DNA of 64,000 nt, from assembly GCA_964384725.1 (NCBI GenBank), contig CAYLLJ010000001.1:83093-147092 (forward strand), in the 5' to 3' direction. The notes below the pieces were generated by a model, which saw nothing but the letters and a program-made list of their open reading frames with translations, did not search any database and was not told the DNA's origin. Source of the stretch: an uncultured Oscillospiraceae bacterium (GTDB lineage Bacteria > Bacillota > Clostridia > Peptostreptococcales > Anaerovoracaceae). The position numbers and the translations under genes were made by a program. Below, in pieces: positions 1 to 64,000 of the stretch; the first letter of the stretch is position 1, and the number at the start of each line of letters is the position of its first letter.

Positions 1-1197
1 ATCTCTCTCAACATAAAGCTCACGTGAAAAGCTGACCTTGCGAATTCCTTTTGTTTCATCTTCTTTACTGTTTTCTATATCCACTTCCTCGCTCTGATCT
101 TCCGGATAGTTTGTGATCACTACTTTAAGCGGATTCATGACAACCATACGAGTCTCAACCTTATCTTTGAGATCTTCTCTGATACAATGCTCCAACAGTG
201 CAATATCCACCAGGCTGTTTGCCTTAGATACTCCGATTCTTTCACAAAAATCCCGAATTGCTTCAGGTGTGCAGCCCCTTCTGCGCAATCCTGCAATGGT
301 AGGCATTCTTGGGTCATCCCAGCCTTCCACATTTTTATTATCGACAAGCGCTTTCAGATATCGTTTGCTCATAACTGTATTTGTCAAATTTAATCGTGCA
401 AATTCGATCTGCTGCGGAGGCTGCTCCCATTCCAGTTCCCGAAGCACCCAGTCGTAAAGCGGTCTGTGATCCTCAAATTCAAGAGTACAGATGGAATGAG
501 TAATGCCCTCGATGGCATCCTCTATTGGATGGGCATAATCATACATGGGATAGATGCACCATTGATTCCCTGTATTGTGGTGTTCGGCATGCGCGATCCT
601 ATAGATTACCGGGTCCCTCATATTGATATTCGGGGAAGACATATCTATCTTTGCGCGAAGCACTTTTTCACCATCTTGATAAATCCCCTGCCGCATTTTA
701 TCAAAGAGCTCAAGGCTTTCCTCGATGCTCCTGTTCCGGTACGGACTTTCTCTTCCCGGTTCTGTCAGGGTGCCTCTGTATTGTTTAATTTCATCAGCTG
801 ACAAATCACATACATAAGCCTTTCCCTTCTTAATAAGAATTACTGCACATTCATACATTTTATTAAAATAATCGGATGCAAATAATAGCTTCTCCCATTG
901 GAAGCCCAGCCATTTTACGTCAGCCTTTATTGACTCGACATATTCCGTGTCTTCTTTCACCGGGTTGGTGTCGTCAAAGCGCAGATTGCATTTTCCGTTA
1001 TATTTCTGTGCGGTGGTAAAATTAAGACAGATGGATTTCGCATGTCCGATATGGAGGTATCCGTTTGGTTCCGGAGGAAACCTTGTGTAGACCCGCCCGC
1101 CATATGTCTGGTTTTCCAAGTCCTTATCTATAATATTATGAATGAAATTTGATGATATCTGTTCACTGGCACCTTCTGCTTTTTCAATCTCAGCCAT
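1..1197 (-). CDS. glnS: Glutamine--tRNA ligase (5' part; runs off left edge)
   Basis: Not in the ORF track. Hand translation from ATG 1197 (RBS AAGGAGG upstream): [27 protein letters not shown]...[18 protein letters not shown]...LRFDDTNP...[11 protein letters not shown]...[18 protein letters not shown]...VMSKR. These are the class I HIGH and MSKR motifs of GlnRS. Confidence 0.97.
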
Positions 1198-1330
1198 TTG
1201 ATATTCCTCCTTGTGAATTTATCGTTTTTATTATAACATTGAATCTATTTATGTGCAAAAATTTATTGGGTTATTGATATTTCAGCCATAAATTGCTAAG
1301 ATAAGTAAATATAACGAGGTGGTGATATAT

Positions 1331-1789
1331 TTGGACACGATAGATTCTAAGATTTTAGAAGCCCTACAGGAAAATTCAAGGGTATCCATTTCTGATTTGA
1401 GTAAACATGTTAACTTATCTTTATCAGCTGTCAGTGAACGGCTTAAGAAGCTGGAAGCATCAAATGTAATAGAGAAATTCACCGTCATTCTGGATCCCTT
1501 GGCATTTGGTCAGAGTTTATCTGTCCTAATGAATATAAGTCTTGAGAACCCCAGGGATACCGAGGCGTTTTTCAACATTATCAACAAGGAAAACGAAGTC
1601 CTGGAATGTCATTATGTAACGGGCGAATATGATTATATATTGCGTATAACAACAAAAAACACCGTCACGCTTGAATCATTGATGAATCGAATAAAAGCCC
1701 TCCCGGAAATCAAGAGAACGCAAACCAATGTTATTTTATCTACTCTAAAACAGCGGTACAGCGTATCTCCCCATATACCGGAAAAATGA
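1331..1789 (+). CDS. Lrp/AsnC family transcriptional regulator
   Basis: DTIDSKILEALQENSR...LSLSAVSERLKKLE HTH and ECHYVTGEYDYILR RAM domain; TTG start at 1331 follows GAGGTGGTGA RBS. Confidence 0.92.
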   Translation: MDTIDSKILEALQENSRVSISDLSKHVNLSLSAVSERLKKLEASNVIEKFTVILDPLAFGQSLSVLMNISLENPRDTEAFFNIINKENEVLECHYVTGEYDYILRITTKNTVTLESLMNRIKALPEIKRTQTNVILSTLKQRYSVSPHIPEK

Positions 1790-1801
1790 AAGTTTAAAAC
1801 T

Positions 1802-1838
1802 TAAGGGTGTATCTTAACTAAGTTAAGATACACCCTTA
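1802..1838. terminator. Perfect 18-bp inverted repeat, bidirectional terminator
   Basis: taagggtgtatcttaact-a-agttaagatacaccctta between convergent Lrp and thiolase genes. Confidence 0.8.
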
Positions 1839-1886
1839 TTTATACATGATATGTTGTTCTAAGTCTTGCCCTGTATGCTGTTTTTA

Positions 1887-3065
1887 TTATCTCTCTACTA
1901 CAAGAGCAGTTCCCTGACCGCCGCCGATACAGAGTGTTGCGAGTCCATATTTTGAATCTCTCTTAGCCATTTCATGGATCAGAGTAATCAGGATTCTTGC
2001 TCCGGATGCGCCGATTGGATGTCCAAGTGCAATAGCGCCGCCGTTAACGTTAAGTTTTGTTTCATCAATCCCCAGATCTTTGCCTACTGCTAATGACTGT
2101 GCAGCAAACGCTTCATTTGCTTCGATAAGATCCATATCTTTGATTGTCAGGCCGGCTTTTTCCAAGGCGCCTTTTGAAGCAGGAACAGGACCAACGCCCA
2201 TGATTGAAGGGTCAACTCCTGCAGAAGCATAAGACTTCACTTTGCATAAGTATTTCAATCCGAGAGAATCTGCTTTTTCTTTTGACATTACGATAAGAGC
2301 GGCTCCACTGTCATTGATACCTGATGCATTAGCGGCAGTAACGACTCCATCTTTTTTGAATGCAGGCTTCAATTTTCCTATGCCTTCAGCGGTTGTCCCA
2401 AATTTAGGGAATTCATCAGTATCGAATACGATAGGATCGCCTTTTCTCTGTGGGATTTCTACCGGAACGATTTCTTCTTTGAATTTACCTGCTTTGATAG
2501 CAGCTTCTGCTTTATTCTGAGATGCGGCAGAAAACTTATCAAGCTCTTCTCTTGTCAAACCCCATTGCTCCGCAACATTTTCAGCTGTGATGCCCATATG
2601 ATAATTATTAAAAGCATCCCAAAGTCCATCTTTAATCATCATGTCAACCATCTTTGTGTCGCCCATTCTGGCGCCCCATCTTGCAGCCGGTACAGCATAC
2701 GCCGCTTGGCTCATGCTTTCTGCTCCTCCTGCGAGTACGCAGTCTGCATCTCCTGCTTTAATAATCTGAGCAGCAAGAGCAACACTTCTGAGTCCGGAAC
2801 CACAGACCTTGTTTATAGTCATAGCCGGTACTTCCTTTGGAATTCCCGCTGCCATAGCGATCTGTCTTGCAATATTCTGTCCGAGTCCGCCCTGGAGAAC
2901 ACATCCAAGAACGACTTCATCGATTATCGCAGGATCTATCCCTGCTCTCTTAATCGCTTCCTTCGCTGCAACAACGCCAAGTGTTGTGGCATTAACATCT
3001 TTTAGTGCTCCGCCAAAGCTTCCGATTGGAGTTCTGGCTGCACTGACAATTACTACTTCTCTCAT
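1887..3065 (-). CDS. thlA: Acetyl-CoA C-acetyltransferase (thiolase)
   Basis: [27 protein letters not shown] catalytic Cys, [23 protein letters not shown]; start after AGGAGG RBS. Confidence 0.97.
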
Positions 3066-3313
3066 TGTAATCCTCCTATAGATCAATTCTTCTATTTAAC
3101 ATATAGGCATGAAAATCTCAAATTTTCATTTGTGGATTTTCAGGTCTAACTAATAAAATAAAACCTTATTGTATATAAAAACACGAACAATATAATCATA
3201 CCATGATTCCGATAAAAAACAAGAGTTATACAAAAAGTCGAAAAATTCAAATTTGATAGTATTTTACACTCTAAAAATCTTTCAGTCGAAGTCGTTTAAT
3301 AGTTTTTCCGGCT

Positions 3314-4252
3314 TCACAGATCTTCCTTAAATATTGCGATATGGCACTCTATCAGCTTGCATGGCTTATATGACAGCTTTGCCTTTCGTAGTCCGGGAAT
3401 CCCCATATCCTCTTCTCTGTTTATGTATTTTATATGGGGTGCGACATGCTTGCAGAATTCATTGTTGATCAGCGGATAGAGTCCCCGATAGCCGATATTG
3501 GCTTTTTCAACGTGAACTGTTACGGTGTTTCTGTTCAATTGTCCCCCTATACTCAATGCTTCAATCTTACCGTCGATAATGACGGCAGCAGTCATGTATC
3601 CTACTGTTTCGATATTGTTAAAAACATCAACCATTGCAAGCTCTTCCATCTTCAGAAGTGCTATCTCGTGATCAGGTAAGTTTTTTCTTGCATTAAATTC
3701 CCGGATGAACTGCATCGCTTTTTCCGACATTGCTGAAGTTAAATCTACATATTCATACCGGTAGTTATTTAAAAAGTAATTTAAGTGGTTCTTTTTGCTG
3801 TGATATTCCCTGCCCTTAAGCTCTATTAAATCCCTCTTTCTATATAAATAATCGTAATTTGGCCGATCATCAAAAAACTTCAGTTCGCCAGGTAATGCAT
3901 TTTCGAGAACCTCCATCATATGGAAAGGCATCAGCCTGATGCTGAACTTGTATCCTTTTGATTCAAAAATTTGCTTTGCCTCTTTGATGGTATCCCTTAG
4001 TGATTTCGAATTATAGGTGCCGGTTTTAGTGAGAGGCGGAAACAGGAAAGGTTCTTTTTTTTCTGTTTCGAGATGGCTGAGTCCTGCAATACAAAGATAG
4101 TCCCCTACGATCTGCCAACTGAAGTTATTGATATTTCTCCACATATAAAGTGACGTAAAGGATAGTCCTGAGGTACAGTAATCAAACCCGCCAAGATATT
4201 CCTCAAGCATGGGTCTTTCTTCTATTGTGATACGATTTTCAAGCATAAACAT
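3314..4252 (-). CDS. DUF2156 / phosphatidylglycerol lysyltransferase C-terminal-like (GNAT-fold) protein
   Basis: DYLY...L.G..YHSKKNHLN, VHVEKA, YINREEDMGIPGLRKAKLSYKP motifs. Confidence 0.85.
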   Translation of the reverse strand: MFMLENRITIEERPMLEEYLGGFDYCTSGLSFTSLYMWRNINNFSWQIVGDYLCIAGLSHLETEKKEPFLFPPLTKTGTYNSKSLRDTIKEAKQIFESKGYKFSIRLMPFHMMEVLENALPGELKFFDDRPNYDYLYRKRDLIELKGREYHSKKNHLNYFLNNYRYEYVDLTSAMSEKAMQFIREFNARKNLPDHEIALLKMEELAMVDVFNNIETVGYMTAAVIIDGKIEALSIGGQLNRNTVTVHVEKANIGYRGLYPLINNEFCKHVAPHIKYINREEDMGIPGLRKAKLSYKPCKLIECHIAIFKEDL

Positions 4253-4271
4253 ATTCGATTGCCTTTCTATC

Positions 4272-4859
4272 TCATTTCACTAATGCTGAAATCTGCTTGA
4301 ACCCCGGCTCCTTTGAACCTATTAACAGTTCAAACAGGATAGATTCAAATGTTGTGCCGACAGCCCCGGCATCGCCCATTCTGCGTTGTGAATATTTTTT
4401 GTCCTCGTTGTTTCTTGAAGATATACAGTCATTAGCGACAAAAACAGTATACCCGTTATCCAGCAGATCTAATACAGTCTGCTGCACACAGACATGCGCC
4501 TCGACCCCAGCAATAATCACGTTCTTTCTTCCCAGATCTTTAAGTGCCTGCACAAATGCAGGTTCATTCATGGAACTGAAGCTTGTTTTTTCAACGATTT
4601 GAAATGTTTCCGGTTCAGCCGTATCTTCAAGGGGTTCGTTTAATGCCGCAAGAATGTCTCCCACAGTTTGACCTAACCCTTTTGTATACTGTTGTGTTAT
4701 AATGACAGGCACTCCTAAAATCCTGCACCCTTTTATAAGTTTAGCCGCTGCCGCCTCTACCTCTTCTTTGTTTTTCATTGCCGGCATTAGCTTCTCCTGA
4801 AAATCAATTGCTACCAGTACCGTGTCTTCCTTTTTTAACCTTTGTACTTTATTCCCCAT
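4272..4859 (-). CDS. Isochorismatase family cysteine hydrolase
   Basis: VAIDFQEKL, QQYTKGLGQT, EKTSFS, GVEAHVCVQQT. Confidence 0.9.
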   Translation of the reverse strand: MGNKVQRLKKEDTVLVAIDFQEKLMPAMKNKEEVEAAAAKLIKGCRILGVPVIITQQYTKGLGQTVGDILAALNEPLEDTAEPETFQIVEKTSFSSMNEPAFVQALKDLGRKNVIIAGVEAHVCVQQTVLDLLDNGYTVFVANDCISSRNNEDKKYSQRRMGDAGAVGTTFESILFELLIGSKEPGFKQISALVK

Positions 4860-5605
4860 GACTTAACCTCCTCAATTAATTTATAGCTTGTCAGATCATA
4901 ATGCAGCGGTGTTATGCTGGCATAGCCGTCCTGCATCGCAATGACGTCAATATCCCCGGGTAAATCTTCATAAATGACCGGTACCCCTGAATACCAGTAT
5001 TCCATTTCACCATTTTCACCATTTTTCGGCTCAAACCATTCTTCGTATTCTCTCGCCCCGAGGCGGGTTACTTTCATACCCTTGATTTCTGACACCGGAA
5101 GATTCGGTACATTAATATTTAAAACCGTATTGGAATTAATTCTCCCTGACGCTGCCTTTACTGTTCTGACCGCAAGATCACAAGCTGCCTCAAATGTGAG
5201 CGGAAAATGATCGTTAACTGAAACGGCAATCGCAGGAAGTCCGCAGATACACCCCTCAATTGCAGCGGAAACTGTTCCCGAATAAAGAGTATCTGTTCCC
5301 AGATTTCCTCCATGGTTAATTCCCGAACATACCATATGGATTTTTACACCCTGTTCCGTAAGCATTTTTAAACCCAGCTTGACACAATCCGCAGGCGTGC
5401 CGGTAAACTCCCAGGCTCTTTTTGCATTTGGGAATTCAACTTCACGCATAACAATCGGTTTTCCTATGGTTATTCCGTGTCCGCAGGCACTGCGCTGTAT
5501 ATGCGGTGCACACACGTAGATATTAGCGACCTGCGACAGGGCACGAGTTAATTCTTTGATGCCCTTTGCATCGATCCCATCATCGTTAGCTATTAAAATA
5601 TTCAT
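4835..5605 (-). CDS. surE: 5'/3'-nucleotidase SurE
   Basis: ILIANDDG, GTPADCV, SGINHGGNLG..LYSGTV. Confidence 0.96.
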   Translation of the reverse strand: MNILIANDDGIDAKGIKELTRALSQVANIYVCAPHIQRSACGHGITIGKPIVMREVEFPNAKRAWEFTGTPADCVKLGLKMLTEQGVKIHMVCSGINHGGNLGTDTLYSGTVSAAIEGCICGLPAIAVSVNDHFPLTFEAACDLAVRTVKAASGRINSNTVLNINVPNLPVSEIKGMKVTRLGAREYEEWFEPKNGENGEMEYWYSGVPVIYEDLPGDIDVIAMQDGYASITPLHYDLTSYKLIEEVKSWGIKYKG

Positions 5606-5781
5606 TATAGACCTCCATTTTTATATCCCTGAATATGTATTATACCACCAGTTTTCCATTTTTAAAACAAAACACCTTTTTACATACGCTGCCGCGATCC
5701 TCAGCCATTATTAACCCTTGTAAATATTTGTTTTTTTGGTTACAATAAATTATAAAATCGATAACAAAAAGGGGGGATCTA

Positions 5782-7359
5782 TTGAGAAATGCGTTGATTT
5801 TACAGTTTAAAGAAGCTATTGCTTCGTTACTGCCGATTATCATTATTGTTTTATTTCTTGACTTTACAGTAGTACCAATGCCATTTCACATTCGCAGCTC
5901 ATTTTTGATCGGTTCTCTGCTTTTAATTATAGGTATGGGTCTTTTCACTTTTGGGGCTGAAGTTGCTATGATTCCAATGGGAGAGCATATAGGAAGCCAG
6001 CTTACAAAATCTCGAAGTCTTCCTCTTTTAGTCGGAGTAAGCCTTGCAATGGGCACCATGGTCACCCTTGCCGAGCCTGATCTCCAAGTATTAGCAGGGC
6101 AAGTGCCCTCTATTCCGAAAGCGATTTTGATTGTAACCGTAGCGGTTGGAGTAGGTATATTTTTAGTTGTTTCTCTGCTGCGAATCCTTTTCCGATGGAA
6201 TTTGGCACATCTGCTAATTCTTATTTATCTGGCGGCGTTTGCAATCGGTGCCTTTACGTCTGAAACATACTTAGCAATAGCCTTTGATGCGGGCGGTGTC
6301 ACTACCGGCCCTATTACGGTCCCTTTTATTCTTGCATTAGGGATAGGTGTCTCTGCGGTTCACGGAAGTAAAAATTCTGATGACAGCTTCGGTCTGCTTG
6401 CCCTTTGTTCAGCAGGACCGGTGATTGCTGTAATCATTTTAGGGATATTTTTTGATTCATCCGGCACGGGAAGCATTTTCTATGCGGAGACGAAATATGT
6501 GGAAAATATAGCTGAGATATTTCAACTATTTAACAATAGCTTTCCTGTCTATCTTAAAGAAATCGTTATATCGCTTACGCCCATTGTCTTGTTTTTCTCA
6601 GTATTTCAGCTGATCTACTTAAAGCTTCCGAAAAGCCAGATAATAAAAATTATCGTCGGTATTATTTATACCGGTGCAGGGCTGATTCTTTTTCTTACGG
6701 GCGTTAATACCGGTTTTCTTCCGATGGGATTGTTTATCGGCGAATACCTGGGCGGAATCTCATATAACTGGATTCTGATACCGTTTGGCATGCTTGTGGG
6801 TTTTTTTATTGTAGCAGCAGAACCTGCAGTTCATGTTTTAAACAAGCAGGTAGAAGAGATTACGGGAGGTTCGATTTCTAAGAATGCAATGCTTTGGAGT
6901 TTATCCATAGGAGTTTCCATCTCAGTTGGCCTGGCCATGATTCGCGTGATTTACGGACTGAGTATCTGGTATTTTCTGTTCCCCTGCTACATTTTGGCAT
7001 TAATCTTAACCTTTTTTGTTCCCAAGGTATTCATAGCAGTCGCTTTTGACTCCGGAGGCGTGGCTTCGGGAACTATGACGGCAACATTTTTACTTCCCTT
7101 AGCAATAGGCACCTGTATAGCTGTAGGCGGCAATATAATGACAGACGCTTTTGGAATTATCGCAATGGTTGCGATGGCACCTTTAGTCACTATACAGGTT
7201 ATGGGATTGATATATAAGGTTAAGATCAGAAGTACGGAAGAAGAAGAAGAAGAAATTATCGATGACATTTCAGAGGAAATTGAGGATTATGCAAAACGTC
7301 CGGGAGGAGAAGATCTTGCCGGCGCCTCAGGTGATAATGAGTACGTGGATTTGGAATAA
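5782..7359 (+). CDS. DUF1538 multi-pass membrane protein (two internal repeats, acidic C-tail)
   Basis: Repeated AEPDL/AEPAV, FDAGGVTTGPITVPF/FDSGGVASGTMT and DSFG/DAFG motifs; very hydrophobic. Confidence 0.88.
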   Translation: MRNALILQFKEAIASLLPIIIIVLFLDFTVVPMPFHIRSSFLIGSLLLIIGMGLFTFGAEVAMIPMGEHIGSQLTKSRSLPLLVGVSLAMGTMVTLAEPDLQVLAGQVPSIPKAILIVTVAVGVGIFLVVSLLRILFRWNLAHLLILIYLAAFAIGAFTSETYLAIAFDAGGVTTGPITVPFILALGIGVSAVHGSKNSDDSFGLLALCSAGPVIAVIILGIFFDSSGTGSIFYAETKYVENIAEIFQLFNNSFPVYLKEIVISLTPIVLFFSVFQLIYLKLPKSQIIKIIVGIIYTGAGLILFLTGVNTGFLPMGLFIGEYLGGISYNWILIPFGMLVGFFIVAAEPAVHVLNKQVEEITGGSISKNAMLWSLSIGVSISVGLAMIRVIYGLSIWYFLFPCYILALILTFFVPKVFIAVAFDSGGVASGTMTATFLLPLAIGTCIAVGGNIMTDAFGIIAMVAMAPLVTIQVMGLIYKVKIRSTEEEEEEIIDDISEEIEDYAKRPGGEDLAGASGDNEYVDLE

Positions 7360-7412
7360 TCTTAGGGCATAATGCCGGACGATGAAGCAAAATGTTTAGA
7401 CGGGGAATTTTC

Positions 7413-9146
7413 ATGAAAAATCAATTTATTTTAAAAACAAAAGAATCTCTGGCATCTGTGCTGCCTATTACATTTATTGTCTTGCTTATCAATTTTACAA
7501 TAGCACCAATGCCTTTGGTCATTCGTGGTCTTTTTCTTTTAGGCGCTATACTGCTCATTTTGGGGATGGGTTTATTTACTTTGGGAGCGGATATGGCTCT
7601 GATGCCTATGGGTGAACAAATCGGTTCAGTCCTGACAAAGTCCAGGAAATTATATCTGCTTATAGGTGTTTCTCTGATAATGGGGATTATGGTAACGGTT
7701 GCAGAACCTGATCTTCAAGTCCTTGCTGAGCAGGTGCCTACAATCCCGAATCATATCATCATCCTTGCGGTTGCTGCAGGATTGGGTGTTTTTCTTGTTC
7801 TTGCGATACTTCGCATCATATTTCAATGGAGATTATCCTATTTACTGATTGGTTTATATATTGGCGTATTCATTTTAAGTGCTTTTGTTCCGGAAGATTT
7901 TGTCGCAGTTGCCTTTGGCGCCGGAGGGGTGGCAACGGGGCCGATTACTGTTCCATTTATTCTTGCCCTTGGGATTGGTATTTCTTCCGTTCGCGGAGGG
8001 AAAAGTTCTCATGATGACAGCTTCGGACTTATAGCCCTATGTTCTGTCGGGCCGATTTTGGCTGTAATGCTGCTTGGAATATTTTATGATACATCTCATA
8101 TTCAAACTGCTAAAAGCCTGCCTGATGCAAAAAATCTGCTTGATCTTTTCCGTTTATTCGGAGAAAGTTTCCCTGAATATTTTAAAGTGGTTGGATTAGC
8201 CCTTACGCCTATTGTCGGTTCTTTTACCCTGTTTCAGATCTTCGCCCTCAAACTGCCAAAAATTAAATTCGTCAAAATGATTATCGGCAGTATCTATACC
8301 TACCTTGGTCTGGTCTTATTCCTGACCGGAGTAAACGTAGGATTTCTCCCTGCCGGCAGCTTTATCGGTGCTTCTATAGGAGAACTTGATCACAATTGGA
8401 TTTTAATTCCTTTAGGGATGATCATGGGTTTCTCTATCGTTGCTGCGGAACCGGCAGTACATGTATTAAACGATGAGGTTGAAGAGATGACCGCAGGTGC
8501 GATCTCCAAAAATTCAATGCTATTGAGTTTATCTATCGGTGTTGCAATTTCTGTCGGGCTTGCCATGATTCAAGTCCTTACAGGAATAGATATTTTTTAT
8601 ATCCTGATACCCGGTTATATCATCGCTTTGGCGCTGACCTTTTTTGTGCCGAAAATATTTACAGCTATCGCTTTTGACTCGGGCGGTGTAGCTACCGGTC
8701 CTATGACCGTAGTGTTTCTTCTTCCTTTTACCATGGGTGCCTGCAAGGCAGTCGGCGGCAATATACTCCGTGATTCCTTCGGTATCGTAGCAATAGTTGC
8801 CATGGCGCCTCTTATCACGATACAGGTCATGGGCTTGATCTACGAAATAAAGAATAAATACACCAGCGAAGAAGAAGCGGAAGTATTAGAAGAAATTACC
8901 GGAGGAATGGAGGACAAAGAAATTGCAGCTTTGTATAACAGGCTTTTTGAGAAGCCGGAATCCTATCTGCGAACGGATGATTTTGGATATATTGATAATA
9001 AAAAAAGTAGTAGTGACCTTTTTGGGGAAAAGCATTATAATGATGTGACGAACGATAATGAATATATAAATTTTGAGGATTATGAAAAACTGGTACTGCC
9101 TGAGGATTTTGATTATACAGTAAAAAAGCCAGGAAATGAACGCTAA
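7413..9146 (+). CDS. DUF1538 multi-pass membrane protein, paralog 2
   Basis: Same motifs as the upstream gene (AEPDL, GGVATGPITVPF, DDSFGL, FDSGGVATGPMT); longer acidic tail. Confidence 0.88.
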   Translation: MKNQFILKTKESLASVLPITFIVLLINFTIAPMPLVIRGLFLLGAILLILGMGLFTLGADMALMPMGEQIGSVLTKSRKLYLLIGVSLIMGIMVTVAEPDLQVLAEQVPTIPNHIIILAVAAGLGVFLVLAILRIIFQWRLSYLLIGLYIGVFILSAFVPEDFVAVAFGAGGVATGPITVPFILALGIGISSVRGGKSSHDDSFGLIALCSVGPILAVMLLGIFYDTSHIQTAKSLPDAKNLLDLFRLFGESFPEYFKVVGLALTPIVGSFTLFQIFALKLPKIKFVKMIIGSIYTYLGLVLFLTGVNVGFLPAGSFIGASIGELDHNWILIPLGMIMGFSIVAAEPAVHVLNDEVEEMTAGAISKNSMLLSLSIGVAISVGLAMIQVLTGIDIFYILIPGYIIALALTFFVPKIFTAIAFDSGGVATGPMTVVFLLPFTMGACKAVGGNILRDSFGIVAIVAMAPLITIQVMGLIYEIKNKYTSEEEAEVLEEITGGMEDKEIAALYNRLFEKPESYLRTDDFGYIDNKKSSSDLFGEKHYNDVTNDNEYINFEDYEKLVLPEDFDYTVKKPGNER

Positions 9147-9158
9147 AGGAGAAAACAC

Positions 9159-9518
9159 ATGGAAGAGGGGAAACAGCCTGCGATAAAAAGGATAAAGCTG
9201 CTCATTGCAATCGTTGATCGCGGGAAAGGAGATACTGTTGCGGAAATCCTAAGGGACAGCGGAGTTACTTTTAATATGATAGCACCTGCCGCTTGCGATT
9301 CCGGTTCCGGTATCATGGATGTTCTGGGGCTTTCCAACCAGGAGCGGGATATAATATTGAGCGTTGTGACTGAAGATAAGGTGCCGGCCGTAATGCAAAA
9401 ACTCCTTTATAAACTTGATCTTGATGAGCGAGGAAACGGGATAGCATTTACGATTCCAATTATCGGAGTAAGCGGACCAAAGGCATTGCGCTATATGTCC
9501 GGCGATTTTGAACAATAA
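9159..9518 (+). CDS. P-II-like protein (degenerate)
   Basis: KLLIAIVDRGKGD N-terminal strand, RDIILSVV, GNGIAFTIPI B-loop-like motif; GlnB-like size; RBS AAGGAG. Confidence 0.75.
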   Translation: MEEGKQPAIKRIKLLIAIVDRGKGDTVAEILRDSGVTFNMIAPAACDSGSGIMDVLGLSNQERDIILSVVTEDKVPAVMQKLLYKLDLDERGNGIAFTIPIIGVSGPKALRYMSGDFEQ

Positions 9519-9535
9519 GAAAGAGGTGGGTTCAC

Positions 9536-9889
9536 TTGGATAAAGAAAGAGAATATGATTTAATCCTTACAATAGTAAACCGGGGGTTTGCCGACATGGC
9601 AGTAGATGCTGCAAGAGAAGCGGGTGCCAACGGCGGTACCGTTTTCTATGCAAGAGGCACCGGAATACACGAATTAGAGAAATTTTTTGCTATCTCTATC
9701 CAGCCGGAGAAAGAAATTCTGTTGAATGTTGTCAAGCATGAGGAAACACAGGCTATCATGCATGCCATCGTCGAAGCTGCCGGTTTGAAAACAGAAGGAA
9801 AAGGCCTGGCCTTTTCCCTGCCTATTTCTGATGTCGTAGGTATTGCACACCTTATGGGGACTGATGATAATGAAAAGGCAAAAGACTGA
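9536..9889 (+). CDS. P-II family protein (non-GlnB/K type)
   Basis: IVNRGFA..AVDAAREAGANGGTVFYARGTG, PEKEIL, GKGLAFSLPI; TTG start with GAGGTG RBS. Confidence 0.85.
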   Translation: MDKEREYDLILTIVNRGFADMAVDAAREAGANGGTVFYARGTGIHELEKFFAISIQPEKEILLNVVKHEETQAIMHAIVEAAGLKTEGKGLAFSLPISDVVGIAHLMGTDDNEKAKD

Positions 9890-9890
9890 T

Positions 9891-10631
9891 TCAGCCTAAC
9901 ACTTCCCCTATCGAGTCATGGATAACAAGGTTGGCACGCCGGTCATATTGAGTTGTTGACTTGTTGATGAGGATGAGATTGTTTCCGTGGAAATAATTAA
10001 TCAATCCAGAGGCCGGATATACCACAAGAGATGTCCCTCCTACTATAAGAAGATCTGCTTTTGCAATAGCATCGATGGCTCCTGCCATAACACCCTGATC
10101 CAGCGGCTCTTCATATAATACAACATCGGGCTTGACCAGCCCTCCGCATTTATTGCATTTAGGGATTTGATTGCCGGTCTCACCGTTTTCCGGACTGCTC
10201 CCGGATTGCATAATATAGCTTACATCGTAAAAATTATTGCATTGCATGCAATAATTGCGAAGCACAGAACCATGAAGCTCATATACATTTTTACTGCCCG
10301 CAAGTTGATGAAGACCGTCAATGTTCTGCGTGACAATTGCTTTCACTTTCCCCTTTTCTTCAAGCTCAGCCAAGGCGTAATGTGCCTTATTTGGCTTCAC
10401 GTCAGGATATATCATGTTCTTTTTATAATAATCGTAAAAGGTCTCTGTATGTTTTATAAAAAATGTGTGACTCAGCATTTCTTCGGGAGCATAACCATAT
10501 TGAGACTGTGCCTGGTACAGTCCGTTCTCTGACCTAAAGTCCGGAATACCGCTCTCTGTCGAGACACCGGCCCCTCCAAAAAAGACAATATTCTCGCTTT
10601 TACCAATTAACTCTTTAACTCTGCTATCCAA
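9891..10631 (-). CDS. cobB: NAD-dependent protein deacylase (sirtuin)
   Basis: GGAGVSTESGIPDFRS, TQNIDGLHQ, ELHGS, two CxxC, KPDVVLYEE, GTSLVVYPA; TTG start after GAGGTG. Confidence 0.95.
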   Translation of the reverse strand: MDSRVKELIGKSENIVFFGGAGVSTESGIPDFRSENGLYQAQSQYGYAPEEMLSHTFFIKHTETFYDYYKKNMIYPDVKPNKAHYALAELEEKGKVKAIVTQNIDGLHQLAGSKNVYELHGSVLRNYCMQCNNFYDVSYIMQSGSSPENGETGNQIPKCNKCGGLVKPDVVLYEEPLDQGVMAGAIDAIAKADLLIVGGTSLVVYPASGLINYFHGNNLILINKSTTQYDRRANLVIHDSIGEVLG

Positions 10632-10844
10632 ATTTAACACCTCATTCCTATTGTACATCGTATCCGTTCACAGACCATTCATATATTCGTATCTTAACAT
10701 ATCTTACGAAAAAATCAAACCGGTTTGCCCGGCAATCGCATCTCCGTAAGGTTGTTCCAATAGCGTACCGGTTTGTTATCAGACGCTTTATCAATAAAAT
10801 ATTTTGTGATATAATTCTGAGATATTAAATGAGGAGGAGCACAC

Positions 10845-11954
10845 ATGGATAATCGAAAAACCGCCCTGGTATTAGGCGGCGGAGGATCAAGAGGAGCTTA
10901 TGAGATCGGTGTTTGGCAGGCTTTGAAAGAGCTGGGCATACGGATAGATATTGTAACAGGCACTTCTGTCGGCGCCATCAACGGTGCGATAATAGCACAA
11001 GATACTTTTGATCTGGCTGTTTCCTTGTGGAAAGAGATAGATACATCCAAAGTGTTCGACACTGATATAAAAGATATTATTGCAAATTCGGGGATCGGAA
11101 CAGGAAAGTTAAAAGACCTGCTTTATACGTATCTTGATGAAGACGCAATCCGAAAATCGACTATGGATTATGGGTTTGTTATCGTTGAACTTCCCTCTAT
11201 GAAACCCAAATACCTCATGAAAGAAGAAATACCCAAAGGAATGCTGATCGATCATATTATGGCGGGCTGCACTCTCTTTCCTGCTATGAAAACTTATGAG
11301 ATAAACAGTTTACGATATATAGACGGCGGCTTTTCCGACAACCTTCCGGTCGGCATGGCTGTCGACCATGGTGCAACGCATGTAATTGCGGTAGATCTGG
11401 AAGTAATAGGCATTATCAGGAAAAAAAGATTCAATGATGCCGATTTTATAAGAATAATACAATGCCCTTGGGATTTAGGGAATATGCTGGTTTTTAACAC
11501 CCTCAACACAAGCAAAATACTTCGCCTTGGATATTTGGATACTTTAAAGGCCTTTCATGTATATGACGGTGATCAGTTTTGCTTTGTTAAGGATGACTTC
11601 GACCGCAGAAGTCTTCGGGGCGCTGATTCAGCCGGAGCTATTTTCGGGCTTGATGCAGGGTTGATTTACAAAAAGTATATTTTCGATATGCACTTGAAAA
11701 ATGCGGTTGATAAGCATATCAAAGAGATTGAAAAGGAACCGCACGGCGAGTCAGATACAATGATAGACAAGTTATTAGGCGGGATTATCAAGGCTAAAGC
11801 GGCGCTGAACCAGAAAACACTTACCATTACGATTTCACGGAAGCTGAAGGAAAACAGAGATATGGAAAGGTTACTTCTTGCAAAGCCGGTAATGAATCTG
11901 CTTAAGGAAGAAACTCTTGCTGCCAATTATTTAATCAAGGAGGGTCTTATTTAA
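10845..11954 (+). CDS. Patatin-like phospholipase
   Basis: GGGGSRG, GTSVG nucleophile, DGG motif. Confidence 0.92.
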   Translation: MDNRKTALVLGGGGSRGAYEIGVWQALKELGIRIDIVTGTSVGAINGAIIAQDTFDLAVSLWKEIDTSKVFDTDIKDIIANSGIGTGKLKDLLYTYLDEDAIRKSTMDYGFVIVELPSMKPKYLMKEEIPKGMLIDHIMAGCTLFPAMKTYEINSLRYIDGGFSDNLPVGMAVDHGATHVIAVDLEVIGIIRKKRFNDADFIRIIQCPWDLGNMLVFNTLNTSKILRLGYLDTLKAFHVYDGDQFCFVKDDFDRRSLRGADSAGAIFGLDAGLIYKKYIFDMHLKNAVDKHIKEIEKEPHGESDTMIDKLLGGIIKAKAALNQKTLTITISRKLKENRDMERLLLAKPVMNLLKEETLAANYLIKEGLI

Positions 11955-13059
11955 ATTGTTTGATCAGAAAATCACACAGATTTTGGGTTGAATCTTGCTT
12001 TTTATAAATTTCAATTGACGAGCGCAGCATTTTAATCCGGTTAGGATTTTGAAACAGAGTAAATACCGCTTCATCAAGCGGAAAAGAATTGGTCGCATAT
12101 ATGGCCAGTCCGTTATTCATCATAAATTCAACGTTTCGCATCTCATGACCCGGGATAGGATTTACCATGATCATCGGCAGCCCCTTCGAAAGAGCTTCTG
12201 AAGCAGTGATACCTCCCGGTTTCGTTATAATACAGTCAGCCGCATCCATCATAACGTCTACGTTATCAACATAACCGTATATATCAAAACGCTTCTTCGT
12301 TGTAAGATTTTTCACCTTTTTATACATTTTTTTGTTATTTCCGCAAACAACAATAACTTGGAAGTCTATTTCCAACCGATCGATCATCTCGATTGATTCA
12401 TCAATTTTTCCGTATCCCATGCTTCCGCTCATCAGCAATATCGTATTCTTATGTAAATCAAGATTTAGCATGCTTCTTGCAATATCCTGATCTATGTGCT
12501 CTGAAAACTTAGACTTGATAGGGATCCCCATCGGAAGCATTTTTACGGGATCCAATCCCTTCTTTTCCATCTGAAATTTTAGCTGCTCATGGGGAGTCAC
12601 ATAATAATCAAGACGTCTTGCTTCCTCCCACAGCGGATGAACGGTAAAGTCCGTTACTATACCTACTGTTATAGCCTCGATCCAGTACTTTTCCTTCATA
12701 ATGCTGACGAGTATGGAAGAAAGGACGTGGGTACATATGATAACATCTGGCTTCGTTTCTTCTATATACTTATTTAAATCCTTTGCCCAAACAGTATTTG
12801 TAATCTTCTGTACGGAATATTTTTTTGAAGGATTGTTCTTTTTTACTACAATATCATAAAGCTTCGAAGAGATCCTTTTCGCATATGCGGAAGATAGCAG
12901 ATACCCTTTAGATACCAGATAGGAAAGAATCGGCTCTATATATTCATAGGCATCAAGAACCTCACAGTCGACGCCGCGCTGTTCAAATGCATCTTTTATC
13001 GCCTGACCTGCGGCAATATGACCTTGACCGGTTGAAATACTCAATATCAGTACTTTCAT
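11947..13059 (-). CDS. MGDG synthase family (GT28) diacylglycerol glycosyltransferase, UgtP-like
   Basis: STGQGH, IICTH, VTDFTVHPLW, ITKPGG.T.SEA, PIPGHE..N. Confidence 0.9.
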   Translation of the reverse strand: MKVLILSISTGQGHIAAGQAIKDAFEQRGVDCEVLDAYEYIEPILSYLVSKGYLLSSAYAKRISSKLYDIVVKKNNPSKKYSVQKITNTVWAKDLNKYIEETKPDVIICTHVLSSILVSIMKEKYWIEAITVGIVTDFTVHPLWEEARRLDYYVTPHEQLKFQMEKKGLDPVKMLPMGIPIKSKFSEHIDQDIARSMLNLDLHKNTILLMSGSMGYGKIDESIEMIDRLEIDFQVIVVCGNNKKMYKKVKNLTTKKRFDIYGYVDNVDVMMDAADCIITKPGGITASEALSKGLPMIMVNPIPGHEMRNVEFMMNNGLAIYATNSFPLDEAVFTLFQNPNRIKMLRSSIEIYKKQDSTQNLCDFLIKQFK

Positions 13060-13162
13060 AATCGTGTTCCCCTCTTAACTGATAATATCTTATTCTTAAG
13101 ATACCATATTTCATGCAATGGGAAAAGATGATTGTATGAGATTCACTTTTCTTTTCAGCCTT

Positions 13163-13774
13163 TTATTTTTCACCATCCTGTTCATTGCCGGCTTTTGTCT
13201 TTGCAGATCCGCCTGTTGGAATGTTCTTGATTGGTTTATAGGTAAAATATTCTCTGGCAGGTGTCTTATAAAGCGCTGCAGCCAGTAAAACGGCTAAAGC
13301 AGTTCCTGCGCTAAACTGCAGTATATTCCAGGGTATCCCTAAAATAGCAACAATAAAATTCCCGTATATCAAACCTTCTGCGACATAGTATCCGGCAACC
13401 ATGACAAGGCCTGCAATCAACATCCCGATAAGCTGCCGAACCGGTACGCCAAGAATGCTCCTTCCCTGCTTGCCGATAGAATTCAGAACAAACAGACCCA
13501 TGACTATAGCCATGAGGCCTTTAATAATCAGAGTCCAAGGCGCCCATATTGCATATCCTATAAGGAGATCTGCCAAAGCTGAACCAAACCCTGCGGCAAC
13601 GGCACCATACCTCCAGCCTAAAATCAATACAGAAAGGAAAATCATAGTATCTCCGAGGTGGATATAGCCATTGCCAAACGGAACAGGTATTATGATCAGG
13701 ATCGTTGCAACAACAATCATGGCCATCATCAGCCCCGTCAATATTAATTTAGTTGTACGCTCTTTATTTGTCAT
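13163..13774 (-). CDS. ECF transporter S component (probably vitamin B6/HMP type)
   Basis: GYIHLGD, GSALADL..GY..WAPWTLIIKG, IPWNILQ; divergent from a MocR/PdxR regulator. Confidence 0.85.
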   Translation of the reverse strand: MTNKERTTKLILTGLMMAMIVVATILIIIPVPFGNGYIHLGDTMIFLSVLILGWRYGAVAAGFGSALADLLIGYAIWAPWTLIIKGLMAIVMGLFVLNSIGKQGRSILGVPVRQLIGMLIAGLVMVAGYYVAEGLIYGNFIVAILGIPWNILQFSAGTALAVLLAAALYKTPAREYFTYKPIKNIPTGGSAKTKAGNEQDGEK

Positions 13775-13833
13775 ATTCAGTCCCTGCTTTCTCGTGTTCT
13801 CTTGACACGATTGATTTACTGATTTATAATACT

Positions 13834-13867
13834 ATAAAATTGTATATTAGTTAATATGCAATTTTAT
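13834..13867. promoter_or_regulatory. Imperfect inverted repeat, candidate MocR/PdxR operator
   Basis: ataaaattgtatatt-agtt-aatatgcaattttat (15-bp arms, one mismatch) in the divergent intergenic region. Confidence 0.45.
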
Positions 13868-13931
13868 TTATTTTCAAGTATACAGTTTATATTGTTTTTG
13901 ATTTTTCTAAGACCATAAAAGGTACAGTACA

Positions 13932-15353
13932 ATGAAAGCTATCATCCCGGATTTTCAGGCAGGGTCTGCCGTTCCTTTATATTTACAGCTTTATATCTAC
14001 GTGAAAGCTGCCATTCTTGATGGGAACATCCTTCCTGCTGAAAAACTTCCATCACTCAGGAGCCTGTCCAAAAGTCTCGGGCTTAGTATTACCACTATAG
14101 AACTGGCGTATAATCAGCTTCTTGTAGAAGGATATATTTACAGCAAGCCTCAATCCGGATACTATGTAAATCGAATTTCTTCAGGGATGGGAAGTGTCAG
14201 CCGTGATACAAATTCCGCTTTTCATGAAATGGTTTCACTTCCGCAAGCCGAGCTCTTATCCGGATATGAGCAGAATGGCTATTATGATGCATCATGCTTT
14301 GATTTTGTAAAATGGAAGAAATGCATTAACCAAGTGCTGACCGAATACTCTCACCTTTTGTTGAGCGAAGGCAATCCTCAGGGTGAAAAGGCACTGAGGC
14401 AGGAGATTTCAAAATATGTATACCAATCAAGAGGGGTGATATGTACTCCCGAGCAAGTCGTTATAGGTGCCGGAACTCAGCAAATTACAGGACAGCTTTG
14501 CACCATTTTAATTAAAACAGGCTTGAAACATGTCACTTTAGAGGAACCGGGCTATCTTCCCGTGAGAAACATTTTCCGCGACCGGGATTTTGCTATTACA
14601 TCCGTACCTGTAGGCAAAGAAGGGATTCCAATATCAAAGCTCCCAGTTCATATACGGTCCGCTGTATATGTGAGCCCTTCCAATCAGTTCCCTACCGGTT
14701 ATGTCATGCCTATCGGAAAGCGGTATGAGCTGCTGGACTGGGCAGCAAAAAACGACAGCATCGTGATAGAAGATGATTATGACAGCGAGCTCCGCTATTT
14801 CGGTAAGCCGATTCCTTCTCTTCAAGGCTTGGATCACAGCCAAAAAGTGGTTTACCTTGGCTCTTTTTCTTCTACTTTATTTCCATCCATAAAAATCAGC
14901 TATATGATTCTGCCGCCGTACATGGCTGAGATTTTCGATACGTTTCGCGGTGATTATACCCAGACCTGCTCAAAGACGGAACAGCTTACTCTTGCTCTTT
15001 ATATGTCAAAAGGCTTATATCAGAAAAATATCAAGAAATTGAGGACGTTATATTCGCAAAAATTACAGGTTGTGCTATCCTTATTGGAAAAGTTGGGCAA
15101 AGGGTTTATTAAACCCATAAAATTTTCATCGGGTCTCAATATGCTTCTCAGTATAAAAAGTAAAAAAACAGCTTCCCAATTGTGTCAGGAAGCAAAGGAA
15201 CTTGGAATAAGCACTCTTCCCATCGCCTCTTATGCGGCGCCTCCGACGGAAGATACAGTAATTCTCATATTCTATTATAATCAGATTCCTCTCAAAGATA
15301 TGGAGTCTGCGGTGAAAGACCTTATTTCTAAATGGAAGACATTTCTGCAATAA
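13932..15353 (+). CDS. MocR/GabR family (GntR HTH + PLP aminotransferase-like) regulator, PdxR-like
   Basis: PLYLQLY..KLPSLRSL..AYNQLLVEGYI HTH; PSNQFPTG, IEDDYDSE, YLGSFS. Confidence 0.92.
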   Translation: MKAIIPDFQAGSAVPLYLQLYIYVKAAILDGNILPAEKLPSLRSLSKSLGLSITTIELAYNQLLVEGYIYSKPQSGYYVNRISSGMGSVSRDTNSAFHEMVSLPQAELLSGYEQNGYYDASCFDFVKWKKCINQVLTEYSHLLLSEGNPQGEKALRQEISKYVYQSRGVICTPEQVVIGAGTQQITGQLCTILIKTGLKHVTLEEPGYLPVRNIFRDRDFAITSVPVGKEGIPISKLPVHIRSAVYVSPSNQFPTGYVMPIGKRYELLDWAAKNDSIVIEDDYDSELRYFGKPIPSLQGLDHSQKVVYLGSFSSTLFPSIKISYMILPPYMAEIFDTFRGDYTQTCSKTEQLTLALYMSKGLYQKNIKKLRTLYSQKLQVVLSLLEKLGKGFIKPIKFSSGLNMLLSIKSKKTASQLCQEAKELGISTLPIASYAAPPTEDTVILIFYYNQIPLKDMESAVKDLISKWKTFLQ

Positions 15354-15446
15354 ATGCCTTGCTTTGGCCAAAAACCTCTTCAATTCGCCTATCCAACGAA
15401 AATATGCTACTATGTATACAGTAAAAATTAATAAAGGTGAACGAAT

Positions 15447-16028
15447 ATGATAACAGATAAACATACTATACGGAAACAAATCCTGGAAAAAAGGTCTGCA
15501 CTGACGTGCGAAACCGTTGATTTAGCAGGTAAGACAGCTGCAGAAAAACTCGCTTTAACGGAAGAATACCGTAAGGCGAAAACGGTCATGCTCTATATGG
15601 ACTTCCGCAATGAGGTGCCAACCGGAAATATAATTGATATGATTCGCTCTTCAGACAAAATGCTTATCCTTCCATATACAAACAGCGCATTTATGATACT
15701 TCCCTATGAAATCCCGAATACCGGCAGTCTAAAAGATTATCTTTTTCAATCCGGATTCGGCATATCGGAACCGGATCCGGCACTTTGCAAGGAAGCAGAT
15801 CCGCTGTCCATCGATCTGATCGTTATCCCCGGCAGTGTTTTTGATATTAATAATAACCGCATCGGTTACGGCAAAGGCTGCTATGACAGATTCCTTCCGA
15901 AGCTCTCCGACAGTGCTTGTAAGATTGCTTTAACTTATGATTTTCAGGTTTTACCATCTGTGCCCGCCGGTCCTGCAGACGTAAAGATGGATAAGATATT
16001 GATAATCAATACTGCCCGCCTTGAATAA
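15447..16028 (+). CDS. 5-formyltetrahydrofolate cyclo-ligase
   Basis: K..IRK, EVPT, FGISEP, DLIVIPG..FD..NRIGYGKGCYDRFL. Confidence 0.92.
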   Translation: MITDKHTIRKQILEKRSALTCETVDLAGKTAAEKLALTEEYRKAKTVMLYMDFRNEVPTGNIIDMIRSSDKMLILPYTNSAFMILPYEIPNTGSLKDYLFQSGFGISEPDPALCKEADPLSIDLIVIPGSVFDINNNRIGYGKGCYDRFLPKLSDSACKIALTYDFQVLPSVPAGPADVKMDKILIINTARLE

Positions 16029-16052
16029 AAAATATACAATGGAGGATAAGGT

Positions 16053-17564
16053 TTAGCTCGTCAGGTCCCTGAATATTTCTTCCACCGTTTCCATTTTATT
16101 AGATCGGTAGGCATTGCTTCCTGCGAACACGAGTCCATTTTCGATATCGCCTTTTGCCGCATTAAGGAGTGCCTGCGTGATGCAATAGGGAGCTTCCTCA
16201 GCTTTGCACGGTATCAGGCAGCGATTGCATTTTTCCGGCGGGATTCTGCCCTTTTCCACCCTTTCGACAAAAGGAGTTTTTATTGCTCTTCCCGGCATGC
16301 CTACCGGGCTTTTAATCACAGCCATATCCTCTTTTGACGCTTTCAGGTAAGCCTCTTTGAATTTCGGATGGACATCGCACTCTTCAGTTGTCACAAAGCG
16401 TGTTCCCATCTGTACACCGTCAGCCCCGTAAGATAATGCCTTCTGCACATCTTCTTTCGTGTAGATCCCTCCTGCGACAATAAGAGGACAGCCGGGCAGA
16501 TCTTCGATCTCCTCTTTGATTTCCATGATCGTATCGTAAAAATGCTCTTGTGCCTCCTCTAACTGCTCTTCTTTAAACCCTAAATGTCCGCCTGCCATCG
16601 GGCCTTCATAAAGAATCGCATCGGGAACACGATTATATTTTTTTGACCAGTTTTTAATTATCAGTCCTGCAGCTCTCGCCGATGAAACAATGGGTACGAT
16701 CTTGACCTTGCTGTTCTTCACGTCTCCCGGCAGCGACATCGGTAAGCCGGCTCCTGAAATGATCATATCAACGCCTGCCTCAACTGCCGCTTCTACAAAC
16801 TCATCGTAATTTCTGCTGGCATACATTATGTTTACTGCGATCAATCCCTTGTTCGGGACATCTTTTATCGCCTCTTTCGCTTCACGAATATTCCTCTTCA
16901 AGGCGCGTATATTGGCATCCTTCGGTTTGCTGTAGAAATCCGGTTCCAGAAAACCGATCTGAGCGGCAGAAATCACTCCAACGCCTCCACATTTGACAAC
17001 GGCAGCTGAAAGCCTGGATAAGGAAACACCGATCCCCATTCCGCCTTGAAAGATCGGAACAGGAATTGTAACATCACCCAAAGTAAGAGGCATCAGCTTT
17101 AGTGGAGCACCTCCCTTAATCGTTTTGATTCTTTGTCTTTTGAAAAAATCCCTGATCGTTTCAAGAGACTGGAGCAATACAGCTTGTTCTTCATCATTGA
17201 GATCTGCAATCACGTCGCTAATCAAATTCCAATGAAATTCTTCATGCTCCCGTACTGCTTCTGCTCCTTCTTCTGTAAGCTCAATTTTCACTATCCTGCG
17301 ATCCTCCGGGATGCGGTGCCGATTGACATACTTTTTATCTACCAGTTTATTAATTGCGGTTGTCAAAGTACTTACGCTGATCTTTAAGCTTGCTGCGACC
17401 TGTGTCATGGTTTTAGCTTTGCCTTTCCCGATGGCCGCAAGAGTATGAGTTTCCGTAATTGAAAGATTGTGCCGTGATGAGTTCTTAATGGCATCTTCCT
17501 CAATCTTCAGAACGTTGTTAAACAGGTTTACCAATATATCATTTAATTTTTTTGTTGTTTCCAT
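16053..17564 (-). CDS. MarR (FabT-like) regulator fused to a nitronate-monooxygenase-family FMN/Fe-S enzyme (FabX/UfaA-like)
   Basis: ATG 17564 after AGGAGAAGG. About 150-aa MarR domain (LVNLFNNVLKIEE..LSITETHTL..STLTTAINKLVDKKYV.R...DRRIV.I.LT..G), then PIFQGGMGIGVS, SGAGLP, EGPMAGGHLG, GVQMGTRF, CNRCLIPC...YC. Confidence 0.88.
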   Translation of the reverse strand: METTKKLNDILVNLFNNVLKIEEDAIKNSSRHNLSITETHTLAAIGKGKAKTMTQVAASLKISVSTLTTAINKLVDKKYVNRHRIPEDRRIVKIELTEEGAEAVREHEEFHWNLISDVIADLNDEEQAVLLQSLETIRDFFKRQRIKTIKGGAPLKLMPLTLGDVTIPVPIFQGGMGIGVSLSRLSAAVVKCGGVGVISAAQIGFLEPDFYSKPKDANIRALKRNIREAKEAIKDVPNKGLIAVNIMYASRNYDEFVEAAVEAGVDMIISGAGLPMSLPGDVKNSKVKIVPIVSSARAAGLIIKNWSKKYNRVPDAILYEGPMAGGHLGFKEEQLEEAQEHFYDTIMEIKEEIEDLPGCPLIVAGGIYTKEDVQKALSYGADGVQMGTRFVTTEECDVHPKFKEAYLKASKEDMAVIKSPVGMPGRAIKTPFVERVEKGRIPPEKCNRCLIPCKAEEAPYCITQALLNAAKGDIENGLVFAGSNAYRSNKMETVEEIFRDLTS

Positions 17565-17577
17565 GAACCTTCTCCTA

Positions 17578-18003
17578 TTAACCAATCGCAAACAGGATCT
17601 CGCACTGACAAGCAATTTTATCTCCCAGATATGCTGTGGCTTTCCCGCTACCCGCCTTCGATCTGATACGATCCAGGACAACTTCAAGGCGAAGCGTGTC
17701 CCCGGGGACTACTTTTTGACGAAATTTTGCATTTTTAATGCCTCCAAAATATGCAATTTTTCCACGATGCTCTTCCATGGACAAAATTGCTACAGTTCCG
17801 GCTTGAGCCAGAGATTCTATTATAAGAACGCCGGGCATTACTTTTTCCTGAGGGAAATGCCCCCGGAAATAGTATTCATCCTCGCGAACATATTTCATAG
17901 CAACAATACGCTTTCCCTCTTCTATTTCAACAACTTCGTCGATTAGCAGAAAAGGATCTCTATGCGGTATTATTTCTTTGATCTGTTCAATATTTAAAAT
18001 CAC
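17578..18003 (-). CDS. fabZ: 3-hydroxyacyl-ACP dehydratase
   Basis: IPHRDPFLLID, FRGHFP..VMPGVLIIESLAQ; GTG start overlaps the fabF stop (GTGA). Confidence 0.96.
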   Translation of the reverse strand: MILNIEQIKEIIPHRDPFLLIDEVVEIEEGKRIVAMKYVREDEYYFRGHFPQEKVMPGVLIIESLAQAGTVAILSMEEHRGKIAYFGGIKNAKFRQKVVPGDTLRLEVVLDRIRSKAGSGKATAYLGDKIACQCEILFAIG

Positions 18004-19232
18004 TTTTGCGCCCCCTTTAACAGCAGACATCCATTGTGGCCGCCAAATCCGAGAGAATTTGACATTGCATAGTTGAGAGCCTGCTTTCTTGCTGTACCCG
18101 GAACATAATCCAAATCCATCTCTTCATCAGGAACTAAAAGATTTATAGTCGGCGGAATTACTCCATCCAGCAAAGCATTAATGCAAACAATTGCCTCCAC
18201 TACACCGGCCGCGCCTAATAGATGCCCCGTCATGCTCTTGGTGGAACTGACCGGGATCTTGTACGCCGCATCTCCGAATACTTTTTTTATAGCTCTTGTC
18301 TCAAACAGATCGTTGTATGGAGTTCCCGTTCCGTGTGCATTTATATAAGAAACCTCTTCAGGTTTGATTCCTGCTTCCTGAATGGCAAGTTCCATCGCCT
18401 TTGCGGCACCGGTACCTTCCGGTGACGGCATCGTTATATGATAAGCGTCGCATGTTGTCCCGTAACCCGCAATCTCAGCATATATCTTAGCTCCTCTTGC
18501 GACGGCATGCTCATATTCTTCAAGTATCACAATGCCCGCACCTTCTCCCATGACAAAGCCGTCTCTTTCCTTGTCGAATGGCGTGGAGCATCTGTTTGGA
18601 TCCTCCCTCGTAGATAAAGCTGTCATATTTGCAAATCCCGAAAAGCAAACCGGTGCGAAAGATGCTTCCGATGCACCGGCAACCACTGCGTCAGTATAAC
18701 CATGCTTAATGGACCGATACGCCTCACCTATTGCATGGGTCCCTGTCGCACATGCTGTAACTATGCCCAGGCAGCTGCCTGTTGCTTTGCATGCTATAGC
18801 TATATTACCCGCTAAAATATTCCCGATAACAGAAGTGACCAGAAACGGGGATACCCTCGTGATACCCTTTTCCATAGCCTTCTGCACTTCATTTTCCAGC
18901 GTCATGACTCCACCGATCCCGGAACCTACCAATACGCTTAATTTTTCTGCCTCTATATTTTCTCCGCTTACAAGCCCGCTGTCCGCCATGGCTTCCAGTG
19001 CTGCTGTTACTCCGTATTGAGAGTAAAGGTCGCTTCTTCTTGCTTCTTTTTTGTCATGGAATACAAAATCCTTTACTTCTGCTCCATTTTTAGCTTTTTG
19101 TAGTTCCGGGTCAAAATGGGTAATCCTGGCGATACCATTTTTACCTGCCTTGATTCCCTCCCAAAAGTCCTTCACATTATTTCCCAGGGGCGTTACCGCT
19201 CCCATCCCTGTAATAACTACCCTTCTATTCAT
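18000..19232 (-). CDS. fabF: Beta-ketoacyl-ACP synthase II
   Basis: RRVVITGMG, TACATG, YINAHGTGT, KSMTGHLLGAAG, NSLGFGGHN. Confidence 0.97.
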   Translation of the reverse strand: MNRRVVITGMGAVTPLGNNVKDFWEGIKAGKNGIARITHFDPELQKAKNGAEVKDFVFHDKKEARRSDLYSQYGVTAALEAMADSGLVSGENIEAEKLSVLVGSGIGGVMTLENEVQKAMEKGITRVSPFLVTSVIGNILAGNIAIACKATGSCLGIVTACATGTHAIGEAYRSIKHGYTDAVVAGASEASFAPVCFSGFANMTALSTREDPNRCSTPFDKERDGFVMGEGAGIVILEEYEHAVARGAKIYAEIAGYGTTCDAYHITMPSPEGTGAAKAMELAIQEAGIKPEEVSYINAHGTGTPYNDLFETRAIKKVFGDAAYKIPVSSTKSMTGHLLGAAGVVEAIVCINALLDGVIPPTINLLVPDEEMDLDYVPGTARKQALNYAMSNSLGFGGHNGCLLLKGAQK

Positions 19233-19249
19233 ATTCTTCCTCTTTCCTC

Positions 19250-19999
19250 TCAGATGGACATTCCGCCATCGACTCCTAAAATCTGCCCTGTTATATATGC
19301 AGCTTGATCAGAAGCCAAAAATGCTACCGCATTAGCAACATCCGAGGTCTTACCGGCACGCCCGAGACTTATAGCTTCCGTCATTGATTTTTTTTGTTCC
19401 TCTGTTAATATCTCTGTCATATCTGTTTCTATAAACCCGGGAGCCACCGCATTGACAGTGATGCCTCTTTTCCCAAGCTCTTTAGCGGCGGACAATGTCA
19501 TTCCTATGACTCCTGCCTTTGATGCACTATAATTAACCTGCCCTGCATTTCCGCGAATTCCGACGATGGAGGAAATGTTGATAATTCTTCCATGCTTCTG
19601 CTTGATCATAAACGGTGCTGCTGCCCGAAGAAAGTAAAAACTGCCGTTCAAGTTTGCCTGAACAACATCGTTAAAGTCGGATGCCGTCATTCTCATTATT
19701 AATTTATCTTTAGTAATTCCCGCATTATTTACCAGTATATCTATCTTGCCGAAAACTTCGACTGCCAATTTGGCTGCAGCCTCACCATGAGTAGGATCTG
19801 AAATGTCTCCTTTGATCACTTCCACACGTGTTCCGTATTGTTTCAGCTCTTCTGCTGTTTTTTTTGCTGCTTCTTCATTGCTGCGGTAACAAAGAAGTAC
19901 ATCAGCTCCCTGTCTGCAGAACTCCTCAGCGATTGCTCTGCCGATTCCTCTGACACCGCCGGTTATCACTGCGCTTTTTCCTTTAAGCATCTTAGTCAC
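19250..19999 (-). CDS. fabG: 3-oxoacyl-ACP reductase
   Basis: TGGVRGIG, NNAGIT, NYSASKAG, VAPGFIETDMT. Confidence 0.96.
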   Translation of the reverse strand: MTKMLKGKSAVITGGVRGIGRAIAEEFCRQGADVLLCYRSNEEAAKKTAEELKQYGTRVEVIKGDISDPTHGEAAAKLAVEVFGKIDILVNNAGITKDKLIMRMTASDFNDVVQANLNGSFYFLRAAAPFMIKQKHGRIINISSIVGIRGNAGQVNYSASKAGVIGMTLSAAKELGKRGITVNAVAPGFIETDMTEILTEEQKKSMTEAISLGRAGKTSDVANAVAFLASDQAAYITGQILGVDGGMSI

Positions 20000-20028
20000 C
20001 TCTTTCTAACAGACGCTGCGATCATATC

Positions 20029-21033
20029 TTATTTTGTTTCTTCTTCGGAGATTAAATTTTTTATAGTATCCATTGTCTCCATCAATGTATCATTATCTTC
20101 AATATTCATCACGGTCAGTTCGCTGTTGATTTTTCGTGCAAGACCGGATAAGGTTTTTCCCGGTCCGAACTCAATAAATATGCTGATTCCGTCTGCTTTC
20201 ATATTTTCTATTGTTTCTTGCCAATAAACAGATCTTTCAGCTTGTTGTGCCATTACCTGTGCCAACCACTGGCTATCCTCAACGACCTGCCCTTCCATGA
20301 TGTCTTTGCCTGTTACGTTGGAATAAGTCTTTACAGTTGGTCTTTTTAAATCTGCATCAAGCAATATTTTTAGCAGTTTCGGAACAGCCGGCTTCATCAT
20401 TGATGAATGGAATGCGGTTCCAACACTCAGCGGAACAGTCTTGATGCCTCCAACCTCTTTAGATTTTAATATAAATCGCTGCTGGGCATCCTTATCTCCG
20501 GCTACGACCGTCTGAATGGGGGAGTTAAAGTTCACACCTTCAAGAATGCCATCTTCCCTTGCAGCTTCTACACATTCAAGAATGATTTTTCGTTCTCCGA
20601 AAGCAGCAATCATACCGCCAATATTCTCTCCTTGTGCATTCTTTCCGGCATCACCCATCCAGATGCCTCTGTTTCTGACGATTTCCAAGCCTGTTTCAAA
20701 GCTTTGGATCGCGCCTCCCGCTGTGAGCGCCGCATATTCTCCCAGGCTGAATCCTGCCATTCCTTCTATTTCAATTCTGCTCAAAATTTCTTCATCAAGA
20801 CCGGAAAGCTCTTTTAAAAAAGCTTCATATGCCGCCATGGTTACCGTATACACGCAAGGCTGTGTGATGTTGGTCTGCCTGAGCAGTTCCTTTGATCCCT
20901 CAAAGCACCATTGCTGTATATCCCGGCCTGCCAGATCAAAGATCTTTTTCGCCTCTTTTGAATTGTCATAAAGACTTTTACCCATTCCTGGGTATTGAGC
21001 CCCTTGACCTGCAAATAATAGCCCTACTTTCAT
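20029..21033 (-). CDS. fabD: Malonyl-CoA:ACP transacylase
   Basis: FAGQGAQYPGMG, TQP, AGFSLGEY, AFHS, EFGPGKTLSGL. Confidence 0.95.
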   Translation of the reverse strand: MKVGLLFAGQGAQYPGMGKSLYDNSKEAKKIFDLAGRDIQQWCFEGSKELLRQTNITQPCVYTVTMAAYEAFLKELSGLDEEILSRIEIEGMAGFSLGEYAALTAGGAIQSFETGLEIVRNRGIWMGDAGKNAQGENIGGMIAAFGERKIILECVEAAREDGILEGVNFNSPIQTVVAGDKDAQQRFILKSKEVGGIKTVPLSVGTAFHSSMMKPAVPKLLKILLDADLKRPTVKTYSNVTGKDIMEGQVVEDSQWLAQVMAQQAERSVYWQETIENMKADGISIFIEFGPGKTLSGLARKINSELTVMNIEDNDTLMETMDTIKNLISEEETK

Positions 21034-21943
21034 AGATCTCCTCTGCCTCCTCAAACATTTCTACTATAATTTCCCTTGCTGTCTGTTCCTTCTTTACAAG
21101 GCCGGCAATTTGGCCGGACATTACAGATCCGTACACAACATCACCGTCTTTAACTGCTGCCCGCAGCGCTCCCGTTCCGATTTTTTCTATCTCTGAAATA
21201 TCTGCGTTTCTTTTTTCCAAAATCAAAATATCTCTTGCCAGTTTATTTTTTAGCACTCTTACAGGATGTCCTGTACTGCGCCCGGTAGCCACAGTATCCG
21301 AATCCTTTGCTTTTAAGATCATATCTTTGTAATTCTGTGATACGGTGCATTCTTTCGCAACAAGAAAACGTGTTCCGACTTGAACACCGGATGCTCCGAG
21401 CATATATGCTGCAGCAATCCCTCGACCGTCAGCAATACCCCCTGCTGCTATAACAGGGATGTTTACCGCATCTGCCACTTGAGGAACAAGTGCCATAGTT
21501 GTGGCTTCCCCGATGTGTCCGCCTCCCTCCTGGCCTTCAGCAATAACTGCATCCGCGCCGGCACGCTCTACTCTGATTGCAAGCGCTACCGATGCGATGA
21601 CGGGAATCACCTTTATCCCGTGGCTTTTTAACTTTGTTATATATTTACCGGGGTTCCCTGCTCCTGTAGTAACTACAGGAACATGTTCCTCACAAATAAC
21701 ATCAATGATTGCGTCAGCATGTGGATTCAGCAGCATCACATTTACGCCGAAAGGCTTATCAGTCATTTCTCTCGTCTTACGGATCTCTTTTCTCACCCAG
21801 TCTGCTTCTGCATTCCCGCTTGCTATTATACCTAAACCTCCCGCATTGCTAACTGCAGATGCCAGATATGCATCCGCAATCCATGCCATTGCTCCCTGTA
21901 TAATGGGATATTCCGTTCCGAGCATTCCACAAATATTAACCAT
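20978..21943 (-). CDS. fabK: Enoyl-ACP reductase II
   Basis: PIIQGAMAW, TTGAGNP, EGQEGGGHIG, AAGGIADGRG, VMSGQIAG; located in the fab operon. Confidence 0.95.
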   Translation of the reverse strand: MVNICGMLGTEYPIIQGAMAWIADAYLASAVSNAGGLGIIASGNAEADWVRKEIRKTREMTDKPFGVNVMLLNPHADAIIDVICEEHVPVVTTGAGNPGKYITKLKSHGIKVIPVIASVALAIRVERAGADAVIAEGQEGGGHIGEATTMALVPQVADAVNIPVIAAGGIADGRGIAAAYMLGASGVQVGTRFLVAKECTVSQNYKDMILKAKDSDTVATGRSTGHPVRVLKNKLARDILILEKRNADISEIEKIGTGALRAAVKDGDVVYGSVMSGQIAGLVKKEQTAREIIVEMFEEAEEIYESRAIICRSRGSIPRNG

Positions 21944-21993
21944 ATATTACATTCTCCTTTATTTGTTTGCCAATCTGTGATACAAATCTGCAA

Positions 21994-22959
21994 CTACACT
22001 GCTTCAAATAGTATCGCTCCGGCACTCAGCCCGCCGCCAAATCCGACCATCATTATTATATCCCCTGAACTAACCTTTCCGCTTTTCATTAAATCTGCCA
22101 ATGCCATCGGAATGCTTGCCGATGATACATTGCCGGTAGTCTGAATGTTCACCTGAAATTTTTCAAGGGGTTGTTTCATGCGCTGAGCAGCAGATTGAAT
22201 AATTCTCTTATTCGCCTGATGAGGTACATAATATTTTACATCATTTGCTGTGATCCCAGCCTTTTGCAGTACAATGTCCATGGCTTCGCCGATAGCACCT
22301 ACTGCGAATCGAAAAACCTGTGACCCGTTCATATGAAGGAACTGCTCTTTCGGGTCATCATCCGCAAACGGGGTTTTCAGGTATTGCATGTCTGCGGTAA
22401 GGCTGTTTGATATATCATCATAGTTCTTTATGAAACTGCTCATTATACCGGTTTTGTCATCTCTAAGCTCTAAGACCGCGCTTCCGGCTCCATCGCCGAA
22501 AATAATACATGTCCCTCTGTCCTCCCAGTTCGTGATTCTGGAGAGACGCTCTACTCCGATTACCAATGCACGCTTTATCCCATGTGTCCTCATAAGCGCT
22601 TCTGCATTCCAAACTCCATATATAAATCCGCTGCACGCTGCATTTAAATCGTAAGCAATTGCATTCTCTAAATTCATAGCTCTTTTCACTAATGCTCCCA
22701 TTGACGGCACCAGCATATCCGGTGTAACGGTAGCTACAATGACCAACCCGATAGAGTTTTTGTCCAAATCCCCCATGGCCTCTTTTGCTGAATTTACAGC
22801 AAGATCCAATGCTGATTCTTTTGTTGCTATATGCCTTGATTCAATTCCCGTACGGTCTATGATCCATTGATTATCCGTTTCAACCAATTTTGAAAGACGT
22901 GTGTTATCTACTTTTAATTCCGGCAATGACTTGCCGGTTCCTATAATAACTACTCCCAA
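21994..22959 (-). CDS. fabH: Beta-ketoacyl-ACP synthase III
   Basis: WIIDRTGI..R, AACSGF, FGDGAG, PHQAN, GNVSSASIP, GFGGGL; TTG start 22959 after GAGGAGG. Confidence 0.95.
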   Translation of the reverse strand: MGVVIIGTGKSLPELKVDNTRLSKLVETDNQWIIDRTGIESRHIATKESALDLAVNSAKEAMGDLDKNSIGLVIVATVTPDMLVPSMGALVKRAMNLENAIAYDLNAACSGFIYGVWNAEALMRTHGIKRALVIGVERLSRITNWEDRGTCIIFGDGAGSAVLELRDDKTGIMSSFIKNYDDISNSLTADMQYLKTPFADDDPKEQFLHMNGSQVFRFAVGAIGEAMDIVLQKAGITANDVKYYVPHQANKRIIQSAAQRMKQPLEKFQVNIQTTGNVSSASIPMALADLMKSGKVSSGDIIMMVGFGGGLSAGAILFEAV

Positions 22960-23092
22960 GTTAATCCTCCTCAGTTTCAGTTTCTTTATACACATTCTGC
23001 ACGGCACTTTAGTGCCGCATTTCATCATATTAATTCATTATAACGAGCCTATAATGGATAATGCAAAATGCCGAAATTTAACAATAAATTTT

Positions 23093-23109
23093 ATTTTGAT
23101 AGTCAAACT
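23093..23109 (-). promoter_or_regulatory. FabT-type operator
   Basis: AGTTTGACTATCAAAAT on the minus strand (TTTGA-N3-TCAAA palindrome), just downstream of the fab promoter; resembles the streptococcal FabT box. Confidence 0.75.
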
Positions 23110-23119
23110 ATTTGATTGT

Positions 23120-23148
23120 ATTATAAATTTTACGGATATGCATGTCAA
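23120..23148 (-). promoter_or_regulatory. Sigma-A promoter of the fab operon
   Basis: TTGACA (23148-23143), 17 bp, TATAAT (23125-23120): perfect consensus. Confidence 0.85.
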
Positions 23149-23341
23149 GTTATTTTAACGGCGGATCAGTCTCATGCGGCTCCTCCCCAATTAGTTTATA
23201 TTGAAGGTGCGGAAAGCCTGAAAGTTTTCTTTCCTTTGTTATATCCACAAAATTTTATAGGCTAAATATACAAATCATCATTCTATATTATATAATAAAG
23301 ACGATGTAAAAATTTCTGTTGTTGTTTTAGGAGGATTAAAC

Positions 23342-24766
23342 ATGTCAGTACCGGCATCCATCTACGATTTCATTGGCGAACATGTGAAAAAAGAGCCGAT
23401 CTCTTTTCATATGCCCGGACATAAGGGGGCTCAATTTTACCGGAGGTTCGGTTATGACGATTTTCTTGACCGGTTTATGGATTATGATATTACAGAAATA
23501 GAGGGCGCTGACAATTTGCTTCAGGCTGAAAGCACCATCAAAGAGGTTCAGGAACGTTTCAGCAGACTTTATGGCTGCAAAAAGTCCTATATTCTGATTA
23601 ATGGCAGCAGCTGCGGCAATATGGCGGCAATATTGGCATCTGTAAGCAAAGGCAAGCAGCTGCTTATGGCAAGGAACAGTCATAAATCTGTCTTCAACGC
23701 CTTGACCTTAGGCGGAATTCGGCCAGTCTATGCTTACCCCGAAATCATCAAGAAGTATGGAATTTCCGGTGCAGTTTCCCCCCTTGAGATTGAGAGGCTT
23801 ATTCAGGAAAATCCTGATATTCAGGCTGTTATTCTTGCAAGTCCGAATTATTACGGAATATGCAGCGACATCAAAACCATTGCGGAAATTGTTCATAAAT
23901 ACAATAAAGTTCTCATCGTAGATGAGGCTCACGGAGCTCATCTTCATTTCTGCAATGTACTGCCTCCGTCAGCAATCCGCTCCGGGGCAGATATTGTTAT
24001 CAACAGTACACATAAAACTTTAGGCTCCCTGACACAAAGTGCCGTGCTTCATTATAATACCGGGCTTGTGGATCAGTATCTTTTGGAAGATAAGCTCCAA
24101 TGCATTCAAAGTACCAGCCCTTCCTATATTTTAATGACGTCTATGGACATCTGTTCAAGAATTCTTGAACAGCACCATCAGAGATTAATGGAGGAGTGGA
24201 CTGAGAATTTAAATACTTTTTATGAAAAAATCGAAAAGATTCACGGCTTACAAACCACGGGCAAAATGGAAGGTCTCGATTGGACGAGGATCAATCTGAC
24301 CATGAGGGATCTGGGTATCAGCGGCTCTGAACTGGATAATATCCTGATTAATGAATATGGAATTTATACTGAAATGTTCACCGGTGACTGGCTCATGGCC
24401 ATGACAGGTATCGGCAATACCAAGCATGATTATGACCGATTTGCCGATGCACTTGAAGACATAAGCAGAAAGGCAATCGCTTCAGGTTTAAAAGCTCATA
24501 ACAAAGATAATAAAAGTAATGCCCCGGCGATGCCGAGGCAGGCTGTTCTGTTTGAGATTCCTCTTGAAACGAAAAGGGTAAAGCTGACAGACAGTGAGGG
24601 AATGATTTGCGGCAGCTCTATTATCCCTTATCCTCCCGGCATTCCTTTGATCTGCCCGGGAGAACGTATTGAATCTGATGCCATAACTTATATACGTGCA
24701 ATGCTAAATTTAGGCGAAAAGGTAATCGGGGTTAATGAGTTCAACGAAGTTATCGTAGGGAAATAG
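23342..24766 (+). CDS. Orn/Lys/Arg decarboxylase family PLP enzyme (YaaO-like)
   Basis: SFHMPGHKG, LINGSS, RNSHKS, VDEAHGAH, STHKTL, QSTSPSY, PYPPGIP...PGE. Confidence 0.9.
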   Translation: MSVPASIYDFIGEHVKKEPISFHMPGHKGAQFYRRFGYDDFLDRFMDYDITEIEGADNLLQAESTIKEVQERFSRLYGCKKSYILINGSSCGNMAAILASVSKGKQLLMARNSHKSVFNALTLGGIRPVYAYPEIIKKYGISGAVSPLEIERLIQENPDIQAVILASPNYYGICSDIKTIAEIVHKYNKVLIVDEAHGAHLHFCNVLPPSAIRSGADIVINSTHKTLGSLTQSAVLHYNTGLVDQYLLEDKLQCIQSTSPSYILMTSMDICSRILEQHHQRLMEEWTENLNTFYEKIEKIHGLQTTGKMEGLDWTRINLTMRDLGISGSELDNILINEYGIYTEMFTGDWLMAMTGIGNTKHDYDRFADALEDISRKAIASGLKAHNKDNKSNAPAMPRQAVLFEIPLETKRVKLTDSEGMICGSSIIPYPPGIPLICPGERIESDAITYIRAMLNLGEKVIGVNEFNEVIVGK

Positions 24767-24803
24767 TTTTCAGAATTCCTCGATTCTTTAAGTGAGAGGC
24801 GAT

Positions 24804-25883
24804 TCACTGTTCATCAATCGTTTGTACAATTTTGTCTCCCATTTCTTTTGTTCCAATAAGTTCATAACCCGGGCTCATGATGTCTGCTGTTCTATAACCT
24901 TTTCCAAGGACTGATTTTACAGCGTTTTCTATTTCATCCGCTTCATTTGTCAAACCGAAAGTATATCGCAGCATCATTGCAAACGAGAGTATTGAAGCCA
25001 TTGGATTTGCCTTGTTTTGTCCCGCTATGTCCGGAGCGCTGCCATGAATGGGTTCATATAATCCAAAATTGCCTTTTGCAAGGCTCGCCGAAGGCAGCAT
25101 TCCAATAGACCCCGTTATCATGCTGGCTTCATCGGAAAGGATATCCCCGAATAAATTGCTTGTAACGATCACATCAAACTGCTTTGGATCTCTCACTAAC
25201 TGCATAGCTGCATTATCTACATACATGTGGTTTAATGCGACCTCAGGATAGCTCTTTGCAACCTCAGTCATAACGCTTCTCCATAGTCTTGAACTTTCAA
25301 GAACGTTCGCTTTATCAACACTGGTAAGCTTTTTATTTCGCTTCATCGCCATGTCGAAGGCGACTACTGCGATTCTTTTTACTTCCTCTTCCGCATATTG
25401 TTCTATATCGTAAGCTGCTCTGCCAAGTTCCGTATCTTTATAGCCCTTTTCTCCAAAGTATATCCCGCCGGTAAGCTCTCTTACCACGACGATGTCAAGA
25501 CCGCCTTCTATGATTTCCGCTTTAAGCGGACACGCCTCTGTCAGCTCTTCAAACAGCAATGCGGGCCGCAGGTTGGCAAAAAGCCCTAATTCTTTTCGCA
25601 AACCAAGGATTGCTCTCTCGGGTCTCTGGTCACCTGGCAATGTGTCCCACTTCCAGCCTCCTACCGCACCCAGGAAAACCGCATCACTGTTTTTGCATAC
25701 ATCAACGGTATTCCGGGGTAAACAGTTCCCTTCTGCATCAATTGCGGCTCCGCCTGCCAAAACAGTAGTAAATTGAAATTTATGACCGTATTTTTCTCCG
25801 ACTTTATCCATAACCTTAACTGATTCTGCCGTAACGTCAGGTCCGATGCCGTCTCCCGGGATTAGTGCTATTTTATAATTCAT
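24804..25883 (-). CDS. leuB: 3-isopropylmalate dehydrogenase
   Basis: [47 protein letters not shown]. Confidence 0.97.
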
Positions 25884-26394
25884 ATTTTCCCTCTCCCTTT
25901 TTTCCATCCGTCTCTTTAATTTTTTGGTTAACGTAGTTTACGAGTCCTTCGTTCTCAATAAGGCCGCGGATAAAATCAGGGAAGGGCTCTGCCTGGTAAG
26001 TTTCGCCTTTTGTTATATTGCTGATTTTACCCGTCTTGAAGTCTACACTGATTTCATTTCCGGCATCAATGTTTTGTGCAGCCTCTTCGCATTCCATGAT
26101 TGGAAGGCCGGTATTCAGAGAATTCCTGTAAAAGATTCGTGCAAATGTAGGAGCTATCACACACTTGATACCCGAAGCCTTTATTGCTATAGGTGCATGC
26201 TCTCTGGAAGAACCGCATCCGAAATTTTTACCTGCAACTATTATATCTCCTTGCTCTACCCTGTTTACAAAGTCGGCATCCAGGTCTTCCATGCAGTGTT
26301 TTGCCAGCTCTTCAGGAACCGAAGTATTCAAATGCCTTGCAGGTATAATGACATCTGTATCTACATTTTCACCATATTTAAAAACTTTTCCCAT
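25873..26394 (-). CDS. leuD: 3-isopropylmalate dehydratase small subunit
   Basis: [29 protein letters not shown]. Confidence 0.96.
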
Positions 26395-26484
26395 TTTCTA
26401 TTCCTTTCATATTACAATTTATCCGGCTGATAAGGGCGCCTTTGTAAGATTCGCATCTTCTTACGTCATTCTTTTCAGAGTGTA

Positions 26485-26581
26485 TAAACAGTTCCCCTGA
26501 AAAACCGTCCGAAAGCAAATGCAAACCTTTAATAACTTAGTTGATGCATGCATCTTGAGCGGTTTTGATGGGAGCTGTTTA
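26485..26581. repeat. Long imperfect hairpin (REP/MITE-like) between leuC and leuD
   Basis: taaacag..cccc..aaaaccg ... cggtttt..ggga..ctgttta arms; shares an AAACCGTCCGAA...TGAGCG core with the hairpin at 31820-31882. Confidence 0.55.
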
Positions 26582-27856
26582 CACTCCTTCAGGGCCGGCA
26601 ATCTTGCCTGCTATGGCCGAAGCTGCAGCTACTGCGGGGCTTGCCAGATAGATCTCCGATTCTACATGACCCATTCTACCTACAAAGTTGCGGTTGGTCG
26701 TTGATACAGTCCTTTCGCCTGCTGCCATAATCCCCATATGTCCTCCCAGGCAGGGGCCGCATGTTGGCGTTGAAAATACACCGCCTGCTTTGATAAAAAT
26801 TTCTGCAAAGCCGTTTTTAATACATTCCAGGTAGATATCCTGTGATCCCGGAATAATAATAAGCCTAAGGTTCTTTGCAACCTTCTTCCCCTTCAGGATC
26901 TTAGCGACGATTTTCATGTCTTCCATCCGTCCATTGGTGCAGGAACCGATCACTACCTGATCGATCTTGATATCCCCCACCTCGTCAATGGTCTTAGTGT
27001 TTTCAGGTAAATGAGGGAATGCAACTGTCGGTCTAATTTCTGATAAGTCGATCACATACGTTTCATCGTAAACCGCATCCGGATCCGGCTTATATATTTT
27101 AGTTTTCTTTTTCAGTGACTTATTCTTGTTTTTATGCTCTTTCATATATTCTTTTGTCTTTTCATCTACCATGAATATACCGTTTTTAGCACCTGCTTCG
27201 ATGGCCATATTCGCTATGGTAAATCGATCGTCCATAGACAGGTTTTTCAGTCCCGTTCCCATGAATTCCATAGATTTATAAAGAGCACCGTCAACACCGA
27301 TCATGCCAATGATATGCAGGATCACATCTTTGCCGCCAACCCATTTTGACGGTTTCCCTACAAGCTCAAATTTGATGGCAGGCGGCACCTTGAACCAGGC
27401 TTTTCCCCTGGCCATACCTGCCGCCATGTCTGTGGAACCGATTCCGGTGCTAAATGCACCCAATGCGCCGTAGGTACAAGTGTGTGAGTCCGCTCCGATC
27501 ACGGCATCTCCCGCTGTCACAATGCCTTTTTCGGGAAGCAAAACATGCTCTATTCCCATTTCTCCTACTTCAAAATAGTTTGTTATATCCTGCTCAACTG
27601 CGAACTCCCGCAGTATTTTGCTTTGTTCAGCTGCCTTAATGTCTTTATTTGGCGTAAAGTGATCCGGTACCAATGCTATCTTGTTTTTATCAAATACGAA
27701 TTCTGCCCCCATTTTTTTAAATTCTTTTATGGCAACGGGGCCGGTTATATCGTTAGCCAGTACCATGTCCAGATCCGCCTCAATGAACTGTCCGGCTTTT
27801 ACTTCCTTCAAGCCGGCATGGGCTGCCAGTATTTTTTGCGTCATTGTCATTCCCAT
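26579..27856 (-). CDS. leuC: 3-isopropylmalate dehydratase large subunit
   Basis: [34 protein letters not shown]. Confidence 0.96.
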
Positions 27857-27909
27857 AATCTTATTTCCTTCCTAATAAACTATAATGGATCAAAGTAATA
27901 GCTAATAGC

Positions 27910-29472
27910 TCAATTACTGCCTTCTTTGTCTGTTTCTTTATTTACTCCATTGGGTTTTAAAGTTTTTCCATAGATCATCTTGTTTACCGCATTGATATAA
28001 GCATGTATACTGGCTTCGATTACATCAGTCGACAGGCCTCTTCCCGCGTACAGATTTCCTTCCGGATCACTGATTTTAACAAGGGCATCCCCTAATGCAT
28101 CGTTTCCTTCTGTTACTGATTGCAGTTGGTAATCCTCTAATTTTAAAGGAATCCCAACTATTTTTTCTATCGCCTTGAAAGATGCGTTGATCGGTCCCTC
28201 TCCCCGGGAAACCTTCTCAATGGGTTTTCCGTCATGCAGCATCCTGATTACAGCCGTAGGGGTAATAGTATTTCCGCTGTTGATCACGAAATTCTGGAGG
28301 GAATATGATTTAGGAACTTGAACAGAGTCTTTTGCAATCAATGCTTCTATATCTCTATCGTAAACTTGCTTTTTCTTATCTGCAAGATCTTTAAACATTG
28401 CAAACATTCTGTCCACATCATCTTCCGAAAGATCATATCCCAGCTGCATCACCTTGTCCCTGAATGCATGCTTGCCGGAATGCTTTCCAAGAACCAGATT
28501 ATTTTGACTCAATCCTACGGATTCCGGCTTCATTATCTCATATGTTTCTTTATTTTGTAATACACCATGCTGATGAATTCCGGCCTCATGCGCAAAAGCA
28601 TTCTCTCCGACAATAGCCTTGTTAGGCTGCACCTTGACCCCCGTTATTCTTGACAGAAGATTCGAAGAACGTGCGATTTCCGTTGTTACGATTCTGGTTT
28701 CGGCTTCAAGAATATCCTTTCTGGTATGAAGTGCCATAACAAACTCTTCCATGGCAGCATTGCCGGCTCTTTCTCCAATTCCATTGACTGTGCATTCTAT
28801 CTGAGTCGCACCGGCTTTTACAGCAGCAAGAGAGTTTGCCACCGCAAGACCAAGATCATTGTGGCAGTGTGATGAAAGAGTAATATCTGACATAGAAGGT
28901 GCAAGTTCCTGTACCTTCATAAGAAAATCATAGTATTCATCCGGCGTTGTATATCCGACAGTATCAGGAAGATTGATAGTTGTCGCTCCGGCTTTGATTA
29001 CTCCTTCGATAATTCTGGCTAAAAACAGCGGGTCACTTCTTGTGGCATCCTCCGCAGACCATTCAATGTCGCTGCAGTATTTCTTAGCATATTTCACCAT
29101 GGCAACAGATCGCTCATACACCTCGTCCGGTGTCATCATCAGCTTATATTCCATATGGATAGGCGAAGTTGCTATGAATGTGTGGATTCTTGGAGAAACC
29201 GCTTTAGAAAGCGCTTCCCACGCCCTATCGATGTCCTTTTCGGCTGTTCTTGCTAAACTGGCTACAGTACAGTCTTTAAGCGTCTCGGCAATTGTCTTTA
29301 CTGACATAAAATCACCCGGGGAAGATATTGCGAATCCTGCTTCTATGATGTCTACTTTCATTCTTTCCAATTGTTTGGCCATTTCAATCTTTTCTTTGAG
29401 ATTCATGCTGCATCCCGGCGATTGTTCTCCATCTCTTAATGTTGTGTCAAAAATTTTAATCATTTTAGTCAT
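27910..29472 (-). CDS. leuA: 2-isopropylmalate synthase
   Basis: FDTTLRDGEQSPG, HCHNDLG, GIGERAGN, HEAGIHQHG and C-terminal regulatory domain. Confidence 0.97.
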   Translation of the reverse strand: MTKMIKIFDTTLRDGEQSPGCSMNLKEKIEMAKQLERMKVDIIEAGFAISSPGDFMSVKTIAETLKDCTVASLARTAEKDIDRAWEALSKAVSPRIHTFIATSPIHMEYKLMMTPDEVYERSVAMVKYAKKYCSDIEWSAEDATRSDPLFLARIIEGVIKAGATTINLPDTVGYTTPDEYYDFLMKVQELAPSMSDITLSSHCHNDLGLAVANSLAAVKAGATQIECTVNGIGERAGNAAMEEFVMALHTRKDILEAETRIVTTEIARSSNLLSRITGVKVQPNKAIVGENAFAHEAGIHQHGVLQNKETYEIMKPESVGLSQNNLVLGKHSGKHAFRDKVMQLGYDLSEDDVDRMFAMFKDLADKKKQVYDRDIEALIAKDSVQVPKSYSLQNFVINSGNTITPTAVIRMLHDGKPIEKVSRGEGPINASFKAIEKIVGIPLKLEDYQLQSVTEGNDALGDALVKISDPEGNLYAGRGLSTDVIEASIHAYINAVNKMIYGKTLKPNGVNKETDKEGSN

Positions 29473-29585
29473 TGCTTTATTCTCCTTCTTTAATTGATGC
29501 TTCAGGCCGATGAAAGAAACGGGTTTTGGGTTTACCCTTGCAAACTGTATTTGGGTCTGCCTTGCATACGAGCTAAATGTGTAAT

Positions 29586-29912
29586 AAAAAATCCCTGAAG
29601 CCTATAATAAGCTCCAGGGACGATATAATTCTACCGCGGTACCACCCTGATTACTGCATTCAACAGTCATCTCATCGGATTCAAACAAATCCTTGGCCTA
29701 TATAACGGGGCCTGCCGGGACACCTTAATAGCCTTAACGGAAAAAGCCTGTCAGTTTCCGTATAACACCCACTAATATCTTTAAGTAAGGTGCGCAGCGT
29801 TAGGGAGCCTGCTCAGGAGCGAGATCACCTTTTCTTCGTATCGGTTTGCAGCATCCACCGACTCTCTGTAACGTTTTTAGAAAAAATAAAAACTCCGTCA
29901 TTGCATTTTTTG
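29586..29912 (-). ncRNA. Leucine T-box riboswitch
   Basis: Minus strand: GCAATGACGGAG stem I start, CAGAGAG AG-box, GCTGCAA distal loop, specifier CTC (Leu) at 29823-29821, T-box AATCAGGGTGGTACCGCG, then terminator TCCCTGGAGC..GCTTCAGGGATTTTTT. Confidence 0.93.
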
Positions 29913-29955
29913 CTGATAAATTCTACAAATTAGATTGCAGAAGAATATTATTGTT

Positions 29956-29984
29956 AGTATATTAAATGTAATTCATTTTGTCAA
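29956..29984 (-). promoter_or_regulatory. Sigma-A promoter of the T-box/leu operon
   Basis: TTGACA-17 bp-TATACT. Confidence 0.75.
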
Positions 29985-30034
29985 TCATTTTATGTTAATT
30001 TCTATTATATCAAAAATTGCAACTTAATTCAACT

Positions 30035-31516
30035 TTATCTACTAATCCATGGTTTTTTTGATTCTTCAAACTCATCAGCGATTTCTTGCGGGAGTTTGCT
30101 TGTCAAGCTGAAGAGTATAATAGCAATAGATGAAGCAATGAAGCCGGGTATGATTTCATAAATTGCAAATATACCGCCATATGATTTCATCGAATACCAT
30201 AATAAATCCACAACTCCGCCTGTGATCATGCCGGCAATAGCACCCTGAACCGTGGTCCTTTTCCAGAATAAAGAGAAGAGCAAAAGTGGTCCAAAAGCAG
30301 CACCAAATCCGCCCCAGGCACAAGAAACCAATCCGAAAACAGAGCTGTTTGCATCCATAGCTATGAAAATAGCGATCAAAGATATTATAATAACTGTGAT
30401 TCTGCTTACCCAAACAATTTCTATACCTTTTGTACTCTTTTTAAAAATTAAAGCATACAGATCCCGGGAAGCAGAAGATGCTGTAACCAGAAGCTGGGAG
30501 CTTGCTGTACTCATGATCGCAGCCAAAATGGCTGTCAACAGAATTCCTGCAATCAGATCCGGGAACATTGCATCGATCATTGCCATGTAAATGGTTTCTC
30601 CATCTGCCAGATCCGGCATATAAGCTTTACCGATGACGCCGATCGATACAGCAGCCGCAAGAGTAATTATAACCCATACCATAGCTATGTGCCTGGATTT
30701 ACGGATCATATCCGGAGATTGAATGGCCATAAACCTTGTCAGGATATGAGGCTGGCCGAAATATCCCAGGCCCCAGCCAAGTCCGGATGCAAGCAGCATT
30801 GAATCGACAGCTCCATTCTTCATGGGTAAGAATCCCAAGGATTCAGGAGTAAGCTCGGCAAGTCTTACACCGACTTCTGCAAAGCCGCCGATTGATGAAA
30901 CAGCCATAAAAGGAACTACCAATAGGGCAAAGAACATGATCGTACCTTGAATCGCATCAGTCCAGCAGACTGCAGAAAATCCGCCTAATGCTGTATAACT
31001 TACTATTATTGCGGCACCCAGGAAAAGACCAGTAGTATAGTTCATCCCGAAAACCGTGGAAAATAGCTTAGCCCCTGCTGAAAACTGAGATGATGTATAG
31101 ACCAGAAAGAAAATTACTATAAAAATTGCAGAAACAGTTCGAAGGATATGTTTGTCATCCTTAAATCTGTTTTCCAGAAAGTCAGGTATGGTAATAGAGT
31201 TTCCTGATATTTCAGTATATTTTCTTAAACGTTTTGCAACAAAAAGCCAGTTCAAATATGTACCTATAATCAGACCGATTGCAGTCCAAATCGCTTCGGA
31301 GGTTCCTGTATAAATCACATATGCGGTACCCGGCAATCCAATCAGCAGCCATCCGCTCATGTCCGCAGCTTGGGCAGACAAAGCAGTCAGCCAGCTTCCG
31401 AGTTTTCTTCCTCCTAAAATAAAATCATTCAGGTCGCTTGTTTTACTATAGAACTTAACTCCGATTGCTACCATGAGACCTAAATAAACAATAAATACGA
31501 GTGCTATTGTCAGCAT
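30035..31516 (-). CDS. putP: Sodium/proline symporter
   Basis: GGRKLG, ALSAQAADMSGWLLIGLPG, WGLGYFGQPHIL.RFMA, AAIMST, AWGGFGAAFGP. Confidence 0.92.
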   Translation of the reverse strand: MLTIALVFIVYLGLMVAIGVKFYSKTSDLNDFILGGRKLGSWLTALSAQAADMSGWLLIGLPGTAYVIYTGTSEAIWTAIGLIIGTYLNWLFVAKRLRKYTEISGNSITIPDFLENRFKDDKHILRTVSAIFIVIFFLVYTSSQFSAGAKLFSTVFGMNYTTGLFLGAAIIVSYTALGGFSAVCWTDAIQGTIMFFALLVVPFMAVSSIGGFAEVGVRLAELTPESLGFLPMKNGAVDSMLLASGLGWGLGYFGQPHILTRFMAIQSPDMIRKSRHIAMVWVIITLAAAVSIGVIGKAYMPDLADGETIYMAMIDAMFPDLIAGILLTAILAAIMSTASSQLLVTASSASRDLYALIFKKSTKGIEIVWVSRITVIIISLIAIFIAMDANSSVFGLVSCAWGGFGAAFGPLLLFSLFWKRTTVQGAIAGMITGGVVDLLWYSMKSYGGIFAIYEIIPGFIASSIAIILFSLTSKLPQEIADEFEESKKPWISR

Positions 31517-31538
31517 AATAAATCTTCTCCTTTAATAT

Positions 31539-31733
31539 TCAGATTTCCTCCTCAGGAAAAATCCTCTTTATTCTTTTTTCGAAATCCGGTCGATTTATCC
31601 ATATTTGAGCACCGCAAGTAGTGCACCTGATACGAAAATCCATCCCCGCTCGAAGTATGGTAAACCTATTTCCTCCGCAAGGGTGCGGTTTCTTCAGCTC
31701 CACGATATCTCCAACATTTAATTTAAGAGGCAT
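31539..31733 (-). CDS. DUF951 family protein
   Basis: GDIVELKKPHPCG..F.ILRAGMDFRIRC..CG; strong RBS GGGGAGGGG. Confidence 0.9.
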   Translation of the reverse strand: MPLKLNVGDIVELKKPHPCGGNRFTILRAGMDFRIRCTTCGAQIWINRPDFEKRIKRIFPEEEI

Positions 31734-31819
31734 ATACCCCTCCCCTTCATTTGCTTCTTCTTCCTCTTTTGCTTATTTTCCTGAAAATCACAAATCAGCT
31801 TCACTTAAAGCACTATGAC

Positions 31820-31882
31820 CTGGTATGTTTTAATAGGAAACCGTCCGAACGAAGTGAGCGTGTTTCCGAGAAAACATACCAG
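31820..31882. repeat. REP-like hairpin downstream of serS
   Basis: ctggtatgtttt..ggaaac-cgtccgaacgaagtgagcg-tgtttcc..aaaacataccag. Confidence 0.6.
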
Positions 31883-31893
31883 ACAGGGCTGAA

Positions 31894-33186
<1,293 letters not shown>

Positions 33187-35097
33187 TTACAACAAGTTCT
33201 TCTTATATTCAATATAAGTATCTATCAATTCCTGAACCTTCTCCTGCATTTCGATCTGTAATACTGAGGCCTCTTCATAATTTCCCCTGTCCAATGCATT
33301 TTTGATTCTTGTAAGCAGAGATTTCTTCTTAATTTCATCCCTGCCCAGATATACACGCAATTCGTGAATCTTCTTCCAGTTATACATATCATAGTCAGTA
33401 CAGTCTGTATCTGCATGAAGCTTTTTGCATTCCCTGACAAGTGCCATGGTGTTTGGTATAATACGATTGTGAAGTTCGGTAGACCAGGCGGCCAGAATTG
33501 CCTCTTCATAGGATTCTAAAGTGATTGAATCGATCACACCTGTCCTGTTTAATAATACTTTCAGCTTCTCGGGATATTGATGGAACGCACGGAGGTTTTC
33601 CCACACGGTGGCAGGTACTTTCCCAAATAGCAGCTCACGTTCTTCATGAGTATACTTTTCAAACACATCATCTTCGCTGCGGTATGCCCGATCCTTTTCA
33701 AGGTAAAAATCATAATCACCGGCTTTTTTAGACAGGGATGCTTCCAGTTCTTTCGGGTCTTTTTTCTCTTTCAGTGCAGCGGTGATACCATCAAGCATAG
33801 CTAAATAAGTTGAAGCTAATACCAAATAGGTATCGCTTTTCGGATTCGGAGATCGCAGTTCAAATCTTGTGGACAGCGGATTTTTAATATCTCGTACCAA
33901 TCCAACTAAAACGGTTCTGTTTCTTGATGGAATTTTTGCCGAATGCCCGATAGAGGTCACGATGCATACCGGTGCCTCAAAACCCGGCTTAAGCCTGTTG
34001 ATCGCATCATTGGATGCGGCAATAAAGGGATTCATTACTTCATAGTTCTTTAATATACCCATAAGCGCTCCAAATCCGATCGGGCTTAAAAACTCCTTTT
34101 CGATTTCCTTCGGCGCAAATAAATTAATAGTCTTTCCGTTTTTTAGCTTCGCGGATACTCCGACGTGTGTATGTTCTCCGCTGCCCGCAACACCTTCCAT
34201 CGGCTTAGCCATAAATGTCACATCGAGCCCATGAGCCCGGAAGGTATCTTTTACCACATATTTTACCTGGTTTTCATTATCAGCCGCTTGAATCGCGTTG
34301 CTGTATTCCCAGTCAATTTCAAGCTGCTCCATCACATGGTCGTATTCACCGGAACTTCCCATCTTAGCTTTGATGCCGCCTAATTCCTTATGCCCCATTT
34401 CCACCTTAAATCCGTATCGATCCAAAATCAAAAGTGATTTTTCCAACGAAGTCCGAACCGGGCCTATGGTACGTTTCCAATACTGTTCCTTTAATATCTG
34501 GGACGTGGTAAGCTGTTCGCGATCCGCTTTATCATCCGGTGTCTTTACCCAGAATTCAAGTTCCGTTGCTGATGTAAGAATAATTTCTTCAATGTCATCT
34601 ATAGATTGAACATCTAAATGCTCGAATACATACGGGTTTTCCTCAAGGAGTTCCCAAAGTTCTTGCTTGAACGCATTGACTGCATTTCGCAGAACGACCC
34701 TTGATCCCACTTCCGTACTGTCATTATGAACCAGAAAGGACGGGATTCTCAATGTTCCAACGGGCAGCTTTGTGTCCTCGGAAATAAAACTGAAATTATA
34801 ATCAACAAACCAATTCACACTAAGATCTGGTATAATATCAACTTTTGCATTGTTTAACCCTGCAATTTTTGGGAGTACTACACTGGAACCATCTGTCTGA
34901 ACACCTTGATCGAAATACTTGTTCATATCTTTTATGAACAGGTCGACCGGTATCTTTTCATCCGTATCATGCCCGCCTATATCAATGCCAACGAGAGATA
35001 CAAATTTAACTTCCGGATGCTGCCTCAGTAAGGTTTCAATTTCTTCTGTTGAATGTTTTTCTGCAGGGATAGTAAACAGCATTTTGTTTATCATCAT
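33187..35097 (-). CDS. glnA: Glutamine synthetase (long clostridial type)
   Basis: TDGSS, ELEF, HKE.GG, EQLEIDW, AKP..GVAGSGEHTH, RLKPGFEAP, SRNR, RFELRSP. Confidence 0.88.
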   Translation of the reverse strand: MMINKMLFTIPAEKHSTEEIETLLRQHPEVKFVSLVGIDIGGHDTDEKIPVDLFIKDMNKYFDQGVQTDGSSVVLPKIAGLNNAKVDIIPDLSVNWFVDYNFSFISEDTKLPVGTLRIPSFLVHNDSTEVGSRVVLRNAVNAFKQELWELLEENPYVFEHLDVQSIDDIEEIILTSATELEFWVKTPDDKADREQLTTSQILKEQYWKRTIGPVRTSLEKSLLILDRYGFKVEMGHKELGGIKAKMGSSGEYDHVMEQLEIDWEYSNAIQAADNENQVKYVVKDTFRAHGLDVTFMAKPMEGVAGSGEHTHVGVSAKLKNGKTINLFAPKEIEKEFLSPIGFGALMGILKNYEVMNPFIAASNDAINRLKPGFEAPVCIVTSIGHSAKIPSRNRTVLVGLVRDIKNPLSTRFELRSPNPKSDTYLVLASTYLAMLDGITAALKEKKDPKELEASLSKKAGDYDFYLEKDRAYRSEDDVFEKYTHEERELLFGKVPATVWENLRAFHQYPEKLKVLLNRTGVIDSITLESYEEAILAAWSTELHNRIIPNTMALVRECKKLHADTDCTDYDMYNWKKIHELRVYLGRDEIKKKSLLTRIKNALDRGNYEEASVLQIEMQEKVQELIDTYIEYKKNLL

Positions 35098-35297
35098 CTC
35101 TCTTCAGCTCCTCTCTCATAAATACTCTTAACATCGTATTATACATTTTCCCGGTCTATTTTTCCAGTACTATTTCAAATCAGCTTGTTCAATTTAAACG
35201 ATTTCAAAATTTTGACAGGCGCTGCACGCTGCGGTATAATTAGAGCAATAATATTTTGGCTTCAAGAAACCCTATGATTTCGAAAGGAGTATACAGT

Positions 35298-36776
35298 ATG
35301 TTCTCGAGCGATAAAATATGGATTGGAAAAGGCTCAGTTCCGGTTTACCTTCTGCCTCAAATGGCAAATCGGCATGGTCTGATCGCAGGAGCTACCGGAA
35401 CAGGAAAAACCGTAACACTTAAAGTATTGGCTGAATCTTTCAGTGAATTAGGCGTACCTGTTTTCTTGGCTGATATCAAAGGCGACCTGGCCGGTTTGGC
35501 TGTTCAGGGGGAGCCCAATCCCAAAACAGAAGAACGCGTCTCCCAATTAGCCGTTGACGGCTTTTCTTATGAATCCTTTCCTGTTCAATTTTGGGATCTG
35601 TTCGGTCAGAGCGGACACCCGATCCGTACTACAATATCAGAAATGGGGTCGCTGCTGCTTTCAAGAATTCTCAATCTGAACGAAACACAAAGAGGCGTAT
35701 TGAATATCATATTTCGAATAGCCGATGACAAAGGCTTGCTTCTGCTTGATTTAAAGGATTTAAAGTCCATGCTTAGATATGTGGGAGAGAACAGTAAGGA
35801 GTACACTTTAGCCTATGGAAATATATCCAAGCAAACTATAGGAGCAATACAAAGAAGTCTTCTATCGTTGGAAGATCAAGGCGGAGAGCTCTTTTTCGGT
35901 GAACCGGAATTGGATTTCTTTGATTGGATGAAAACATCACACGACGGCAGAGGCGTTATTAATATACTGCACAGTGTCCAACTGTATCAAACTCCTTCCC
36001 TTTATTCTACCTTTTTGCTCTGGATGCTTTCCGAGCTTTTTGAATTACTGCCGGAAGCCGGAGACTTGAAGCAGCCAAAGATGGTATTTTTCTTCGACGA
36101 AGCACATCTCCTCTTTGCCCATGCGCCTAAGTCTTTGCTGGAAAAGATTGAACAGGTGGTCAGGCTGATTCGTTCCAAGGGGGTCGGGGTATACTTTATC
36201 ACTCAGAATCCAATGGACCTGCCCCAGAATGTATTGAGCCAGTTAGGAAACCGCATTCAGCATGCGCTTCGCGCTTATACTCCGGCTGAAATCAAAAACG
36301 TTGAAGCTGCTGCGGAATCATTCCGGCCGAATCCGGATTTTGATACTAAGACAGCAATAATCGAACTTGCAACCGGCGAAGCCCTGATTTCCTGTCTGGA
36401 TGAAAAAGGTCGCCCGGGCATTGTTGAGCGCGCTTTTATTCTGCCTCCGCAGAGCCGATTCGGAACAATCGACGATGCTTTAAGAAGGCAGATAATAACT
36501 TCATCGCCTATGAACGGCAAATATGAGCGGGAGCAGGATCGCATATCAGCCTTCGAGCAGCTTTCGGATATGGAGCGGGCAGAAGAAAATGCGGCTATGC
36601 AGGCGGCTGAAGATAAAAGAAGAATGACAGGCGCCGAATCGAAAGGAAGAGCTTCAAATCGGGGTTATTCGCGTCAGACTCCAATGGAAAAAGCGACAAA
36701 TGCCGTATTCAGCACTATCGGCAGAGAGGTTGGCAGGACTTTGATTCGAGGGATCTTAGGGTCACTGAAAAAATAA
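35298..36776 (+). CDS. DUF853 HerA-like ATPase (YjgR family)
   Basis: [42 protein letters not shown]. Confidence 0.92.
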
Positions 36777-36783
36777 TAATCAT

Positions 36784-37332
36784 CTATTTGGATCCGCCTC
36801 TCCTGATTTGTCTTTCCATCTTTTGAGGCGGTTCCTTTTCTTTTAATATATCAAGGAGTTTTTCACAAGCAAGCTTTTGTGCATAACTCGAAATTGCCAA
36901 CTGAAGGGCTGTCACAGCGAGCTCTTTGTCGGTATTGTCATTATCGATGCTTTCTGCGGTTTCTCTAAAGGCTTTCTCCAGCTTGTCCAGGTATGATTCA
37001 TAAAAAATCTTCGCATCACCTATGTTTGGCTGAAGCTTCAGCAGAGCATTTGTCTCATTCACACTGAGCACCTGCTTCAATGAACATATCGCTGTGAGAT
37101 AAACCAAATGATCCTTTGAATATTTCTTTCCGTTTGCACGCGGCAGAAGCCCAATCTTTATGTAATTATTTATCATGGCACCTGTAAGCTGAGCGTTTTC
37201 GGGCAGAAGCGAATGTTGACGCTTCATATAACTCAACACCTGATCTCTGTATATTTCAATATCCGGTAAACTGTCCCAGTCGGCAGGCCTTTCCGTGGAC
37301 AGTTCATCTATCAATTCAGCCAGTACTTTCAT
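36784..37332 (-). CDS. DUF1836 domain protein (putative regulator)
   Basis: WDSLPDIEIYRDQV, LT..MINNY.K, KKYSKDHL; divergent from the SGNH hydrolase. Confidence 0.85.
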   Translation of the reverse strand: MKVLAELIDELSTERPADWDSLPDIEIYRDQVLSYMKRQHSLLPENAQLTGAMINNYIKIGLLPRANGKKYSKDHLVYLTAICSLKQVLSVNETNALLKLQPNIGDAKIFYESYLDKLEKAFRETAESIDNDNTDKELAVTALQLAISSYAQKLACEKLLDILKEKEPPQKMERQIRRGGSK

Positions 37333-37501
37333 TTCAATACTCCTCATTTTCATTTTTTGTATTAATTTTATCATAGTATGGGCAATATTAAAAGAATGTT
37401 AAATATGTATATTTTATATTGAAATATGGTAAACTATACAATATAATATTCTATATCATATCATGTGGTTTAAAATATCTAATCATAAAAGGAGTTGCGA
37501 A

Positions 37502-38179
37502 ATGGCTGATTCAGTTTGTATCTTTGGGGATTCCGTGGCTAAAGGAGTAATATTTGATTCGGTAAAAAACAAATACCGCTTACTTAAAGAAAGCTTTGCC
37601 AATATTGTGGAACGGCAGCAAAATATCTCTGTCTTAAATTTTGCCCGTTTCGGCTGCACTGTCTCCATGGGCAGCGAAATTATAAAAAAGCATGAGGGCG
37701 AGTTGAACCGCTATGATTATACTCTTCTTGAATTTGGCGGCAATGACTGTGATTACAATTGGGCAGAAGTTTCCGAGAATCCTTCCGGGCATCATCTCTG
37801 CAATACGCCGATTCCTCTTTTCCGGGAGAAATACAAAGAATTGATCGATCGTGTACTGCAAAACGGCGGAAGGCCGGTGCTGCTGAATTTACCTCCTATC
37901 GACCCAAAGCGATATTTCAAATGGATCTGCGAAGGGCTTAACGGGAAAAACATTTTGACCTATCTTAAGGATATCGAAGCAATCTATAAATGGCAGGAGT
38001 TGTACAGCAAAACCGTGGAAGAGCTGGCAGCAGAAATGAAGGTTCCCTTGATTGATATTCGCTCAGGCTTTCTTAATGAAAAAAACTTCAGCTCTTATCT
38101 CTGTGCCGATGGAATCCATCCCAACGAAAAAGGTCATTTGCTTATATCTAATATACTCAAGGAAAAAGCATTATCATAA
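37502..38179 (+). CDS. SGNH/GDSL hydrolase
   Basis: FGDSV, EFGGNDCD, DGIHPNEKGH. Confidence 0.9.
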   Translation: MADSVCIFGDSVAKGVIFDSVKNKYRLLKESFANIVERQQNISVLNFARFGCTVSMGSEIIKKHEGELNRYDYTLLEFGGNDCDYNWAEVSENPSGHHLCNTPIPLFREKYKELIDRVLQNGGRPVLLNLPPIDPKRYFKWICEGLNGKNILTYLKDIEAIYKWQELYSKTVEELAAEMKVPLIDIRSGFLNEKNFSSYLCADGIHPNEKGHLLISNILKEKALS

Positions 38180-38344
38180 ATGCTTTTTTTCTGTAAGCGA
38201 TAAGTTCCAATTTGCGATTGCTTGTCGTAATTTGAATCACTGTTTAATACTAAATCTCTTTGCCTCATTATTACAGCCATGTTACAATGGAGACAAATTA
38301 ATATCTATATTATTTAAGACTCAAGGAGCCGAGGAGAAGAGAGA

Positions 38345-39985
38345 ATGAGTAGAAAAGTTTTAGTGATCGGACATAAAAACCCCGATACAGACTCTATCTG
38401 TTCGTCTATTGCTTACGCAAATTTGAAAAATCAGCTTACAGAGGATGAGCATATCCCAAAAAGAGCGGGTGATATCAGCGATGAAACGAAATTTGTACTG
38501 GATAAATTTCATATGGAAATACCGGAATTTATTCAGGATGTCGGAACACAAGTCATGGATATCGATATGCGCAAAACGACCGGCGTGCAAAGTAATATAT
38601 CTTTGAAAAAGGCCTGGGGATTGATGCGCGACCTTGCTGTTGCTACATTGCCTGTTACCGCCAATATGCGGCTTGAAGGAATCATCTCGGTAAAAGATAT
38701 TGCCACAGCCAATATGGATATCTACGATAACAGTATTCTGGCAAAATCGGAAACAAGTTATAAAAACATCGTGGAAACCTTAGACGGCACAATGATTGTC
38801 GGAGGAGAAGACGATATTGTGAAAGGCGGTAAAATACTTATAGCCGCGTCCAGTCCTGATACGCTCGAAAGCTACATGGATGCAGATGACATCATCATAC
38901 TGAGCAATCGTTATGAATTACAGCTCTGTGCCATTGAAATGGGTGCCGGCTGCATTATCGTTTGTACCGGTGCACCTGTTGCCATCACTATAAAAAAGCT
39001 TGCAGCGGAAAAAGGCTGCCATATTATCAGCACTCCTTACGATACATATATTGTCGCCCGTTTGATCAACCAAAGCACACCAATCAGTTATTTTATGAAA
39101 AAGGAAGATCTCATTACCTTTGAAACTGATGATTTTACAGAGGACGTAAAAAGTGTCATGGCGAAAGTCAGACATCGGGACTTTCCTGTTCTGGATATTT
39201 ACGGTGACTATTTCGGTATGATTTCCAGAAGATCACTGCTTGATGTTAAAAAGAAACGTGTCATTTTGGTGGATCACAATGAAAAATCACAGGCGGTGGA
39301 TGGGCTGGAGACAGCAGAGATTACGGAAATAATCGATCATCACAGGTTGGGAAATCTGGAGACTATTACACCGGTCTTCTTCCGCAATCAACCGGTAGGC
39401 TGTACGGCTACTATTATTTATCAGATGTACATAGAAAACCGCGTTGAAATAAGCCGCGATATGGCAGGCATTCTCTGTGCCGCAATCATTACGGATACAC
39501 TGATGTTCCGGTCGCCTACCTGTACGGCTGATGATAAAAATGCTGCGGAGGCTCTTGCTGTTATCGCAGAAGTCCGGATCAGAGAATTTGCCGAGGAGCT
39601 TTTCCAGGCAGGCAGCAGCTTAGGAGATAAGTCTCCTGAAGCAATGCTGTATCAGGACTTTAAAACGTTTACCTTAAATGATGTCAGCTTCGCTGTCGGA
39701 CAGAACACATTTACCAATACAGCAGATCTGCAGGATGCCAAAGCAAAGATGCTCGAATACCTGCGCACCTCCTTCAAAAGAAACGATATCGATATGCTGT
39801 TTATCATGCTCACCAACATACTGGATGAATCCACGGAACTTCTCTTCTTCGGAGAGGGGGCAATGTGTGTCGCCGAGACTGCCATGAAAACGAAAGCTAT
39901 AGATGATTCCATTCACCTCAAAGGGGTGGTTTCCAGGAAAAAGCAGCTCTTACCTGCACTTATGACCGCACTTCAACAGCAATAG
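38345..39985 (+). CDS. ppaC: CBS/DRTGG-domain manganese-dependent inorganic pyrophosphatase
   Basis: GHKNPDTDS, CBS-DRTGG-CBS insert, LVDHNE, IIDHH, SPTCT, DFK.F, GVVSRKKQ. Confidence 0.92.
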   Translation: MSRKVLVIGHKNPDTDSICSSIAYANLKNQLTEDEHIPKRAGDISDETKFVLDKFHMEIPEFIQDVGTQVMDIDMRKTTGVQSNISLKKAWGLMRDLAVATLPVTANMRLEGIISVKDIATANMDIYDNSILAKSETSYKNIVETLDGTMIVGGEDDIVKGGKILIAASSPDTLESYMDADDIIILSNRYELQLCAIEMGAGCIIVCTGAPVAITIKKLAAEKGCHIISTPYDTYIVARLINQSTPISYFMKKEDLITFETDDFTEDVKSVMAKVRHRDFPVLDIYGDYFGMISRRSLLDVKKKRVILVDHNEKSQAVDGLETAEITEIIDHHRLGNLETITPVFFRNQPVGCTATIIYQMYIENRVEISRDMAGILCAAIITDTLMFRSPTCTADDKNAAEALAVIAEVRIREFAEELFQAGSSLGDKSPEAMLYQDFKTFTLNDVSFAVGQNTFTNTADLQDAKAKMLEYLRTSFKRNDIDMLFIMLTNILDESTELLFFGEGAMCVAETAMKTKAIDDSIHLKGVVSRKKQLLPALMTALQQQ

Positions 39986-40051
39986 CCCTTGCTGAACACA
40001 TATTTTATTTTACAAAGGCTTTACCACAACATTTGACTTGCGACCATATAA

Positions 40052-40087
40052 AAATCCCTGCGGTGCTCAGAAGCACTGCAGGGATTT
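40052..40087. terminator. Bidirectional intrinsic terminator
   Basis: aaatccctgcggtgct...agcactgcagggattt between convergent genes. Confidence 0.8.
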
Positions 40088-40123
40088 AATGTTTTGTTCA
40101 CAAATCTTGAGACCCGTTATTTG

Positions 40124-43108
40124 TTACAGTGTTCCCTCGGTCGGTATCTGCTGGTTAAGATCTTCCGATTCCTGCGGCGTCAACAATTTCAAATAGCGTT
40201 CCAGTTCTCTCAGATATCTTCCGTAAGATGACCAGTCACCGTTTTGTTGTGCTGTAGTAGCATTAATAAAGGATTCATTAGCAAGTCGGATCAATTCGTC
40301 AATGCTAAGCTCACCATCGCCATTCTGCCCTTGCGTGTCTTTCGGTTTATCTGAAGGATTAGCACCTATGCCAAACAGTGAATCCAAAGCTCCTCCAAGG
40401 GTAGATTCATACGCTATTCTATCACCGTAAGCAACTATTACTCTCTTAACTTCAGGCAGGCTTCCTGTATTAGCGGCCTCGAGGTATACCGGCTCTACAT
40501 ATACGATCGAATCTTCGATCGGAATAACAAACATGTTACCCCTGATATACGTGGAACCTGACGAATTCCAAAGTGAGAATTCCTTAGATATCTCAGGATG
40601 CTGGTCGATTTGAGATTCTATCTGCATCGGCCCATAAATTATCCTGTCCTTCGGGAATTGGTACAAGACCATTTCTCCATAATTCTCTCCATCATTTCTG
40701 GCTACTAAAAGACCGGTCATATTTCTTTTTCCGGTAGGCGTATAAGGTATAGAGTTGATGAATTCTACATCTTCTTCGCCCGGAAGCTTCATGATATAGT
40801 ATTGCGGAGTCATAGGACCTTCTTCTGTACCGTAAATTTCATTTGAAATCTCCCATAAGTCCTCGCCTTGATAGAATATTCTCACGTCAGACATGTGATA
40901 ACGCTGATATACATTCGCTTGAATATTAAACAACATGTTTGGATATCGGGTGTGAACCTGTATTGATTCCGGCATTTCATCGAATTCTTTGAACAGTTCA
41001 GGATAAATCTTCGCATAGGTTTCAGCTATAGGATCATCACCGTTCACAATATAATAATTAGTGTCGCCATTGTATGCGTCAATTACAACTTTTACTGAAT
41101 TACGTATATAGTTAGTACTGCTCATTGCCGGGTTAAATGGCTCGGAATACGGATAATAGCCGCTGGTGGTGTAAGCATCTATAATCCAGTAGAGTTTGCC
41201 ATCCGCTGTTACAATATATGGATCTGTGTCATACGCTAAGAAAGGCATTATCTTTATTACCCTATCCGCGATATTTCTGTTGATAACTATTTTTGAATCA
41301 CTGTCGATATTGGTGGACACCAACAGTTTCAAACTCTGTTCTCGGACTGCAAACAGTGCTCTGTTTATAATGTTCAGCTTGATACCTGCAGTTCCCTCAT
41401 AAGTTGAATAAACGTTATCTTCTTCCTGTCCTCCGCTGCTCGGATAGTCGAATTCCTTCTCGTTTGTGTTAGTAAGGATATAATCGTTTGTCAACTCTCC
41501 GAAGTAGATTTCTGGTCTGGTGATATCGATCTCTTCCACTTGCGATATTGGCGGGATGCTGTCTATCAGCATGTCAGGCTGTCCGCTGGCTGTTACCTGG
41601 TCAACCCTGGATAGAGTAATGCCGTAACCGTGTGTATATTTTAAATGCTTATTGATCCATTCCTGTCTGGTTCTTGTTTGGTCGATTTCTCTTGCAGACA
41701 AGAATGTTTGTGTATATTCTCCATTGATCATATACCGGTCTACATCTACATCATTAAACAGATAGTATAATCGAATACTCTGTGTTTGATTGTAGAATGT
41801 CTGGGCGGGTCCGAAATCATTGATTCTGATATTATTAATGGTACTCATATTATTGTTGATATCTTCTTTGGTCAGGTCGAACGAAGCCGGGAAATGCTTA
41901 ATTTTTACGTCTTGTAAATCATAAGCGTTTTGTGTGAAGATTATATTGTTCTTTAAATACTTGCTTTCTTTATTGATTTCATCCGGAGATACGATTAGGT
42001 TCTGCACCAGCAAACCGGCTCCTGTTCCAGCTGCAAACAGTATGATCATGATTATCGGAGTGGCAAATACCATTTTGTATTTTCTTCGCATGATTCCTAA
42101 TGCAAATCCGATAGCTGCCACTACGGAAAGCACTATCATTGCACGATAAACCCATAATGTCACATTAATATCGGTATAACCTGCTCCGTAAAGTACACCT
42201 GTATGAGAATACAGCAGTTCGTACTGTCTGAGGAAGAAATTAACACCCACCATTAAGAAAAATATAACTCCCAAAGCAATAAGCTGTTTTGATGCTATGT
42301 TAAGCAATTCACTGAAGTTCTTTTTTCTAAAATGTGTTTTCTTCTTTCCGAAACCCGCAAATCCCTGAGGTCCGCTTCCATACCCTTGACCAGGCTGGCC
42401 ATCGCCGCCAAAGCCTTGACCTGTGAATGCCTGTCCGAATTTATTGAATGCATCACCAAACATTCCGTTAATAGTATTTCCGAAATTGTTCTGACGATAG
42501 CTCTGACCTTCATTATCGGTGCCGTCCTGATGCTGTTCATCCTGATCATACATCCTCGGCCGTCTAATGGAGAGGAGTGTGAAATAATAGAAAATAGTTA
42601 GCGCTGCAAAGGCTACAATAACTCCGATCAACATTTGATTAAGCTGACTTATAAAACCTAATTTGAATATATAGAATGAGATATCCAAATTATATATGGG
42701 ATCTTTGATATCAAATCCGGTGCTGTTTGCGAATTTTAAGATCTCAAACCAAAGGGCCATAACCGTAGTGGCCGTTACAAAGAGTGCAAATACAGCACTG
42801 ACGATCATTGTAATATTATTCAGCGTTTTTTCACTCCAAGACGGATTGTCCACAATTTCTATACGCTTGTAATAACCCCTTTTCAGGACGCGTAAATAAA
42901 AATATGTCAACAGTGCTATTATGATAAAGCACGGTATCCCGATCTCTAATTGAGTGAACAGCTTCTTCAAGAATACACTTGTATAACCTAATTCCCTAAA
43001 CCATAGGTAGTCGGTTATAAAATTTACTACACTTTTGAATCCTGCAATAATCACCAATAATATGAAGATGATTACGCTGATTACGCCAAAACTTGGTCTT
43101 TTTTTCAA
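40124..43108 (-). CDS. UPF0182 family membrane protein
   Basis: DYLWFRELGY, DPIY.LDISFYIF, GAGYTD, DVDRY, HLKYTHGYG, PEIYFGE, NYIRNSVK, GPMQIE. Confidence 0.93.
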   Translation of the reverse strand: MKKRPSFGVISVIIFILLVIIAGFKSVVNFITDYLWFRELGYTSVFLKKLFTQLEIGIPCFIIIALLTYFYLRVLKRGYYKRIEIVDNPSWSEKTLNNITMIVSAVFALFVTATTVMALWFEILKFANSTGFDIKDPIYNLDISFYIFKLGFISQLNQMLIGVIVAFAALTIFYYFTLLSIRRPRMYDQDEQHQDGTDNEGQSYRQNNFGNTINGMFGDAFNKFGQAFTGQGFGGDGQPGQGYGSGPQGFAGFGKKKTHFRKKNFSELLNIASKQLIALGVIFFLMVGVNFFLRQYELLYSHTGVLYGAGYTDINVTLWVYRAMIVLSVVAAIGFALGIMRRKYKMVFATPIIMIILFAAGTGAGLLVQNLIVSPDEINKESKYLKNNIIFTQNAYDLQDVKIKHFPASFDLTKEDINNNMSTINNIRINDFGPAQTFYNQTQSIRLYYLFNDVDVDRYMINGEYTQTFLSAREIDQTRTRQEWINKHLKYTHGYGITLSRVDQVTASGQPDMLIDSIPPISQVEEIDITRPEIYFGELTNDYILTNTNEKEFDYPSSGGQEEDNVYSTYEGTAGIKLNIINRALFAVREQSLKLLVSTNIDSDSKIVINRNIADRVIKIMPFLAYDTDPYIVTADGKLYWIIDAYTTSGYYPYSEPFNPAMSSTNYIRNSVKVVIDAYNGDTNYYIVNGDDPIAETYAKIYPELFKEFDEMPESIQVHTRYPNMLFNIQANVYQRYHMSDVRIFYQGEDLWEISNEIYGTEEGPMTPQYYIMKLPGEEDVEFINSIPYTPTGKRNMTGLLVARNDGENYGEMVLYQFPKDRIIYGPMQIESQIDQHPEISKEFSLWNSSGSTYIRGNMFVIPIEDSIVYVEPVYLEAANTGSLPEVKRVIVAYGDRIAYESTLGGALDSLFGIGANPSDKPKDTQGQNGDGELSIDELIRLANESFINATTAQQNGDWSSYGRYLRELERYLKLLTPQESEDLNQQIPTEGTL

Positions 43109-43174
43109 ATCTTATTCCCCCTATAACAAAACTTATGAACTGCAACGTATGTGGCCGGCACTAAGGGCCGCTGC

Positions 43175-44833
43175 CTATTTTATCTGATCATCAATAATTT
43201 TTTGAATAGCTTTTCTTGCTTCCTCGGGCAGACTGTCTCTTCCTCCTTTAATATCCTCCTGTGATTTCAGATAATCAATCCTGTTTTTCATGCCCTTCAC
43301 TAGGAGGTCTGTATATTCTTTATTATTAAAATTCGGAGTGAAACCTTCGACATCTACAGTTTTTATGCCGGACATTTTTCCAAATGCCGTAAACTGGGCT
43401 GTTTCATCCACGATACTTTCAATGATACTTATAGTGGTTTCTTTAGGAATCTTCTTGTCTAAGAAATAACCTGTATTAATAATATAACACTGGACTCCTC
43501 TATTTTCAAACAGTGATTTGAACTTATTGTAATCCTGCTCCAACGGATAAGTCCTGAATGGATTGGCATACGGTTCAAATACAAGTGCATCTCTATCTAC
43601 GCCTTCCGCCAGCTTTTCCGCAGTGCTTCTCTTCGTGGCAAGTGTTGCGCCCAATACCGATGCAAGGACAGGGTTTTCCAGTTTAATAACCGGGGGCAGA
43701 GAATGATCCTTCATCAGCCATACTATACTGTTGATAGGTTCGTCCATTTTATCCACCCTGTTTGCGGCCCAAAGTTTTGATTTTATAGCTCTTCCATTTC
43801 CATTTCTGATATCTTCTGTTACTATTACTATCTTACCGTCGGCATCTATAGTCGCTCCGCAGTTTTGCACCGTAATAAGGAATTTATTATCCGGAGAGGT
43901 CAACGGATAGTCCTGAGTTTTATCGAAATAGGATGGTTCCAATGCTACCGTTGAACCATTTTCAGACGAAATGATATATGCATCATCATGCAGAATGGTT
44001 ACATTGTATTTCCCGTCATGCTTTGCATGGGTCAATGTGGATTTGCCTGATCCGGATAGACCGAATACTCCCATAACATATTTTTCTCCGTCTTTCCTTA
44101 TCATTCTCTTCAGACCGCCATGACAGGATGCGTACCCGTTTCTGTTTGCTATACCCCATGCGATTGTCAGAGTACCTTTTTTATGCTCTCCGAAATATCT
44201 CAATCCGAGTAAGCAGGCGCAGTTGTGTTCCGGGTCAAAGTATGCAATTCCATTCGGGAAGTTTGGGTTCTTCCAATCGGGATCAGAGAGGATATAGATA
44301 TCCGGTTCGTTACCGATTACTTTTGATCTTTCATACATCTCATCATACATCTTGTTCATGTACTGGAAGTTCAGCAACCAATTGTACAATGTATTTTCAT
44401 AAGTTTCCGGCACTAAAAGGTTTGCTTTCACCATAAAGTCCTCATCAAGCCCTATATAGGCCTCTGTATGAAGCATCTTCTTATATCTCGTGCCATATAC
44501 AGCTTCTCTGAGTATCTTGCCGTAATCCGCCTCTGATACTCCCGGTTCTCCGGCGATTACTCTGGCGCCTGCAAACCTTCCAACGGTTTCTCCATCATTG
44601 AACAGCAGTATTTTTGCTCCTTCGGGCAACCCGATTTTTTCGGGTTCAAAAACAGGCATATCGGTCAAAATAGTTCCGGCAGTATTTTTCGCCATTTCGT
44701 ATGCTTCCTTCAGATCAATAACTTTCTTGACATTATTGCCATAGAATGCAGTTTCTATAGTAGTTCTTGACTGTGAAAAGGCAATATTTCCTGTCGTGAT
44801 CTGGTTTCGTTCAAACCTCGCACTAGTAGCCAT
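43175..44833 (-). CDS. pckA: Phosphoenolpyruvate carboxykinase (ATP), clostridial type
   Basis: YFGEHKKG, CHGG, FGLSGSGKSTL P-loop, LHDD, EP.YFDKT. Confidence 0.87.
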   Translation of the reverse strand: MATSARFERNQITTGNIAFSQSRTTIETAFYGNNVKKVIDLKEAYEMAKNTAGTILTDMPVFEPEKIGLPEGAKILLFNDGETVGRFAGARVIAGEPGVSEADYGKILREAVYGTRYKKMLHTEAYIGLDEDFMVKANLLVPETYENTLYNWLLNFQYMNKMYDEMYERSKVIGNEPDIYILSDPDWKNPNFPNGIAYFDPEHNCACLLGLRYFGEHKKGTLTIAWGIANRNGYASCHGGLKRMIRKDGEKYVMGVFGLSGSGKSTLTHAKHDGKYNVTILHDDAYIISSENGSTVALEPSYFDKTQDYPLTSPDNKFLITVQNCGATIDADGKIVIVTEDIRNGNGRAIKSKLWAANRVDKMDEPINSIVWLMKDHSLPPVIKLENPVLASVLGATLATKRSTAEKLAEGVDRDALVFEPYANPFRTYPLEQDYNKFKSLFENRGVQCYIINTGYFLDKKIPKETTISIIESIVDETAQFTAFGKMSGIKTVDVEGFTPNFNNKEYTDLLVKGMKNRIDYLKSQEDIKGGRDSLPEEARKAIQKIIDDQIK

Positions 44834-44875
44834 TATTAACATCTCCTTAAGCGTTAATTTTTTTTATTTAAGTTT

Positions 44876-46777
44876 CTATCTAAAGTTAAAATAGTTTACT
44901 ATTTTCATTTCGCCTTCGACCGGTTCTAAATAATAAATCCAGTTATAATTTATATCTCTGATTTTTCCGGCCTCAGTGATTTGCATCTCCTCATATACCC
45001 AGACATAAAAGCCGTTTGAGCCCTTTCGAATCTCACCGATTTCAAGCAGCTTAAATGTTTCTTTCACTTTTCCGACTTTTGAAAAACCCTCTGCTCTCTG
45101 ATAAGCCTTGCTGTCCTTTTTTAATAAATCAAACACACTTTTATTTCTAATGTTTACATAGTCGATCCATTGCGAATCAAAGGCAATAATTGTTCCAACT
45201 ATGGATTGGTCATAGTATATAGTTTCTGATCCCTCAGGTGTCTGCCATATGTTATTTTCAATAGGTTTCGAATTGTTGATATCTGAAAGGCCGTAATCCT
45301 TTCCTTGCTGATAAGCAAGTGCTTCGTTGGATCGCACTGCAGCTATATTTTTATTATTGCCCATTTGCGATGTAATTAGTGCGTTTTTATCCGCTGCCGG
45401 TTTTGGGTCCGGTTTCGCTATGACTTCCGGCGAGTCTTCAGTTTCATTATTCCTGGCATCACTTTCGTTATCTTTATCAATTGCTTCCGGCGTTTTTTCG
45501 GTGTCTATGTTTTTATCTGCATTGTCCTCACCGCTCAGCCATCCTGTTACAGTCCCGATAACCTGTGTCTGTACTTTATTTATGGAATCCGAGATGGCGC
45601 TATTCGGTGCAAAGTATCGGATTCCAAGTATTGCTATTTCGGCAATCAATATTATTGCAATAATGATAAGAATAATTCTGCCGGCATGATGGCCTTTTTG
45701 CTCCTGTTCGTCTGCTATATCCTTATCTTCTGCTCCAAAGAAAAGAGGGTTTAGCTCCGTCTCAGTCTTATTTGGTTCGATTTCAGGTCCTTCTATTACG
45801 GACTCAAGTTCTGTGAATTCAGTCTCGGGTTTTATGACTGCTGGCTCGGGCTCAATAGCCTCAGATTTTGCGGTTTCTGTTTCCGGTTCTGTCATTTCCA
45901 TATCCGGTTCAACGGTTCTTGTTTCCGGTTCTGCTATTTCAGTATCGGGTTCTGTGACTAATGTCTCGGGCTCTGCCGTTGTAGGGTCTGCGATTACTGT
46001 CTTCGGTTCTGTAACATCAGTTTCGGATTCTGTGATTTCTGTTTCCGGTTCAATAACATCAGTTTCGGATTCTGTGATTTCTGTTTCCGGTTCGGTAATA
46101 TCAATCGCAGGTTCTGCTATTTCAGTCTCGGGTTCAATATCGTTAACCGCCATACCGGAATGCTGTCTTTTCATTCTTTCATATTCTCTATCCAGCAGTT
46201 CCTGAAATTCTTCATTTTTCTTGTTAAATGTAAAGAAGCGGTCAATATCAGACCCTACGCTTTGGTCTGATCCATCTTGAATTTTCTTAAATAAAGTTTC
46301 TTCAAGCGTCTGATCTTTATCTGATTTCTCTTCCGGCTGGCTATAGTCTTCAAGCTTCCAGTTAAATTCTATATCTTCCGTTTTCCTTGGTTTGGGAAAA
46401 TCATAAACATTCCATTTGAATTCAATTTCATTTGCTGTGTCCGGCTGGCCGGCAGCATCGTCTTGTTCGCTAATAGCTTTTTTTTCTTTTGTTTGTTCTT
46501 CTGTGTCGCTTATGTAATTAAAAACCGGGGCCTTCATGCCTGTTTCCGGATCTTCTGAAGTCTTTTTTTCGGGTTGTTCTTCAGTATAAAAAAATTTGTT
46601 GTTTCCCGCCCCCTTAATCGGAGGATTGTAAACCACTTCTTCTGTTGCCGTTTCCTTGGGTTCCTTGGGTTTGTCAAAAGGCTGGGGTCCTGTGGGTTCA
46701 CCGCATCTCTGACAGTATTTATCTGTATCGCCAAGTAAATTGCCGCAAATTCTACAATACATACCGCGATCCTCCAA
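44876..46777 (-). CDS. Zinc-ribbon, acidic-repeat, single-pass membrane protein
   Basis: N-terminal CxxCG...CxxCG, long E/T/P-rich region, TM IILIIIAIILIAEIAILGI, C-terminal globular domain. Confidence 0.8.
   Translation of the reverse strand: MEDRGMYCRICGNLLGDTDKYCQRCGEPTGPQPFDKPKEPKETATEEVVYNPPIKGAGNNKFFYTEEQPEKKTSEDPETGMKAPVFNYISDTEEQTKEKKAISEQDDAAGQPDTANEIEFKWNVYDFPKPRKTEDIEFNWKLEDYSQPEEKSDKDQTLEETLFKKIQDGSDQSVGSDIDRFFTFNKKNEEFQELLDREYERMKRQHSGMAVNDIEPETEIAEPAIDITEPETEITESETDVIEPETEITESETDVTEPKTVIADPTTAEPETLVTEPDTEIAEPETRTVEPDMEMTEPETETAKSEAIEPEPAVIKPETEFTELESVIEGPEIEPNKTETELNPLFFGAEDKDIADEQEQKGHHAGRIILIIIAIILIAEIAILGIRYFAPNSAISDSINKVQTQVIGTVTGWLSGEDNADKNIDTEKTPEAIDKDNESDARNNETEDSPEVIAKPDPKPAADKNALITSQMGNNKNIAAVRSNEALAYQQGKDYGLSDINNSKPIENNIWQTPEGSETIYYDQSIVGTIIAFDSQWIDYVNIRNKSVFDLLKKDSKAYQRAEGFSKVGKVKETFKLLEIGEIRKGSNGFYVWVYEEMQITEAGKIRDINYNWIYYLEPVEGEMKIVNYFNFR
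45754..46143 (-). repeat. Intragenic 21-bp (7-aa EPETEIT-like) tandem repeats
   Basis: Degenerate heptads, including an exact 40-nt duplication at 46012-46051 and 46054-46093 (42-nt period). Confidence 0.85.
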
Positions 46778-46778
46778 A

Positions 46779-47192
46779 TTATTCTCTGATTTGTAATTCC
46801 AATTCTGCTTCAGTGTATACTTTTCCGCTCTTACCTATGGCGATCATTCCTTGTTCTTCCGGTATCAAATTTTCAGGTATGGATTCACACTTCGGCAGAT
46901 CGATATTTCCGCTTTGAAAGTGTTTTCCATTGTCCGCAGATTCTGTATTTTTTTCCGGGTTTTGTTTTAGTGCTTCTTTTATATTAATTAAATGGTTATC
47001 TATATTTTTTAATGTGTTGATCTGGCTGTCTGTTTTCCAGTACCATAACCTTATCTTCCGGAAAACCATCCATAATATAAAGAGTAAAATTAATAATACT
47101 GTCAACAGGAACAGAAATGCTCCGGATTGCGAGATGTACGGAAGGCCTATACTGCCAAGCCCTTCTCTTATTTGATTTAAGATGTTTTCCAT
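46779..47192 (-). CDS. Hypothetical single-pass membrane protein
   Basis: One TM followed by RKIRLWYWK; ends 1 bp before the next gene, consistent with an operon. Confidence 0.7.
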   Translation of the reverse strand: MENILNQIREGLGSIGLPYISQSGAFLFLLTVLLILLFILWMVFRKIRLWYWKTDSQINTLKNIDNHLINIKEALKQNPEKNTESADNGKHFQSGNIDLPKCESIPENLIPEEQGMIAIGKSGKVYTEAELELQIRE

Positions 47193-47411
47193 TTTGTGGT
47201 ACCCTTATAAGATTGTGTGACGTTTATTATAACGATAATGCGGAGAAATATATTCGTTTCGTTATAATCCATTATATTATAATACACTCGATGTGTAATA
47301 GCAAACGGAACAAGGGAAGCAGACAAAAAAAATACCAATAAACCTCCGCTGCAAGTGGATAGGATTTAATATTTGGCATACAAAGCTGTTAATATAATTT
47401 TTATATTAACA

Positions 47412-47441
47412 TAAAAAGAGCGGGTATGCATAACCCGCTCT
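47412..47441 (-). terminator. Intrinsic terminator after small ORF
   Basis: Minus strand: AGAGCGGGTTATGCATACCCGCTCT-TTTT. Confidence 0.75.
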
Positions 47442-47531
47442 ATTATTGCAAGAGAGATTTGATGAATAGTTTGCATCAGCATAATTTTATGCTGATGCTA
47501 CGCTATTTTTTAAAGCCACCTTTTGCGACGG

Positions 47532-47729
47532 TTAATAGTCTGAATTGGTCATATTAATTCTGTTCTTGTTTCCGCCTTTATTAGTGGCATCTCTCATGTC
47601 ACCCCGGTTATTGATTTCTCTCATATCACCTTGGGTTTTGGAATCCAATGTTGAATTATTTTTGTTGCCCTTGACCTTTTCATTCATACGCGTCGCATTG
47701 TTGTTCATTTTATTCTGATTGCCTTTCAT
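47532..47729 (-). CDS. Small Asn/Lys-rich hydrophilic protein (65 aa)
   Basis: Strong RBS AAGGAGGG 6 nt before ATG, own terminator, internal GDMRE/GDMRD repeat. Confidence 0.7.
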   Translation of the reverse strand: MKGNQNKMNNNATRMNEKVKGNKNNSTLDSKTQGDMREINNRGDMRDATNKGGNKNRINMTNSDY

Positions 47730-47881
47730 TTACATCCCTCCTTAAACATTATTCTTCTCAAATGCTTTTTAACTATGAGAGGGAATTATAGGAATTTTTC
47801 ATTTCTATAAATTAAGCTAAATGTTGAAAAATCATGATTGCAAAGACTCGCGAGCACAGCGAAAATCGGTTAAAATTGCTA

Positions 47882-47910
47882 TTGACAAGCCTTATAACTG
47901 CTGTTAAACT
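47882..47910 (+). promoter_or_regulatory. Sigma-A promoter of tRNA-Lys
   Basis: TTGACA-17 bp-TAAACT with extended TG. Confidence 0.75.
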
Positions 47911-47960
47911 ATTGAATGTGCCAAATCTCAGAGCCACCATCAAGTGACACATATCAACAT

Positions 47961-48036
47961 GCTTCGTTAGCTCAGTTGGTAGAGCACCTGACTCTTAATC
48001 AGGGTGTCCGGGGTTCGAACCCCCGACGGAGTACCA
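47961..48036 (+). tRNA. tRNA-Lys (anticodon CTT)
   Basis: 76-nt cloverleaf: GCTTCGT acceptor, AGCTCAGTTGGTAGAGC D-arm, CCTGA-CTCTTAA-TCAGG anticodon arm, GTTCGAAC T-loop, encoded ACCA. Confidence 0.97.
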
Positions 48037-48051
48037 GTAAACACTTATACG

Positions 48052-48082
48052 AACCACTTACAATATTTTGTAGGTGGTTTTG
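48052..48082 (+). terminator. Terminator after tRNA-Lys
   Basis: aaccacttacaa-tatt-ttgtaggtggtt followed by T residues. Confidence 0.6.
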
Positions 48083-48256
48083 TATTAACAAAGCGGCTAT
48101 AGTATCTATATTGTTGCCTTTTCGGGTATTGGATTTGCAACGAATAGTTTTTTGAAAAAATATTCCTATTAATATTGATTGACAGCGAAATTTATGATAT
48201 TCTATCAGAGGTTCTAAAAATCAGGAAACACACTTTGGCAGGAATCCGAAGTTTAT

Positions 48257-48279
48257 AACTCCCATATGGGAGTTTTTTT
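48257..48279 (+). terminator. Attenuator-like terminator in the uraA leader
   Basis: AACTCCC-ATAT-GGGAGTT-TTTTT, between a predicted promoter (TTGATT 48175, TGnTATTCT 48195-48203) and the uraA start. Confidence 0.65.
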
Positions 48280-48356
48280 GTGAGCAAAAAAGCCGGTACC
48301 CCTACCTGATTTGCCTAACGCAATACTTTATACATTTTTATAAAAGGAGGAAAAAT

Positions 48357-49628
48357 ATGAAAGAACAACAAAAAATCATTCAGGTACAGGAGCGAGTACC
48401 TTTGGCAAAAGGGATTCCGCTCAGCATCCAACACACATTTGCCATGTTCAGTGCATCAGTTCTCGTTCCGTGGCTTTTTGGCATCAATCCGGCTATCGTC
48501 CTATTGATGAATGGCATAGGTACTCTGATTTTCATATTTGTTACACAGGGCAAAGCACCGGCTTACTTGGGTTCCAGCTTTGCTTTTTTATCGCCCACAT
48601 TTCTTATACTGGCTAATCCCAATATGGGATACCAATATGCTTTGGGCGGATTTGTTGTCACGGGTCTTATATTCTGCGCAGTTGCAGGAATAATAAAACT
48701 TGCCGGTCTTGGATGGATCGACATCTTGCTGCCGCCTGCCGCAATGGGCCCGATTGTAGCTTTGATTGGTTTAGAGCTCGCAGGTACTGCTGCCAGCAAT
48801 GCAGGTTTGATTCTCAATGAAAACTATACCGAGATTAATCCAAAGTTTGTAATAATATTTTTAATCACTCTTTTGTTTGCGGTCTTTGGACAAGTACTAT
48901 TCAAGGGCTTCATGGCTGCAATATCTATCCTGATTGCTATTTGCGTAGGTTATGTAGCTGCATTAATTGCCGGGCTTGTAGATTTTACGCCTGTAGGCGC
49001 AGCTCCGCTTTTCGCACTTCCTGAGTTTCAGACACCGATCTTTGATATTTCTGCGATTCTGATTATAATTCCTGCTTCTCTGGTTGTCATTTCCGAGCAC
49101 ATCGGTCATCAGGTTGTGACAAGTGAGATAGTCGGCAAGGACCTGATAAGAGATCCTGGCTTGCATAGATCTTTGCTGGGCGATGGTATTTCAACAACTC
49201 TGTCCGGGCTCTTCGGTTCAGTGCCAACAACTACTTACGGTGAAAATATAGGGGTTATGGCTGTTACCAGAGTTTACAGTGTGTGGGTAATAGGCGGCGC
49301 TGCTGTATTTTCAATCCTTTTAGCCTTTATAGGTAAAGCCTCCGTATTGATACAAACAATACCGAATCCGGTTATGGGTGGAGTAAGCTTTCTCCTGTAC
49401 GGAATGATCGCTGCTTCCGGTCTGCGTCTTCTGGTTGATAAAAAGGTAGATTATAGCCGTCCTCGCAACCTCTCATTATCAGCTGTTGTATTCGTAACAG
49501 GACTGTCTGGTGCATTTATTCAAATTGGCGAGGTTCAGCTTAAGGGCATGTGCCTTGCTACAATAGTAGGAATGGTCCTTAGTCTTATCTTCTATGTTTT
49601 CGATAGAACCGGACTTTCAAACGATTAA
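48357..49628 (+). CDS. uraA: Uracil permease (NCS2 family)
   Basis: QHTFAMF.A..LVP, PAYLGSSFAF, EHIGH, PGLHRSLLGDG, TTYGENIGVMA.TRV. Confidence 0.93.
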   Translation: MKEQQKIIQVQERVPLAKGIPLSIQHTFAMFSASVLVPWLFGINPAIVLLMNGIGTLIFIFVTQGKAPAYLGSSFAFLSPTFLILANPNMGYQYALGGFVVTGLIFCAVAGIIKLAGLGWIDILLPPAAMGPIVALIGLELAGTAASNAGLILNENYTEINPKFVIIFLITLLFAVFGQVLFKGFMAAISILIAICVGYVAALIAGLVDFTPVGAAPLFALPEFQTPIFDISAILIIIPASLVVISEHIGHQVVTSEIVGKDLIRDPGLHRSLLGDGISTTLSGLFGSVPTTTYGENIGVMAVTRVYSVWVIGGAAVFSILLAFIGKASVLIQTIPNPVMGGVSFLLYGMIAASGLRLLVDKKVDYSRPRNLSLSAVVFVTGLSGAFIQIGEVQLKGMCLATIVGMVLSLIFYVFDRTGLSND

Positions 49629-49685
49629 TATGTTCTTCGCTCTCCTCTTAGACTTACAGGGCAAGCTTTGATCAAGTACATAAAA

Positions 49686-49729
49686 AGGCCAGCCAATCCA
49701 AGCATATAAATGTTTGATATGGCTGGCCT
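49686..49729. terminator. Bidirectional terminator
   Basis: aggccagcca...tggctggcct between convergent uraA and oxidoreductase genes. Confidence 0.75.
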
Positions 49730-49752
49730 CTGTTTAACTGTTTCTATATCGC

Positions 49753-51708
49753 TTAAACTTCTAAAGCTGCTCTGCGCCCGTCAGCAACCGCTTCAAAAAT
49801 CTTACCGACCTTTTTAGCATCGCCGATCACCTTGTATGGAATTCCCATCTTTTCAAGATCCTCGGCTAAAGGGTTATAAGAATCGGTTCCGATTGCCGAG
49901 ATAACCGTATCGACACCATCTAAGGAAAGCTCTCTGCCAACACAATCACAGACTATCTTGTTTTCAGTGACATCGACTACTTTGGTTTGTGTATGAATTT
50001 CAATACCTTTTTCCTTCAAGCGGGTAATCAAATAATCACGAGCAGGAGTTAAATCTTCGGTCGCAATATTATTCAGCATTTCTACAATTGTTACTTTGCG
50101 TCCGCCTAAAGTACGAAAATCATGGGCATCCGCCAGGAAATCTGCGGTTTCACATCCAACAGACCCGCCACCGATTATAACTATGTTTTGTCCGGCTGGT
50201 TTTTCGCTTCTCAAGGCCTCCCAAGCAGTCATAACATTTTTATGGCTGCTGCCGCTGAGCCATTTGGGTAGAATCGGTTTGCCGCCTGTTGCCAGAACAA
50301 CAAAATCAGCATTCATTTTTTTAATATCTTGAATTGTTGCAGCATGACCGACTATCACTTTAGCATCGGTTTTCTTCAACTCATTGATTAAAAACTTTAC
50401 CCCGCTTGCAAATTCCTGTTTTACCGGAGGATAGCTTGCTAAGATAAACTGACCGCCTAATTTATTAGATGCTTCCATTAGGGTAACATCATGCCCCCGT
50501 TCAGCTAACACTCTTGCTGCTTCCAGTCCGCCGGGTCCGCCGCCGACGACCAGTACTTTTTTCTTTACCGAAGCCGGATGAATGTCGTTCAAAACGACTT
50601 GGCCTACTGCAGGATTTATAGCACAGCGAATGGAATTGCCTATTAAAGATTGACCGAAGCATGTCAAACAGCCAATACAAGGACGGATATCGTCTTCACG
50701 GCCTTCTTTTGCCTTATTAGGCAACTCGGGATCACACATTATTGCACGACCCATATAGACGAAGTCCATCTTTCCGGTTTCGATCAGCATATCTGCTATC
50801 CAAGGTTCTTTAATACGTCCGGGGCAGCCAACAGGTATTGATACTGCGCGTTTGATTTCTTCTATATATGGAGCATTTATTGCTGTGGGTTTTCCGGTAG
50901 GAGGCAGCAATGTTCCTGAATCAAACAAGGAGCCGTTTGAAAAATCAAGATAGTCAACACCCGCCTTTTCCAGCAGTCTTGCAACATAGATATTGTCGAT
51001 CAGACGGTTGGAGCCAGGCTCCATTTCATCTGCAGACAGGCGTACACTGACAGGAAAATCCTCACCTACTTCTTTACGCACGGCCTCAACTACTTCAAGC
51101 AATATACGGACACGTCCGTTAATATCGCCGCCGTATTCGTCCGTACGCTTGTTCATGGTCGGAGACAAGAAATTGCCAAGCAAACCATGAGTATGAGCAC
51201 AGTGAATCTCTACTGAATCACAGCCTGCTTCTTTTGCCCGGCGAGCTGCATCTTTGTACTTTTGCACATATTCGGCAATATCTTCATGGGTCATTTCTAT
51301 AGGGACATCACCGCGGTTCCAAATGTGCGGAATCGGCGAGGCCGCTAACGGCATAACGCCGCTTATTGCAGAAGACGCAAAAGCGCCTGCTTGAATCAAT
51401 TGGGCTGAAACCTTTGCACCATGACGGTGTACAGCTTCAGTGATGCGAAAAAGACCTGCTGCAGTCTCATCATCATAAATACCGAACATCTTTGGCATGT
51501 ATCGACGGAGCCCGTCGATATCGCAAGCCTCGATTGTAATCAGTCCTGCGCCTCCCTTAGCCATATTTTCGTAATAACAAACCATTTCATCGGTTACTTC
51601 GCTTTTGTCTGATGCTTGATTAGAATGCATGGGAGGTACAAAGATACGATTACGCACCTCCATGTTTCGAAAACGGATAGGTTTAAACAAACTTGGATAC
51701 TTCGTCAT
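49753..51708 (-). CDS. NADH:flavin oxidoreductase (OYE TIM barrel + Fe-S + FAD/NAD domain; 2,4-dienoyl-CoA reductase/BaiCD-like fold)
   Basis: NRIFVPPM, FLSP..NKRTDEYGG, CIGCLTC..C, VVGGGPGGLEAA, IIGGGSVGCE. Confidence 0.9.
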   Translation of the reverse strand: MTKYPSLFKPIRFRNMEVRNRIFVPPMHSNQASDKSEVTDEMVCYYENMAKGGAGLITIEACDIDGLRRYMPKMFGIYDDETAAGLFRITEAVHRHGAKVSAQLIQAGAFASSAISGVMPLAASPIPHIWNRGDVPIEMTHEDIAEYVQKYKDAARRAKEAGCDSVEIHCAHTHGLLGNFLSPTMNKRTDEYGGDINGRVRILLEVVEAVRKEVGEDFPVSVRLSADEMEPGSNRLIDNIYVARLLEKAGVDYLDFSNGSLFDSGTLLPPTGKPTAINAPYIEEIKRAVSIPVGCPGRIKEPWIADMLIETGKMDFVYMGRAIMCDPELPNKAKEGREDDIRPCIGCLTCFGQSLIGNSIRCAINPAVGQVVLNDIHPASVKKKVLVVGGGPGGLEAARVLAERGHDVTLMEASNKLGGQFILASYPPVKQEFASGVKFLINELKKTDAKVIVGHAATIQDIKKMNADFVVLATGGKPILPKWLSGSSHKNVMTAWEALRSEKPAGQNIVIIGGGSVGCETADFLADAHDFRTLGGRKVTIVEMLNNIATEDLTPARDYLITRLKEKGIEIHTQTKVVDVTENKIVCDCVGRELSLDGVDTVISAIGTDSYNPLAEDLEKMGIPYKVIGDAKKVGKIFEAVADGRRAALEV

Positions 51709-51796
51709 AGATGTTCCCTCACTTTCTATTCTATAATTTGATACAAATAATATTTTTTATCCATTATTTTTATTTTGTCATGCATCAATATCATTG

Positions 51797-52108
51797 TCAT
51801 GCATCAATATCATTATGCTTCGGTGATTTTTTAACAATAAGACATGCCTTAACCAATGCAGATGCAACATCTGTCTCAAACTGCTGTTTAAAAAACTTAA
51901 GCTGAGCATACTGCTTCCCCGAATCAGATGTAGCATACTTTGGCGGCAGACTGTTCAGGGCCATAGCCAAAACGTCAGCTGTGCATTGCATGCAATCGCA
52001 CACATCCATTTGCTTCATGATTTCTGATATCTTCTCATACGCCAACAGCTCCACGATATTGACTACGAGATTTTCATCGAACAATGTACTGTTAGTATTA
52101 CGAATCAT
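51797..52108 (-). CDS. ComFB (late competence development) family protein
   Basis: VN.VE, CDC..C..D..A.ALN.LPPKY, C-terminal SPKH; RBS GAGGTGA. Confidence 0.88.
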   Translation of the reverse strand: MIRNTNSTLFDENLVVNIVELLAYEKISEIMKQMDVCDCMQCTADVLAMALNSLPPKYATSDSGKQYAQLKFFKQQFETDVASALVKACLIVKKSPKHNDIDA

Positions 52109-52165
52109 TTTTCACCTCACTGATGTTATAGAATTGTTAAAATGTTTATAATAATTAATTATCTG

Positions 52166-52477
52166 TTAATCCATCTTCTTCCAGATTACCGTAATAAGCT
52201 TGTATACACCGAAAACAGCGCCGGCGATTCCCAGAACAAAAAAAATGCCAAAAAAAATGTTGTCGGTTCCCACTTTGTTATCCAGCCAGTTTCCGGCTAA
52301 GACACCCAAAACTATGGGGGTGACAATGGTCATTCCAAGCTGGGAAATAAAGCTTATCGCTACAAATGCGCCTGCATAGATTGACTTACCGTTTTTCTCA
52401 TTTTCGCCATTCTTATCGCTTTCATTTTTCTTTTCGTCTTCGCTTATCTTTTCATCTTCATTTTTCATTTTGCTCAT
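52166..52477 (-). CDS. AtpZ/AtpI (ATPase gene 1) family two-TM protein
   Basis: ISQLGMTIVTPIVLGVLAGNWLDNKVGT..F...LG..GA pattern; GGAGG RBS lies inside the upstream gene. Confidence 0.78.
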   Translation of the reverse strand: MSKMKNEDEKISEDEKKNESDKNGENEKNGKSIYAGAFVAISFISQLGMTIVTPIVLGVLAGNWLDNKVGTDNIFFGIFFVLGIAGAVFGVYKLITVIWKKMD

Positions 52478-53897
52478 TCTTATCATCCTCCGCCTGGCTG
52501 TGCTTCAACACACAGTCTACAAAGATTTCTGCAATTTTCATGTCAAATTGGCTCCCGCTATTTTTCAAGATTTCTTCAATTGCTTCATCTTTTGTAAGAG
52601 TCTTTTTATATAATCTATTGCTGGTCATTGAATCATAGGCATCCGCTATACTTATGATTTTAGCTTGCATCGGTATTTCCGGCTCTCTCAGCCTTCTGGG
52701 ATATCCGTTTCCGTCAACTCTCTCATGATGACAGAGCAAATATTCCGCAATGCCGGCAAATTCATTAACTGAACTTAAAATATGATATCCGATTTCAGGA
52801 TGTCTTTCCATCTCCGCTCGTTCTTCACTTGTAAATATGCCTGTATTTCTTAATAATTTTTCATCAAGTCCGATTTTGCCTAGATCATGAAGAAGTCCGG
52901 CCGTCTTTAATTCCAAAACCTCACTTTCTCTCAGTCCCATACATATTCCGGTCAACTCGCAAAGCTGGCTGACCCTCTCGCAATGCACCAGTTCTGACGC
53001 AGACTTTTTGAATAAGGTTTCACGGATTATATTTACCGTTTTATAACGTATGCTTTTGCTTTCCGTTAATTTATCATGGTACATCCGGTCTTCTGCCAGC
53101 ATATAGACGTCCTTCATATTTTCTTCGGGCGAGTTCTTAACACCCAGACCAAGTGAAACAGATGATAAAATATTTCTTCTTCCTTTTTTTACTGCATTGC
53201 TTATACGCTCTTTGATACTTTCTGCTTCCCTGATAGTGGTTCGCGGCAGGAGAATAACGAATTCATCCCCCCCAACCCTTGCAACAACGTCATCTGACCT
53301 GCAAATCTTCTTCATGATACATGCAACCCTCTGAAGCAGCCGATCACCTTCAATATGTCCGAAGGCATCGTTTGTAAGCTTCAATCCATTTACATCTGCC
53401 ATAATCAATGAAATCGGCAAATTATCTTTTATGTCGATTCTCTCTAATTCCTCATCATAAAATCTTCGATTATACAAGCCGGTCAGTTGATCATGATAAT
53501 TCAAATAAGCAGCTTCTTCTGCTTGCTTTTGTGCCGTAATATCCCTGAAAAATCCTGCGATAGCAACTAAGTTTCCGGATTCATCATAGCATGGTTTATT
53601 AAATACTTCTCTGTATTCTCCATTCTTCAGATGCACTTCGCGGTGATCCTGGGTTTTTTCTCCGATTGTCGCAAGATCACTGTTAAAAAATAATTCAGAC
53701 TCTTGACCTGAAAAAAGGTCTGTGTCTTTTCTTCCCAGAATCTCTTCCCTTGTTTTTCCTATAAATTCTTTAAAGCTCTTGTTCACAATAATATATCTGC
53801 CATCCGTATCCTTGTACCATAATACTTTAGGGAGTGCATCGATTAATGACTGCATGTTTGCAATCATTCTGTTTAGTTCCTGCAGCTTGCTATTCAT
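52458..53897 (-). CDS. PAS-GGDEF-HD-GYP protein (diguanylate cyclase/phosphodiesterase)
   Basis: PAS (KDTDGRYIIVNKSF), DQLTGLYNRR, RSDD I-site, GGDEF, LHDLGK, HHERVDGNGYP. Confidence 0.94.
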   Translation of the reverse strand: MNSKLQELNRMIANMQSLIDALPKVLWYKDTDGRYIIVNKSFKEFIGKTREEILGRKDTDLFSGQESELFFNSDLATIGEKTQDHREVHLKNGEYREVFNKPCYDESGNLVAIAGFFRDITAQKQAEEAAYLNYHDQLTGLYNRRFYDEELERIDIKDNLPISLIMADVNGLKLTNDAFGHIEGDRLLQRVACIMKKICRSDDVVARVGGDEFVILLPRTTIREAESIKERISNAVKKGRRNILSSVSLGLGVKNSPEENMKDVYMLAEDRMYHDKLTESKSIRYKTVNIIRETLFKKSASELVHCERVSQLCELTGICMGLRESEVLELKTAGLLHDLGKIGLDEKLLRNTGIFTSEERAEMERHPEIGYHILSSVNEFAGIAEYLLCHHERVDGNGYPRRLREPEIPMQAKIISIADAYDSMTSNRLYKKTLTKDEAIEEILKNSGSQFDMKIAEIFVDCVLKHSQAEDDKNEQNEK

Positions 53898-53929
53898 AAA
53901 ATATCCTCTTTATTGTATAGTTTAAGATG

Positions 53930-54682
53930 TCACTTTTCTCTAACATAAATCAACTTGTTATTTGAGCCGCTGATCCTTTCTGATTTGATTTCAAATAAGT
54001 CGAGGGATTGAATAAACGGTGTGAATTTATTGAAGCCGAAATTACGAACATCAAAGTCGGGATATCTCTTTTGCAGCTTGTTTCTTATGTCCCCTATGAA
54101 TATCCACTCATCTTCATCGTCATTTTCCTGAACTATTGTTATTATCGCCTTCTTGATGGTGTCGGAATTGGTCATTTTGTCTTCGTTCTCATTCATGTCT
54201 TTATGTTTTCTTATAATCGTTTCCGCAGGCTGATCTGCCATTGCAAGCAAATCCAAATATTTAAATTTATTACATGCAGATATAAAAGGTTTAGGGGTTT
54301 TGCTTTCTCCCATTCCAACAACGTCCATACCGGATTCTCTGAGTCTGGATGCCAGTCTGGTAAAGTCGCTGTCACTTGAAACGAGACAAAATCCGTCTAC
54401 GTTTTCTGAATACAGTATATCCATAGCATCAATAATCATAGCTGAGTCCGTTGCATTTTTTCCTGTTGTATAACCGTATTGCTGTATAGGGGTGATGGAA
54501 TGCTCTAACAGCACATTTTTCCATGAGGCAAGAGCCGGTTTTGTCCAGTCGCCGTAAATTCGCTTATATGTTACGATTCCGTCATTGGAGATTTCATCTA
54601 ATATAAATTTGATATATTTATCTGATATGTTGTCTGCGTCTATTAGGACCGCATAGCGTTTATCATTATTTTCATTTTTCAT
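53930..54682 (-). CDS. NYN (LabA/DUF88) ribonuclease with C-terminal OST-HTH/LOTUS domain
   Basis: AVLIDADN, IYGDW, KNATDSAMIIDAMD, SSDSDFTRL, PDFDVRNFGF.KF. Confidence 0.9.
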   Translation of the reverse strand: MKNENNDKRYAVLIDADNISDKYIKFILDEISNDGIVTYKRIYGDWTKPALASWKNVLLEHSITPIQQYGYTTGKNATDSAMIIDAMDILYSENVDGFCLVSSDSDFTRLASRLRESGMDVVGMGESKTPKPFISACNKFKYLDLLAMADQPAETIIRKHKDMNENEDKMTNSDTIKKAIITIVQENDDEDEWIFIGDIRNKLQKRYPDFDVRNFGFNKFTPFIQSLDLFEIKSERISGSNNKLIYVREK

Positions 54683-54751
54683 TTTTCTTCACCTCATCAA
54701 TAATTGCAGCAGAAATCTATTAATTCAGCTATCAGCTGAAAAGATCCCGGT

Positions 54752-55732
54752 TTAAATCCCGAGACCGAAGTTTTCTTTAACTCGATTCATTGTATTTTCT
54801 GAAATGACCGTCGCCCTTTCTGCTCCTTCCCTTAGAATACGGATGAGCTCTTCAGATTCACGGATTTCATAATACCGCTGTTGAATAGGTGTGATCGATT
54901 CAACTGTAACCTCGACAAGGTCTTTTTTAAATACACCATAACCGCTGCCTTCATATTTTTTCTCAATATCCGCAACCGGCAATCCCGAAAATGCGCTGTA
55001 AATATTCAGCAGATTACTGATGCCCGGTTTATTCTCCATATCAAAGCGAATTTCACCCTCGGAGTCAGTCGTTGATTTCATAATGGATTTTTTGATTTTG
55101 ACGGAGTCATCCAGAAGAGAAATTCTACTGTGTATGTTTTCTGCACTCTTGCTCATCTTGACGGCAGGCTCATCCAACGACATGATTCTTGCGCCTTCCT
55201 TTAAAAATCGTCCTTCCGGCACAACAAAGGTCTTCCCGTATTTATTGTTCACCCTTATTGCTATATCTCTTGTGATTTCTATATGTTGTTTTTGGTCGTT
55301 TCCCACCGGCACAACATCACTGTCATAAAGAAGTATATCAGCAGCCATCAAGGTAGGATAGGCAAACAGTCCTGTTGGCGCCGATTCGTTTCCTCTGCTT
55401 TTTTGTTTGAATTGTGTCATTCTGGACAGTTCACCTGTATAAGAGTTGCACAGCAGTATCCATGCCAATTCTGAATGGCCGGAAACCATGGATTGAACAA
55501 AAATTATGGATTTCTTTGGGTTTAGGCCTGTTGCAATATATAGTGCGGCGACATCCAGTATGTTTTTTCTCAAAATCTTAGGATCCTGAGGCAGTGTTAT
55601 AGAATGCAGGTCTACTATGCAATAAACGCAGTCGTTTTCCTCCTGAAGTTCTACAAATTGCTTTAACGCGCCCAGGTAATTGCCAATATGAATATTCCCC
55701 GTAGGCTGCACTCCCGAAAAAACCTTTTTCAT
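54752..55732 (-). CDS. trpS: Tryptophan--tRNA ligase
   Basis: SGVQPTG..HIGNY, YPTLMAADIL, VPVGNDQKQH, KMSKS. Confidence 0.97.
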   Translation of the reverse strand: MKKVFSGVQPTGNIHIGNYLGALKQFVELQEENDCVYCIVDLHSITLPQDPKILRKNILDVAALYIATGLNPKKSIIFVQSMVSGHSELAWILLCNSYTGELSRMTQFKQKSRGNESAPTGLFAYPTLMAADILLYDSDVVPVGNDQKQHIEITRDIAIRVNNKYGKTFVVPEGRFLKEGARIMSLDEPAVKMSKSAENIHSRISLLDDSVKIKKSIMKSTTDSEGEIRFDMENKPGISNLLNIYSAFSGLPVADIEKKYEGSGYGVFKKDLVEVTVESITPIQQRYYEIRESEELIRILREGAERATVISENTMNRVKENFGLGI

Positions 55733-55759
55733 TGAACGTCTCCTTTATGCATTTCAATT

Positions 55760-56503
55760 TTACGCTTTTACCGCCGTCTTAAATTTGTCACGGATTTTTT
55801 TCTCAAGTCTGGATATGGTCATTTGAGAAACACCCATATCAGATGCTATCATCTGCTGTGTTTCATTATCGAAATATCTTCGTTTAAAAATATCTCTTTC
55901 TTTTTCCGACATGTCTTCCATAACTGTCTTTATCAATTCCGCATTTTCAAAGCTGCTGTATCCGGGTTCATCTATTCCGGTATGTTTCTCCAGTACAGCA
56001 CCGTCTTCCCCTCCCTCGTCAAAAGTCTGGTTCAGTGAATATGTGCTGTAAGCCTGTCCGCCTTCCATGGCTTCCAGAATTTCCTCTTCCGTATAGCCGA
56101 GATATTCTGAAAGCTCTTTTATAGTTGGAATACGGTTATACTTTGCATATAGGGTTTCTTTTGCCGGAGTTATCTGTGCGGAAATTTCCTTCAGTCTTCT
56201 TGGAACCTTGATAGCCCAGCCCTTATCACGGAAGTATCTTTTGATTTCACCGATGATAGTCGGCGTTGCAAAGCTGGTAAACTCAAATCCCTTGGATACG
56301 TCATATCTTTCGACAGCAAAAACTAAGGCCATGGAGCCAACTTGATACAAGTCTTCATAATCCACACCCTTATTCAAGTATTTCTTAATTAATATATCAA
56401 CGATATAAAGATACTTTTCGACGAGTTCATTTCTGAGCTCAATGCTTCCGGTTTCATGGTATCTTTCGAAAAGATCCTTGTTACCTGTTTCTGATGAGGT
56501 CAT
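55760..56503 (-). CDS. sigB: General stress sigma factor SigB
   Basis: EDLYQVG...AVERYD..KGFEFTSFATPTIIGEIKRYFRDKGW...PRRLKE, SQMTISRL; follows rsbV-rsbW. Confidence 0.9.
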   Translation of the reverse strand: MTSSETGNKDLFERYHETGSIELRNELVEKYLYIVDILIKKYLNKGVDYEDLYQVGSMALVFAVERYDVSKGFEFTSFATPTIIGEIKRYFRDKGWAIKVPRRLKEISAQITPAKETLYAKYNRIPTIKELSEYLGYTEEEILEAMEGGQAYSTYSLNQTFDEGGEDGAVLEKHTGIDEPGYSSFENAELIKTVMEDMSEKERDIFKRRYFDNETQQMIASDMGVSQMTISRLEKKIRDKFKTAVKA

Positions 56504-56531
56504 GAAACACCTCCGCTCAAGCGAATCTATA

Positions 56532-56942
56532 TTAAATGCTGTTTAAATATTTTACCATTTTTATGCTGGTACCAAGACCTAATTCAGAAAAAATATCCAC
56601 TTCATCCATAAGTGTCTTTATTATAAAGATTCCGAGACCTCCCTCCTTGGGGTTATTTATTACCGGTCTTCTGTATTTTGAAATATCATATCCGCCAGCA
56701 CGATCGATAACTGAGATAATAATTCTTCCTTCCCCCACTTCACAAGAAACCTCGTAACATTCCCCGCGATTGGGTCGTCCGTGACATACAACATTTGTGC
56801 ATGCTTCGGAAACTGCCACCTTGATGTCCTCTACAGCCTCAATGTCAAACCCTGCGCAATTGGCAAGAGAAGATACCGCCAATCGAATGGTCCCAACATA
56901 TTCAGGCTTCCCGGGCACTGAAAATCTCAATATATCTGTCAT
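56532..56942 (-). CDS. rsbW: Anti-sigma B kinase
   Basis: P.KPEYVG.IRL, EDIKVAVSEACTN, EGGLGIFII..LMDEV. Confidence 0.92.
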   Translation of the reverse strand: MTDILRFSVPGKPEYVGTIRLAVSSLANCAGFDIEAVEDIKVAVSEACTNVVCHGRPNRGECYEVSCEVGEGRIIISVIDRAGGYDISKYRRPVINNPKEGGLGIFIIKTLMDEVDIFSELGLGTSIKMVKYLNSI

Positions 56943-56965
56943 TTTTCTCTCCTCTTTCAAAGTTG

Positions 56966-57283
56966 TTAAATTTCCGGACAAAGTATTCTGTCGAGACTGA
57001 TTATATTGAGCAGTTTCTTAATATTGTCTTTTGGGTTAATTAGAGTGATTCGATTTTTATTTTCCTTCATTTTACTCATAGTTCCGATGATTACGCCAAG
57101 GCCGGTACTGTCAATGTAATTTAATTCCTCTAAATACAACACAATATCAGCCTTTTTTTCCTGAAAGGCATTATCGAGGCAAGCTCTAAGCTTTGGCGCG
57201 GTCGAAATATCCACTTCCCCCGCTGCCTTTATCTCCCATTGGTTCAATTCTCTGTTAAAACTGCTCTGAATCTGTAAAGACAT
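56966..57283 (-). CDS. rsbV: Anti-anti-sigma factor (STAS)
   Basis: GEVDISTAPKLR, YIDSTGLG phospho-Ser motif. Confidence 0.92.
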   Translation of the reverse strand: MSLQIQSSFNRELNQWEIKAAGEVDISTAPKLRACLDNAFQEKKADIVLYLEELNYIDSTGLGVIIGTMSKMKENKNRITLINPKDNIKKLLNIISLDRILCPEI

Positions 57284-57304
57284 TCCTACTTCCTCCTCAA
57301 ATTT

Positions 57305-57329
57305 ATACCCTAAGCAAGAGGTTCTAAAC
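57305..57329 (-). promoter_or_regulatory. SigB-dependent promoter upstream of rsbV
   Basis: GTTTAG-13 bp-GGGTAT in the 47-bp gyrA-rsbV gap; SigB consensus is GTTTAA-N12-14-GGGTAT. Confidence 0.8.
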
Positions 57330-57330
57330 T

Positions 57331-59862
57331 TTATTCCGTATCAAGCGTCATCTGGATAGCCTGTTCGGCTTTCTTTTCATTTTCGCCGTCAACAGTATTT
57401 TTTTCCTCATTCCCATCGTATTCTTCGTCTTTGATAACTTTTGCCATAGTAATTATATTGGCCTTTTCATCAACACGCATAATCTTAACTCCTTGCGTCG
57501 CCCTTCCTAATCTGGACACTTCACCGGCCTTGATCCTAATGATGATTCCATCGGAGTTTATCAATAATATTTCATCATCTTCATTTACTGTCATGGCACC
57601 GATAAGTGCACCGGTCTTCTTGAACTTGGCCTTGTCATAGGTAAGAAGTCCTTTTCCTCCCCGCGCCTGTATCTTGTATTCTTCCACGGCAGTTCTCTTA
57701 CCGTAACCGTTTTGTGTTACGACCAGCAGTTCCTCATGTTTTTCGGCAAGTTCCATTGCGACAACTTCATCACCTTTGTCAAGCTTAATAGCTCTTACGC
57801 CGCCGGCAAGCCTTCCCATGGGTCTGACATCCTCTTCAGAGAAGCAGATGCATTTTCCATGCTTTGTAACTATAATTACATTGCTGGTTCCCGAAGTCTG
57901 TTTTATGCCGATAAGCTCATCCTTTTCCTTCAGTTTGATAGCAATCAGTCCTGTTTTTCGGTTGGTATCAAACTGTGACAGGTCTGTCTTTTTAATAATT
58001 CCTTGTTTTGTAACACCGATCAGGTACTTATCTCCCTCGAAGTCCCGGATTGGAATTACTGCATTAATTCTTTCCCGTGGCATAAGGTTAAGAAAGTTTA
58101 CAGCCGGCGTTCCTTTTGCTATTCTTTGCGCTTCCGGGATTTCATATGCTTTTATTTTATGCGCTTTGCCTGTGTTTGTAAAGAACATCAGATAATCGTG
58201 CGTAGAAGTCATAATCAAGTCCTTCACAAAGTCGTTATCTCGAGTTGTTACTCCCATAACACCTTTTCCGCCGCGTCTTTGTGTTTTATAAGTATCGGCC
58301 GATACCCTCTTAATATATCCCAGGTAAGTGAGTGTTATCGCAACTTTTTCTTCTTGGATCAAATCTTCTTCGTCGATGTCTTCTGCATCTGCTTTTATTT
58401 CTGTCTTTCTTTTTACTCCGAACTTCTTTCTGATTTCCAGCAGTTCTTCTTTAATTATATTCAAAAGAATATTCTCGTCTGCCAAAACCTTTTTGAACCA
58501 GGCGATCTGTTCCATAAGTTCATTGTATTCATTCTCGATCTTTTCACGTTCCAAGCCTTGTAATCTGGCAAGCCTCATGTCTAAAATCGCTTGAGCTTGA
58601 ATCTCGCTGAGCCCGAATCGTTCAATCAGGCGTGGCTTTGCATCGTTATAGCTTTCACGAATAGTTTTTATTACTTCGTCAATATGGTCTAAGGCAATTC
58701 GTAAGCCTTCTAAGATATGTGCTCTATCCTCTGCCTTTTTTAGATCATAAATAGTTCTTCTGGTTATTACTTCCTTTTGATGATTTAAATATACTTCAAG
58801 CATCTGCTTCAGATTCATAGTGACCGGTTTGCCGTCCACCAAAGCAAGCATAATCATGCTGTAATTATCCTGAAGCTGAGTGTGTTTGTAAAGCCTGTTT
58901 AATGTGATTTGTGGGTTTGCATCTCTTTTAAGCTCAATAACGATTCTCATTCCGCTTCTGTCGGATTCATCACGTATATCGGAAATCTGATCAAGTCTTT
59001 TTTCTCTGATTAGCTCTGCAATTTTTTCTATGACCCTGGCTTTATTAACCTGATAAGGAATTTCTGTAAAAACGATCTGTTGTTTGCCCTTACCGGTTTC
59101 TTCGATCTCTGCCTTTGCTCTGACGGTTACTTTTCCCTGACCGGTACGGTAAGCATCCTTTGCTGAGTTCCTGCCCATTATAATAGCACCGGTCGGAAAG
59201 TCCGGAGCTTTGACTATCTTTATCAGATCTTCCAGTTTTGCATCCTGATCATCGATAAGTTTAATGGTTGCATCAATAACATCCTTAAGATTATGCGGAG
59301 GTATGGATGTAGCCATTCCGACGGCAATCCCATTAGATCCGTTTACCAGCAGGTTGGGATAACGTGCTGGAAGAACTACCGGTTCTTGCTCTTCTTCATC
59401 GAAGTTGGGCATGAAGTCAACTGTGTTTTTCTCGATATCGCGAAGCATCTGAAGCGCAAACGGTGTCATTCTGGCTTCTGTATATCTCATGGCAGCCGCA
59501 CCGTCTCCGTCAACAGAACCAAAGTTTCCATGTCCGTCAACCAAAGGGCAGTTAATTGAGAACTCCTGTGCCATTCTTACCATTGCATCGTAAATTGATG
59601 AGTCTCCGTGGGGGTGATATTTACCCATGACTTCACCGACGATACGCGCTGATTTTTTATGTGGCTTGTCAGGTGTTACGCCCAACTCGCTCATTCCGTA
59701 AAGAATTCTTCTGTGAACCGGCTTGAGCCCGTCCCTTGCATCCGGCAGCGCCCTGCTTACTATTACGCTCATAGCATAATCGATATAGGAGTTCTTCATC
59801 TCATCATGGATTTCATGCTGTATAAGCTTTGTATCTTCTATAAAACTTGTTGTCATTGTCAT
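57331..59862 (-). CDS. gyrA: DNA gyrase subunit A
   Basis: [23 protein letters not shown], GyrA-box QRRGGKG. Confidence 0.98.
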
Positions 59863-59869
59863 CCGTCTC

Positions 59870-61852
<1,983 letters not shown>

Positions 61853-62962
61853 TTATTTTGAATATTTTTCCAACCTAATTATTTTTCCTTTTTCTGCAAA
61901 AAAACTTTCACCTGCCGAAAGTTGAGCTTTAAATTTTTCATTTATTTCTGTCGCGGTTATGAAAACCTGTACTTCATTAACAGAATGGATAAGAAACTCC
62001 TGTCTCTCTTCATCCAATTCGGACAAAACATCATCCAACAGAAGAATCGGCAAAACTCCGGTTTCTTCCTTTATTATTTTGATTTCGGCCAATTTCATAG
62101 ATAATGCCGCTGTTCTCTGCTGTCCTTGAGAACCAAAACGGCGAATATCAATTCCTTCCACACATACTTTAAGATCATCCTTGTGAGGACCGACAGAAGT
62201 GCTTCCGCGAAAAATGTCGTTTTTTAAGTTTTTACTTAACTGATTTTTTAAGTTTATTTTTTGCTCTTCAAGACTATCTTTTTTATCAATATTCGGCTCA
62301 TAAGATATTTCTATTTCTTCTTTCCCGTTTGTTATATTTTTACTTATGTTACTGCTTATTTCATTAAGCTTTTCTATAAAACGGCTTCTTTCATGTATGA
62401 TCTTTGCGCCGCATTCTGCCATTATTTCATCCCAAACGTCTATTACTTCTATTTTGACATCCTGCTGTTTCAACAGCCTGTTTCTTTGCTGCAATATCTT
62501 TTTGTATCGTCCTAAGTTTTTATAGTATATCGGCCGCAGCTGGCACAGCTCACGATCAATAAACCTTCTTCTTTTTTCCGGCTCGTCCTTTACGATCTTC
62601 ATATCTTCCGGAGAAAACACAACCATATAAACATTTTCCAGCAATTCGATATTTTTTTCGGCTTTTCTTCCATTAATTTTTACCGTTTTACCTTCTCTGC
62701 TGATATTTATTTCTATTTCCAGTTCTCTGCCTTCTTTTACAGATGTGCTTTTTGCTCTGCAGTAATCCTTCCCGAAGCCTATCATCTCAACATCTTTGTT
62801 TGTCCTGAACGACTTTCCTAAAGACATGATATACAGGCTTTCCAGCAGATTTGTTTTACCCTGCGCATTTTTTCCGGATATTATATTTATTTTATTATTG
62901 AATGTGATTTCTTCCTCGTCGTAATTTCGGAAGTTTTTCAATTCTATTTTTTTTAAATACAT
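61853..62962 (-). CDS. recF: DNA replication/repair protein RecF
   Basis: NFRNY, GKNAQGKTN, GPHKDD, GSQGQQR, LLLDDVLSELD. Confidence 0.97.
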   Translation of the reverse strand: MYLKKIELKNFRNYDEEEITFNNKINIISGKNAQGKTNLLESLYIMSLGKSFRTNKDVEMIGFGKDYCRAKSTSVKEGRELEIEINISREGKTVKINGRKAEKNIELLENVYMVVFSPEDMKIVKDEPEKRRRFIDRELCQLRPIYYKNLGRYKKILQQRNRLLKQQDVKIEVIDVWDEIMAECGAKIIHERSRFIEKLNEISSNISKNITNGKEEIEISYEPNIDKKDSLEEQKINLKNQLSKNLKNDIFRGSTSVGPHKDDLKVCVEGIDIRRFGSQGQQRTAALSMKLAEIKIIKEETGVLPILLLDDVLSELDEERQEFLIHSVNEVQVFITATEINEKFKAQLSAGESFFAEKGKIIRLEKYSK

Positions 62963-62985
62963 TCGCCTGTTTCCTTATGTGTTTG

Positions 62986-63999
62986 TCAATTTGAAGAAAT
63001 TCTGACCGGCAACACCAGATACTCGTATGCTCTGCCTTCCACAGGCTTTATAAGGCAGGGACTCACGCTGGTATTGAATTCCATTATTATGCTCTCATCA
63101 TTAAGGACCTTTAAAACTTCTAATATATATTTGGAATTAAAGCCAATGTCCAAATCTGTTCCTTCTTTTTCTACAAAGACTTCTTCTTTTACATTTCCTT
63201 CTTCTGATCTGGAAGTAATTATAATTTTATCTCTGAAAACGGACATTTTTATGAGGTTGTTCTTTCCCTCTTTTGCAAGCAATGAAGCTCTCTCAATGCT
63301 GTTCATAAGCTCTATCCTGTTTACTTTTAATTTGCATTTGTTTTCCTTTGGAAGAATATCATTATATTTAATAAAATCTCCTTCCAACAGACGCAGCACA
63401 ATCTTTGTTTCATCCATAAGAAATACAGCTTTTTTGTCCTCTATTATCATATAGATTTCTTTATTTTCTTCGTTTTCCGTGATTATTTTATTGATTTCAT
63501 TTAATATTCTTGCTGAAATTATGATTTTTTTGCTTTCTTCGTTTTTCATGGTTTCTCTTGCAATCGCCATTCTAAAGCCATCCAGAGCCACCATATTTAA
63601 TGATTCTTCTTCCATTTCTATCAGCACACCGACGATTATTCCTTTTGATTCGTCGATGCTTGCGGAGAAAGATGTCTTCCTTATCATATCTTTTAGAATA
63701 TCTTTCTCTATAAATATCTTCTTTTGTTCCTTTATTTCACTAATGTTTGGAAATTCATCCGCAGCCTGCCCAACGATAGTGAATTCTGAAGCCACGCATT
63801 TAATAACTATACTTTTGTCTTCCATCTCTTCGATTTGTATTTCTTCATTTGGAAGTTTTCTGATAATGTCATTGAACAGTCTTGCGGAAACCACAACCGA
63901 TCCTTCTTCCTCCGCTGTAACGTGCATCTTTTTTTCTATACTTAAATCGAGATCAGAAGCAGATAATTTTAATGTATTATTATCAACTTCTAAAAGTAT
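62986..63999 (-). CDS. dnaN: DNA polymerase III beta clamp (5' end beyond right edge)
   Basis: Frame is open to the edge (ILLEVDNNTLKLSASDLDLSIE...), ALDGFR, RLLEG.F..Y, IGFNSKY, LVLPVR. Confidence 0.96.
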   Translation of the reverse strand: MLLEVDNNTLKLSASDLDLSIEKKMHVTAEEEGSVVVSARLFNDIIRKLPNEEIQIEEMEDKSIVIKCVASEFTIVGQAADEFPNISEIKEQKKIFIEKDILKDMIRKTSFSASIDESKGIIVGVLIEMEEESLNMVALDGFRMAIARETMKNEESKKIIISARILNEINKIITENEENKEIYMIIEDKKAVFLMDETKIVLRLLEGDFIKYNDILPKENKCKLKVNRIELMNSIERASLLAKEGKNNLIKMSVFRDKIIITSRSEEGNVKEEVFVEKEGTDLDIGFNSKYILEVLKVLNDESIIMEFNTSVSPCLIKPVEGRAYEYLVLPVRISSN

Positions 64000-64000
64000 A

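Follow-up and report, generated by a model that had tools for sequence, protein, structure and literature searches.

To our knowledge, the bacterial repressors of fatty-acid synthesis FabT, FapR, FabR and FadR are all separate proteins. FabT is described as a dimer for which acyl-ACP acts as co-repressor (PMC9083066). For FabX of Helicobacter pylori it was shown that the active site histidine and the iron-sulfur cluster are required for activity and that R164 is required for ACP binding. The enzyme prefers C8-C10 substrates, forms a 1:1 complex with ACP and uses O2 as acceptor, and its Fe-S subdomain occupies the place of the NAD(P)H site of FabK, the cluster being surface-near and sensitive to oxygen and ROS (PMC8626469). 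A FabX homolog of Neisseria functions anaerobically in unsaturated fatty-acid synthesis (PMC11300592), and in F. nucleatum overexpression of fabX partly offsets the effect of a FabK inhibitor; FabT and FabX are treated separately in that article (PMC11091888). For clostridia, no dedicated unsaturated-fatty-acid enzyme was known in 2009 according to PMC2700279. In other pathways, enzyme and regulator can be one protein: archaeal RbkR combines a MarR-family winged helix-turn-helix domain with a riboflavin kinase, the enzyme being also the sensor, and BirA, NadR and PutA are named as trigger enzymes (PMC5397151). In the searchable literature, in which subscription journals are thinly covered, neither a FabT-FabX or MarR-NMO fusion nor a MarR domain fused to a nitronate monooxygenase domain was found described. 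The one article that names both Anaerovoracaceae and FabT has the latter solely in a cited reference. Such a protein is encoded in the window, i.e., the whole stretch of 64,000 nucleotides that was analysed.

A fused reading frame at the end of a fab operon

The fabT::fabX fusion gene (16053..17564, minus strand) is a single open reading frame of 503 amino acids with its ATG at 17564 and its stop codon at 16053, and its translation contains no internal stop. The ATG lies 13 nt past the stop codon of fabZ and is directly preceded by the Shine-Dalgarno-like sequence AGGAGAAGG. Pfam places a MarR domain at residues 34-92 and an NMO domain at residues 166-502. An earlier note, made from the letters of this DNA, had described one 503-residue frame with MarR and NMO-superfamily domains, on which Pfam, NCBIfam and the ORF translation agree; the motifs it quoted are present, the cysteines being C446, C449, C453 and C461 (C-x2-C-x3-C-x7-C). 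The frame is composed of a FabT-like MarR winged-helix domain (17121..17564, minus strand; residues 1-148, domain about 5-141), a short linker (17100..17120, minus strand; residues about 149-155), which is constant in length, variable in sequence and devoid of a conserved start codon, and a FabX-like FMN TIM barrel with a [4Fe-4S] subdomain (16056..17099, minus strand; residues 156-503, domain about 156-502).

Contigs from two further runs match this region without gaps: one of 41.5 kb spans 16029-17700 and shows 93 substitutions, and one from a third run bridges the fusion junction (16879-17180) and shows 3. The frame is uninterrupted in 16 of 18 genomes of the same genus; of the other two, one has the fusion cut at two contig ends, and the other, 81% complete, yields only a stand-alone FabX-like match. 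A stop codon or indel at the junction, which the earlier note had named as evidence against a fusion, occurs neither on the independent contigs nor in these 16 genomes. The fusion is confirmed as an observation. Assembly error as its source was rejected, since the junction is gap-free on independent contigs and the frame is kept in 60 relatives. A conserved start codon or ribosome site for an internal start at the junction was not found in the 52 of these 60 loci examined. An AlphaFold model based on 117 fused homologs reached a pLDDT of 89.1 and a pTM of 0.73 with lower confidence at residues 141-160; this pTM and the low linker confidence leave the predicted packing of the domains open. When a complex of the FabX-like domain and two MarR domains was predicted, the score was 0.03 (mark 0.32), which speaks neither for nor against such an assembly.

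The fusion closes a fab operon on the minus strand, which starts with fabH (21994..22959), read from a TTG start behind a ribosome site. It is followed by fabK (20978..21943), a canonical enoyl-ACP reductase gene whose product scores 502.5 bits with TIGR03151 (cut-off 453.1), fabD (20029..21033), assigned by a Pfam/NCBIfam-type domain scan, fabG (19250..19999) and fabF (18000..19232), both named from the translation alone, and fabZ (17578..18003), the sole FabA/FabZ-family gene found in the genome. The order fabH-fabK-fabD-fabG-fabF-fabZ-fusion is the one given in the earlier note, which also named the separate canonical FabK. FabA was not found in this genome, which is 89% complete and in which one FabZ was found, and a simple scan detected no terminator 3' of the fusion on the minus strand. 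The operon contains neither an acp nor an acc gene. One stand-alone ACP is encoded elsewhere in the genome; its gene (L111:1492-2512, G000 C6) lies apart from the fab operon and directly 5' of a Rex-like gene, and a matrix scan of the genome gave no strong FabT box there.

Further genes of the 64-kb window were observed in passing. A long OYE-type Fe-S flavoenzyme (49753-51708, minus strand) resembles BaiCD and long bilirubin reductase and stays under their cut-offs, and two tandem genes (5782-9146, plus strand) each contain two stretches like the UmpA/UmpB antiporters, again under the cut-offs. A 633-residue protein (44876-46777, minus strand) has an N-terminal cysteine motif, a long acidic repeat tract rich in Glu, Pro and Thr and one hydrophobic segment, and matches no NCBIfam family at 1e-10. 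The sole match of a 506-residue protein (35256-36776, plus strand) is a weak one to the ATPase CedD.

The two halves and the predicted operator

The N-terminal half was read as FabT-like in the earlier note, and both family and structure searches agree. The best regulator model is the NCBIfam FabT model NF050133 (125.4 bits, E 1.9e-36, over residues 8-142), whose equivalog cut-off of 200 bits is not reached, and the best structure is FabT, PDB 6jbx (E 1.5e-24 over residues 5-141; next MarR 8e-10). T68, R82, D88 and R90 are invariant in all fusions in which the enzyme half is intact (31/31) and in all that have lost both catalytic histidine and cluster cysteines (28/28), termed dead in the following. 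The FabT half also retains H107 and H111, like unfused FabTs.

Upstream of fabH, a sigma-A-type promoter, TTGACA-17-TATAAT (23120..23148, minus strand), matches the consensus at 12/12 positions. It is followed at about +5 to +21 by a palindrome, the predicted FabT-type operator AGTTTGACTATCAAAAT (23093..23109, minus strand), which differs by 2 mismatches each from the S. pyogenes box ANTTTGATTATCAAATT (bioRxiv 10.1101/2023.06.07.543851) and the S. pneumoniae box ANTTTGACTGTNAAATT (PMC8406281). Of the 59 fused loci with the operon head in view, 52 carry a site there that deviates from the symmetric form by at most two mismatches (27/30 intact, 24/27 dead, 1/2 lacking the histidine only). In the 602,119 nt making up the rest of the fused loci there is one such site, 5' of an AMP-binding gene that heads its fab operon. 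The palindrome noted earlier is present, and box match and recurrence support its assignment to the FabT type. A matrix built from the fused-locus sites returned one strong site in the genome of the window (24.1 bits; next 15.5), so that within this 89%-complete genome the scan gave no second strong site of a wider regulon.

For the enzyme half, the best solved relative is H. pylori FabX with 256 bits and about 37% identity, versus at most 96 bits for FabK entries, and the top five Foldseek matches of the AlphaFold model are FabX. A FabK identity was considered and rejected: the fusion scores 148.5 bits with the FabK model TIGR03151 and does not pass the cut-off of 453.1, the Fe-S cysteines are present, and a true FabK is encoded in the operon. 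Together with H327 and the four cysteines, this agrees with the assignment in the earlier note as FabX-like and not FabK. FabX residues were mapped by hand on a FabX alignment, with the numbering of PMC8626469. H182, E175 and S273 of FabX correspond to H327, E320 and S419, and C300, C304, C308 and C320 to C446, C449, C453 and C461, the cluster ligands predicted from sequence. The ACP-docking positions K152, K159, R164, R160, T130 and I156 correspond to R297, K304, K309, N305, M276 and L301; of these, three basic residues are kept (R297, K304, K309) and two positions differ. The histidine, serine, glutamate and four cysteines are kept in 31/31 intact fusions, a clade with the complete set of cluster ligands and the majority of FMN contacts. 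Compared with the nearest relative, dN/dS is 0.041 for the enzyme half and 0.12 for the MarR half, in an analysis for which the dS filter left no more than 9 pairs.

Distribution, origin and loss of catalytic residues

Residues 1-150 were searched against proteins of 276-881 aa, resulting in 138 matches. All of the best 120 of these combine MarR and NMO, and 117 of the best 120 are 470-540 aa long. The matches listed include Anaerovorax odorimutans, Sinanaerobacter chloroacetimidivorans, Aminipila and Anaerovoracaceae, the family label being taken from the source names of the matches; with A. odorimutans and S. chloroacetimidivorans, cultured carriers exist. Within the family, a FabT-like match is present in 163 of 401 genomes, and among the 150 of these 163 matches listed 74 have frames of at least 470 aa. 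Of these 74 loci, 60 were compared as fused loci, together with 20 unfused ones. All 60 fused loci are single ORFs, distributed over 21 Anaerovoracaceae genus codes, and in 59 of the 60 the fusion is the last fab gene, behind fabZ. A class-wide sample of which 400 genomes were scored contains, apart from the genome of the window, 61 FabT-like matches; no fused frame occurs among them and none exceeds 208 aa. Within this sampling, the fusion is conserved in and restricted to the family. The search for the MarR+NMO architecture across genomes, which the earlier note had proposed, hence returned a conserved fusion, and its concern that relatives might all keep two separate genes does not hold, with 60 fused loci versus three split ones.

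In these three family genomes (L091, L092, L095), fabZ, fabT and fabX are separate and adjacent. A FastTree phylogeny of five fab genes with 75 rows places the split three, with support 99, as the sister group of a single clade (99) that unites 59 fused rows, and the FabT tree agrees with this placement. In a 74-row tree of the FabX domain the split pairs are nested inside the fused rows (support 95), and in a 45-row FabX tree, which left out 25 long-branch fused rows and 4 FabK rows, all 36 fused rows fall on one side (99.6). Secondary fission of the split pairs was rejected, because only the 74-row FabX tree hints at it and the FabT, five-gene and 45-row trees disagree. We read the trees as suggesting a single fusion origin from adjacent fabT and fabX genes, with a surviving split sister lineage. 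The terminal position of fabT is older than the fusion; unfused near relatives already carry fabT last. Of 78 loci with a stand-alone fabX in other bacteria, 10 have a fabT-like match close downstream, in reverse order. The stand-alone FabX-like proteins are intact in 78/78 cases, a control that is biased because these proteins were picked as the top matches of an intact query.

Among 61 fusions, 31 keep the histidine and the four cysteines, 28 have lost both and 2 have lost the histidine only. In the double-loss proteins the histidine is replaced by Tyr, Leu, Gln, Thr or Met and the cluster loop is deleted. As 27 double-loss rows form one clade in the five-gene fab tree (support 100), the count amounts to one main event and two losses of the histidine only. 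The dead proteins keep the DNA-wing residues and much of the ACP helix, i.e., R297 and W306 in 28/28, K309 in 27/28 and a basic residue at position 304 in 26/28, and the ACP-contact columns are modestly more conserved in this clade than average (0.69 vs 0.60). A second FabX-like match (E 1e-35) was found in none of the 30 genomes with a His-less fusion (81-99% complete) and in 8 of 30 with an intact one. A MarR domain is carried by 118 of the best 120 matches to the dead domain; of the two MarR-less ones, one is probably a fragment at a contig edge and the other belongs to a fused locus called from an internal start, so that no free-standing dead domain was found among these best 120. Two close dead pairs have dN/dS values of 0.027 and 0.19, and two further dead pairs values of 0.25 and 0.61, near saturation. 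That the dead domain persists together with its ACP helix and the operator, with no second fabX found, suggests a role other than catalysis, likely the sensing of acyl-ACP.

The loci show further variation. Among the fused loci (L053-L090), the operon head lacks fabH in 18 of 27 double-loss fusions, where the labelled fab genes begin with fabK, and in 1 of 30 intact ones, kin in these counts not being independent. In two loci (L071:7409-9049, L072:38-1678) an AMP-binding, acyl-CoA synthetase-like gene occupies the place of fabH, in L071 with a FabT box 5' of it. In L049 (6020-7269) fabF is split over two frames, L051 has an operon without fabF, and L078 is a dead fusion without a surrounding fab operon. 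L083 has Gln for the histidine with four cysteines kept, possibly an intermediate in catalytic loss. L068 and L085 form a divergent fused pair. Their FMN motifs are altered, Asp being present in both GGMG and GG, and their operators are weak; the four cysteines are retained in both proteins, and L085 has lost the histidine.

Proposed mechanism, alternatives and known systems

The locus has the architecture of a trigger enzyme, i.e., a DNA-binding domain joined to an enzyme of the regulated pathway and an operator in front of the pathway genes. We propose, with about an even chance of being right, that the fusion acts as a repressor and enzyme of this type, which would repress the fab operon, perform FabX chemistry and have its repression tuned by acyl-ACP. 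The MarR halves would dimerise on the palindrome behind the promoter and block transcription start of the fab operon; since the fusion would repress its own operon, enzyme and repressor would be tied 1:1. The FabX half would convert mid-chain acyl-ACP to the cis-3 precursor of unsaturated fatty acids with an anaerobic acceptor, and the acyl-ACP-binding C-terminal domain would act as a built-in sensor tuning repression. In the derived dead clade catalysis would have been lost and sensing would be what retains the domain; acyl-ACP bound to the C-terminal half would explain why the domain outlives catalysis. The earlier note had proposed that an acyl-ACP-processing or redox-sensing domain directly controls repression; the 28 relatives with a dead domain under the same operator lend this indirect support. 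Against the proposal speaks that R164 of FabX is K and R160 is N in the aligned fusion, and that H. pylori FabX is described to need O2 (PMC8626469), which is absent for a strict anaerobe. Further points against it are that the dead clade amounts to one main loss event and that its ACP contacts exceed average conservation by little, as well as the retained FabT histidines, the box in the unfused sister and the result on interface residues given below. A more far-reaching version appears to us somewhat less probable than this proposal. In it, FabX is active without oxygen, senses mid-chain acyl-ACP where saturated and unsaturated synthesis diverge and directly switches its own FabT domain, which would make the fusion the first case of a trigger enzyme in type II fatty-acid synthesis; the family would then preserve the path from adjacent genes via a fusion with both functions to a pseudoenzyme that is a sensor only.

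Alternatively, the two domains might be tethered and otherwise independent, the FabT half repressing via its own acyl-ACP pocket and the FabX half catalysing alone, with a fixed 1:1 ratio under negative feedback as the gain and the dead domain as a structural or solubility partner. We regard this as rather unlikely, yet ahead of the other alternatives. The sister lineage with adjacent split fabT and fabX genes has the same operon and, in 2/3 loci, the box, from which it follows that fusion is not needed for regulation, and the FabT half with its H107 and H111 may sense acyl-ACP without help. Furthermore, the linker is variable and low in confidence, and 12 positions are common to intact and dead fusions and rare in stand-alone FabX, but fusion-specific interface residues absent from the three unfused sister proteins were not found except P214 and G387, because most of the 12 positions also occur in these sisters. 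However, an inert appendage of 330 aa could be removed by one stop codon, and it is nevertheless in frame with its basic ACP helix in 28/28 dead fusions, and the low dN/dS values of the two close dead pairs likewise argue against a mere partner. The next alternative is a redox, oxygen or iron sensor in which the state of the FMN or of the surface-near [4Fe-4S] cluster would switch DNA binding and tie fatty-acid synthesis to redox.

We judge such a sensor improbable. The cluster ligands, none of which is missing in the intact clade, the FMN contacts, most of which are kept there, and the reported oxygen/ROS sensitivity of the cluster (PMC8626469) are in line with it, but catalysis fully accounts for retention of the cluster, and the cluster loop is gone in 28 of 61 still-fused proteins, of which 24/27 have the operator; with the loop lost and the fusion retained in the dead clade, redox sensing is the weaker of the two options of the earlier note, the other being acyl-ACP. 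It is still less probable that the repressor holds and the C-terminal chemistry differs, the domain being a back-up enoyl-ACP reductase, an isomerase only or a generic flavin oxidoreductase. The moderate identity to H. pylori FabX, the effect of F. nucleatum fabX on FabK inhibition (PMC11091888), the fact that O2 is unavailable to the host and that no assay of a clostridial FabX was found in the literature covered leave some room for this. The TIGR03151 score far under its cut-off, the true FabK in the same operon, the Fe-S subdomain in place of the NAD(P)H site of FabK and the anaerobic activity of the Neisseria homolog (PMC11300592) argue for FabX chemistry instead. Finally, there is very little probability that the fusion is only apparent, due to a sequencing slip or to an internal start yielding mainly the separate enzyme. 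A purine-rich stretch lies 5' of M158 in the window, and for the fused relative P0126 one source gives a product of 349 aa that begins at an internal Met; however, that stretch is 16 nt from the ATG, the linker has different start candidates in different loci and none in several of the 52 examined, and the frame is kept on independent contigs and in 60 relatives.

With the trigger-enzyme proposal, a likely pathway enzyme bearing a repressor would extend the trigger-enzyme class by a protein-borne ligand and an Fe-S flavoenzyme. Moreover, split genes, intact fusion and dead fusion form a natural series for testing the change from enzyme to sensor, and the family offers a handle on O2-free unsaturated fatty-acid synthesis in clostridia and on the anaerobic electron acceptor of FabX-type enzymes.

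Compared with known systems, the fusion shares with FabT of Streptococcus, Enterococcus and Lactococcus (PDB 6jbx; PMC9083066; PMC8406281; bioRxiv 10.1101/2023.06.07.543851) the full-length MarR winged helix, the location in a fab cluster and the palindromic box. It differs by the additional enzyme domain of about 350 aa, resulting in 503 aa instead of a stand-alone protein of about 145 aa, by its place as last operon gene, by a score under the NCBIfam cut-off and by a single strong site in the genome. With H. pylori FabX (PDB 7e1q; PMC8626469) it has in common the NMO-family barrel, the catalytic histidine, the equivalents of E175 and S273, four cysteines and the basic ACP-docking helix, whereas the cysteine spacing is x2-x3-x7 instead of x3-x3-x11, R164 and R160 are changed to K and N, the protein is fused to a repressor in an anaerobic host, and a large sister clade of fusions lacks the catalytic residues. 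FabK belongs to the same superfamily with FMN barrel and catalytic histidine, but the fusion is far below the FabK cut-off, has an Fe-S subdomain and stands beside a true FabK in its operon. The closest architecture is archaeal RbkR, in which an N-terminal MarR-family winged helix-turn-helix domain is likewise fused to a pathway enzyme and the operator precedes the pathway genes (PMC5397151). In contrast to RbkR, BirA, NadR and PutA, the pathway of the fusion is type II fatty-acid synthesis, the predicted ligand is the protein-borne acyl-ACP, the enzyme is a predicted Fe-S flavoenzyme, and the dual function is a proposed one.
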